Below, piece after piece: positions 1 through 64,000 of a DNA stretch of 64,000 nucleotides. Location of the stretch: NCBI RefSeq assembly GCF_009914755.1, contig NC_060941.1. The stretch is one strand, 5' to 3'. A model generated the notes under the pieces. That model did not search any database and had not been told where the DNA came from. It saw nothing but the letters and a program-made list of their open reading frames with translations. The translations under genes were made by a program, and so were the position numbers. The DNA is from the human T2T-CHM13v2.0 reference genome, Homo sapiens. Numbering within the stretch: position 1 is the first letter of the stretch; each line of letters opens with the position of its first letter.

Positions 1-800
1 GTAACTTGCATTTCTCTTTCTGTGAACTTTCTTTTCGTTAATCTAGCCCATTTTTTTTTTATTGGATTGCTAGTGTTTTGAATTTCCCTATGTTTAGAAG
101 TGTTTCATGTTAAAATTTTATGATTAAAAATTTAAAATATTTTAATATTTTGTCATTTGTCTTTTAGTTTAATTCTGGTAATCTTCTGCTGTGTAAAAGT
201 TTTAATTTTTGTTTTATCAAATTTATCTTTCCAATTTCTTATGTCTTTAAGACTTCAGTCATAGAAAAGCTTCTCTTACTTTCAGGTTGTAAAGGAATTC
301 ACTTCTAGTACCACAGATTTAAATTTTTACATTTAAATAGCTTATCCATCTGGAATTTGTCCTGGAGTATGATATGAGAAAAGGATCCAGTGCTATTTTG
401 TTCAAATGGTTACCCAGTTAGCTCAACACAACTTATTAAATAGTCCATCTTTAACTCAATGATATGATATGCTGCTTTTACAGCATATTAAATTTGTACC
501 TTTAATTGGGTATATTTCTGGATTTTCTAATAACTCCCATTAGTTTGTGACAATTTTTGTATTGTTAGTATACTGTTTTAATTCTAGAGAATTCATAGTA
601 CGCCTTGATATTGGCAGGGCTCTCTTCTCTCACTACTACATATTCATCTTTATTCATGGTATTCTTTACTATTTTTGCTTATTTGTTTTTCCAAATAACC
701 TGAATAATCAACTCATAAAGTCCGGCTTTAAAGCAAAATCTGATACCGTTTGTTGGAATTGCATAAATTTATAAATTAGTTTAGATTAAATAGACATCTA
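1..800 (-). mobile_element. Ancient L1M-type LINE fragment (ORF2 region)
   Basis: Degenerate antisense L1 ORF2-like phrases (aaggatccagt, gttggaattgcataaattta) in T-rich sequence; boundaries approximate. Confidence 0.5.
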
Positions 801-1019
801 TATTGATGCATAACAAAAAATTGTAGCAATATGATTTTTAAAAATCAGAGATATATAATCATAAAATATTTGTTTTAGCTCTAGTGTTAATCGTCAAGTT
901 TAACATCTTAGCCTAAGGCTTTTAAAAATATAGGATATATATTAATATAAGTGATACGGTTTGATTTGTAGCATAATTTCATTTGTTTAACAATAATTTA
1001 TAATCCAGTTTTTCTATAT

Positions 1020-1490
1020 TTGGTTCTATTCATAATTCGGAAGTCAAAGTGGTCCACTCAATAAAATGCAAAGATCGTGGGTACTTTTCTTTCATTTTTC
1101 TATTTGAAAGAAGTTTCTTGGTTTTATGATGGAGAATGGATGTCTAGGCACAGCTTTACAAAAAAAATCTGCTTTCTTGCTATTTATGCATCCTCAACAA
1201 GATAATTAGCTACAATGAAATTAAAATGCAATGAGTCTGTCTGAATTTTTGTCGTTGTTACTTGTGAACTTCATCTCATCAATGTCAAAGATTCACATTT
1301 TGGAACTTACTCATCACATTGAAATTGTATGGCTTGGCTGTGATGGATTGGATTTACCATGACTTTCATCCATGCCTAATTCGAGTATATGAATCTTGCA
1401 TTTTTTTTCATTCACGCGTCATTACACAAGCTATCCTTGAGATGTATTCAATGTGTCAGAATAAAACGAGTGCTTTCAAAGTCTAGAAAA
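1020..1490 (-). mobile_element. Possible hAT-Tip100 (Zaphod/Arthur-like) DNA transposon relic
   Basis: Minus strand reads KTKKLLSNRKMKEK, reminiscent of the TTF zinc-finger region of hAT transposases; highly degraded. Confidence 0.25.
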
Positions 1491-1524
1491 AAATAGGTAT
1501 ATCAAAGTTCAAACTCAATGCAAT

Positions 1525-1740
1525 AAATAATAATAGCAAATTTACTTTTTAAAGTATTTACAATTTGGCAGATTCTTCCCAAGTGTTTGTTGTATATTAA
1601 CTCATGTAATCTTTGCAATAATCTAAAAATGTAAGACTATTTCCTAATTCTATAAATGGAGCCCAACTCACACAGTTGGTAAGTGAGATTTGAACTCTGG
1701 CAGTTTGGCACAGAGGCCTGTTTGTAATCATTATACTCTA
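1525..1740 (-). mobile_element. MIR SINE
   Basis: MIR-like motifs: attaactcatgtaatctttgcaataatc, gatttgaactctggcagtttggc. Confidence 0.6.
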
Positions 1741-1946
1741 CAGCCTTTATGTGTTAGAAGACCTCCTCTTCATGTAAAAAGCATGCACAGTGTAAGACAT
1801 TGGGGGTTAAAATGATGATAAAGACAAATGTAATCTCTTTCCTCTTGGAGGGAGCCTGGATGTAGACTAGAAAGAACAGTCTGTCTATATATCTATCAAG
1901 CAAAGCAAGAGCTTGACCTTCTACCTGTCTGTTCATTTTCTATAAA

Positions 1947-2024
1947 CTATAGATAGATATATAGATATAGATATATAGAGATATAGATAGATATATAGAT
2001 ACAGATAGATAGATAGATATAGAT
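1947..2024. repeat. (TAGA)n/(GATATA)n compound microsatellite
   Basis: Directly visible. Confidence 0.9.
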
Positions 2025-2345
2025 GTATTTACTTCCTATATCCTGAAGACTTGCAAGTCTATATCTTCAATTTGAACCTTTCTCCTGAGCCTGAGACTCA
2101 TTTTTCAACAACATAATGAGCATCTCCACTTTTATGTTACATGAAATTCAGCATATCTAAATGTAAATATATATATATAGGATTCAGCAACACAGACAAA
2201 ATTCATGTCCTTGAAGACAGTAGTATCAGAAGGCTGTTGGTACAGAAACTGGATCGTAGTGGGATAAGGAGTAACTAGTGGGAGGGGAAATAGAAACAGT
2301 GAAGTGAATCTGTTTATTAAAGAGGCCTGGCAGTAACAGAAAGTA

Positions 2346-2396
2346 TTAGGTTAGTGCAAAAAACACAAAATGTGCAATTATTTTTCACCAACCTAA
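2346..2396. mobile_element. MADE1 (Hsmar1-derived MITE), internally deleted
   Basis: TIRs ttaggttagtgcaaaa ... tttttcaccaacctaa flanked by TA on both sides. Confidence 0.85.
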
Positions 2397-2933
2397 TAGG
2401 AAGGACAGTAGCAAGAGGGAGGGGGAGATAAGATAAATATTTTTTTAATTTGTTAAATAACTTTTATTTTAGGTTTGGAGTACATGCACAAGTTTGTTAT
2501 ATAGATAAATTGCATGTCATGGGGGTTTGGTGTACAAATTATTTCGTCACCCAGGTAATGAGCCTAGTACCTGATGGGTACTTTTTTAACCCTCTGTCTG
2601 CTTCCACTCTCCATCCTCAAGAAGGCCCCTGTGTCTGTTGTTTCTTTCTTTGTGTCCATATGTTCTCAATGTTTAGCTCCCACTTATAAGTGAGAACATT
2701 CACTATTTGTTTTTCTGTTCCTGTGTTAGTTTGCTTAGGATAATGGCCTTCAGCTCTATCCATGGTGCTGCAAAGAACATGATCTTATTCTTTTTTATGG
2801 CTGCATAGTATTTCATGGTGTATATGTACCACATTTCTTTATCTAGTCTACTGTTGATGGGCATTTTTGTTGATTCCATGTCTTCACTATTGTGAACAGT
2901 GGTGCCATGAACATACACATGCATGTGTATTAA

Positions 2934-3948
<1,015 letters not shown>

Positions 3949-4092
3949 TAGATTGAATAGTAATTCTGTTTTAAGGTCTTTGAGAAATCATCAAACTGGT
4001 TTTGAAAATGGCTGAACCAACTTACAGTACCACCAGCAGTGTATAAGTGTTCCATTTTCTCAACAACCTTGCCAGCATCTATTATTTTTTGA

Positions 4093-4497
<405 letters not shown>

Positions 4498-6552
4498 TTC
4501 TTCTTTTGAAAAGTGTCTGTTCATATCCTTTGCTCACTTTTTAATGGGGTTGTTTGCTTTTGTTTGTAAATTTGTTTAAGTTTCTTACAGTTTCTGGATG
4601 TTAGGTCTTTGTTGGATGCAGAGTTTGCAAATATTTTCTCTCATTCTGTAGGTTGCCTGTTTACTGTATTGATAGCTGTGCAGAAGTTCTTAAATTTAAT
4701 TAGATCCAATTTGTTGAGTTTTGTTTTTGCTGCAATTGCTTTTTGTGTCTTCATCTTGAAATCTTTGCCAAGTTCTGTGTCCAGAATGGTATTTCCTAGG
4801 TTATCTTCCAGAGTTTTTATAGTTTTAGGTTTTAATCTAAATATCTTGAGTTGATTTTTGTATATAGGGTAAGGAAAGGGTGGTCCCATTTCAGTCTTCT
4901 GCATATGGACAGCCAATGATCTCAACACCATTTATTGAATAGGGGGTCTTTTCCCTATTGATTACTTTTGTCAGCTTTGTTGAAAATCAGATGATTGTAG
5001 GTGTGTGAAATTATTTCTGGGCTTTCTATTCTGTTTCCTTGGCTTATGTGTCTGCTTTTGTACCAGCACCATGGTGTTTTGGTTACTGTTGCCTTGTAGT
5101 ATAGTTTGAAGTTGGGAAATGTCATGCCTCCAGCTTTGTTATTTCTGCTTAGTGTTGCCTTGGCTATTTGTGCTCTTTTTTGGTTTCACTGGAATTTCAA
5201 AATAGTTTTTTCTAATTCTGTGAAGAATGTTATTGGCAATTTGATAGGAATAGCATTGAATCTGGACATTGCTTTAGGCACTATGGCCAGTTTAACAATA
5301 TAGATTCTTCCTATCCATGAGCATGATGTATTTTTCCATTTGTTTGTGTCATCTCTGATTTCTTCAAGCAGTATTTTGTAACTTTCATTGTAGAGATCTT
5401 TTACCTCCTTGGTTAGCTCTATTCCTAGGTATTTTATTCTTTTTGAGGCTATTGTAATAAAATTACATTCTTGATTTGGCTCTGAGCTTGGGTGTCGTTG
5501 GTATACAGGAATGCTACTGATTTTTGTACATTAATTTTATATCCCAAAACTTGCCTGAAGTTGTTTATCAGATCAAGGAGCTTTTGGGCAGAGACTGTGT
5601 GGTTTTCTAGGAAGAGAACCATATCCTCTGCAAACAGGGATAGTCTGACTTCCTCTCTTTCTATTTGGATACTTTTTTTTCTTTCTCTTGCCTGATTATT
5701 CTGGCTAGGACTTCTAGTACTACGTTGAATAGGAATATTGAGGGCATCCTTATCTTGTTCTGTTTTTCAAGGGGAATACTTCCAGCTTTTGCACATTCAG
5801 CATATTGACTGTGGGTTTGTCATAGGTGGCTCATATTTTGAGATATGTTCCTTTGATGCCTAGTTTCTTGAGGGTTTTTATCATGAAGTGATATTGGATT
5901 TTATGGAAAGCTTTTTCTACATCTATTGAGATGAACATATGGGTTTTGCTTTTAATTCTGTTAATTTGGTGAATCACATTTATTGATTTGTGTACGTTGA
6001 ACCAACCTTGTCTCCCAGGAATGAAGCCTACTTGGTTATGAAGTCAGAGAGGAGTCCCTCCTCCTCAGTTTTTTTGGAATAGTTTCAGTAGGAATGGTAC
6101 CAGATCTTCTTTATATATCTGGTAGAATTCAGCTATGTATCATCTGATCCTGAGCTTTTTCTGGTTGGTAGGCTTTTTACTTAATCCTGATTCAATTTTA
6201 GAACTCGTATTGATTGTTCTGAGATTTATTCTCTTCCTTGTTCAATCTTGGGAGACTGCATATTTCCAGGTATTTTTCCATTTCTTCTAGGTTTTCTGGC
6301 TTACATGCATGGAGATACTCATAATAGTCTCTGAAGGTTTTTGTATTTTGTGGGGTTAGTGGTAACATCTCCCTTGTCATTTTGGATTGTGTTTGTTTGG
6401 ATTTTGGATTGTCTCTCTTTTTTTCTATTGGTCTAGCTTGAATCTATCTTATTAATTCTTTCAAAGAACAAGCTCTTGGATTCATTGATATTTTGCATAC
6501 TTTTGTGCATTTCAATTTTCTTCAGCTCTGAGTTGGGTTCTTTGTTTTTTAA

Positions 6553-6697
6553 TTTTTTTTTTTTTTTTTTTTTTTTTGGTAGAGACAGGGTCTCATCATG
6601 TTGCCCACACTGTTCTTAAACTCTTGGGCTCAAGCAATCCTCCTGCCTCAGGCTCCCAAAGTGCTGGGATTACAGGCATGAGTCACCATGCCTGGCC
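6553..6697 (-). mobile_element. FLAM_C / Alu left monomer
   Basis: Poly(T) followed by a single antisense left arm ending catgcctggcc. Confidence 0.8.
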
Positions 6698-6769
6698 TGA
6701 TTTTGATTATTTCTTGTCTTCTGCTAGCTTTAGGGTTTGTTTGCTCTTTTTTCTCTAATTACTCTAGTC

Positions 6770-7080
6770 TTTTTTTTTTTTTTTTTGAGATGGAATCTCT
6801 GTCACCCAGGACAAAGTGCAGTGGTATGATCTCAGTTCACTGCAACCTCTGCCTCCCAGGTTCAAGCAATTCTCCTGCCTCACCTTCCTGAGTAGCTGGG
6901 ATTATGGGCATGTGCCACCACACCCAGCTAATTTTTGTATTTTTAGTAGAGCTGGGGTTTTGTCATGTTGACCAGGCTGGTCTTGAACTCCAGACCTCAA
7001 GTGGTCTGCCCACCTCAGCTTCCCAAAGTGTTGGGATTATAAGTGTGAGCCATTACAAGTGTGAGCCACCAAACCCGGCC
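6770..7080 (-). mobile_element. AluS element
   Basis: Full dimer; imperfect TSD aattactctagt/aattcctctagt; internal 17-bp duplication near 7036-7070. Confidence 0.88.
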
Positions 7081-9744
7081 CAAATTCCTCTAGTTGTGAT
7101 GTTAGGTTGTTAATTTGAGATCTTTCTAACTTTTTGATGTGGACGTTTAGTGTTATAAACTTCCCTGTTAATACTGCTTTGGCTGTGTTCCAGAGATTCT
7201 GGTATGTTGTACCTTTTTTCTCATTAGTATCAAATAATTTCTTGATTTCTGCCTTAATTTCATTTTTTATCCAGAAGTCATTCAGGAGCAGGTTGTTTAA
7301 TTCCCATGTAATTGTAAGGTTTTGAGTGATTTTCTTAGCATTGATTTCTATATTTTTATTGCACTATAGTTTGAGAGTGTGGTTGGTATGATTTCAGTTT
7401 TTTTTAAAAATGTCCTGTATATTGTTTTATGCCCAATTGTGTGGTGAATTTTAGAGTATGTGCCATGTGCAGACGGGAAGAATGTATATTCTGTTGTTTT
7501 GGGTGGAGAGTTCTGTAGATGTCTATTAAGTCTACTTGGTCAAGTGTTGAGTTAAGGTCCCAGATATGTTTGTTAGTTTTCTGCCCTGATGATCTGTCCA
7601 ATACTATCAGTGAGGTGTTGAAGTCTCCTACTATTATTATGTGGTTATCTAAGTCTTTTCATAGGTCTGTAAGAACTTGCTTTATTAATCTGGGTGCTTC
7701 TGTGCCTATATATTTAGCACAGTTAGGTCTTCTTGTTGAATTGAGCCCTTTACCATTATGTAATGCCCTTCTTTGTCTTTTTTGATCTTTGTTGTTTTAA
7801 AGTCTGTTTTGTTTGAAATTAGAATGGCAATCCCTGTATTTTTTCTGTTTTCAATTTGCTTGATAGGTTTTTCTTCATCCTTTTACTTTGAGCTTATGAG
7901 TGTCATTGCATGTGAGATGAGTCTCCTAAAGACAGCATGCCATTGGGTTTTGCTTCTTTATCCAGCTTGACACTCTGTGCCTTTTAATTGGGGGAATTTA
8001 GTCCATTTACATTAAAGGTTAGTATTGATATGTGTGGATTTGATCCTGTCATCGTGTTGTTATCTGGTTATTACACAGACTTGTTTGGGTGGTTGCTTTA
8101 TAGTATCACTGAGCTGTTTACTTAAATGTATGTTTTGTAGTGGCTGGTAATAGTCATTCCTTTCTGTTTAGCCGTCCCTTTCAGGGCCTCTTGTAAAGTA
8201 GGTCTGGTGGTAACTAATCCCTTATCTTTTGCTTGTCCAAAAGGGATCTTATTTTTCCTTAGCTTATGAAGCTTAGTTTGGCTGAATATGAAATTCCTGG
8301 TTGGAAATTTTTTTTAAGAATGCTGATGATAGGCCCTCAATTTCTTCTGGCTTATAGAGTTTCTGCTGACAGGTTTGCTGTTAGCTTGATGGGCTTCCAT
8401 TTGTAGGTGACCTACGCCTTCTCTCTAGCTGTCTTTAGTATTTTTTGTTTCATTTTGACCTTGGAGCATCTGCTGACGATGTATGTTGGGGATGGTCTTC
8501 TTGTGTAGTATTTTGCAAGGATTCTTTGCATTTCTTGAATTTCAATGTTGCCCTTTCTAGCAAGGTTGGGGAAATTTTCATAGATAATACCCTGAAATAT
8601 GTTTTCCAAATTGGCTGGTTTCTCTTCCTTTCTTTCAGGGATGTCAAGGAGTCATACATTTGGTCTATTTACATAATCCCATATTTTATTGTTCATTCTT
8701 CTTTATTGTTTTTTCTTTATTTTTGTCTGACTGAGTTATTTTGGGGAGCCAGACTTTGAGCTCTGATATTCTTTTCTCAGCTTGGTTGATTCTGCTCTCA
8801 ATAGTTGTGATTACATTATGAAATTCTTGCAGTATGTTTTCCAGCTCTATCAGATCTGTTTGTCTCTTTCTTATAATGGCCATTTCATCTATAAGCTTCT
8901 GTATCATTTTATTTTAATTCTTAGTTTCCTTGGATTGGGTTTTGACTTTCTCCTGAATGTCAATGATATTATTTTCTATCCATATTCTGAATTTTATTTC
9001 TGTCATTTTAGTCGTTTTGGCCTAGTTCCCCACCATTGCTGGGGAACTAGTGCAGTTGTCTGGAGGTAAGAAGACACTCAGGCTTTTCAAGTTGCCAGAG
9101 TTCTTACCCTGGTTCTTTCTCGTCTTTGTGGGCTGGTGTTTTTTTAACCCTTGAAGTTGCTGTTTTTTTGGATGGTTTTTTTTTTCTTTTATCCTCTTTG
9201 ATGTCCTTTGGGGTTTGATTATGGTATAAGATGAATTCCATCAACTGGCTTTATTTCTGGAAGACTTTAAGGGACCAAGGCTCAGCTCAGGATTCCTGGG
9301 CTGCATACTGTAGCTCTGGAGGGCTGCTGTTGGACCCTGACTTTTTTCTTCAGCCCCTGGAGTTTACAAACCTGCTGCACTGCAGGGTCTGAGGTGGTCA
9401 CAGACCACTGGTCACAACACTCTGATGGGTGGTGCCAGCCAAAGCTCTTCATCAGGCAGTGGCAGTGGAATCCATGCTCATTCACATGTGCCAGCAGTGG
9501 TAGCAGTGTGGTGGGATGCATTCTAGTTGGCTGCTGTGGAACGCTGGCAGGTGCAAAGGTTCCAGCCTCTGGGCAGTCATTCCAGCAGTGGCAGTGCTGC
9601 AGGGGGGTGTAGGTGCTGCAGGGGGGTGCCCACCAGTGTCTGTTCACATGTTCATACCAGTGACAATGTTGGCACCATGAATTTTTTTTTAAAGATAAGA
9701 GAGTTTAAATGTTATTATGAAGTGGACAAAAATGGGAGTAAAAG

Positions 9745-9823
9745 GAGAGTGAAGATAATTGGTAATGAGAATAAAAATGAGTGAAAGAGAGTGAAGGTAA
9801 TTGGTAATGAGAATAAAAATGAG
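9745..9823. repeat. Tandem duplication, 42-bp period
   Basis: gagagtgaag(a/g)taattggtaatgagaataaaaatgag at 9745 and 9787. Confidence 0.9.
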
Positions 9824-9884
9824 GGAATTCAGTTTTCTACAGAAAAGATGTCAGATTGAATAAATGAAAATAAAAAACAATATT

Positions 9885-10090
9885 TATTCATGAAAAGCCT
9901 CTCACCACGCTAATTTCTTTACATTCATCATTTCACTGAATCTTGTAGCAATCCTATGAAGGAGGCATTATTATTACTAATTTACAAATAAAGAAGTATA
10001 TTCAGAAAAATTATTTAACTTGCCTAAGGCCATGCAGATAGTTGGTATTAAAGCTGGGGTTCTAAAGTCTGTGCTTTTTTCTCTACACCA
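9885..10090 (-). mobile_element. MIR SINE
   Basis: MIR core-like aacttgcctaaggccatgcagatagttgg. Confidence 0.65.
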
Positions 10091-10099
10091 CGTTGTTGT

Positions 10100-10580
10100 A
10101 TTTAGGGATAAGTAGTTCACCAGATAGAAAAGGCAGACAGCTTGGCATTCCACAAAGATCTTCCAAGGCATGAAAGCATGTATGATGTAGATAAATGGAA
10201 AATCATGTTCTTCACTGTGGTTAGAGGAGAGAATAATGATGGTTGGGAGTGGGAGGTGATGGTAAAGTAGGACGAGGGGAAGGATCTTGGCTGCTATTCT
10301 AAAAAACAAGCAATGAAAAGTCACCTTCCAGTTTTCAGCTTGGGAGTAGCATGATCAGACCTGTGTTTGGAAATAGAAAACTGTTGGAGAAGGAAAGTCT
10401 AGAAGCAGGGAAATCCACGAGAGGGCTATCATAGCAGCATAGAGAAGAGATGGCAAATGTCTTGGTTGGAGCAGTGACAGCAGCATAAGGAGAAGAAAAC
10501 AAATTCAAGAGACACTCCTGATGTATAATGAGACTGTGTGGCTGACTGCCTGGGAAAACGCAAAGTGACTTTGAGATTCC
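10100..10580 (+). mobile_element. L2 LINE fragment
   Basis: Purine-rich L2-like text (gcatgatcagacctgtgttt, gtgactttgagattcc). Confidence 0.5.
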
Positions 10581-10589
10581 ACAGCTAAA

Positions 10590-11590
10590 CTGGAAGCTAG
10601 AAAATTATGGAATGGTGTTTTTAAATTTTTGAGAGAAAATGATTTTGCACCTAGAATTCTATATCCATGAATCAAGTGAAAATGTTAGACATTCAAATCT
10701 CAAAAAGTTTACCTCGTTTTTATTCATTGGTGCTACTAAAGAATGTACTCCCACAATTTAAAGTAGTAAACAAACACAAAGGGGGACACAGGGCTTGCAA
10801 TTCAAGGCGGTAAAAGGAATCTCCGGGAAGGTGGTGAAAGAAGAGTCCGGGATGAGAGCAAAATAGTGAATGTAGAGAGCAACTGGTCTCAGTTGCAACT
10901 ACAGAACAAAGAATCCCAGGGATAGTCTTTAAGTGGCTGAAAATGGTAGAATACCTGAAATGTAATTGAGGAGAGAATATTTCTGATGGAGAATTTGGAT
11001 ATAAAATCGTGATTGATTGGTACAAAAATAAGCACCAACAATATAAACAAAACAAACCAAAACAAAATAAACATCAACTCCATGATGATCACACGTATGA
11101 GACAAAGATAATATGCTTGACCTATATGTCATGGCTTAGTTGTGAAAAATTTTTGCATAGTAATAATAATATCATGACTGAGTACTAATCTAACAAATTT
11201 TGATATAGCAATGTTGAGAGACTGCAGGGAGGGTGAGCATATGGAGAGTAGTTGTTGGGGGTAGAGGTAGTTTAGGAGTTAAAACCTCAGATTTTAGAGT
11301 GATAGTTATAAAATATAAAATTAAATATAAATATAAAATAAAATATAGCTAAGATTTTATATCTCTTATAGCAAAAGCCAATAGGCAGATCTCTAAAACT
11401 GAAAATTAAGAAATAATATTATTTGTTGCTCAGATATTGGAAAGTAAATACCAAAAGAAACATCTAAGAGAGTGTAAAGTAGTTGCTTCTGGGGAATGGG
11501 AATACAATACATGGATTTTCAAAATGAGTTCTGTAGACCCATTTAATTTTTTATACTACATGAATATATGACAATGATAAATTACATTTC
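10590..11590 (+). mobile_element. Ancient L1M (L1ME-like) fragments
   Basis: cctagaattctatatcca and agtagttgcttctggggaatggg are L1M-like; boundaries approximate. Confidence 0.45.
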
Positions 11591-13432
11591 TAAAAGAGAA
11601 GGCAGGATGAGAACCAAATGTGGGGAGACCAATATGATGAGACAGCCATTGTCAGCACGATAATTTGTTATTAATATCAACAATGTTAACAATTATTATT
11701 TTAAGAGGGTCTGGAGTGGAATAGTTAGGATTATAAATACAACCAAATTAAACTGAAAGTTTTGATTTCTCAGTTGAGCAAATATTGATGGGATGATAAA
11801 ACCCAGAAAATACATGTTATTTTCAAATGGAATTTCTATTTAAATAAAATGGACTTGATATGTCAACTGATAATTAAGTTAGAATCATAGGGAGAGCAAG
11901 AAAAGCTACTAATTGCGAATACATTGTAAAGTAAAAATATTGTGCTCTAGTTTAATACATTAACATCTTTAATTTGCCAAGGAATTAGTAATAATAATGT
12001 CCAATTTACTACTGAAAAATCATATGACTGCTGCAGTGTGTAAAGAAAGGCATCTGGAATTACAAAATCCACTGTTTCCTTTGGAAAGAGAAGGGAAATG
12101 ATTGGCTGAAGCTGTCAATTATCTTTAAATAAACATTACCTCCTTGGAATCAGCAATGTGGGATTTTCTTTTGTTGGGGAGATGGTGGAAAGGAAAAAAG
12201 CATAAACCAGTATAAACCTCATTCAAACCACTAATTTTGAAGCATTTTATAATATTTAAAATTTCACAGCTTGGATAAGTTCATTTCTTTCTCCTTTTTT
12301 CTTCTCCCATTTATTGAAAATCATAAAATTGAGAATAAACTGGACATGGAAAAGCTGTGCGTGCATAAAAGAGTTTCCAGGTTTTTAAATGTATATATCA
12401 AGTTTCTACCTACTAACAAGTGCAGTAGGAACTGGGCTGAGTTCCCAGGGGCTGAATTTATCACTGGCCATTCCTGATATTTGGATATAGAAGATGGAGC
12501 TGAACATTGAGTTTCATGCTAGCCACGAGGTCATTTTCATCTTCCTTCTCTCCCTCAAACTCTTTTGTCTCCTTCTTCCATATTCTTAGGCTTTCATTTT
12601 CCATTTCCTTTTCATTTTAATATAACTAGGAATATTAAAATGAAAGTCCTGGAAATGAATATTTATTTTTAGGGCCACTGCTAGGTTTAAGGATGTTAGA
12701 AAAAGAGTCTAATAGGTGATCATCTTTTAGATTTACTTTTAACTAATGCGATAAATGTCAATGATGAACCTTTGGGCCCCATAAGATTTATTATTATAGT
12801 TTATTCATTAGGGTATTTTATCTTTTTAAAAACATTTTTATTATGTTTACTTTTTTGAGACATCATAGCTATAGAGAGAATATTAATTGGTATTTGACAA
12901 AAAACATTTTAGAAATTAGAATATAACAGTAGTGATAGATGAACTAATTATCTGCACTAGGGTTGCTATCATACATAAGCAGAGTCAAAATATCAGCCAC
13001 AGTTCAGCATTTGCAGAAAGTTAACATCTTTAATTTGCCAAAGAATTAGTAATCATAGTGTCCAATTTACTACTCACTGAGAAATTATCCAAAGTATGAT
13101 TTTTGGAAATTATTCAAAGTATAATTTTTACACAAAGTTTAGCATGGTAAGAAACAAGCAAATGGGGCAGGATACACTTATATAGAATTCTTCCTTTGTA
13201 GTATCAACCTCAGTGTAGCTCTTAAGTGACAAATGTCATGAGTAAATGCTTTGTGTCTTATGGTTTGAGATACACTAAGTTCTATGATCCCATGCAATTT
13301 AACTACATTTAAAGTACCTCATTGACACAACTTTATTTATACTGAAAACAACATAATCACATTATGTTAACCTTGCCTGGTTATTGTGAGGATTAAATGA
13401 GATGATGTTTGTTAAGGACTTGGCATAATGCA

Positions 13433-13857
13433 TGTATCATTTAGCCTTTTTGGTATAACAAACCACTCCAAAACTTAGTAGATTAAAACAACAAACATGT
13501 ATTATTTCTTAAGAATCTCTGGATTGTCTGGGTGGGTCTTTTGATTGGAATATTTTGGTGTAGGATGGCCTCACTCACATATCTGGTGACTGGTTTGTTT
13601 TCAGTTGGGGTAACAGGGAAGACTTGACCATTAATTTTTTACCAACCAGCAGTGTTTCCAGGAACAGTAGGATATGCTAGTACCCAATGAGTAAGTACCT
13701 TTCAAGTCTGCTAGTATCCCATTTGCTACTGCTATGATTTCACTGGCCATGGAAGGTCACATCACCAAGCCCAGAGTGAGGGTAAGAGATGACTAACTGA
13801 GAGCATTGATGCAGGGACACCAGTTATTTGGACCATGTTTGTAGACTGCCATCCATA
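13433..13857 (-). mobile_element. MLT1-family MaLR solo LTR
   Basis: tataacaaaccactccaaaacttagt...aaacaacaaacatgtattatttct terminal motif; flanked by MIR-like sequence. Confidence 0.65.
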
Positions 13858-14164
13858 CTGCCTGACAAGTGGTATGTGTTTTATAAATGAGTTATCTTAT
13901 GAATACTTTCATCCAAAAATATGTCAATAACAGAAGAAAAGACATGTTTACTAGGGATCAATGGGCTTCTGAGATAAGCTTGGAGAGCTATACATTATAC
14001 TGTCTACTTTCTGAATAAACACAAACATCTCCTCCAAATATGAATGGTATAGAAACATAGGTATTTAAATGTATGCATTCAGAATAAACTGTGTTGCTGA
14101 AACATATTCAATATTTACTGCTTTAATCTAGTTCCCCTTCACTTACTGGGGACATTAAATGTAG

Positions 14165-14405
14165 ATTAAGGACATAGACTTGGGAATGAAATTTTCTGGA
14201 TTTAGATATTGGCTAACTTTATAGCAATATGAGACATAAGCAGGTACTCAATTCTTTGTTTCTCAGCATCCTCATCTGTACAATGAGAGATATTAATAGA
14301 ATGTAACTCATGATTTGGATGAGAATTAATGAGTGTATGTGTGTCTAGCATTTAGGACAAAACAGCGCCTATCACAGAGTGAGCATTAACTATTAGCCGT
14401 TATTA
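14165..14405 (+). mobile_element. MIR SINE
   Basis: tctcagcatcctcatctgtacaatgag core. Confidence 0.7.
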
Positions 14406-16160
14406 TAATTATTTACAAGTGACTCCGAATCATCTAAATGTGAATTGGATTATTCATAGATAACTGAGCATGCTTTAGTAATGTTTTCTCCATGTTTCTA
14501 TTTAACATGTTTTTATATAATTAAAATTCAAATTTTAATATTAATCGATAATCTTAGTGTTCAATAATAGACTAGTAGTATTGAAAAGGAGACCTTATTT
14601 CTAAAGATCAGCTCTAGAGTAATTACCTCATTTTTAAGTTCTCACAATGATTGATTTTCTGAGAATACGGAGCTGGTGAATTGGCTGCCTAGAACTAGAA
14701 TATTGGTCTTGAAACTTCTTTGGTGTAACGTATTCATTTCCTACTACATGCATTACTCATGAATGAATACATGACATGAATACATTTAATTAGTAATTGA
14801 ATAAATGCAGAAACTTCAACGTTAAAATGTTTTTTTTTTTTTAAGGTGTTGGTTATGGAATAATTGGGAGATGCAAAGATGGCTGCCTATACTTTGTTCT
14901 TAATTTGGGGAAGGTTTAATTGAGACCTTGAATTTAAATTTGAAAAACTTTTCATTTCAAATTTGCCATAATTTATTTTCTCTCTAATGTAGGTTTTAAA
15001 CATTTTTCACCCTTCTAAGCTGACCTTTGGAATTCTTTAAAAACACACATGTAGATGTTGGGGTAGCTTGATGTCCCAGTGCCTTGGATCTTAGAAAGGA
15101 ATTCATGTTGTGAAATAAATATGATCCTTGTTTTAAGTTTGTTTTGGACTTAAAGGTCATTCTGCAACAAATTAGTTCACAAAGATGACATAACAGCAAA
15201 GCAAATAGTGGCACTTGGAGCAGAATTTGAGCTTCTGAATAAAAATTCAAATTAGCCAAAATAAAATAAAATAAAAAAGTTAAATTGAAAGTGGGTGGAT
15301 AGTACACATGGCCTCAGTTCCAGATGTCCCTTTTATGATTTCAAGGTGACATTCTGTGACTGACTGAAGTGCCAGGTTAAGAAGTCAGTGTCCATAAGAC
15401 ATTGTCAAAAATCCCAAGCACAGTCTCATACTAAAAGATCAGTTCTTTTGAAAGAGAGCTTTTCACTTGTTTTGAAGTTTCTGAACCCATGAAACCAACC
15501 AAGGTGGGGAATCTGGGCTCTTTTTCCCCCACCGTCTTTACCCCATCTGAATTGAGTGTTTCTCTAGGACTGCTTCCACAGTGAGGTAAACTCCAGGGCA
15601 GAGGGGCTGCTTTAAAGCAAATGAGGCCCTTAATTTATCATAAAAATGAAGACTAGTTGTTAAGGTTTTATTGGATTACAATAAAGGCTCCTAGCACTAG
15701 GAGTCTGTGGTTTGATTCCCGGCATCACTGGGGGAGCTTGAAATCATAACCACAGATTATAGCAATGAGCTTCCAAATTTCCATATCCTAAGCAAAGATG
15801 CTGCTTTCCTGGAGCTGATGTGGAATTACATGCTCTGTGATTTTAGGATATGTATTGGAAAATTTTCTGTTTGGATATCATTTCAGGAGGGCTGTGATTC
15901 TCCAATCACCTCTGTGGTCACAGCTTCAATGTTCTTAAAAAAAGAAAGAAAAATAATAAAGCAAAATGAAACAAAAGATGATTGTTGTAACTCCCTAGAT
16001 TCTGTCCTCTTGTACAGCTCGAATGTTTTCATTAATTTTTTTTTCTTTCAGTGAGTTCAGTAAAAGTTCTTACCAGGCCATTTTAGGTTGTAGCAGTAGC
16101 TTAAGCAGATCATTTAGGTCTACCTCTCTTCCCAGACTCCGTATGATAAGATTGTGTTTT

Positions 16161-16401
16161 CTGCATGTTCTCACTCATAGGTGGGAATTGAACAATGAGA
16201 ACACATGGACACAGGAAGGGGAACATCACACACTGGGGCCTGTTGTGGGGTGGGGGGAGGCGGGAGGGATAGCTTTAGGAGATATACCTAATGCTAAATG
16301 ACGAGTTAATGGGTGCAGCACACCAACATGGCACATGTATACATATGTTACAAACCTGCACGTTGTGCACATGTACCCTAAAACTTAAAGTATAATAAAA
16401 A
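16161..16401 (+). mobile_element. Heavily 5'-truncated L1PA (L1PA4/5-like) 3' UTR
   Basis: L1 3' UTR with short A-tail; perfect 13-bp TSD aagattgtgtttt (16148-16160, 16402-16414). Confidence 0.93.
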
Positions 16402-16642
16402 AAGATTGTGTTTTATCAGATAGACTCTAAAATCTGCCCTCTCTCATGTAAATTGTACATATATGTTAAAAAACACATACACAGATATAAAAATCAATCC
16501 ATCTACATATATGCGTATACCATACATATAACTACAATTATATATTTAGTGATATGTATGGATATATATTTATATACTTTTTTAGCCTGGCAGAGAGACC
16601 ATGTTGGAGCATATTGAAATGAAGGAATGGGTAAGTGGAAAA

Positions 16643-17422
<780 letters not shown>

Positions 17423-18149
17423 GAAGATATAAAGAGATACATTTTATTTTTCTTCTTGTAAGATATATCTGATTGAACTGGTAAGGAAAAATAATGTCAA
17501 TTTGAGTTTCTTTCTTTCTCAGATTCATTGGCACATATACATGTACTTAACTGAATGGGAACAAAACCTGTAAAAACTCATACGCACCCATCATACTGCC
17601 TGAACCTCCTGGCTGTATTTGTTCTTCATTATCTAGCCTCAGAACTACCCCAACATTTTAGGAAGCCTTGTCTTTCTTTTCACAGTTGGAGAGAAAAGCG
17701 TTGATCTGTTTGGGAAGGAGAATCAGTGCCTAGCATTTTGTCTTTTGCCTGGTCCATTGACAGTTTGCGTTTTCTTCCTCCACTTCTGAATATGAGCAAA
17801 TCATTTGGTGTTTTCTCTGCATAATTAAGGTGCTCTTTTCTAAAAAAGCATAATCACAGAAAACTCAGACTTAATAAGGAAGTATCTTATCTCACAGAAG
17901 TGGAAATCCAGAAATAGGGTCCTGGGGGTACTTTCACTAGTGGCTCAATAATGCCACCAAGGACTTTGGCTGATTGGATTTTTGTTCCCAAATTTTTATT
18001 TCTTCTCTGTAAGAGGATTAAATGTTTCTGCCTATGGTCACATGACTTGCCCTGTCCTTATGGGAAGAGGATTCTCCACTCTCTTCACTCCCCCACCAAC
18101 CCCCTTAGCCCTCACCTTATTGACTTTGGGCTTAGCCCATACATAACAT

Positions 18150-18505
18150 GCTCTGGACAGTAGGGAGACAGCAAGCATGACACATCCATGTAGAAAGTTT
18201 TCTGGAGTAGGTTGGCCCCAGTTCCCTTTGCAAGCTGCTGCCTTACGACTTCTGCCAAATGTTTCTACTCTTAAGGAAACACAGAATGAGACAGCCCCTT
18301 TCTGCCTCTGGATATTGAGAGCAGCAGGTCTCAGTAGTGGCTGCTGTTTAGCCTGGGTCTGAAATGAGAAGACACTTGGGGGTGAATGGAGGCCAGAAGT
18401 CCCACAGCCCTCACATGACAAAGGGAAAGAAAAGTGTGTAGTGTGTTGCCTTAAGCCACTAACACATTGGAGCTGTTTATGGTTGCAGGAAAAGCTAATT
18501 TTAGA
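18150..18505 (+). mobile_element. MLT1I/J-like LTR fragment
   Basis: 3' end motif ttaagccactaacacattggagctgtttatggttgcagg. Confidence 0.5.
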
Positions 18506-18649
18506 ATCCAATGTTCTTCCATACTTCCATCTCTGTCACTGCCAGTAAAGCCTGCTTTCTAAAGCTCATTTTCCTTGTGGTGGGAGAAGGGCAGGAGCAG
18601 ATTCAAGCATCACCTCCAGATGTGACAATAGCCAGAGGCAGAAAGGGGC

Positions 18650-20929
18650 TGTATTAGTCTGTTTTCATGTTCTGGTAAAGACATACCCTAGACTGGGAAG
18701 ATAAAGAGGCTTAGTTGGACTTACAGTTCCACATTGCTGGGGAGACCTCAGAATCATGGCAGAAGGTGAAAGGTGCTTTTTACATGGTGGCAGCAGGAGA
18801 GAATGAGGAAGAAGCAAAAGCAGAACCCCCTGATAAATCCATCATATCTCTTGAGACTAATTCACTATTATGAGAATAGCATGGGAAAAACCAGCCGCAA
18901 TGATTCAATTACCTCCCCCTGGATCCTTCCCATAGCATGTGGGAATTCTGGGAGATACAATTCAAGTTGAGATTTGAGTGGGGACACAGCCAAATCATAT
19001 CATTCCACCCCTGGCCCCTCCAAATCTCATGTCCTCACATTTCAAAACCAATCATGCCTTCTCAACAGTCCCCTAAAGTCTTAACTCATTTCAGCATTAA
19101 CCCAAAAGTCCACAGTCCAAAGTCTGATCTGAGACAAGGCAAGTCCCTTCTGCCTATGAGCCTGTAAAATCAAAAGCAAGTTAGTTACTTCCTAGATACA
19201 ATAGGGGTACAGGTATTGGGTAAATACAGCCATTCCAAGTGGGAGAAATTGGCCAAAACAAAGGGGTCACAGGGCCCAAGCAAGTCCAAAATCCAGCGGG
19301 GCAATCAAATTTTAAAGCTCCAAAATGATCTCCTTTGACTCCACGTCTCACATCCAGGTCACACTGATGCAAGAGGTGGGTTCCCATGGTCTTGGGCATC
19401 CCTGTGGCTTTGCAGGGTACAGCCTCCCTTCCAGCTGCTTTCATGGCTGGCATTGAGTGTCTGTGGCTACTCCAGGTGCATGGTGCAAGCTGTTGGTGGA
19501 TCTACCATTCTGGGGTCTGCAGAACAGTGGCCCTCTTTTCACAGCTCCACTAGGCACTGCCCCAGTAGAGACTCTATGTGGGGCCTCTGACCAACCCCAC
19601 ATTTCCCTTCCACACTGCCCTAGCAGAGGTTCTCCATGAGGGCACTGCCCCTGCAGCAGACTTTTGCCTGAGCATCCAGGTGTTTCCATAGATCTTCCGA
19701 AATCTAAGCAGAGGTTCCCAAACCTCAATTCTTGACTTCTGTGCACCTGCAGGCTCAACACCACATGGAAGCCACTGAGGCTTGAGGCTTCCACCCTCTG
19801 AAACCACAGTCCAAGCTGTATGTTGGCCCCTTTCAGCCATGGCTGGAGCAACTGGGACATAGGTCACCAAGTCCCTAGGCTGCACACAGCTCAGGGACCC
19901 TGGGCCTGGCCCACAAAACCATTTTGTCCTCCTGGGCCTCCAGGCCTGTGATGGGAGGGGCTGTCATGAAGGTCTCTGACATGGCCTGGAGACATTTTCC
20001 CCATGGTCTTGGGGATTAACATTAGGCTCCTTGCTGCTTATGCAAATTTCTGCAGCAGGCTTGAATTTCTACCCAGAAAATGGGTTTTTCTTTTCTATCA
20101 CATAGGCTGCACATTTTCCACTTTAATGCTCCGCTTCCCTTATAAAACTGAATGCCTTTAACAGTACCTAAGTCACATTTTGAATGCTTTGCTGCTAAGT
20201 GGAAACTTCTTCCACCAGACACCCTAAATCACCTTTCTCAAGTTCAAAGTCCCACAAATCTCTAGGGCAGGGGCAAAATGCCACCAATCTCTTTGCTAAA
20301 ACATAATAAGAGCCACCTTTACTCCAGTTCCCAACAAGTTCCTCATCTCCATCTGAGACCACCTCAGCCTGAACCTTATTGTCCATATTGCTATCAGCAT
20401 TTTGGGCAAAGGCACTCAACAAGTCTTTAGGAAGTTCCAAACTTTCCCGCATTTTCCTGTCTTCTTCTGAGCCCTCCAAACCATTCCAACGTCTGCCTGT
20501 TATCCAGTTCCAAAGTTGCTTCCACATTTTTGGGTATCTTTTCAGCAACACCCCACTCTACTGGTACCAATGTACGGTATTAGTCTGTTTTCATGCAGCT
20601 GATAAAGACATACCCTAGACTGGGATTAAAAAGAGGTTTAATTGGACTTATAGTTCCACATGCCTGGGGAGGCCTCAGAATCATGGCAGAAGGCAGAAGG
20701 TGCTTCTTACCTGGTGGCAGCAAGAGAGAATGAAGAAGAAGCAAAAGTGGAAACCCCTGATAAACCCATCAGATCTTGTGAGACTAATTCACTCTCATGA
20801 GAAAAACATGGGAAAGACCAGCTGCCATGATTCAATTACCTCTCCCTGGGTCCCTCCCACAACACATGGGAATTCTGGGAGATACAATTCAAGTTGAGGT
20901 TTTGGTGGGGATACAGCCAAACCATATCA
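18650..20929 (-). mobile_element. Complete THE1A MaLR provirus (LTR 18650-19002, internal 19003-20575, LTR 20576-20929)
   Basis: Two similar LTRs of about 353 bp around a 1.57-kb THE1 internal region; 5-bp TSD ggggc/gggac. Confidence 0.9.
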
Positions 20930-21486
20930 GGGACTGTCTCATTCTGTGTTTCCTTAAGAGTGGAAACATTTTGCAGATGCCACATGGCAGGCCTCTGTTG
21001 GAGCATCAGTTAGTAGAACTTTGCCCTGAACTTCATCATTGGCAAGGAAAACAGTATCACCATGACTGACCCGTGTCAATCAGGGCTCCCCCTCAGCAGG
21101 AATAGCCGACCCTCTTTTGAATCATACATGTGGGGTGGGATGGAGGCGGTAATAATTAGATACCTTAACAAAATGAGGCTTTTGCCAACCAGGAAAAAGG
21201 GAGAAATGTAAGTTGATAAGCAATCCCAAATACTCACTACACTCTCCTTCCTCTCTGACTTTTCTTACACCTCTTCTTTGCCTTTGTCTTCTCTCTGACC
21301 ACCCCTGTCTCTCTCCCACCCATGCATCAGTTATCCCTGTCATTTCCTCTTTTTTCTTTATTTTGCTCTTTTTGTCATCCTGTTACTTGTACTCTGCTTC
21401 CCTCAAAATATGAGATATTCAGGAAAGAGAGGCTCTGGCCAGGATTTATTGAGAACAATTTTTTCAAATTTATGTTTGTTTCTCAG

Positions 21487-21851
21487 TGATATGGTTTGGC
21501 TGTGTCCCCACCCAAATATCATCTTTAATTGTAGCTCCCATAATTCCCGTGTGTTGTGGGAAGGGACCCGGGGGAGATAATTGAATCATGGGGGTGGTTT
21601 CCCCCATAGTGTCCTCATGGTAGTGAATAAGTCTCATGAGATCTGATGGTTTTATAAAAAGGGGAAATCCCTTTCACTTGGTTCTCATTCTCTGTTGTCT
21701 GTCACCATGTAAGACGTGCCTTTCACCTTCCACCATGATTGAGAGGCCTCCCAGGCCACGTGGAACTGTGAGTCCATTAAACCTCTTTTTCTTTACAAAT
21801 TTCCCAGTCTTGGGTATATCTTTATCAGCGGCATGAAAACGGACTAATACA
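21487..21851 (+). mobile_element. THE1B/C solo LTR
   Basis: tgatatggtttggctgtgtcccc ... ggactaataca; TSD ctcag/ctcac. Confidence 0.9.
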
Positions 21852-22532
21852 CTCACTTTTAGTCCAGCAGAGAATCAACTCACCAATGCACTGGTGCAAC
21901 CTGAAGTCTTGGTTTCTAAGAGGTTCTGAATTCACCTGTATCCCACCAAGCTTCTCTATTCAGTCCCAGAGGTTTTCTGGGTGCCAACCTTTTGAGGATT
22001 AGAGAGAAGAGGGAACTGTTTCTTTGTTTTCAACTTGTAAAGTCTAGAATGGAGCTAGGACTCCAGGGGAGGTGACGGTTTTTGGTGAGAGCACTGCCTA
22101 CCTCTGGACAGTCCTAATATTCTGAGAAACACAGTTTCTAGGTTTTCCTGAAATGTCCTGTTTCCCAACTTTCAGCCTTAGTTCAAAGGCCAGAGCAAGA
22201 GCCCCAGATGATAAACTTCTAGGAGGCTTCAAGGAAAGGTGAAAAGCAGGAGCTTGAACAAGCATCGAGTATTCCGTTATAACACATGGATTTCCAGAAT
22301 AGTGTTCACAAGACTGTGTTCCATTGAAGGCTGTTAGTAATAGTTCTTAAAAACAAACAAACCTGTATGTACTGAGAGTGTTTGCCAAAATACATCTTAA
22401 GTGTTTTCTCTTTTTAAATCCAAGTGTGATATGACTTCTTCTTTGCCATAATATCAGATATATTGATTACTTTCTTTTTCAAAGGTAGAACAGTACCGAG
22501 ATTGATTGTTAAGATCCTAGAAACAGACGGCC

Positions 22533-23078
22533 TGTATTAGTCAGGGTTCTCTAGAGGCACAGGACTAATAGGATAAATGTATATATGAAAGGGAATTTAT
22601 TAAGGAGTATTGACTCACACAATCACAAGGTCAAGTCCCACAACGGGCCGTCTGCAAGCTAAGGAGCAAGGAAGCCAGTCCGAGTCCCAAAACCTCAAAC
22701 GTAGGGAAGCTGACAGTGCAGTCTTCAGTCTGTGGCTGAAGGGCAGAGAGCCACTGGCAAACTACTGCTGTAGGTCCAAGAGTCCAAAAGCTGAAGAACT
22801 TGGAGTCCGATGTTTGAGGGCAGAAAGCATCCAGCAAGGGAGAAAGATGAGGGCCAGAAGACTTAGCCAGTCTAGTCTTTCCAAGTTCCTCTGCCTGTTT
22901 TTATCCTAGCCATGCTGGTAGCTGATTAGACGGTTCCCAGCCAGATTAATGGCAGATCTGCCTCTCCTAGTCCACTGACTCAAATGTTAATCTCCATTGG
23001 CAACACCCTCACAGACACACCCAGGAACAATATTTTATATCCTTCAATCTATCAAGATTGACAATACTAACCATCACA
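22533..23078 (-). mobile_element. MLT2A-type (HERV-L) solo LTR inserted in a MIR
   Basis: tgtattagtcagggttctctagagg ... taaccatcaca; TSD cggcc/ctgcc; MIR core follows near 23135. Confidence 0.85.
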
Positions 23079-23345
23079 CTGCCTAAGATTTATCCCACCC
23101 AACCTTATCATTTAATATCTGTTTAGCTCCTTTATGCCTCAGTTCCCTCATTGATAAATCTGGGATACTAATATGTATAGTTACGTAGCAACAAAATGAG
23201 ATACTTTATGTAGTAAATATCATATAAGAATTCTTATTTTCAATGAATCTCTTTCTCTTTCCTCCATTTCTTCTCCCCCATTTCTTAAGCCCCAAAGACA
23301 GTGTTTTATAATCAGTTGAATCTTCAGAAGAGGCACATCTATGTA

Positions 23346-23835
23346 CAATAGTCCCCCACTAATCCATGGGGAATATATTCCAAGACCCTCAGTGGATGCC
23401 TGAAACCTTGGATAACATGAGACCCTCTATGCGTTATGTTTCTTCCTATGCATACTTACTACCTATGTTAAAGTATAATTTATAAATTAGGCACAAGACT
23501 CTTGCACTTTTGAACCATTATGAAGTAAAACAAGGATTACTTGAACATAACACCACAATACCTGGACAGTTGACCTGATAACTGAGGTGTCTACTAAGTG
23601 ACTGACAGGTGAGTAGTGTTTATAGTGTGGAGATGCTGGAGAAAGGGATGAGTCATGTTCCAGGTGGAATAGAGAGGGACGGCTTGAGATTTTATCAATC
23701 TACTCAGAATGGCATGCAATTTGTAACTATGAATTGTTTATTTTTTGAATTTTCCATTTAATGTTTTTGGACCCTGTTTGATAGTGGGTAACTGAAAACA
23801 CAGAAAGAGAAACTGCAGATAAGGGGGGATTACTG
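23346..23835 (-). mobile_element. MER44 (Tigger7-derived) DNA transposon
   Basis: TIRs caatagtcccccactaatcc / gataaggggggattactg, with TA on both flanks. Confidence 0.85.
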
Positions 23836-24012
23836 TACAGAGACCTGGAAGTATGTACATTAAATCATCAGGAGGAAAAAATATAGGATGGGACATGTCT
23901 GTAGGTATAAAACAGTCTTTTTGCTGTTGCTCTTTCTTTTAAAAAATGCATGTGAGCTTAGATAGATATATGTTTATAAATAGAGTAATATTAGGAGGTT
24001 GTCCTAAATGAT

Positions 24013-24520
24013 TAGTATTAGTCAGTATTCTACAGAGAAACAGAATAAGTAGGATATGTATGTGTTTGTGTGTGTGTATGTGTGTGTGTGTGTGTTTATG
24101 TTTATAATGAGAAATTGGCTCACAGATTAAGGAGGCTGAGAAGACTTAGAATCAGCTGTCCAAGTTGGGGATCCTAGAAATACAGTGGTATAACTCAGGC
24201 CAAGTCCAAAGGCCTGGGAGCCAATGTCGTAGATCCCAGTCCAAGGGCCGGAGAAGATGAGATGGGATGTTCAAGCTCAAACTGTGAGGGAGGAAAGAAA
24301 AAGAATGACTTCTTCCTTTCTCCACTTTTTATTCTATTCAGAACCTCAGTGGATTGGATGATGCCCACTCACATTGGGCAGAGCCGTCTACTTTACTGAG
24401 TCCACTGATTCAAATGCTGATCTCATCCAGAAACACCTCCACAGACACACCCAGAAATAACATTGAATCTGGGTACCCTGTGGCCAGTCAACTGGACACA
24501 TAAAATTAACCACCATCATA
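24013..24520 (-). mobile_element. MLT2B/D-type ERVL LTR containing a (TG)n tract at 24061-24095
   Basis: gtattagtcagtattctacagagaaacagaa ... cataaaattaaccacca. Confidence 0.8.
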
Positions 24521-24651
24521 GTATGAACATGGAGGATAGTTCTACTTCTTGTATTATTTTACTAAAAATGATAGGAATATGAATAATCTTTAATTTTTTT
24601 GTTTTCAATATTTTCATATGACATGTATTTAAGTTATTCATGTCTATATTC

Positions 24652-24955
<304 letters not shown>

Positions 24956-25625
24956 TAGAAACATCTACTGAATCATTAGAAACTTATAATGTTATTATTG
25001 GTAAATTGGAAGGGTCTGAGGAACATTAAAGTTAAAATAAGGGACCATGTTATGGGGCACAGAGCAGCACACCATGGTGATGTGGTTATTGATTATGGAG
25101 CATGAACAAAAAACAGAGCAGCTTTTCTTTTTTTCCCATGGCACCACTCCTGACCTGTCCCTTCTAGTGGTCATAGCTAACTTGGGGAAGACTGAATAGG
25201 CATTTGTGAATTTTTGAGTGTAGGTCTGTGTGAGAATTTGTATCAGTCCCACCCACCCCACTCCAGATGTAAGGAAACAGCAGTGGCCTGAGCTCTTGCA
25301 ATCTCGATCTTGCATCTTGACATCCTTTGACATTCTGGAGTACCTTGTAAATCTCTTTCACCTGCTGTGATGGGGGCTGTGATATGGTATATTTTTGCTA
25401 CCATGTCCACCTTCTCTTTCCTGCTGCTACCACTGTCCCACCACATATTTTTTTTTAGACAATGTAAATTTATTGATTGACAATCATTATGTTCTGTGTA
25501 AGAAGTTAAGGAATATCTGAAAGAATATCTGCATGTTCATACCCTAGCAATTTCACAAATGCATGTGCTGTTGTTAGGCTAATGTGTGGGCAGATGTGAA
25601 ACTCACTTCTTTCTTATAAAATTAA

Positions 25626-25790
<165 letters not shown>

Positions 25791-25809
25791 TGAAACCCAC
25801 TTCTACAGG

Positions 25810-26340
25810 ACAAAGTAGGAACTCCTCATTATGCTGTGCAAGGCCTTTATGATCTTCTCAGTGCCCATCTCCCTCTTTTCTCTCCCTATATCCCAACCAC
25901 AAAATTGCTTGTATGTCTGCAATTGCAGTGGTCCCTCAAGCCCCTATGATTTCGTACCTGCTGTTAACTCTTCATAAAACGTCTTTTGCCATCTTCTTTA
26001 TCTTATCAACCTGAAAAATAATCTACTAGTCCTTTCTGATTTCATCTTGAAGTCTGCTTCCTTGTCAAAACCTTCTTTGACCTTTCCAGGTAGCGTTAAA
26101 TGTTTACCATTTACATATTAAATGTAGAGTTAAATGGGCTTCCATTGTTCCTATGGCTAGTATAATCTATATCCACTTACTGTTATGATTTCTTTGCAGT
26201 CTATTACCTTGGCTAGATTTGGTGCTGTTCAGAAGTAGAAATGATGCACTATTCATTTTGAAAATGAACATCCAGAATATATTATGTGCTTGACAGATGT
26301 GTAAATAAACTCATGATGATTAATAAATATGTAAATGAAT
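25810..26340 (-). mobile_element. L2 LINE fragment
   Basis: caaggcctttatgatct, aaaaccttctttgacc and an L2-like 3' end. Confidence 0.55.
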
Positions 26341-26669
26341 AATTGTAATACAGCTTTTTAGCAAGTGACTACAGAAGCAAATAATCTGTAAATTAATAAT
26401 TGAGTCATTTAACAAAAATAGAAATAGATCATTTATGGAGTCCATAAGTTGAGTTCTAAGGAAGTCAATTGAAAGTCTTCTATTGAAGTTTCACTTCTCC
26501 ATTTCCCATGCATTTCTCAGCTGATTGAATTTCTTGAGAACAACATCATGGATGTGTTGTTGGTTCTACGATGATGAGTTTTATCAACAGTTACATTACA
26601 TGGGCAATGAAAGGCAGAATAGAAGGTCCTTACATTATTAACAAAGACTAAATGTCTTTAATCAAGCCA

Positions 26670-26845
26670 GACATGACAGATTTATAAAACAGAACAATCC
26701 ACTCTTCTCACTAAATTTTTTTAGGCAAATACAGTTATTATTAATAAAATGTTATTTTTATTAACATGTAATAGGCTTATATCACTACAAATCAGGAAAT
26801 AAATTTATTATAAGTATCTCAGTTTTAATTTCTAATAAGATAAAG
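26670..26845 (+). mobile_element. L1MC4/5-like 3' fragment
   Basis: ttaacatgtaataggc...ctcagttttaatttctaata. Confidence 0.5.
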
Positions 26846-26849
26846 CAGA

Positions 26850-28191
26850 ACTTTGGTTCCAAGACCATATATTCTAGCTCTTGGGGAGATAGCACCATAT
26901 AATGGGCTGTCTGATCAACATATATACCACATTTTGAAGGACAATACCCCAACATTTAGGATATTAACCCCAAGCTGATGCTAAAACTAGACCTTCTGAT
27001 CCCTTTAAAACTTTGCTAAGCCTGTTCTGGCATCTCCACCTAATTTGCTATAGGCCATTATCCTCTCCAGTCATCAAGGGGCTATTATTCCAGCAATGTA
27101 TTAGGAAAGGCTCGAGGAGTCTTTGCCAGGAGGTTAAATTTTAAGTCAAACAAAAGTTCCCTTTTACCAGTAAATTAACTCCTATCCAAGCTTATATTGT
27201 GCCCTTCACCATCCTTAGTCCCGTGTCCTCATTTCAATTTCCAGGCATTTTCTCTTGGTTATCCCAAGTACAGAGAAGCCATATCCCTCAGCTATTTTGG
27301 TGATAATTCATTTCCTCCCACAGCAGCAATGCACTTCCTCACCTGGGCTGTACTGAGAATTGACCCTAGTTTTTGATCTAGAAACAATGAGGGGAGCCAA
27401 GGCTCATTTTTGAGCAGTCAAATACCATCCTGCATGGCTTTTGTCTTAGGCGATAGTATTCAGGTCGTGGTATGCTCTTCTTTACTAGTAAGGGCAAGGT
27501 GCTGTTTCTGAACACCTGGAGCGTTCATCAGACTCCAAAGTTCAAAGTTCCTAAGGGCATTTAGGTAGTTCAAAATTCCTAAGGTCATCAGCCTACAAAA
27601 TTTCCACTTAAGTTTATAGGTCCTACTGCTACCTTTTTAGCCCTTTGGGTTTTTATCTAGGGAACATTGTAAGCTGTGAATTCAATCTCTTTGTAACTCC
27701 GCCACTTTTAAGATCAAAGCTTAGGCATGCCTTTCAGCATAGTCTGTCTGCTGGCTGCAGGATGTGTAGGTTTCCCTACAACTCTGTAGATGCCTGTAGG
27801 CTTTCTGGCTCCTATAGCTTGCCATGAGTTGATGGCTAGCTATTCCAGACTGTAATTTTCTTTCTTTAAGCTGCTTAGGACATTTGACAAAAACTATTTT
27901 AACTCTAGAATCTTTACAATTTACATTGCTCTTATATCTTTCCAGAGCTAGAGAACTCCCATAAGCTAGTGTTATAAATTTCCAGTGCCAGAGTAAACGC
28001 ATGATACCTTCTACCTGGACTTGACCCACCACAGGTGAGCATCTTAGTAAGTGTGAGGCTGCAGCCCGCCAGGCTTATCATGACCACACTTACCATCAGC
28101 AGGAGGATGCCCCTTGCCATTGACTGGCAAGTGATTCAATTGCAGAATCTTATCCTGAGGGTAACTATCAAGGGCCAATTTTGGTAGCAAT
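26850..28191 (-). mobile_element. ERVL (HERV16-like) internal region, 5' part
   Basis: Abuts the LTR end (minus strand ...agaca|attgctaccaaaattgg); ERVL-like internal sequence. Confidence 0.6.
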
Positions 28192-29135
28192 TGTCTAAAA
28201 AGCACACCTTCAGGAAAGGACTCAAGTATAAGTAGTTTTTGTGGGAGGTGAACCTGTGAGGCACACGTGGACAGTGGGGAGGTGAGACAGGAAGGGAGAA
28301 AAGCCAATACAGTTTAGGTGAATGAATGGGTTATCACTATGGACAACTGGGGCTCCATCATCCTAGAGACTTTCTAAAAGGCCACACAGAGCATATCTCA
28401 GGAGTGTTCCACTGTGGGCAAAAAAGCTGGGTCTTTATTTACCAGCTTCTTTTTTTTTGAATAGCAAATAGTTTATTGGTAAGTACATGATTTCAACGGG
28501 AGTAATAAATTCACATGAAAAGGAGACAATAATTAAGTCAAAAGAATAAATACTTACTAATCGTCAGAAAATCTGTGGCCATTAGGGCTGGCACGTAAAA
28601 ATCCAAAATCACTCAGAGGCCAAATCTTAAAGAAGATTCGTCCTCTTATTAGTCCATACGGAATAGGTCCATAGTACCTGGAATCCATAGAATTCTGTAG
28701 ATTATCACCTTCTAACCAAACATGACCCATTGGCACCGCAGGTCTGTTCTAGAATTCATTCAGTTTTTAGGGAAGTCACAGGGCTTCCAGAAAAAAAAAA
28801 ATTAAAGCATGTCTTAAAGCATAGGTGGGTGATCCATTATTTCAGGAATCCTCGGGCCCTAAAGAACCCTGAAGACCCTCAGCCAGGACACAGGTGGGCC
28901 TTTCTCACCTGGGCCCCACCGTATATTTACCAGCTTCTGTGCTTCCTTATTGCCTGGGGCAATAACTTACCTGGCCGGTCCTCCTGCAGGCTGAGCTCAC
29001 ACCTGTAGCCAGAGCCACAGGCAGGAAGCGGTGCAGACAGTTGAGGCAGAAAACCATGAATGTGTGTGGCAACTGCCCCCTGATGCTGCAGGTGACCTTC
29101 AGGGTGGGCTGAAGGATGTGTGCATGGCACTGACA
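28192..29135 (-). mobile_element. ERVL 5' LTR (LTR16/LTR33 group) interrupted by a retrocopy
   Basis: Minus strand begins tgtcagtgccatgcacacatcc and ends ...ttttagaca. Confidence 0.65.
28451..28923 (-). pseudogene. Processed pseudogene (retrocopy) of IMMP1L, mitochondrial inner membrane peptidase subunit 1
   Basis: Minus strand 28736-28557 translates [59 protein letters not shown], matching the recalled IMMP1L C-terminus. No introns; AATAAA at 28472-28477; poly(A) 28451-28458; perfect 15-bp TSD tatttaccagcttct (28436-28450, 28924-28938). The specific IMMP1LP number cannot be assigned from sequence alone. Confidence 0.95.
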
Positions 29136-29638
29136 TTTTGAAAGTTAGGCATGGGAGCTTGGCCCTGATGTGCTAAAGAGCAGAGATTCACTAAATATTT
29201 TTGCACACTTTAGTATCTTGAAAGTAGTGTTTCTAAGCACATGCCTGGCAGTATAATGGAAGTTACTTTAGAGTAGGTAGAGACCTGAGGCAGTGATAAT
29301 GGTCCAAGTATAAAGGCCAGAGAGGCTGCAATAAGGCACTGGTCATTACAATGCAGAGGAAGAACAAATACAGAACATCATTTACACTTTTTCTTTCACT
29401 ACTATATACTATTCCATACTAAGAATGTACTGTACTACGATGAATCTCACAAATACAGCATAGAGCATCAAAAAGGACAAGGTGCAGGAGAAAATATATG
29501 GTATAATGCCATATAAAGGTAAAAGCGTGCCACTTACATATAGTTTAGAGACACGCATTGTGTGATGTGGGTAGCAAAAGTATAAAGAAACTTATTAGAA
29601 TAATAAATTCCAAATTCAGGACAATAATTAGCTTCTAA

Positions 29639-30115
<477 letters not shown>

Positions 30116-30234
30116 TAAATGAACTCAAGATATGTTTTAAAACATGTTAAAGCATAGAACTTGATGACTCAGGGTATAAATAGAAGAATGAGAACTAGCT
30201 AAGTTGATTCCACAGGTTCTTTTTTAGAGGGATT

Positions 30235-30480
30235 TTTTGTTTTGTTTTTTACTTTTAACTGTATTCGACAAATCATAGTTGCATATACTTATGGGGCACA
30301 AACTGGTGTTATGATTTTTTCAATATAAAGTGGAATGAGGAAACTAAGTGAATTAACATATTTATCCACTCAAATACTTCACCTACTTTGTAATGAGAGC
30401 ACTAGAAATTTCCTCTCTTGAGATGCATAATAGTCAATTATCAGCTATATTAAACATGATGTTCTATTGATTAAAAAAAA
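30235..30480 (-). mobile_element. L1MA-type 3' end fragment
   Basis: catatacttatggggcacaa...aattaacatatttatcc. Confidence 0.6.
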
Positions 30481-31056
30481 CTCAACTTAGGGTTTTTACA
30501 ATATGATTTAAAAATTATTTTTTTCACACACATGTATACACATATATTGACATAAGACAACAGTAAGGAAATAATTCTCATGTGTTATATCTTTCTTGCT
30601 GTCTATACTGAAGCCCCAATAATAATATTTTCATTAACTAGTGAGTTGTAATTTCCATTTGCAAAGGATTATAGAAGGCAAAAATCACAGAATTTAGAGA
30701 AATAAATGATTAAAGTAATTTTTACAAAAATGTCTCCAAAAATAGCACTATTAAGATGAATTTTCCTCAAACGAGCCAGTCACAGAGCTGCAGCTAAACA
30801 TTGTGAACAGGTTTTTATCATCAGCAGCTCCAAGGGGGAGCTGTGAACCTTCTTTCTTGTACCAGTTTTCGAGGAATAACAGCATAATCTGCCTCTGTTC
30901 TTGCACAGTAGGGCTAAAAATGACTACTTATACAATAGTGCATGATGAATGACACCACCAATGAATGACAACTACAAAAGAAACAGTATCAGTGTATTTT
31001 CCGCTAGTTGTGGTTTCTTTTAACCACTGCCTGTCTCTGCTCTCACTGACTGTTAG

Positions 31057-31064
31057 TGACGTCA
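31057..31064. promoter_or_regulatory. Palindromic CRE motif TGACGTCA
   Basis: Exact motif in apparently non-repetitive DNA; function unproven. Confidence 0.35.
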
Positions 31065-34000
31065 AAGTAAAATGCCCATGCTAAGGGAAAAATGGAAAAT
31101 AACTCTGAGAACATACTGAGTTTCTTCACTTGCAATTAAATCCTTCAACGTAATGATGTACCAAGGCGTACCAAGAAAGACAAATAACTCAAATCATTTT
31201 AAGAGCACCAGTGTTTTCTCTGAGTATTTGTGAGGTAATGCTGAAGACAGCAATGCAATTCCACAAGAAGAAAGTCCTGACTATGAAATTTTTATAAAAT
31301 GAAAGTCAAACCTGTTTTTCCCTCCGAAAATTTATGTACTAAAATTTATGCAACACCATTTGTCGTTTCGTTGGACTTTGAATTTTGCTGTAATTTTTAT
31401 GGGAAGAGGGACTGCATTTAGTAAAACCTAAAAACTTAAATAAAACTGCTTTTTTTCTGCAGCCAAATAAAATAAAAACTTAGGAGATTTGCTGAGAAGA
31501 CATGTCTGGGGTTTCTGGTTAGTTTGTCACAAGACAAGTCAGAAAGACTTGTCAGAATCAAGGTACAACCAGAAAATCCAAGTCCTCTTATTCCTCTCCC
31601 TTAGTTTTAACTTTGCTTTGCTCTTAGAGAATGGGAAAATAATAACACTAATCTGGATATGGTGTTTTTGATGACACTGGAGAAATGAAATCTCTTTGTT
31701 ATAAACTTTTTGTAGTCAAAAAGAGGGTTTCCTGAGTTTTCCACTGTACCGGGAGTCATCAACCTTTCATAAAGGGAGTCTTGAGTTCATGATTTTTGTC
31801 TTGCATGACAGGCATTGGGAGAAGGCTGTAGTTGGGGCTATTCTTTCTTCATGTGTAATTACCCCTAAAAAGATTACGTCTATTAGTCATTGAGACCTTA
31901 CTGTGAGTTAATTTAATTGGATCATTAAATTGCTTTTATCTTTACAAATGGCAAGGATCAGAACACGTATTGATCCTTAAATCAACAAATATTATAGTGA
32001 ACAATTTGGGCTGAGGCATTTTACCAGGACTTAGGCAATTTTTTGGCGGGGAGGAGGGTGGGGAAGGGGCATGGAAAAGGGAGGGAAAACATGGGAGAAT
32101 GAAGTATTTTGGGTGTGTACTTTGGACAGCTACAAGATGGCAGAAAGAGTGAGATATTTAGGATTTTGGAAATGCGGGGTGTGACTGAGTTTGTAGGTGT
32201 GCGTGCATTTGGGAGGGGAATACTACCGTCTGGTTCTGGGGCCATGAATACTAAACATCCTACAGTTGCAGTAAGATGACACAAATAATTGTCATGCCCA
32301 CAGGCTAAGTGTGCTTTTGTTGAGAAACTGATCAAATACACAAACTGAACTGGGGAATCTACACTTCTATACTTTGTATTTTGCTCAGAGCCTCGGTGGC
32401 AGTAATAGAGAATCATTGACTAATTCATCTAGTGCCTTAAACCTTGGTATTTTCATAGTTTGTTGTTGCTTGCACTGGAGTCCAAAAATCAATGAGTCAA
32501 CTGAGAGGTGAATCAAAGCAAAGTCAGCAGCAAGGGCAGGTGACTAACTTGTGCAAAATATCATCATTGATGTCCAAAGCAGCAGATCTGTATATTGTAA
32601 AAAAAAAAAAAAAAAAAAAAACCCGTATGATTTTGTAAGCAAGCCATCAATATCTAGTAATCCTCTATCCTACATTTTCTCCTCCACTAACCAGCTCCAT
32701 ACCATTTCCTTTTAAACATCATTGACAAAGAATGTTTTAACTTAAAAAATGTTAGCAATACTGTAGATATCTGAGGATAGTGATAAATCACTGATAGCCT
32801 ATGGATTAGGCATTTTCCCAGTGGAATCAAGACATTAAATTAAACCACACATTGAGTGATAATGCACCTATATGTAGCATTTCTAGTACCTACAGTTAAT
32901 GAAGTGGTTTTAATCATTCATTTCACAATATTAACAGATTGGGACCAGAGCAGCCAGCAGATGTTTTCAATTTTGGGCCCTTTGTTTGCTGTGGAAGATG
33001 CACCTTTGCTGAGCTTGGCTGCTGAATGGACGGCCCTCGCTGAGCTTGTCAGCCTTAACACTGGTTAGTGATTTGTGTTGGGCTATTAAACGCAGAAGAA
33101 AAGCAATGTGGTCTTTTTTTTTCAGGGAAAGAATAGATGGAATGTCCCTGAATAAATACTAGAAGGGCATTATGACTTTTAAAAGTTGGCTCGGGCAAGC
33201 ATCACTTAATAATGCCTGGGAGGCCCCTTGGAGTGGAATAAATCATGGGTAATGATATAATAATTTTTTAAAAAATATAGTGTGGAAAACCAATGTCTAC
33301 TTGCAAATGTCATATCTAGTATCCAGGAAACTAACATCACCACATTTTAAGAAGGGTCTGTGTATCTAAACTAAAAATAATTCTTAATAGCCTTTGCTAA
33401 AAACAAACAGATAATTTGACAAACAGACTGCAAACAAGCATGAAAAGGGAATAGAGCAGTTTTTGCCTTTGATTTTAAGGATCAGTCCTGGTAGAAGGAG
33501 CTGATGCCCAAAATATTCCATGCAATTTCCTAATACTTGATTCAAATCCTTTGACGAAGAAATGTATCAAGGTTTGTATAATTGCTGAAAGAAATTTAAA
33601 AAAAGAAAACACAGCCCCCTCCACTACCAGCAAAACTATCAACCAAACAAAAACACATTGAAAACAGCACAGATGTTTCTAATTGCTTGAGCAAACAGCC
33701 TATGTTGAGATTATTTGGTGAATACCTAAAATGTGGTATGTTCTTGTCCTTTATCTGCTAGGAAGGTCAAAGCTGAATGAGGAACAGTAGCAAAATATTC
33801 AAAGTGTCTCCTGGTGACACAGAAGTGTAAGTTTCTGAGCAACCTTGAGGAATCAAGTAATAGGCGAACACCAGAACATCCAAGCATCAAGCCAAGGAGG
33901 CAGTGGGCTTCTAGGTATCTTTCCTGGTTTCATATCATGTCTTTATTCCGCTGTCTGACAGCAGAGAGCTCAACTGGCGTATATTCTCTCTTATCACAAT

Positions 34001-35044
34001 TTGGATGATTTTCTTTGACTTTAACAATATGTACAAGGAAACTCACATCTTTATACCAACACCAGTTCTTTCATAATATTGGAGTTACCAAATAGATGGG
34101 TGTTGTTTAAAGGTGAAGTCGGAGATCTCATGAAGCTGAGAAGTAAACATAGTGAATCTGTGTCTATACAGCTTCAGATTCTTCCCCTGAGCACAGAGTC
34201 AATGGAAAATATTACAAAAGTGTGAAAACAATTTCCCACGGGAAAGGAGGGCCTAAGCAGTGTCTTAGAAGGTTGCCACAGCTCAAGTTTTTCTCCGTGC
34301 AGCAGGATGAGGGCTAAGCTTATCAACTTCAGCTTTATATTTCTGGGGAATTAATCAAACTGGCAGATTACAATGATCTCTCAAGAGAATTACTGTATGA
34401 ACCCTTTGATAGATGTCCAGTTACTCAGGATTACATGAAGTTTATGAGTTTCTCAGGAAATTAGGTGTGACCCTTATTTTGCCAAAGTTAATTGCCCTTG
34501 CAGTCTTGGTATATTGCAAAACCTATCACCAGTAGGAATTTGATTGAAGTGGCTTGGCCCCAAGCTGTTGCACCAATTGTGATTTGGGGTTAAGAGATTA
34601 AAGTGGCAGAAAGGGTAGGGAGAAAAAAAATTAGAAATTTGATACAGGGCTTTGCAGATTTAATTTTAGCTCTGAGAAGAGAGATGCCAACCACGGGCTC
34701 ATTCTCAGTTTAAACCAGATTAAGAATGATCTCAGATTTCTCCCATCTTTAAGGGTTTAAGATTATATGATAATAATGACTGAGACGAAAAGCAAAAGGT
34801 CAGAGGCAGAAGGCCAAATTGGTGAGGCTGGCCTGGGTTGATGAGCAGAGTGGCCAGGATGGGTTTTAGCAGACCTGACCCTGCCTCCGAAATATCTCCC
34901 CCAGTTCATTAGTCTAGTAATTTGTCCAGGTGTGACTCTGGGTGGCATGGTGTTCTAGCTGCAGCACCCCACTGGGTCCAGTCTCATTGGGCCCATTTTT
35001 GGGTGGCAAAACAGAACCAGAGGAATCATCAATAGAATAATAAG

Positions 35045-35335
35045 GAGTTTGGGTTCTGGAGAGAGAATCACTAGATACAAAATCCAGGTTTACTGTTTGC
35101 TAGAATATTAAGGAAATGACTCAACCTTTCTGTGCCTCAATTTCCTCATCTGTAAACGGGAATTATAAAGCACCATCTCATAGAAATTTTTTAATAAGTA
35201 AATTCATTTTATTTTCTTACTGTTTGCACCACGTGGGAAGCAATTTTATATTTCATTCACTGCGGCATCCCCAGTGCCAGAACACTGCCTAACACAAAGT
35301 AGATGCTTGATATTTGTTAAAGGAGTGGATAAATG
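35045..35335 (+). mobile_element. MIR core followed by an L2 3' end
   Basis: ctgtgcctcaatttcctcatctgtaaa; then ccccagtgccagaacactgcctaacaca. Confidence 0.7.
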
Positions 35336-35716
35336 TAGTGTTCTTTGCAATGCCTGGGACACATTAAACCCTTAGTCAATGTTGGTTGTTTGCGTAATTT
35401 TTCTTTAAAGTGAGGACTTTGTTTGTCTTTCTACTTTCAATACCCAGCACAGTGCTAGAATACAGAAAGAAGATGCTGTGTGAGGGAAAATAATACTCCA
35501 ATCCTCCAAAGATGAAATTAGGGTTAAAACGCTGGAAAAATACCTTTTCTGTGTAACTTAACCTGAGATAGTTTTCCATTTACAATTCTCTCTACCAACT
35601 CTCTTGGAAGAACACAGTGTTTGTTTACAATGATTTACCTCCCTTAAGGAAATTCAGCATAGTAGAAGGTCCACTACGCAAACACCGTTAGGTCACTGTT
35701 CACTTTTGCTTATAGC

Positions 35717-35941
35717 CATGGATGTCCAATCTTTTGGATTCCCTGGGCCACATTGGAAGAAGAAGAATTGTCTTGGGCCACATATAAAATGCACTAACAC
35801 TACCAATAGCTGATGAGCTAAAGAAGCATTGCAAACAAAAACTTCATAACGTTTTAAGAAAGTTTACAAATTTGTGTGAGGCCACATTCAAAGTTGTCTT
35901 GGGCCACATGCTGCCCTCAGGCCACAGGTTGGACAAGCTTG
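35717..35941 (+). mobile_element. MER30 hAT-Charlie DNA transposon
   Basis: tgtccaatcttttgg...gggccacattggaagaagaagaattgtc ... ttggacaagcttg. Confidence 0.85.
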
Positions 35942-37192
35942 GTTTACGCCATTAACATTCAGGGAGATTCAATGCTGTGTTTGGTTAAAAAAAAAAAGTA
36001 TTAATTTAAAAATATTCAGGTCAGCATGATTAAAATAGTCACAAGTTACTTCTATAGCTTTATCTGTTGTATTAGCTCTTTGCAGGCAGCTGCAACTTTG
36101 AACTGGTGAATGCTGTTTCTTAGTACAGTCATTCAGTGATGTGTTTTCAGGATCTGAATCAAAAGAACATTTTTCTGCAATCTACACAAACCTGTTTGGC
36201 ACGTGCTCTTGTTTATGGAAAATCCAAATGTATATTTGTGTTCTTTTGGAAGGGGTGGGAGTTGGAAGGGAGCTCACACAGGAGATTAAGACTTTATCTT
36301 TCCACTCGGCAAGCTGAATTCTTAAAGTCCTATCTGATTTCATAAAGTAAGCAGAAGTTGGAGCTCAGTCTAGACTCTGGCTGACCAGCAGACAAAAGAA
36401 AGGTATACACTCAGCTGAGGGCCAGTAGCAGACTCTACTTGAAGGATGATCTGGAGTGGAAGAAGAAATCGGGCCACGATGAAGATGCCTTTTCCTTCAC
36501 TGAGTAACTACCCTTTGCTGGTCACTTCATACATACTATCTCATTCATTTCTCGTTACTCCAAGAGGTAGCTATGACTATGAAAAGTACACAGATGAAAC
36601 AGGCTCAGAGAGCTATTTGCCTGATATTCCACAGCTGAGAAATGGTAGCATCAGGACCACAATAACATGTAACACATCAAAATATATTTTTTATAATTTT
36701 CACTATGGAAAATCTCATATGCATAGAAGAGTTGAAAGCACATCACAATTAACTTTCCTGAACGCATCGCTGAGTTTCAAAAATTATTAACTCATAAACA
36801 ATTCTATTCATCTCTACCAGCCTTACTCCAGTCCTTCCCCACATAGCAGATGCTATGATGTGTTATAGATAGCATATTTCATTATATATTTCCAAAAGAG
36901 AAATATTTGTTTAATGTATAGTGAAAACATCACTTTATACCTAAATTAAAACAATGATTTTTAAAAAATACCATCTAATATCCAGTTGGTGTCTGAATTT
37001 GTTTGATTATGGGGCTGTGATTTTAACACAGGTCTACACTAAGAGTTTGAGGTACAAGCGTGTGATAAGGTTGGTAGATGTAGTTGACCCCCTCTGAAAA
37101 TCTTGCCACAACAATTTTGTCTTAAATTCTTCAAATAGAAACCTGCCTTTGGGTCCCTTGGGTCCCTCAGAAGCAAGTGCCTCATAGGTTTC

Positions 37193-37551
37193 TGTATTAG
37201 TCAGATTTCTCACTGCCATAAAGAAATACCTGAGACTGGGTAATATATAAAGAAAAGAGGTTTAATTGAGTCACAGTTCCACATGGCTGGGGAGGCCTCA
37301 GGAAACTTACAATCATGGCGGAAGAGGAAGAGGCACATCTTACATGGTGGTGGGTGAGAGAGAGTGAGCAGGGAAAACTGCCTTGTAAAACCATCAGATC
37401 TCGTGCGAACTCACTATCACAAGAACAGATGGGGGAAACCGTGCCCATGATCAAATCATCTCCCACCTGGTCCCTCCCTCAACATGTGGGGATTATGGAG
37501 ATTACAATTCGAGATGAGATTTCGGTGGGGACACAGAGCCAAAGCATAACA
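37193..37551 (-). mobile_element. MSTA MaLR solo LTR
   Basis: TG/CA termini; perfect 5-bp TSD gtttc (37188-37192, 37552-37556). Confidence 0.9.
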
Positions 37552-38317
37552 GTTTCCATTCTGTGTTTAACAAGACAGATGTAACAAGTAAAGGACACTA
37601 GGAAAATATATGATTCAGCTCCTTGCCTCAGTCCCTCCAACAGATAATGGGTTTCTGGTGGAAGAGAAGAAGTGTGGTATGGAGAGGAAGGGTGACAAAT
37701 CATTCCCCAGCTGTAAAAAGGTAGGCATTTTTACTCTAAGCCAGGAAATAATATAACTCATGATCACGTTGTTCTTGTCAACATGAAGTTAAGAAATGAT
37801 TATGTAAAGGAATAAAACATGATCTGTGTTCTAGCTGTTTAGTTGGGTTTTATTGCCATTTCTAATAAAAGATTTCAGCTAAAGCATTAGATCAGTAGCC
37901 TTTGATTTCTAAACTTAGGTAGAAATCCAGTTTTGTTCTTTGATTCTCTTTCCGTGCATTCCTGGAATTCATGAGTTTTGCCCTGAACTTTCTGGAAGCA
38001 AGGGCTGAAGTCCGGACATGACTTTTCAATTAATACAAACCGTAGTCTCTGGTTCTCCTCGATGTTAGCATGTGACATGACTGGAGGCCTTTATTTTGCT
38101 TAGTGCAGTGACCAAGCAAATGAGTGCATGCTCCTGAATATTTAACAAGCGTGACAGCCTGTGTGGCTGGAGTTGCAGCTGGCTATGCTTAGCTTTTTAA
38201 TCTAGGTGCTTTCTCAACTGATAATGCATGTTTTACCCCATTAGACTGGATTTTGTCACGTCACATCAGGAATGTGATTGTGCTTTTGGATTTCAGGCAG
38301 GGAAAAAGAGTTACACA

Positions 38318-38455
38318 CAAGACCAGCTGTATAATTTGCAGGGCCTCGTACTGGCCTTGTGTGCAACTATTCAAACATTAAGAATTTCAAGGAACCATCA
38401 GCAGAGCCCTTTTAAGATTGGAGACTTGTGTAGCACATATATGAAATTGACTCTG
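38318..38455 (+). mobile_element. MER91A-like hAT element
   Basis: tataatttgcagggcc ... attaagaatttcaag...cagcagagc. Confidence 0.6.
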
Positions 38456-41195
38456 ATCACAGAGCACATAGCATCCAGCTGGAAACGAACAGGTTAATCT
38501 TTGTGGTGCTTCTAAAATGGGGGAAAATAACAGAGAGCTGAGAGTTTAACTCAGTTTAGTTGCAGAGTTATAGATGACAAGCAAAGGGTCCAGTGATCCA
38601 AGACGGTCCAGGTGAGAGTAGTGAGAAAATGTCTCAGGTCTCCTGAGATTATTTTGACTAAGTTCATGAGCATGTTCCCCTAATCTATGTAGGTTAGACA
38701 GAGCAAGGTCAGCAGTTACCTGGTGGTAAATTAAAGCCCAGGTAACAAGTAAATACAAAGGCAAGATCAAAGCAAAGGCCCTGAGGGAGAGGACCTGTCT
38801 GAAAAGCAGAGGGAAAGTATATTCTTTTCACCCATCTCTCTCTCCTGCTTCCAGCCCCTTCAGCAGTTTTCCTTAGAGAGAAAAAAATGTTAACAGCCAA
38901 ACAAAAGGCCCGAAGCAGATTTTTTTTTCACAGCCTGTGAGCTGATCTTGAACTTTCCAGGGGTTTGTGCTTCATAGAAAAAACATTTAGGCATTTCCTC
39001 CATGTTTTTGTATCTGGAAAGGGAGGCCTCTCTTTCCAAGTGTTGACTGACATCTTAGAGCTTATTTCTTTCCAGTTAAAGTGGAAAATATCAACTAAGA
39101 TTTCAAAGAAAAGGAAATGTAATGTATTTTCTCATCAAATTTGGCATTATCTATTTGCCAGGCAGGCCTTTAATCTTCAGTGCAGTATTTTTCCATTGTA
39201 TAATTCTGAGTTCGCCTTAAATCTGTCTCTTTCAACTTCGCTTTTCTAAAATACGAATGTGATTTGCCCAACTTATCTTCTTTTCTCATTTGTTTCCTCG
39301 ATACTTTTGATTATCACTTGCTAGGGTTTCTCTAGAGAAGCTCACTATTTTGCCTCTGCAAATATTGAGTGTAACACAGATAAAGCTTCTTTGTTAGTGT
39401 GAATTCATTAATGACCTTGATAAAAAGAACTTTCCATGTCCAGCATGCTGGGAGGACTAAAATGATTTGGGGCCTGTTGATATGAACATATAAATAAGAA
39501 AAGTACAATAATAGGCCTTAAAAGTCTCATTAAGTTTTTAAATGGGAAGGAAAGCCAGTCACTTCTGTTCCAGAATCTGGTAGTACAGAGAGTGCCTCAT
39601 ACTATTCTTCCCTCCAAGAACCTAAAAGCAGACATGGGATTAATCTCTAGAAATTTGTCTGAAAAAATTATGTGCCCATGATGACTTTTGAGCTCATTCT
39701 CTTAATAAATCTTACCTTTCTCTATATCTTCTAAATGTTGCCTTTGTTCACCTCAGATGGGTATCTCCTGGTTTGTCACATCCTTAAGTCTGCTTTTGCT
39801 TCACAAAGTAAGTTTTGATGTATGTCTTTTGCCCATGTCTTTTGATGACTGATTTCAGTTCTGTGTATAAGTTATATTTCCAGTTTTCCTGCACCTTGCT
39901 CAACAGTGACTCCTTCTAAAGACTGTGTACACAGAGTCTAAGACTTCTATCTGGTACTTCTTCCTTCGTCTACCTCTTTTTCCCCCTCTCCATTGTTCCA
40001 ATCTCTCTAAACTTTTAAAAATGCCTTTTGAAGCTGGATAATTCTTCTTAGTCATATCATCCCCTTATACGGTAAAGGTGAACCGCAGAAGAAGAGCAAG
40101 AAGACTTTTGGGAAACTGGTGAAATGAAGGCATTTGAGCAACAACTACTAATCAAACAACCCAATCAGTCCAGACGGGGGAATTTTTAGCTTTTGGTTGC
40201 TGTTGGGCAGAACCCGGCAAGGTCATGGGGGCCTGCAGATGGCAGACTTTCTGGTGAAATGGAAAGACATATAAAGGTGTCATGGCTTCAGGGAGGGAAA
40301 GTGTTGTGGGATAATCCTGCATTTCCACAGTCACTCTGAAAACCCTGGGGTTCCCAGTGGAAAATTACTCTATGCCGATTTTGGAGTGACCTATGTGTGG
40401 AGCAGGGTATAGATGAGCCACCTGGGGATTGAGCGTCAAATAGCTGCATTCAGGAAACCTCACCCATACACCTGTTTTCCATCCCAAGCATGTGGGGACG
40501 ACATGGTAACATTACTGTCTTCTTGGGAAAATATAGTTTGATTTGTAGCATGTTTTCTTAATGTCAGATTAGGAGCCTGGGAATAAATTTTAATTCATAT
40601 GAATTCTCTAGGGTTACATGGATAACAGTGAGTCTTTCTATTCTTAGGTAATTTCATATTTTCTGAAAATGAAAATAGCCCCATAAAAAGGCAGGACTTT
40701 GATTTAAAAAAATCTTTAAAAAAATTTCGTCCACATTCTATACTCCACCACCCCCAACTCTGCTCCTCATTTATGGTATTTTACTTTGGTTTTTGTTGAA
40801 GTTAATCTTGCCATTGTTATCTTTCTGTCAGTCAGAATCCCACGGTGGTAATGCTGTTGATGTATTTTGTTAAACAACAAAAACCTTTTTATACATGACA
40901 CATATTTAAAGAAAAAAAGTCACCTTTAAGAAGGTAAAACAAGTTGACAAATGTTTCTTTAAGTGAAACTAATTGCATGGAATATTTTATGACATTTCCA
41001 TGGAAAATGTTACAGGACATCCCTAGAGGATTTCAGGGGAACTTTTATAGCTATTTCCTGCTCCATCAGCATTTTACAGAATTTTGTGGAAAGCAGGGGT
41101 GGTTGCCGCTGCATCTGGTTAGTCGTGGGCATCAGTTTCTGTTGGTCCGTGGAGGAGCCTAACACACAAACACATTTGTGAAGATTGTCCTGAGA

Positions 41196-41203
41196 TGACG
41201 TCA
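41196..41203. promoter_or_regulatory. Palindromic CRE motif TGACGTCA within a CpG-retaining patch
   Basis: Exact motif; several CpGs between 41100 and 41250. Confidence 0.4.
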
Positions 41204-41759
41204 GGAACGACCGTGACCTGGACTGGCTTAATGAGATGCTATCGGGTCAGGTGCAGCAGGGAAAACCTATTTTTCTTAGTTTCCTTTTGACATGAATCAC
41301 TAAGGTGCTACCTACTTCCTTACCATTGTCCTCAGATAAAATACCTTTTGAAAATCCTCTTGTATAGTAGAGACTGGCTACTTTAACCCTTTTATTTTAT
41401 TAAGATATTTTAAATATCATTAAGTGTCAAAACATTCAGTCCTTACTTTACTATATCAAAGCCATACTAAAGGAATACAAATGAGTGTAAGTGCAAAGCT
41501 TGTGCTCCAGAAACTAATAATCTGTAGCCAATCATGTAGGGTTATAGCTTTGTTCATGTCTGTCGACCATATACTGCTTTTAACTTGTAGCTACTGCACT
41601 TAATTCCGTTGCCATTTCTCTGTGAAACAAATGTTAACAAACAACTATAAAGACTTTCACATTATCATTTCATGAGGAGCACTTTAAAGTATCCAATTGA
41701 TTGCACATGGTAAGGTCATACTTATGCAACCATTTTATATTAACTATTTTATATTTAAA

Positions 41760-41980
41760 ATGCCACTTTTCCCTAATTTACAAAATGTAATTTTCTAAAC
41801 ACTTCTACCTACAACAGTGTGAGAATGAATAAGACAGAAGCTATTATCCTAATTTTCATAGAAGAGGAAGAGTGGTTAAATCACCTGCTTTAGTTCCCAG
41901 ATTTACTTGTTGAAAGGGTAGACAATAGAACCCAGGGATTCAGATTCCTAAGTCTCGAATATTTTCCACTGACTGAACCA
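41760..41980 (-). mobile_element. MIR SINE
   Basis: tattatcctaattttcatagaagaggaa...tagaacccagg. Confidence 0.6.
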
Positions 41981-42955
41981 TATTGATTCTCTGGAGAAAC
42001 TAATTAATTGTGTCAATTTCTCAAGATGAGGATACACCAATGTGTTTTGTGGTGTCTTTAAGTCATTCAACGTGGGCTATGGCCCTCCTTGGTTGCTCAT
42101 ATGTTGTTTTCCTTGTTTACATGGTGGTGTGTCTCCATGATGCCAAAATAGCTAATCATTTCAAGATATCCTTTGAAAAAGTAAAACCAGTAGTGTTTAG
42201 TGTCATGGAGACAAAACAACCAGTTGATTTGACTTTTCTCCATTTTCAATCAGTGGTTTTACAGTCATGGGGAAATAGACTGTCCTTTTTCATCTCATGA
42301 GGTGTTTTCCACCCTCCGTTCTCTCTCTCTCTCACCCTCTCTGTCTCTCTCTCCTTTTTCTTCTTCTTCTCTCTCTCCATCCCTTTCATTCTTTTTATTT
42401 CTTAACACATTTTATTCTTTTTCCATCCCAGGTAACAAATGGTTACTATAGAACATTTAAAATATAAAATATGGAGAAGAAAAATTAATATAACTATAAT
42501 CATATGAAATACATGTAAATTTTTTTCTAACATGAAAATGAGTATTGTTCCTTTCTCTTTCCTCGAATCAGCTTGTTGAATTTCAACTGCATGTTGGAAA
42601 TTTTCTCTTTGTTCTAATTTAATTATTATATATTGCCTGATCTCTGACTTCAGAGATGCTTGATTAATTTTTTATAAGATCTTTATGAAGTTCTCTTAGA
42701 TCTGACACTAGTTAGCAGTGAGAGTGGTGTTAACCTGTTTTACTCACTGAACGTGGGCTAATTTGGGAAAACTGAGTCTTGGGTTTTGAGACACTGATCA
42801 TGTGGGATTAGTGAATACATTTTGCTATTCAATATTGTGTCATACCATGTTATGCCATGTCACTTATTCATTCACTCAAGAAGTATTTATTAACTACTTC
42901 CTTAGTTCTAGACACTGTTCTAGGTGTTGAAGATTGATTATCAAAAGATCAGACA

Positions 42956-43250
42956 GGGCAAGGTGCAGTGCTCACTCCTGTAATCCCAGTGCTTTGAGAA
43001 GGCTGAGGCAAGAGGATCACTTGAGGCCAGGAGTTTGAGACCAACCTGGGCAACATAGTGAGGCCCCATCTCTCCAAAAAATAAAAAAAATAAAAATTTA
43101 CCAGGTGTGGTGGCATGCACCTATAGTTCTAGCTACTCAGCAGGCTGCAGTGAGAGGATTACTTAAGCCCAGGAGGTTGAGGCTGCACTGAGTTATGATC
43201 ATGTACCTGCACCCCAGCCTGGGTGACAGAGCAAAACGCTGTCTCTTAAA
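42956..43250 (+). mobile_element. AluJ with almost no A-tail, inside an L2 fragment
   Basis: Dimeric AluJ; TSD aaaa(g/c)atcagaca (42943-42955, 43248-43260). Confidence 0.88.
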
Positions 43251-43422
43251 ACATCAGACAGGTTGGTCTCTGTATTGGTGGAGTCCATCAACTACTAAGA
43301 AATATATGCATCAAGTTAGTCATTACAAGTTAGAACAAGTGGGAAGGAGAAATGCACATACTGGGCTAAAAGACAGATGCTAAAGCTATCATTTTCATGC
43401 AAGAGTTATACTTAAATCCCAT

Positions 43423-43543
43423 GGATTTTAACATCTAATATACTCAGCCTCCCAACCCCTTCTGCTAATAAGATATAGAAAAGGAGCAAGAGAAGATTAA
43501 CTTTAGGAGTTGCCTGGTATATACTTCACACAAACATATATAA

Positions 43544-43595
<52 letters not shown>

Positions 43596-43760
43596 GTCTA
43601 TCTATCTCAAGGCTGACTCCCTGCAGGGATTTTAACATCTAATATACTCAGCCTCCCAACCCCTTCTGCTAATAAGGTATAGGAAAGGAGCAAGAGAAGA
43701 TTAACTTTAGGAGTTGCCTGGTATATACTTCACACAAACATATATAAATCTATCTATCTA

Positions 43761-43843
<83 letters not shown>

Positions 43844-43867
43844 CAAGGCTGACTCCCTGCAGGGATT
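43423..43867. repeat. Tandem duplication (204-bp and 236-bp units), each holding a TCTA/TCTG STR
   Basis: STR1 (TCTA)12 TCTG (TCTA)2; STR2 (TCTA)3 (TCTG)6 (TCTA)14; the non-STR parts differ at 2 positions. Confidence 0.97.
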
Positions 43868-44354
43868 AAGGACTGAGTGAGGAAGAGTAAGTGGCAGAAG
43901 ATCATTAAGTCCTCCCTCTCTCATCTTTTGTCTTGGGATTTGAGAGTTAGAGAGGGCAGGTACCACTATGTAAGCTTCCCATTTTATTGATGCCAGCGAC
44001 ATTCACATAAAAGGGGCATAGGACTTCCCTAAAGTTAGAGATCTCTATGACTAATGTCTTGTTAATTTGGGAGGTCAAGCTTTGGCAGGGAGCATCTATG
44101 TGGCAAGATCCTTAAAACGAGTAATAGAATTTATAGCAATTCTAGATAGTTCCAACTGGAACAGAGACCTAGAGACAGAGTCACACAGCTTCACATAATG
44201 GGATTTTAAGAGCATGTATTTCAAAAGATGCTAAGCAAGTTTCATGCTGGGACTAGGATAGAAACTTGGGGAAAAGTTTACATGGCCACATTTTAATTTC
44301 TGATGTATTTTCAAAATGTGTATGATAGTCTTTTGGAAAACGCTGCAACAAGAA

Positions 44355-44885
44355 GAAAAATACTGAAGTGCACATTAGAAGAGTTGGGTTTAATTCAGAT
44401 CTATCAGTAACCATGTGACTTTGGGCAAAGCACTTTGTCTTTTTTGGGTCTCTGTTTCTTCATCTGAAATATGAGGATTATAGCTAAATTACCACTAGGA
44501 TCCTTTCTAGCTCCATAATTTTGTGATGTGAGAAGAATCCAAAATATCCTCACAGAGGAGTGAATTTGAACAAGGCAACTCCCCCCATCCCCCCGCCATC
44601 TCTCTTTTAATACTTGATGGTAATCCGAAGCCCAGAACCTTTGAGATATTGGAGGGAGAGTGTCATGGAATAAAAAGAGCTCTGAATTTGGAGCTAGTCC
44701 ACTCCACTTAGTAAATGTGTCACCCTGGGTGAATTATACTTACTTTCTGAGTCTCATGTCCCTCATTTGGGAAACAGGACAAAACCACTCACCCTCACAG
44801 GTCCCTCATGAGGATCACATGGGGCGTTACCTATGCAAATGTATCCTATGGCACCTGACACACAGCAGGGTTCAACTGGCAGTCT
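44355..44885 (+). mobile_element. Two MIR-family fragments (about 44355-44520 and 44660-44885)
   Basis: gtgactttgggcaaag...tctgtttcttcatctgaaa; ctgagtctcatgtccctcatttgg. Confidence 0.65.
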
Positions 44886-45694
44886 TCCATCCTTTTCTCT
44901 CATCCCCTTGAATGTGGCTGGCTCAGTTTGCTAGTGTGATCTTAGCCGGACTTGGCCCTTATAATCCAATTGTCCACAACCTTCAACAGATATTAGGCTG
45001 CCTCCCAGTGATTACCTGCTCTGGAACTCTGCCTTTGATGAAAGCTGGACCGATTTTAGGCTGAATTTTTGTCCTGGACACCTTTGCTATGGAGAAACTC
45101 TGATGAGACTCCTGGCACTATAACTGTGTGGGTCATCAGTTTGAATAATTTCCTGACTTCTCATTGAATCCCAGTGAGAGAGTGACACACTGGACAATGC
45201 AATGGCAGCCACTGAAGTTTATGCCAGATCCTCACAATAGCTTTTTGGGACCATACATCCCTCTACTCCTGAGAATGCATTTCCTTACACCAACACTCTA
45301 GGGCAGCAGAGTGCAGCACTCTAGAGCAACACTCTAGGGCACCAACACTCTAGGCCAGCTCACTCTTTGACTAGGCAGCTATATCAGAAAAACCCATATG
45401 GTCCCATGGCTGAAGCATGGGAAATATATTAGAAATAAAAGAATAAAAAACAAGAAAGAGTTTGAGAAGGGAACAAAAATAGAAGAAATGGAAAGTAAAA
45501 GAGGGAAGGGAATAGGGAGGAAGGATAGATGTCAACAATGTTGCCAGGGGCTATAGATTGCCTTCTCTGACTTGGTAGAATCAGGAAATAATGAACAGGG
45601 GAACTCTCCCAAACAACAGGCTTTCAAAAGCCCAGAATATTATATTTCTGTAATAATCTAATGGTGTGGGAGTGGTGGAGGGCTCTAAATGCTA

Positions 45695-45865
45695 ATTCTA
45701 TAATATGGGTCCCTGGACTGGCTGCATCAGAATCACCTGAGGGCACTGTATTACATACAGATTTCTGGGCTTCAGGCCCAGATGGACTGAATCAGACTCC
45801 TCTGATATGGGGCCAGGGCACATGCCTTTTTCAACAAAGGACCCCAAATATGCTGAGCTTGCACT
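45695..45865. mobile_element. MER5-type DNA transposon
   Basis: gcatcagaatcacctgagg...actgaatcagactc. Confidence 0.65.
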
Positions 45866-47998
45866 ACATTCACCATTTTACAAATATAATAAGATACTGT
45901 TTCATCTTTTCTCAACTAGTTCGAGCCACTGGCTAAAAAATACCTTTTTTATGTTACATCAGTTCTTTAGGGGAGAAAAAAGGAAAAACAAAACCAACAA
46001 CAAAACCTGGGATTCAGCTGAATATTGTAGATATAAATCTACAAAAGGTTCAAGATCATGGGTATGGGTGTATCACACCACTGAATTATGTGATTTTAGG
46101 TAAATTACCAATAATGAGATCATAGGTGGTGACCTTCAGATTTGAGGTTCCATCTCTTCTCCAGACTGTAAGAGACTACTCATTGTGGGAAGGAAAAAGC
46201 AAACACAGCTGTCTTCCATCCCAACCCTGCCACCACTTGTAAGTGACTACCCCTTGTGGGGCTTCGTGCAGACCAAGCGAGGATGCTGGTGTACCCAGAG
46301 CAGTCGGGCAAGCCAAGCCACTGGAACACAGAAGGTGGGCACGGTGGTGACTCTTGCATACCTCCTTATATGGAGTCTGACCTGATTCTCTTCCCCATCT
46401 GCACGTACATGCTCTACATCAACTAAGCCACCCTCCCATGCCTTCTCTCCATGGCCCACCTTTATGTACCACAATTTTTAAATGGTTAAAATTAGATACA
46501 GTTGAATTAGACATATATGCAGAGAAGTTTTAAACTAGTTTATCAAAGTTGTCCTACCTGTCTTCCCATTTCTGTAAGCTGGAGTGACCTCTACTGACTG
46601 CATCTTGTGTGTCTTTGACACCCAAAGCAAATGCCTTCTGGATTAGTGGCATGATCAAATGTGACTATTTCTTTCCATTGGCTGCATTGTACTACATGTG
46701 CACAAAAAACAGAATCATAGCCAACCCACAGCTGCTTATAGGGCGTGTACTGTCATTTTGGTCGGATTCCTGGACTGTCATCCACCATCTATCACAAGCG
46801 TCTTTCTTCAAAGGGAGAGTAGGAAAATAAACTTTGACTTTTGCAAGCAAAGAGAGCAAAGAATTGGTTCAATGATATGAATTTTATTAATTATGCAACT
46901 TTTTTGGAGAAGAGATAGAAGTCTGCTCCATGTTTGGAAACACCAAAGAATTTAACAATTTACCTCCTGATTTAAGAAAAACTTATCTCACTTGCTAATA
47001 TATGCAGCTGATTTCTACTCACGAGTAGCTTAGAAGACATTTAGGCAAGCCAAAGGTCCCAAGCATTTCAATTCTGCTGCTCCACTGGCTAGAATTCCAA
47101 AATATCTTCTTGATCCTTTGTTGATGGCCCAATAACAAGACTTTAGAGAAAGAGAATAACTTTTCTCCCTTTATTTTATAAATATAACCTTGTTTCAAAA
47201 AAATTCAGGCAGCTAATGAAAATACATACCAAAGAAAAAATAATTATACAGAGGTTTATTGGATGGTTTTTCAGTATTTATGTTTAGCAAAATAAGGTTT
47301 TGATAAATGTTACAAATAATTATTCTAACTGAAATTGAACTGCTCGCACTGGGAATATTTCACTATTTAGTGTTTTTCCAATATGAAAACTTAGTTTGGA
47401 TGCAAATTTAGTTTCAGGCACCTGTGAAGGCCACCATAATCTGCAAATGTCAGAGATGTTGGGTTTTAGTTGCTAGATTAAATACTGTATATATTGTTTA
47501 TATAGTTTTAGTTTTAAAAATTTATTTATTGAGTTGCAAAGCTTAGATAATTACTATTATTTATACTATTTCTTCCATCTATATGGAAGAATTCTGAAGT
47601 CTCAGGACAACTTTTACAATAATCTGACCCTCAACTTCATTTCAAAAGAAAACAGAGAGAGGGCCAGTATAACGTGCTGAAGACACTGGTCAGGGCCTTC
47701 AGGCCACTCTCCCTTTTATAAAATATCTGCCTTCAATTACAGTCTTGATGACTGATGGGAAGGCAGATCTGTTAGCTGCAGGTGCTCATCTGCCATGGTG
47801 AATGGGTGTGATCCTAGTTGGGCTAGCTGATGCTCCTAGGTACTAGGACCTGAGACCCAGAGATCAGTTAGGTTGCTTACGAGAAGCAATAGTGGAGCTG
47901 AGGCAATCCTTGACAAGGTCTGGGGCAAATCACATTATGCATATTCATAAAAACTAAAATCCTATCAAGGGAGCTAGTCTGTGGAGGGGAATAGAGCA

Positions 47999-48549
47999 TG
48001 TATTTTTTATATATGACTTTGTAACAAATTATCATACATTTAGTAGCTTAACACAATATAAGTTTATTATCTCATTTTTTTTCTATGAGTTGGGAATCTG
48101 GGCAGGGATTATTAGGTTCTTTGTTTTAGAGTTTTCTGATTATACAAGGCTATAATCAAGATGTCAGCTTGGCACTGAAGTCTCATCCAAACATTCCTCT
48201 GAGAAAGGTCCACTCCCAAGCTTTCTTACATAGTTGTCAGGATTTAGTTCCTAGCTCACCGTCATCTGAGAGTCTCGGTTTCTTGCCATGTGTGTCTCTC
48301 CTTAGGGCAGCTTACAGCATGGCAGCTTGCTTTATCAGGCCAGCAATGGAAGAATCTGCAAGCAATACAGGAGTTACAATATACAGTAATGTAATCTTAG
48401 GAGTGACACCCCATCACCTTTGCAATATTCTATTGATTGGAAGCAAGACACAGGTTGTGCCCACACTCAAGGGAAGGTGCTTACACAAGTGTGTGGCTAT
48501 TAGAAGCCAGGGGTCATATTGAGGGTCATCTTAAAGAGTGTCTGCCACA
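47999..48549 (-). mobile_element. MLT1E/F/G-type solo LTR
   Basis: tgtaacaaattatcatacatttagtagcttaa ... tctgccaca. Confidence 0.7.
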
Positions 48550-48777
48550 GAGCAGAAATAGAAAATCTAAGAAGAAAGAGAGAGAGAAGGGGGTGGGATG
48601 CGAGTATAGATAAAGGAGGAGGAGAAGGAGAAGAGGAAGAGGAAGAAGAAAGAAACCTTGATTTATTGATTTTTCTAATTATCATGAGGGATCAGACTCT
48701 ACTTCTCAGAAAGTGGGTCCTATAAAAATCTTCTAGTAACTTTATGGTAATTACTTCTTTTAAATAGTTTTGAAAAA

Positions 48778-49650
48778 TTTTAATTATGGTAAAAATAGGC
48801 ATAACATAAATTTTACCATCATAATCATGCTTAAACATACACTTCACTAGTATTAAATTAGTTCACATTGTTGTACAAGCAATCTCTAGAACTTTTTTTA
48901 TCTTGCAAAACTGAAACTCTTTGCACATCAAGCAGCAACTCCTCATTCTCTCCTTCCCCAGTCTCTGTCAGCCACCCTTCTACTTTCTACAAATTTGATT
49001 ACTCCAGGTTCTTCATATAAGTGGACTCATATAGTTTTTGTCTTTTTGTAACTGGTTGACTTCACTTATAAAAATCTCCTCAAGATTCATTCATGTTGTA
49101 GCATGAGACAAAATTTTCTTCTTTTTAAAGGCTGAATAATATGTATATGCTATATTTTATTTATCCATTTGTCTGTCAGTAGATACTTGAGTTGCTTCCA
49201 CATTTTGGTAATTGTGAACAATGCTGCCATAAATATGGATATGTAAATATCTCTTTGAGATCCTGCTTTCAATTTTTTTTTTGGTATATATCCAGTAATG
49301 AAATTGATGGATCATATGATAATTATATTTTTAATTTTTAAAGAACTGTCATACTGTTTTCCACAGCAGCTACACTATTTTACATTCCCACCAAAAATGC
49401 ACGAGGGTTCCAGTTTCCTCACATCTTCATCAACACTTGTCATTTTCTGTTTTTCTTTTTTTCCTTTTTTTTAATAATAGCCATCCCAGTGGGTATGAGG
49501 TGGTATCTCATTGTGGTTTTGATTTGTATTTCCCTAATGATTACTGATGTTGAGAATCTTTTCATATACGTGCTGTCCATTTCTATCTCTTCTTTGGAGA
49601 AATATCTACTAAGTCCTTTACCCACTTTTAAACTAGATTTTTTTTTCACG
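48778..49650 (-). mobile_element. L1MB-type 3' fragment
   Basis: Antisense 3' UTR plus ORF2 C-terminal remnant (49440-49649, [13 protein letters not shown]). Confidence 0.85.
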
Positions 49651-51827
49651 TTTTAAATACAAACTTTCACCTAAGAGTGTTTTGAAATATCCAGATTATG
49701 AAAACAGAGAGTTTTTTCCTTCACACAGTACAAAAATGAAGAAAATTCTCTATTCTCCACCTCACCTTACACAAACAGACCTCTCCAAGAACTGAACATA
49801 AACCCAGGTGCTTAAAATATGTTTAGGCACAGACTTTTCCCTAGAGGGGAGTGACATGGTGGGTGGGGCACAAGAGTCTCTGCAGGAACTTGTACATTTC
49901 ATGCTTCCAGAATTTCACTTCTTCCAGATACCTTCCTCTAACACCTGTCTCAGTCTTTTTCTTTTTATAGACACGATTAACACTAAACTGCTAAATTAAG
50001 TAGAATCTCTAAAGTAAATATAACTTGAAACTATGCAAGGGACAAAGTGTTTTGTTCTGAGATCACTGAAGCTCATCTTGGAGAAGTCCATGAGGCAGGT
50101 TGCTTGCTGGAAAGGCCAGTACACTTTTTTAGCAGGTTAATTCCAAAGCCACATGTAGAAAAGTTTCTCCCCAAAGACCCAGAGACAGAATCATTTTACT
50201 CTGCCCCCACTCCTTCCCTGTGCCCCTTCCTAGGGCTGTACAAAGACCCCGATTGAATGATTGGATCTGTACTTTGCAGTAAAAGAGAATCAGAAGCCTT
50301 TTCTTTTTCCCTTTTTATTCTCCCCCCCTCTTTTTTTCCACTACTCTAATGAAATTTGCAGACATGGAAAGGAAACTGAGTTATTTATAGGAGTGGGAGG
50401 AATGTGAGTGCTAATTGTGCTTAGTCTATTCCTAAGTACGTAATCTGTTTGCTATTAAATTTTACAATCTTTCAGCAATATACACATTTTTTAAAGACAG
50501 AACTTCATAAATCTGACAAAGAATAACCAAAGTAAATAATTCTAAGGGTTTAAATCTTCTAATCAAAATCAGGTTTAAAATTATATAAAAAATTGTTTGT
50601 AGAATTAACTTATTTTGCAGCACTAACATTTCCCTTCTTCCTTTGACTAGTTTATTCATTTCTTTTCTAGACTTGTAAAGTTTGATACAGCTACTCATGG
50701 ATGATATAAATTTTGGGGGGCTGGTTATCATGCTTATGTGCATACTAATTCACAAGGCAAATTGGGTCAAATGAGAAGCTGTTGGTTGCAAGTGTCTGAA
50801 GAAGGTGCTGGGGCCTTGAACTCTAAATTGAACGTTTTGGTAATCAAATAGCTCAAATTATTCTGCATAGCTTAAAGTCATTCTGGATAGAAATTATCTT
50901 GGGACATAAATTTTTCTCAGGGTTCCCCATTTCCGTTATCTCTATCTAACAATTGCAAAAGCCTGCTTGTTAAAAATTAAATAAATGCTTGTTAAAAGGA
51001 ACTAGAAAAAATCATAATCATTCCTAGGTAAATTTTTCATGGTGGAAATTATTTCCTGTTTGAAATTTGTTTTAGTTTGGCTGTCAAGGTTGCAAGAGAC
51101 AGAAAATTACTCAAATTATTTTAAGGAAAGATGGCTTCATTAAAAGACAACGAATTAAATTCATAACTGAAAAACCACTGGGAAACTAGGCAGGTATGGG
51201 GGGTCATATGGAGGCCCTGACACATGGCTGTTTTTCCTTTTTCTGTGTCTTTGCACAGCTCCCTCTGCCTCCTTCTGCTTTTGGGTATCAATCAATACAA
51301 TATTCACCTGTATTCTTACATATTGTTTTTCTTTATACTTTCTGCTTGCTCATATTACTTTATATTATGCTTTCTCATAACTTTGGTGTGTTGCAATATG
51401 TCATATTTCTGCCTAACACATGCTGTCATGTTGACTTCAGGTTCTACTGCTTAGCTGCCTTAGTCATTCAGTATTTTCAGTTAAAATTCTTCAGACAGGA
51501 AACCTGATGGGGTTTAGTCTGACTTGTTATTTTGACTTGCACTCCAAGCCACACTGTAGGTTGCTGGCCAGCTGATGATTTGGCTGTTTTTGAGTTAGTT
51601 GCCAATTTGTTTTAGTCACCTGTGGCTTGAGGTGGAGGGAACTGGGTCATGTGATCCATACAAGGATTCCTCTTCAATTGGAGCTCTAGGTAAATCAGCT
51701 ATTTTGAAGGGTCTTTCACTAGTCTCCAGAGAAGGTGGCAAATATAAACCAGAATTAAAATAATAATCGGATTTTGATCATTTGCCATTTGAGTCTGTTT
51801 TTCTTCTGTATAAGTGAGATACTATCT

Positions 51828-52310
51828 AGTCTTGAGACTGCTTGGGGTAGTAACAAATCACCCCCAAATTTAGTGGCTTAGAAAAAGAAATCATTGTTTT
51901 TCTTATGATTCTACAGATTATTGACTGGGCAGTCCTGCTTCATGGAGTGTCACTGTGGGATGTCTGGAAGGCCCCAAATGTCTTCACTCACATAGCTGGC
52001 AATTGGTGCTGGCTGTGGCCTGGGAGCCCTACTGGGGCTATGGACCAGGGCCCTTGATTCTCCTCTCTGTGGGCCTTTGCAGGTCGCTTTTTGGGTTTAG
52101 TAACAGCATGGTGGCTGGGTTTCATGGAGGAACAGTTCAAGAAGACAAGCCCCAGTGTGCAAGCACGTATTCAAACCTCCACTGCATTATTCTTGCTAAC
52201 ATCCTATTGGTCACAGCTAGTCACAGGGCCAAGTCAGACTCCAAATGGATAGAGACTTACAAGTGTATGCATCTGAGAGTCATCGTTCAATGGGATCCCC
52301 CAAATGTTGT
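51828..52310 (-). mobile_element. MLT1J-like LTR inserted into a MIR
   Basis: gtaacaaatcacccccaaatttagtggctta; MIR halves on either side. Confidence 0.65.
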
Positions 52311-52844
52311 CACATTAAATGAGATAATAGATGAAAAATGTTTTATGGTCTTTAATGCATGTAGTTAATGCTCAGTAAACATTTGAATAGTACTTCTGTT
52401 GAAGGAAATTTTGACAGTTTTTTTCATCAAAATTAAAATGGTTACATTTCTGACACTTTTTGTTACCATATTTGGGTATTTCTTCATTCTTAAAAGATTC
52501 TTCAGGATTCTCAAAATTTCTATGTGGCCCAGCCTTCTCTCTTTCTCCAAGTGCCCCCGGTTCGTGTCTCCAGGGACCTTACAGTAACTAAGACAACCAC
52601 TGCAAAATAGTATTTCAGGTTAGGCATTCAGTGGGCCCAGAATGAGATCGGTTAGCTTGGGAAAGCATCGCAGAAGAGAAAGCCTTAGAAGTTCTTAGGT
52701 GAAGAGAAATAACCATTCTGTCAGTTCTGGAATCTCTTGATTTTGCAGAAGAAGAAACTGAAGCTTAGAAAGGAAAAGCTATCTGCCTAAAATCACCATC
52801 AGTGAGCAATAGAGAATTGGAACCACTTTTTTTCTGATACATTC

Positions 52845-53460
52845 ATCCATTCACAAATATGTATTGAGTGTTAAGCACCATATGACGCTTGTTATATATG
52901 GAAGAAAACAAAAGGGATATGCCCTCAACTTTGTGGCCTTTATGGTCTAACCTAGGGTAAAGATAGTAAATAAGTGAACTAACCATCCAAAATTGTGATA
53001 GACACTTTGAACAAACCCAACAGAGCAGAATGATAGAGAATGGTGTTGGAAACATGGAGAGTCAGGAAAGGGTTTTCTGGTGTATAAAATTTAAGCTGCA
53101 TCCCAAAGGGGAACTGAGAGGGCGCCAGCCCTGAGAAGATCAGAACCACATCCCAGACAGAGGGAGCAATATTTGTCAAGGTGCTGAGCCTGGAACAATT
53201 TTTATGTGTTAGAGGAAATAAAAGGAAAAAAATTCCGTTAGTGGGACCACTGAGAATGAAGAGGTGAGATGCACCTGACTAACTTGGAGAGGTAGGGGAG
53301 ATGCACCTGACTAACTTGGAGAGGTAGGAGGGATCAGAACCTGCAGGGCCTTTGGGGTCATGGAAAGAAATTTGAATTTTATTTTAGATACAGTAGGAAG
53401 TCGCTGAAGTTTTTAAGAAAAAGAGCAACTTAATCCAATTTATATTTTTAAAAGGCTTAC
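52845..53460 (+). mobile_element. L2 LINE fragment
   Basis: cattcatccattcacaaatatgtattgagtg followed by L2-like body; strand follows L2 purine-rich text and is uncertain. Confidence 0.6.
53266..53328. repeat. Perfect tandem duplication, 32-bp period
   Basis: gagatgcacctgactaacttggagaggtagg at 53266 and 53298. Confidence 0.95.
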
Positions 53461-55849
53461 TCAACACATGTTGATTGAAAATCTATTTATTTGCCAAGGA
53501 CTCTGCCAAGTGATATTGTAGCAGAAAAATAACATATGGCTCTGGAGAGGCATCTATAGCATAATAGATTGGAGTGTGTGTGGGGGGAAGAAAGACACAT
53601 CCATTAGTGACAACATAAGTGTGGTAAGTTACACAACAGACTGTTTTCTGCGTTGCTCACAAAATCTTCCTCCGTGAACCTGTCTGTGGTCTCACTGAAA
53701 TGACAGCTTTAGCTGGCTAGTACCATGGAACCCAGTTTCCCAGACATAGGCAATTCATCCAGGGTGAGACACTGGTCCAGGCTGGAGCCATTATAGACCA
53801 GGAACACATTAGAATCTCCCTTAAACATTAGTTAAACAACACAGAGAATGTAATCATTAATGGTGATCACTGAGCCTTGAAGATGATAAAGCCATGAGGC
53901 TATTGTTTATGTTGGACACTGTGCAATCAGAGGTGGTTGGTCAGCTAAAAGAAGAATCAGAAGAGAGGCAGACAGAAAGCAGATGAGAAACAGATCACAA
54001 TATTTGAAAGGCATATTTAAAAATATAGATTCCTAAGGGGCTTCCCAGTTCCAATCTTTGCAACTCTGTATTCATTTTAGTCTTTGCCTGTGAAATTTCT
54101 TACCACACCCTTAAGGGATATCAGTGTCTCTCCCTGCCTCCTCATACTTGAGATGGGTCTACAAAGATTTGTAGGCTTTTCATGGTCAGAGAGGCAGGAG
54201 AAGGGTATTCCAGGCAAAAACAATAGTCTATTTAAAGGGACAGAAGCATAAGCATTCTAAAGGCGAGCTACTTCAGAAGGTGGTTTCAGTAAACACTGTA
54301 TGAAATGTTGGCTGGGAATAAGAAGACCACCAAGCTTGATGACTGAAGCTTAGTGAAGGGAAGTTGAAAAGCTATTTGGAATGAAATCTCCACTTACAAG
54401 TCAAATAGTTGATGGTGATGGAAAAAGTATACCTTACTGAATTCTTTAAGTAATATAAAATTCCCGTGGACAATTTTCAGCACCAAACACACTACTTGGC
54501 ATTTAGCAGGTATTCAGTAAATATTCGAGGTGTGCATATTGTCTTTATTTTTCATTTCCTCCAGTTCACAGCCAGTAGTAAACAAGGGCATATTACAAAT
54601 TGAGATCCAAGTTGGGTTAAGTACACAGGTAAGCACTGAAACATGCAAGAGTATTTGCAATAAGAAGCTCAAATTCTATTCCACCATGAATAATAAGCTG
54701 AATTCCAGTTGGCCAATCTCCATTCCTTCCCAAAAGTGTTGAACTGGTAACCTGCTCACCCTCATTCCTCTTGGAATTTACAGATGTGTGCCGGACAGTG
54801 TGGGAAACAGTGTTTTACAGCAGCAATTAGTTTATTCCTGGGGTAAACAGTAGAACTTTAGGGATAATTGCAGCAAGAAATTTGTTCCCTATTGCAATGT
54901 GAATAACCTACAGGCAGCCAGTTGGCTGCTTGCCCTACAAATCCCAAAAAGGACATTGGCAACTGTTTTGCATTTGTGCCCAGTAGGGATTTGCAGATGC
55001 ACAGTGGGGAGAGGAGAAAAGATGGGCTGTGTTTTTACCAATGTTTGCAAAGCCAAGGATGGCTTTCCAGGACAGGTTAATTCAGAAGCGGGAAATTTGG
55101 GTTTGTGTAAGGGGACAGCTTGCTTCTCTTTAAGATGGAAGCTGCAGCTCGAGTGCCAGTTGGCAGCTCCTGAGTCTGCTATAGGGCCAACACACATGCA
55201 GGCAGCAGAGTCACTTAATCCCTTTGACTTTGCTATTTCCTGCCTATGACTGTACTAAGCTTGTTGAAGCCTGAAGCAACATGTGACTATGAGATTGTGG
55301 GCAGCCAGGAGCCAGTCTTCCACAGCCTTGGACAAACTGACTGTACCACCCTCTACAATTTGCTTCCTAGCCAAGGTTGGCTATTTCCCCAAATTTCTCT
55401 TTCAGGTGTGGCATTATAGAGACCATTATTACTGTTGTTGCTGCATTTAAGAGAACACAGACACAATAGTTTCCAGCTTGCTTTTGTACATAGTTTCCCT
55501 AAATATGTTACTATCTCCAGTGCAGGCTCCAATTTGAAATGTCATCACAGGCAGCAGCAATGTCACATATTTTTATGGCATTTTCTCTTATGATCGTTGT
55601 GTAATTATACTTTAATATTTAGGTGTGGACATTAAGGAAGGGGTTATTTCTGTCATACAGAAGGGAAAAATTACTAGGAAAATACATAAAAAGTTAACTT
55701 TGTAGTTGATGTTGGAGATAGTGATTTCTATTACTACAGATCATTTAATCTTTCCTTGTGAGTGGGAGAAGTGCAGTCTTGCTTTATTAATTGCTAATAA
55801 TTTTCCCATATAAACTCAGAGAACCTCAAAAGTGGTTACTGTGCCTTCT

Positions 55850-56470
55850 GTATCTCTTGCCTCCTAATTGATTTCCCTGCATCCGTCCCTGGGTCCCTTT
55901 CCCCTATCCTCAATCTGTTCTATATACATGGCAATTCTAATCATGACAAGCTTAAATTAATTTAATACTATCCTATTATCTTTGGGATAAAGATCACACG
56001 TGCTTCCTGAGGTCAGCCTTCTTAGCATGGCCGAAAAGGTCCTACCTGATTTGGCACCAGTATCATCTCTCAGGCACTCACAAACCCATTCTCCACAATT
56101 CAGTCTTTTCTGCTGGTCTTTTCTTCTGATTGTCTAATGCATGTGATTCTTCTTGCCACAAGACCATTGCACATTCCATTCCAGCTTCCTGGAATGCTCT
56201 TCCCACTGGTCTCTGTAAAAGTTAACTGCTTCTTATCCTTCAAATCTCAGCTCATGCTTACTCTCTTCCCTAATTTCCAGACTTACTCAGATTACCCTGT
56301 CACTCCCTCAAACAGCATCTGTAAATCTCCTTCTTAACTCTGATCACAATCTGTCATCCTACAAGATGACTTTGTAGGATGACTTTGTAGGGAGTACTTA
56401 GCTGATGCCTACTTTTCCTCCTCAATAAAGACAAGGACTCTATTTCCAGCACTATCATGACCCTGGTGGA
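55850..56470 (-). mobile_element. L2 LINE fragment
   Basis: cttcctggaatgctcttccc...ttatccttcaaatctcagctca; strand uncertain. Confidence 0.6.
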
Positions 56471-56767
56471 GGAAGACCATGGTGAACTCTATGCAAAGAA
56501 AGCATGAATCAAGTCAAGAAGGAGGTGCCAAATTTAAAGTTAAAAAGAAGCAGAATGAAAAGCAACTGAGGAAAACAATTCTAAAGGGGCTTTAAAGCAA
56601 ACAAGTCAAGATCAGTATCAATTTTAGTTTGAAGGAGCTGATGGACAAGATGTGAATTTCCAGTGAAGCAGGCTCTGAACTTCATTTTGAAGTTAAAAAT
56701 TGACTCGGGTTCAGAGACAGCATTAGAGAGGTAGGATCACTCATCTCCAAACAAAGGGCATTTTCTT

Positions 56768-56919
56768 TTATTTATATATATATATAAAACAGATATATAA
56801 ATATATTATATATATTTAATAATATATATTTAATATTTATATGATATATATTATATATAATTTATATATTACATATATATTACATATATATACAAATATA
56901 TATAAAATATATATATATA

Positions 56920-56922
<3 letters not shown>
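56768..56922. repeat. (TA)n-rich low-complexity tract (degenerated L1 tail)
   Basis: Directly visible, adjoining the L1PB 3' end. Confidence 0.9.

Positions 56923-64000
<7,078 letters not shown>

What the first reader, a model, noticed from the sequence alone, without database searches (positions are those of the whole stretch)
28451..28923. IMMP1L retrocopy appears to preserve a non-canonical, exon-skipped isoform
Seen: TSD, poly(A), AATAAA and an intronless IMMP1L C-terminal coding block that starts abruptly at VPMGH (28736). Upstream lie a 114-nt AT-rich segment (28737-28850) and a GC-rich 71-nt leader (28851-28921). Recalled, not verified: V108 begins a coding exon of IMMP1L, and the leader resembles its first exon ending ...CGAG. 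Inference: this is not ordinary 5' truncation but a near full-length cDNA of an isoform joining exon 1, an alternative exon and the last two exons. That isoform would skip the N-terminal 107 codons, including the Ser/Lys catalytic dyad of this S26 peptidase, so the retrocopy would record a germline splice form.
Basis: partly seen in the sequence, partly recalled or inferred. Interest (0 to 1): 0.8.

Follow-up and report, generated by a model that had tools for sequence, protein, structure and literature searches.

The report
Retrocopy of exon-skipped IMMP1L transcript
This is a dead, reverse-transcribed copy of an IMMP1L messenger RNA that had skipped its three catalytic-domain exons, a correctly read but ordinary "fossil" of alternative splicing.

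Summary
Window 28451-28923 (minus strand) is an L1-type processed retrocopy of IMMP1L. It sits between 15-nt target-site duplications and ends in AATAAA plus a short A-tail.

Its four segments map in order and orientation to the parent gene on chr11 (E 1e-22 to 1e-74). Every join falls on an AG/GT exon border. The structure is exon 1 (last 71 nt) - exon 2 (114 nt) - exon 6 - exon 7. Exons 3-5 are missing exactly. They total 350 nt and hold the start codon and the first 107 codons, including the regions that carry the S26 Ser/Lys residues.

One correction: the 114-nt piece is not peculiar to this isoform. It is a 5'-UTR cassette exon also present in a full-length retrocopy on chr11q and absent from one on chr12.

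A second, older retrocopy on chrX has the identical exon 2|exon 6 join, so the skipped RNA was retrocopied twice. A post-insertion deletion or a reverse-transcriptase jump is very unlikely.

The copy is about 25-35 My old by divergence. It has no start codon, and I found no sign of function. Processed pseudogenes as records of splice variants are a described phenomenon. I could not check here whether the isoform is annotated today. Interest is low to moderate.

The parts
28924..28938 (-). 5' target-site duplication (15 nt, AGAAGCTGGTAAATA)
   Evidence: Exact repeat of 28436-28450; these are the only two copies in the window.
28922..28923 (-). 2 nt (TA) between the TSD and the first base aligned to parent exon 1. 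They are either untemplated or the diverged end of exon 1.
   Evidence: The parent has TT at this place.
28851..28921 (-). IMMP1L exon 1, positions 12-82 of the 82 nt recorded by the longest retrocopy. It is 5' UTR and ends CCCGAG.
   Evidence: 67 of 71 identical to C11:31645357-31645427. The parent donor is CCCGAG|gtaggt.
28737..28850 (-). IMMP1L exon 2, a 114-nt 5'-UTR cassette exon. Its terminal ATG is mutated to GCG in this copy.
   Evidence: 104 of 111 identical over the aligned part to C11:31623959-31624072. The parent borders are ctgctttag|GATTCC and CCTATG|gtaagt. The exon is also present in the chr11b and chrX retrocopies.
28626..28736 (-). IMMP1L exon 6 (111 nt), starting at codon V108. 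It is joined directly to exon 2.
   Evidence: 106 of 111 identical to C11:31569284-31569394. The junction reads CCTGCG|GTGCCAATGG. Pfam Peptidase_S26 profile positions 131-165.
28458..28625 (-). IMMP1L exon 7 (168 nt): the last 22 codons, the TAG stop at 28557-28559, the 3' UTR, and AATAAA at 28472-28477.
   Evidence: 165 of 170 identical (the aligned stretch includes 2 nt of overlap) to C11:31568225-31568394. The parent sequence diverges from the copy exactly at the A-tail.
28451..28457 (-). Poly(A) remnant: 7 unambiguous A within a run of 9.
28436..28450 (-). 3' target-site duplication

Best explanation
Window 28451-28923 (minus strand) is a non-functional processed retrocopy. It was made by L1-type target-primed reverse transcription of a polyadenylated IMMP1L RNA spliced exon 1 - exon 2 - exon 6 - exon 7. 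The RNA template had skipped exons 3, 4 and 5 (134 + 89 + 127 = 350 nt). Those exons hold the canonical start codon and codons 1-107, so the copy keeps only the last 59 codons of the S26 peptidase.

Because the insertion is fixed in the genome, the skipped RNA must have been present in germline or early-embryo cells. That step is inferred from established knowledge of retrocopy inheritance. The insertion happened roughly 25-35 My ago, inferred from divergence and recalled neutral rates. Since then the copy has drifted as a pseudogene inside an intron of LINC01483, in antisense orientation.
For: 1. Retrocopy hallmarks: a 15-nt TSD, an A-tail at the parent's cleavage site following an AATAAA signal, no introns, and a different chromosome from the parent.
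2. The four segments map collinearly and in one orientation to chr11 31.57-31.65 Mb, at 94-97% identity.
3. The parent's seven-exon structure was derived from a full-length retrocopy (chr11:63621335-63622159) mapped back to the locus. All 6 acceptors of exons 2-7 are AG. All 6 donors of exons 1-6 are GT.
4. The exon 2|exon 6 join is exact to the base, CCTGCG|GTGCCAATGG.
5. An independent retrocopy on chrX (C23:125936810-125937206) has the same exact exon 2|exon 6 join. It has a different 5' end (exon 1 position 37 versus 12), different flanks, and a further difference in exon 6.
6. Site patterns show the chr17 copy shares derived parent states that chrX and chr11b lack. These are concatenated alignment columns 108, 111, 117, 414 and 437; column 111 is a CpG-to-TpG change. 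So chr17 came from the parent gene later than chrX and cannot be a copy of it.
7. Skipped-exon events in IMMP1L are listed in human cell data, and skipping of the start-codon exon was validated by qPCR in hamster cells. I saw only the matching passages.
Against: - No RNA evidence for the exon 2|exon 6 junction could be examined here, and no transcript annotation for the parent was available. The isoform's present-day existence and abundance are therefore unshown.
- The insertion site (CAC/AGAAG) matches the L1 endonuclease consensus TT/AAAA only loosely (the consensus is recalled).
- The chrX copy has no clear TSD, so its status as an independent L1 event rests on its different flanks, 5' end and substitutions.
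- Two alignment columns conflict with the proposed order of births: column 72 (shared with chr12) and column 130 (shared with chr11b, in a T-run).
Confidence: 0.9

Rival explanations
1. A full-length (exons 1-7) retrocopy was inserted and later lost exons 3-5 through a genomic deletion.
For: Deletions in pseudogenes are common. Short repeats exist that could mediate one: GCCAATGG opens exon 3 and sits at exon 6 positions 3-10, and TATG ends exon 2 and spans the exon 5|6 border.
Against: Both breakpoints fall exactly on exon borders. A deletion across GCCAATGG would lose the GT that opens exon 6, and one across TATG would lose a G. The observed junction keeps both. By my own arithmetic, about 15 exon-border-to-exon-border deletions exist among about 3e5 possible start/end pairs in an ~815-nt cDNA. 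The same exact junction recurs in the independent chrX copy.
Confidence: 0.03
2. The reverse transcriptase jumped within a full-length IMMP1L mRNA during target-primed reverse transcription, from exon 6 to exon 2, producing an internal deletion that was never a splice form.
For: L1 reverse transcriptase is known to switch templates (recalled). The microhomologies named above exist.
Against: A jump has no reason to land exactly on two exon borders, and it would have to do so twice, in chr17 and chrX. The junction does not have the form expected from either microhomology.
Confidence: 0.03
3. The chr17 copy is not a direct product of the parent gene. It would be a secondary copy of the chrX copy, or both would stem from one expressed exon-skipped retrocopy, so the skip was recorded only once.
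For: The two copies share the same unusual exon 2|exon 6 structure.
Against: - chr17 has a longer exon 1 and a complete exon 6, which chrX lacks.
- chr17 carries the parent's derived states at 5 columns where chrX has the older state.
- No substitution is shared by chr17 and chrX alone (0 such columns in the list).
- The flanks differ.
Confidence: 0.03
4. The retrocopy is a functional retrogene, or a source of a small C-terminal IMMP1L peptide.
For: The 59-codon frame is unbroken, and an in-frame ATG (the M of VPMGH) remains.
Against: - The ATG that ends exon 2 is GCG here.
- Only the last quarter of the S26 profile is present.
- Private substitutions amount to about 3%, including a non-synonymous double change (T to M).
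- An open frame of 59 codons at this divergence is not surprising.
- No promoter or expression evidence was available.
Confidence: 0.02

Closest known systems
IMMP1L (mitochondrial inner membrane protease subunit 1, S26 family), parent gene at chr11p13 (G000 C11:31568225-31645438, minus strand)
   Same: 95% identical over the 464 shared positions (23 differences). It has the same exon 1, 2, 6 and 7 sequences, the same stop codon, and the same poly(A) signal and cleavage site.
   Different: The retrocopy has no introns and lacks exons 3-5, which hold the start codon and codons 1-107. It matches only Pfam Peptidase_S26 profile positions 129-168 of 168. It lies on another chromosome, flanked by a TSD.
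The other IMMP1L retrocopies in this genome: chr11:63621335-63622159, chr12:112992157-112992812 and chrX:125936810-125937206. They are probably the HGNC IMMP1LP pseudogenes. That name is recalled; only IMMP1LP2 was seen in a paper, with no coordinates.
   Same: All are intronless copies ending at the same poly(A) site. chrX shares the exact exon 2|exon 6 join.
   Different: Each records a different exon set: chr11b has exons 1-7, chr12 has 1-3-4-5-6-7 (no exon 2), and chrX has 1-2-6(first 59 nt)-7. The chr17 copy is the youngest by shared derived states. It does not appear in the RefSeq table supplied with the finding.
Processed pseudogenes as 'genomic fossils' of splice variants (Shemesh, Novik, Edelheit, Sorek, PNAS 2006). 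Content recalled: the paper is not held, and only its entry in two reference lists was seen.
   Same: A retrocopy whose exon-exon joins reveal an alternative splice form of the parent that was present in the germline.
   Different: This is a single-gene case, but with four retrocopies recording four different splice forms, two of which share the same three-exon skip.

Membership tests
L1-mediated processed retrocopy (processed pseudogene) | Intronless, with exact exon-exon joins of a multi-exon parent gene located elsewhere | tested here: met
   Three joins (e1|e2, e2|e6, e6|e7) coincide with AG/GT borders in the chr11 parent. The copy is on chr17.
L1-mediated processed retrocopy (processed pseudogene) | 3' poly(A) tract at the parent's polyadenylation site, downstream of a poly(A) signal | tested here: met
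   AATAAA at 28472-28477 and an A-run at 28450-28458. The parent genomic sequence continues gttttag at that point instead. The tail is short, with 7 unambiguous A.
L1-mediated processed retrocopy (processed pseudogene) | Flanking target-site duplication | tested here: met
   A 15-nt exact repeat at 28436-28450 and 28924-28938, the only two copies in the window.
L1-mediated processed retrocopy (processed pseudogene) | Insertion at an L1 endonuclease-like site (TT/AAAA; consensus recalled) | tested here: inconclusive
   The inferred empty site reads CAC/AGAAG. It is purine-rich after the nick but not the consensus.
Splice-variant 'fossil' retrocopy | A join between non-adjacent parent exons that falls exactly on real splice sites | tested here: met
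   The e2 donor is CCTATG|gtaagt and the e6 acceptor is ctaattctag|GTGCC. The copy reads e2|e6 without loss or gain of a base. Exons 3-5 exist and are recorded in two other retrocopies.
Splice-variant 'fossil' retrocopy | Independent support for the isoform (transcript data or a second independent copy) | tested here: met
   A second copy on chrX has the same junction but different ends, flanks and age. Transcript or annotation support could not be tested with these tools.
Functional peptidase S26 (IMP1-type signal peptidase) gene | A complete S26 domain that includes the regions carrying the catalytic Ser and Lys | tested here: not met
   The retrocopy ORF matches only profile positions 129-168 of 168. 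The parent exon with the GPSMEP motif (e4) and the exon with the KRVIG motif (e5; profile positions 58-85) are absent. Assigning Ser and Lys to those motifs is recalled family knowledge.
Functional peptidase S26 (IMP1-type signal peptidase) gene | Start codon and N-terminal membrane anchor | tested here: not met
   The canonical ATG lies in the absent exon 3. The ATG that ends exon 2 is GCG in this copy.

The most novel reading that the evidence does not exclude
The exon 3-5-skipped IMMP1L RNA may be a long-lived, regulated germline product rather than splicing noise. It was retrocopied at least twice, at different times. In the parent, exon 2 ends in an ATG that is exactly in frame with exon 6, so the skipped RNA would encode a 60-residue C-terminal IMMP1L fragment lacking the membrane anchor and catalytic residues. 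The skip could also be the linear counterpart of a 350-nt circular RNA made of exons 3-5. Those exons lie between introns of 24.8 and 22.7 kb, and an exonic IMMP1L circRNA (hsa_circ_0003712) is listed in print, though its exons are unknown to me.
Probability: 0.1. Interest if true: 0.5.

Novelty: new member of a known kind. Interest (0 to 1): 0.27.

Why it matters
The locus itself is a dead pseudogene with no sign of function. Its value is as a record.

- With its siblings on chrX, chr11q and chr12, it shows that IMMP1L produced at least four splice forms in the primate germline some tens of millions of years ago. These differ in inclusion or skipping of the uATG-rich 5'-UTR exon 2, in a three-exon skip that removes the start codon and catalytic core, and probably in use of an internal donor in exon 6.
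- This gives a concrete junction (exon 2|exon 6) to look for in germline long-read data.
- It also gives dated ancestral states for the parent gene. For example, a Tyr-to-Cys change in the conserved DSR-Y/C-YG stretch arose in the parent after all the retrocopies were made.
- For annotation, it is a processed pseudogene that is not in the supplied RefSeq table.

Tried and rejected
- The key prior-art paper (Shemesh et al. 2006) is not held. I saw only its entry in two reference lists.
- Literature searches, seen as listings and matching passages only:
  - IMMP1L + retrocop*: 0 papers.
  - IMMP1LP*: 3 papers, of which I opened 1; it only names IMMP1LP2.
  - IMMP1L + isoform: 49 papers, 15 listed.
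  - IMMP1L + exon skipping: 3 papers. Two of them only list IMMP1L among genes with splicing events. The third (hamster cells) describes skipping of the start-codon exon, not of three exons.
  - An aniridia review gave no exon structure.
  - A uORF paper gave only reporter data for the mouse 5' UTR.
- Search for reverse-complementary repeats that could loop out exons 3-5: the last 1499 nt of intron 2 against the first 1502 nt of intron 5 gave no match at E <= 1e-3. Only these flanks were examined, not the whole introns.
- Rfam on window 27000-30500, both strands: 0 matches at gathering score.
- Pfam on the 105-aa plus-strand frame over the retrocopy and the 81-aa minus-strand frame upstream: 0 families.
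- The chr5 match, considered as a fifth retrocopy, was rejected. Its homology runs 956 nt through intron and downstream DNA at 80.6%, so it is a DNA-level duplicate.

Full report
**What is in the window**

Read on the minus strand, window 28436-28938 has the full anatomy of an L1-type processed retrocopy:
- a 15-nt direct repeat, AGAAGCTGGTAAATA, at 28924-28938 and again at 28436-28450, the only two copies in the 64-kb window;
- two bases (TA), then 464 nt of intronless cDNA;
- AATAAA at 28472-28477;
- a run of 9 A at 28450-28458, of which 7 are unambiguous tail.

A stop-to-stop frame of 63 codons lies at 28557-28748. Its last 59 codons begin VPMGH at 28736, and it matches Pfam Peptidase_S26 at E 1.8e-09. 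The match covers only profile positions 129-168 of 168.

**Mapping to the parent**

The window's own genome could be searched. The 501-nt stretch 28440-28940 gave 11 matches at E <= 0.001. Besides itself, four lie in order on the minus strand of chr11:

| Segment | Parent place (C11) | Window place | E-value |
|---|---|---|---|
| Leader | 31645356-31645427 | 28851-28921 | 1.5e-22 |
| 114-nt piece | 31623962-31624074 | 28737-28850 | 1.3e-40 |
| VPMGH block | 31569284-31569395 | 28626-28736 | 1.0e-42 |
| Last block | 31568225-31568399 | 28458-28625 | 1.3e-74 |

Against exactly delimited exons the identities are 67/71, 104/111 (the last 3 nt were not aligned), 106/111 and 165/170. The parent flanks show canonical sites at every join:
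- CCCGAG|gtaggt
- ctgctttag|GATTCC ... CCTATG|gtaagt
- ctaattctag|GTGCCA ... TTTAAG|gtacca
- ttttacag|ATTTGG

**What was skipped**

Another match, at chr11:63.62 Mb, turned out to be a retrocopy with extra material between the 114-nt piece and the VPMGH block. Used as a query, it maps to seven parent exons. I delimited them:

| Exon | Length | Content |
|---|---|---|
| e1 | at least 82 nt | 5' UTR |
| e2 | 114 nt | 5' UTR |
| e3 | 134 nt | 29 nt of UTR, then ATG CTT CGT GGT... |
| e4 | 89 nt | encodes ...GPSMEP... |
| e5 | 127 nt | encodes ...KRVIGLEGD... |
| e6 | 111 nt | starts at V108 |
| e7 | 168 nt to the cleavage site | last codons, stop, 3' UTR |

All six acceptors of e2-e7 are AG. All six donors of e1-e6 are GT.

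The coding parts of e3-e5 add up to 321 nt = 107 codons, so V108 is indeed the first codon of e6. The window's copy is e1(12-82)-e2-e6-e7, and the 350 nt of e3-e5 are missing exactly. The join reads CCTGCG|GTGCCAATGG.

Scanned alone, e5 hits Peptidase_S26 profile positions 58-85, and e4 gives a weak S24 hit. That these stretches hold the Ser/Lys dyad is recalled family knowledge.

The 114-nt piece is not an exon special to this isoform. It is e2, which lies 21.3 kb downstream of e1 and 24.8 kb upstream of e3. It is present in the all-exon retrocopy (chr11b) and in the chrX copy, and absent from the chr12 copy, which joins e1 directly to e3. It behaves as a 5'-UTR cassette exon.

It carries four ATGs. 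The last one forms its final three bases in the parent, chrX and chr11b, but is GCG in the window's copy.

**Exon skipping or later loss?**

Three arguments favour skipping in the RNA.

1. *Both ends of the gap are exon borders to the base.* Short repeats that might mediate a deletion or a reverse-transcriptase jump do exist. GCCAATGG opens e3 and sits at e6 positions 3-10, and TATG ends e2 and spans e5|e6. Recombination across either would remove the G or the GT that opens e6, and the observed junction keeps them.
2. *A second retrocopy has the identical join.* The chrX copy (C23:125936810-125937206) reads CCTATG|GTGCCAATGG. It differs otherwise. It starts at e1 position 37, has unrelated flanks, and joins e6 position 59 (...GATTCCAG, followed in the parent by GT) exactly to the first base of e7.
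3. *The two copies are not copies of one another.* Over 477 aligned columns, the parent and chr17 share one state at columns 108, 111, 117, 414 and 437, while chrX and chr11b share the other.
   - At column 111 the change is CpG (older copies) to TpG (parent and chr17), which gives the direction.
   - At column 437 the DNA-level chr5 duplicate sides with the older copies.
   - No column in the list groups chr17 with chrX alone.
   - Conflicting columns are 72 (chr17 with chr12) and 130 (chr17 with chr11b, in a T-run).

So the chrX and chr11b copies were born first, the parent then changed, and chr17 was born later from the parent. The same skip was therefore captured at two different times.

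**Age**

The parent and the chr17 copy differ at 23 of 464 positions, 4.96%, broken down as follows:
- 15 are private to chr17: 13 clean, plus 2 at multi-state columns;
- 2 are the homoplasies just named;
- 6 are private to the parent, because all copies agree against it.

About 3.2% private change (range 2.8-3.7%) is close to the per-lineage neutral divergence since the ape/Old World monkey split. That figure is recalled (about 3% in 25-30 My), so the age estimate of roughly 25-35 My is inference. No other primate genome was available to test it.

**Function**

I found none.
- The copy lacks the canonical start codon, and the e2-terminal ATG is mutated.
- It retains only the last quarter of the protease domain.
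- It has a private double substitution that turns Thr into Met in the NST-DSR stretch.
- It lies antisense in an intron of LINC01483, according to the table supplied with the finding.
- Rfam finds nothing within 27000-30500. The other long frames nearby hit no Pfam family.
- An unbroken 59-codon frame at this divergence is unremarkable.

**How it compares with what is known**

The mechanism is ordinary L1-mediated retroposition. Processed pseudogenes preserving splice variants of their parents were described by Shemesh et al. (PNAS 2006). I recall that content; the paper is not held, and I saw only its citation in two reference lists.

- For IMMP1L specifically, no paper in the library holds both IMMP1L and retrocop*.
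- IMMP1LP names occur in three papers. The one I opened only names IMMP1LP2, as the annotation of an SNP.
- IMMP1L appears in lists of skipped-exon events in human cells (passages only).
- Skipping of its start-codon exon was validated in hamster cells (passages only; supplements closed).
- None of these describes the e2|e6 join.
- Whether GENCODE or RefSeq annotates such a transcript, or this pseudogene, could not be checked.

**Verdict**

This is a new, well-documented member of a known kind. The modest extra interest is that four retrocopies of one small gene record four splice forms, and that two of them independently record the same three-exon skip.

The boldest reading left open is that the skipped RNA is a maintained product rather than noise. 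It could encode a 60-residue in-frame ORF from the ATG that ends exon 2. It could also be the linear partner of an exon 3-5 circular RNA, since an exonic IMMP1L circRNA is listed, although no complementary repeats were found in the 1.5-kb flanks. I put that reading at about 10%.

Noticed in passing
L002 (G000 C23:125936810-125937206, minus strand): The chrX IMMP1L retrocopy skips exons 3-5 like the window's copy. It also joins exon 6 position 59 (...GATTCCAG, followed by GT in the parent) exactly to the first base of exon 7. This is most simply a fossil of an internal alternative donor in exon 6, though a 52-nt deletion is not excluded. No clear TSD was found.
   Followed up: partly
L012 (G000 C12:112992157-112992812) and L011 (G000 C11:63621335-63622159): Two further IMMP1L retrocopies. 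chr12 joins exon 1 directly to exon 3 (no exon 2), has an Alu just 3' of its tail, and a possible 8-nt TSD. chr11b carries all seven exons and sits next to an Alu tail.
   Followed up: partly
L019 (G000 C5:134242284-134242459 and flanks): The chr5 match to exon 7 is not a retrocopy. Its homology to the parent runs 956 nt at 80.6% through intron 6 and the DNA downstream of the poly(A) site, so it is an old DNA-level duplicate.
   Followed up: yes
L021 (G000 C7:2401404-2401921): An old (84-89% identical) fragment of a processed IMMP1L copy. It holds exon 3 (24-134) joined to exon 4, interrupted within exon 4 by about 295 nt. Exon 4 positions 32-56 are present on both sides of the interruption.
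   Followed up: partly
Parent exon 6, L008:1501-1611 (minus strand); window 28676-28678: All three retrocopies that cover this codon (chr17, chr11b, chr12) read TAC (Tyr) where the present parent reads TGC (Cys), in the conserved DSR-x-YG stretch. So the parent gene changed Tyr to Cys after the youngest retrocopy was made. In all, 6 parent-private changes show up this way.
   Followed up: partly
Parent exon 2 end and exon 6 start (L009, L008); window 28734-28739: Parent exon 2 ends in an ATG that is in frame with exon 6, so the skipped transcript carries a 60-codon ORF for the IMMP1L C-terminus. Three other ATGs in exon 2 open short frames of 2, 16 and 15 codons. In transcripts that include exon 3, the exon 2-terminal ATG is out of frame with the main ORF by my own reading of the sequences.
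   Followed up: partly
Parent exons 3 and 6 (L020, L008): The 8-mer GCCAATGG opens exon 3 and recurs at positions 3-10 of exon 6. This makes BLAST alignments run 8 nt past the exon 2 border, as with the chrX hit. It has to be allowed for when calling the junction.
   Followed up: yes
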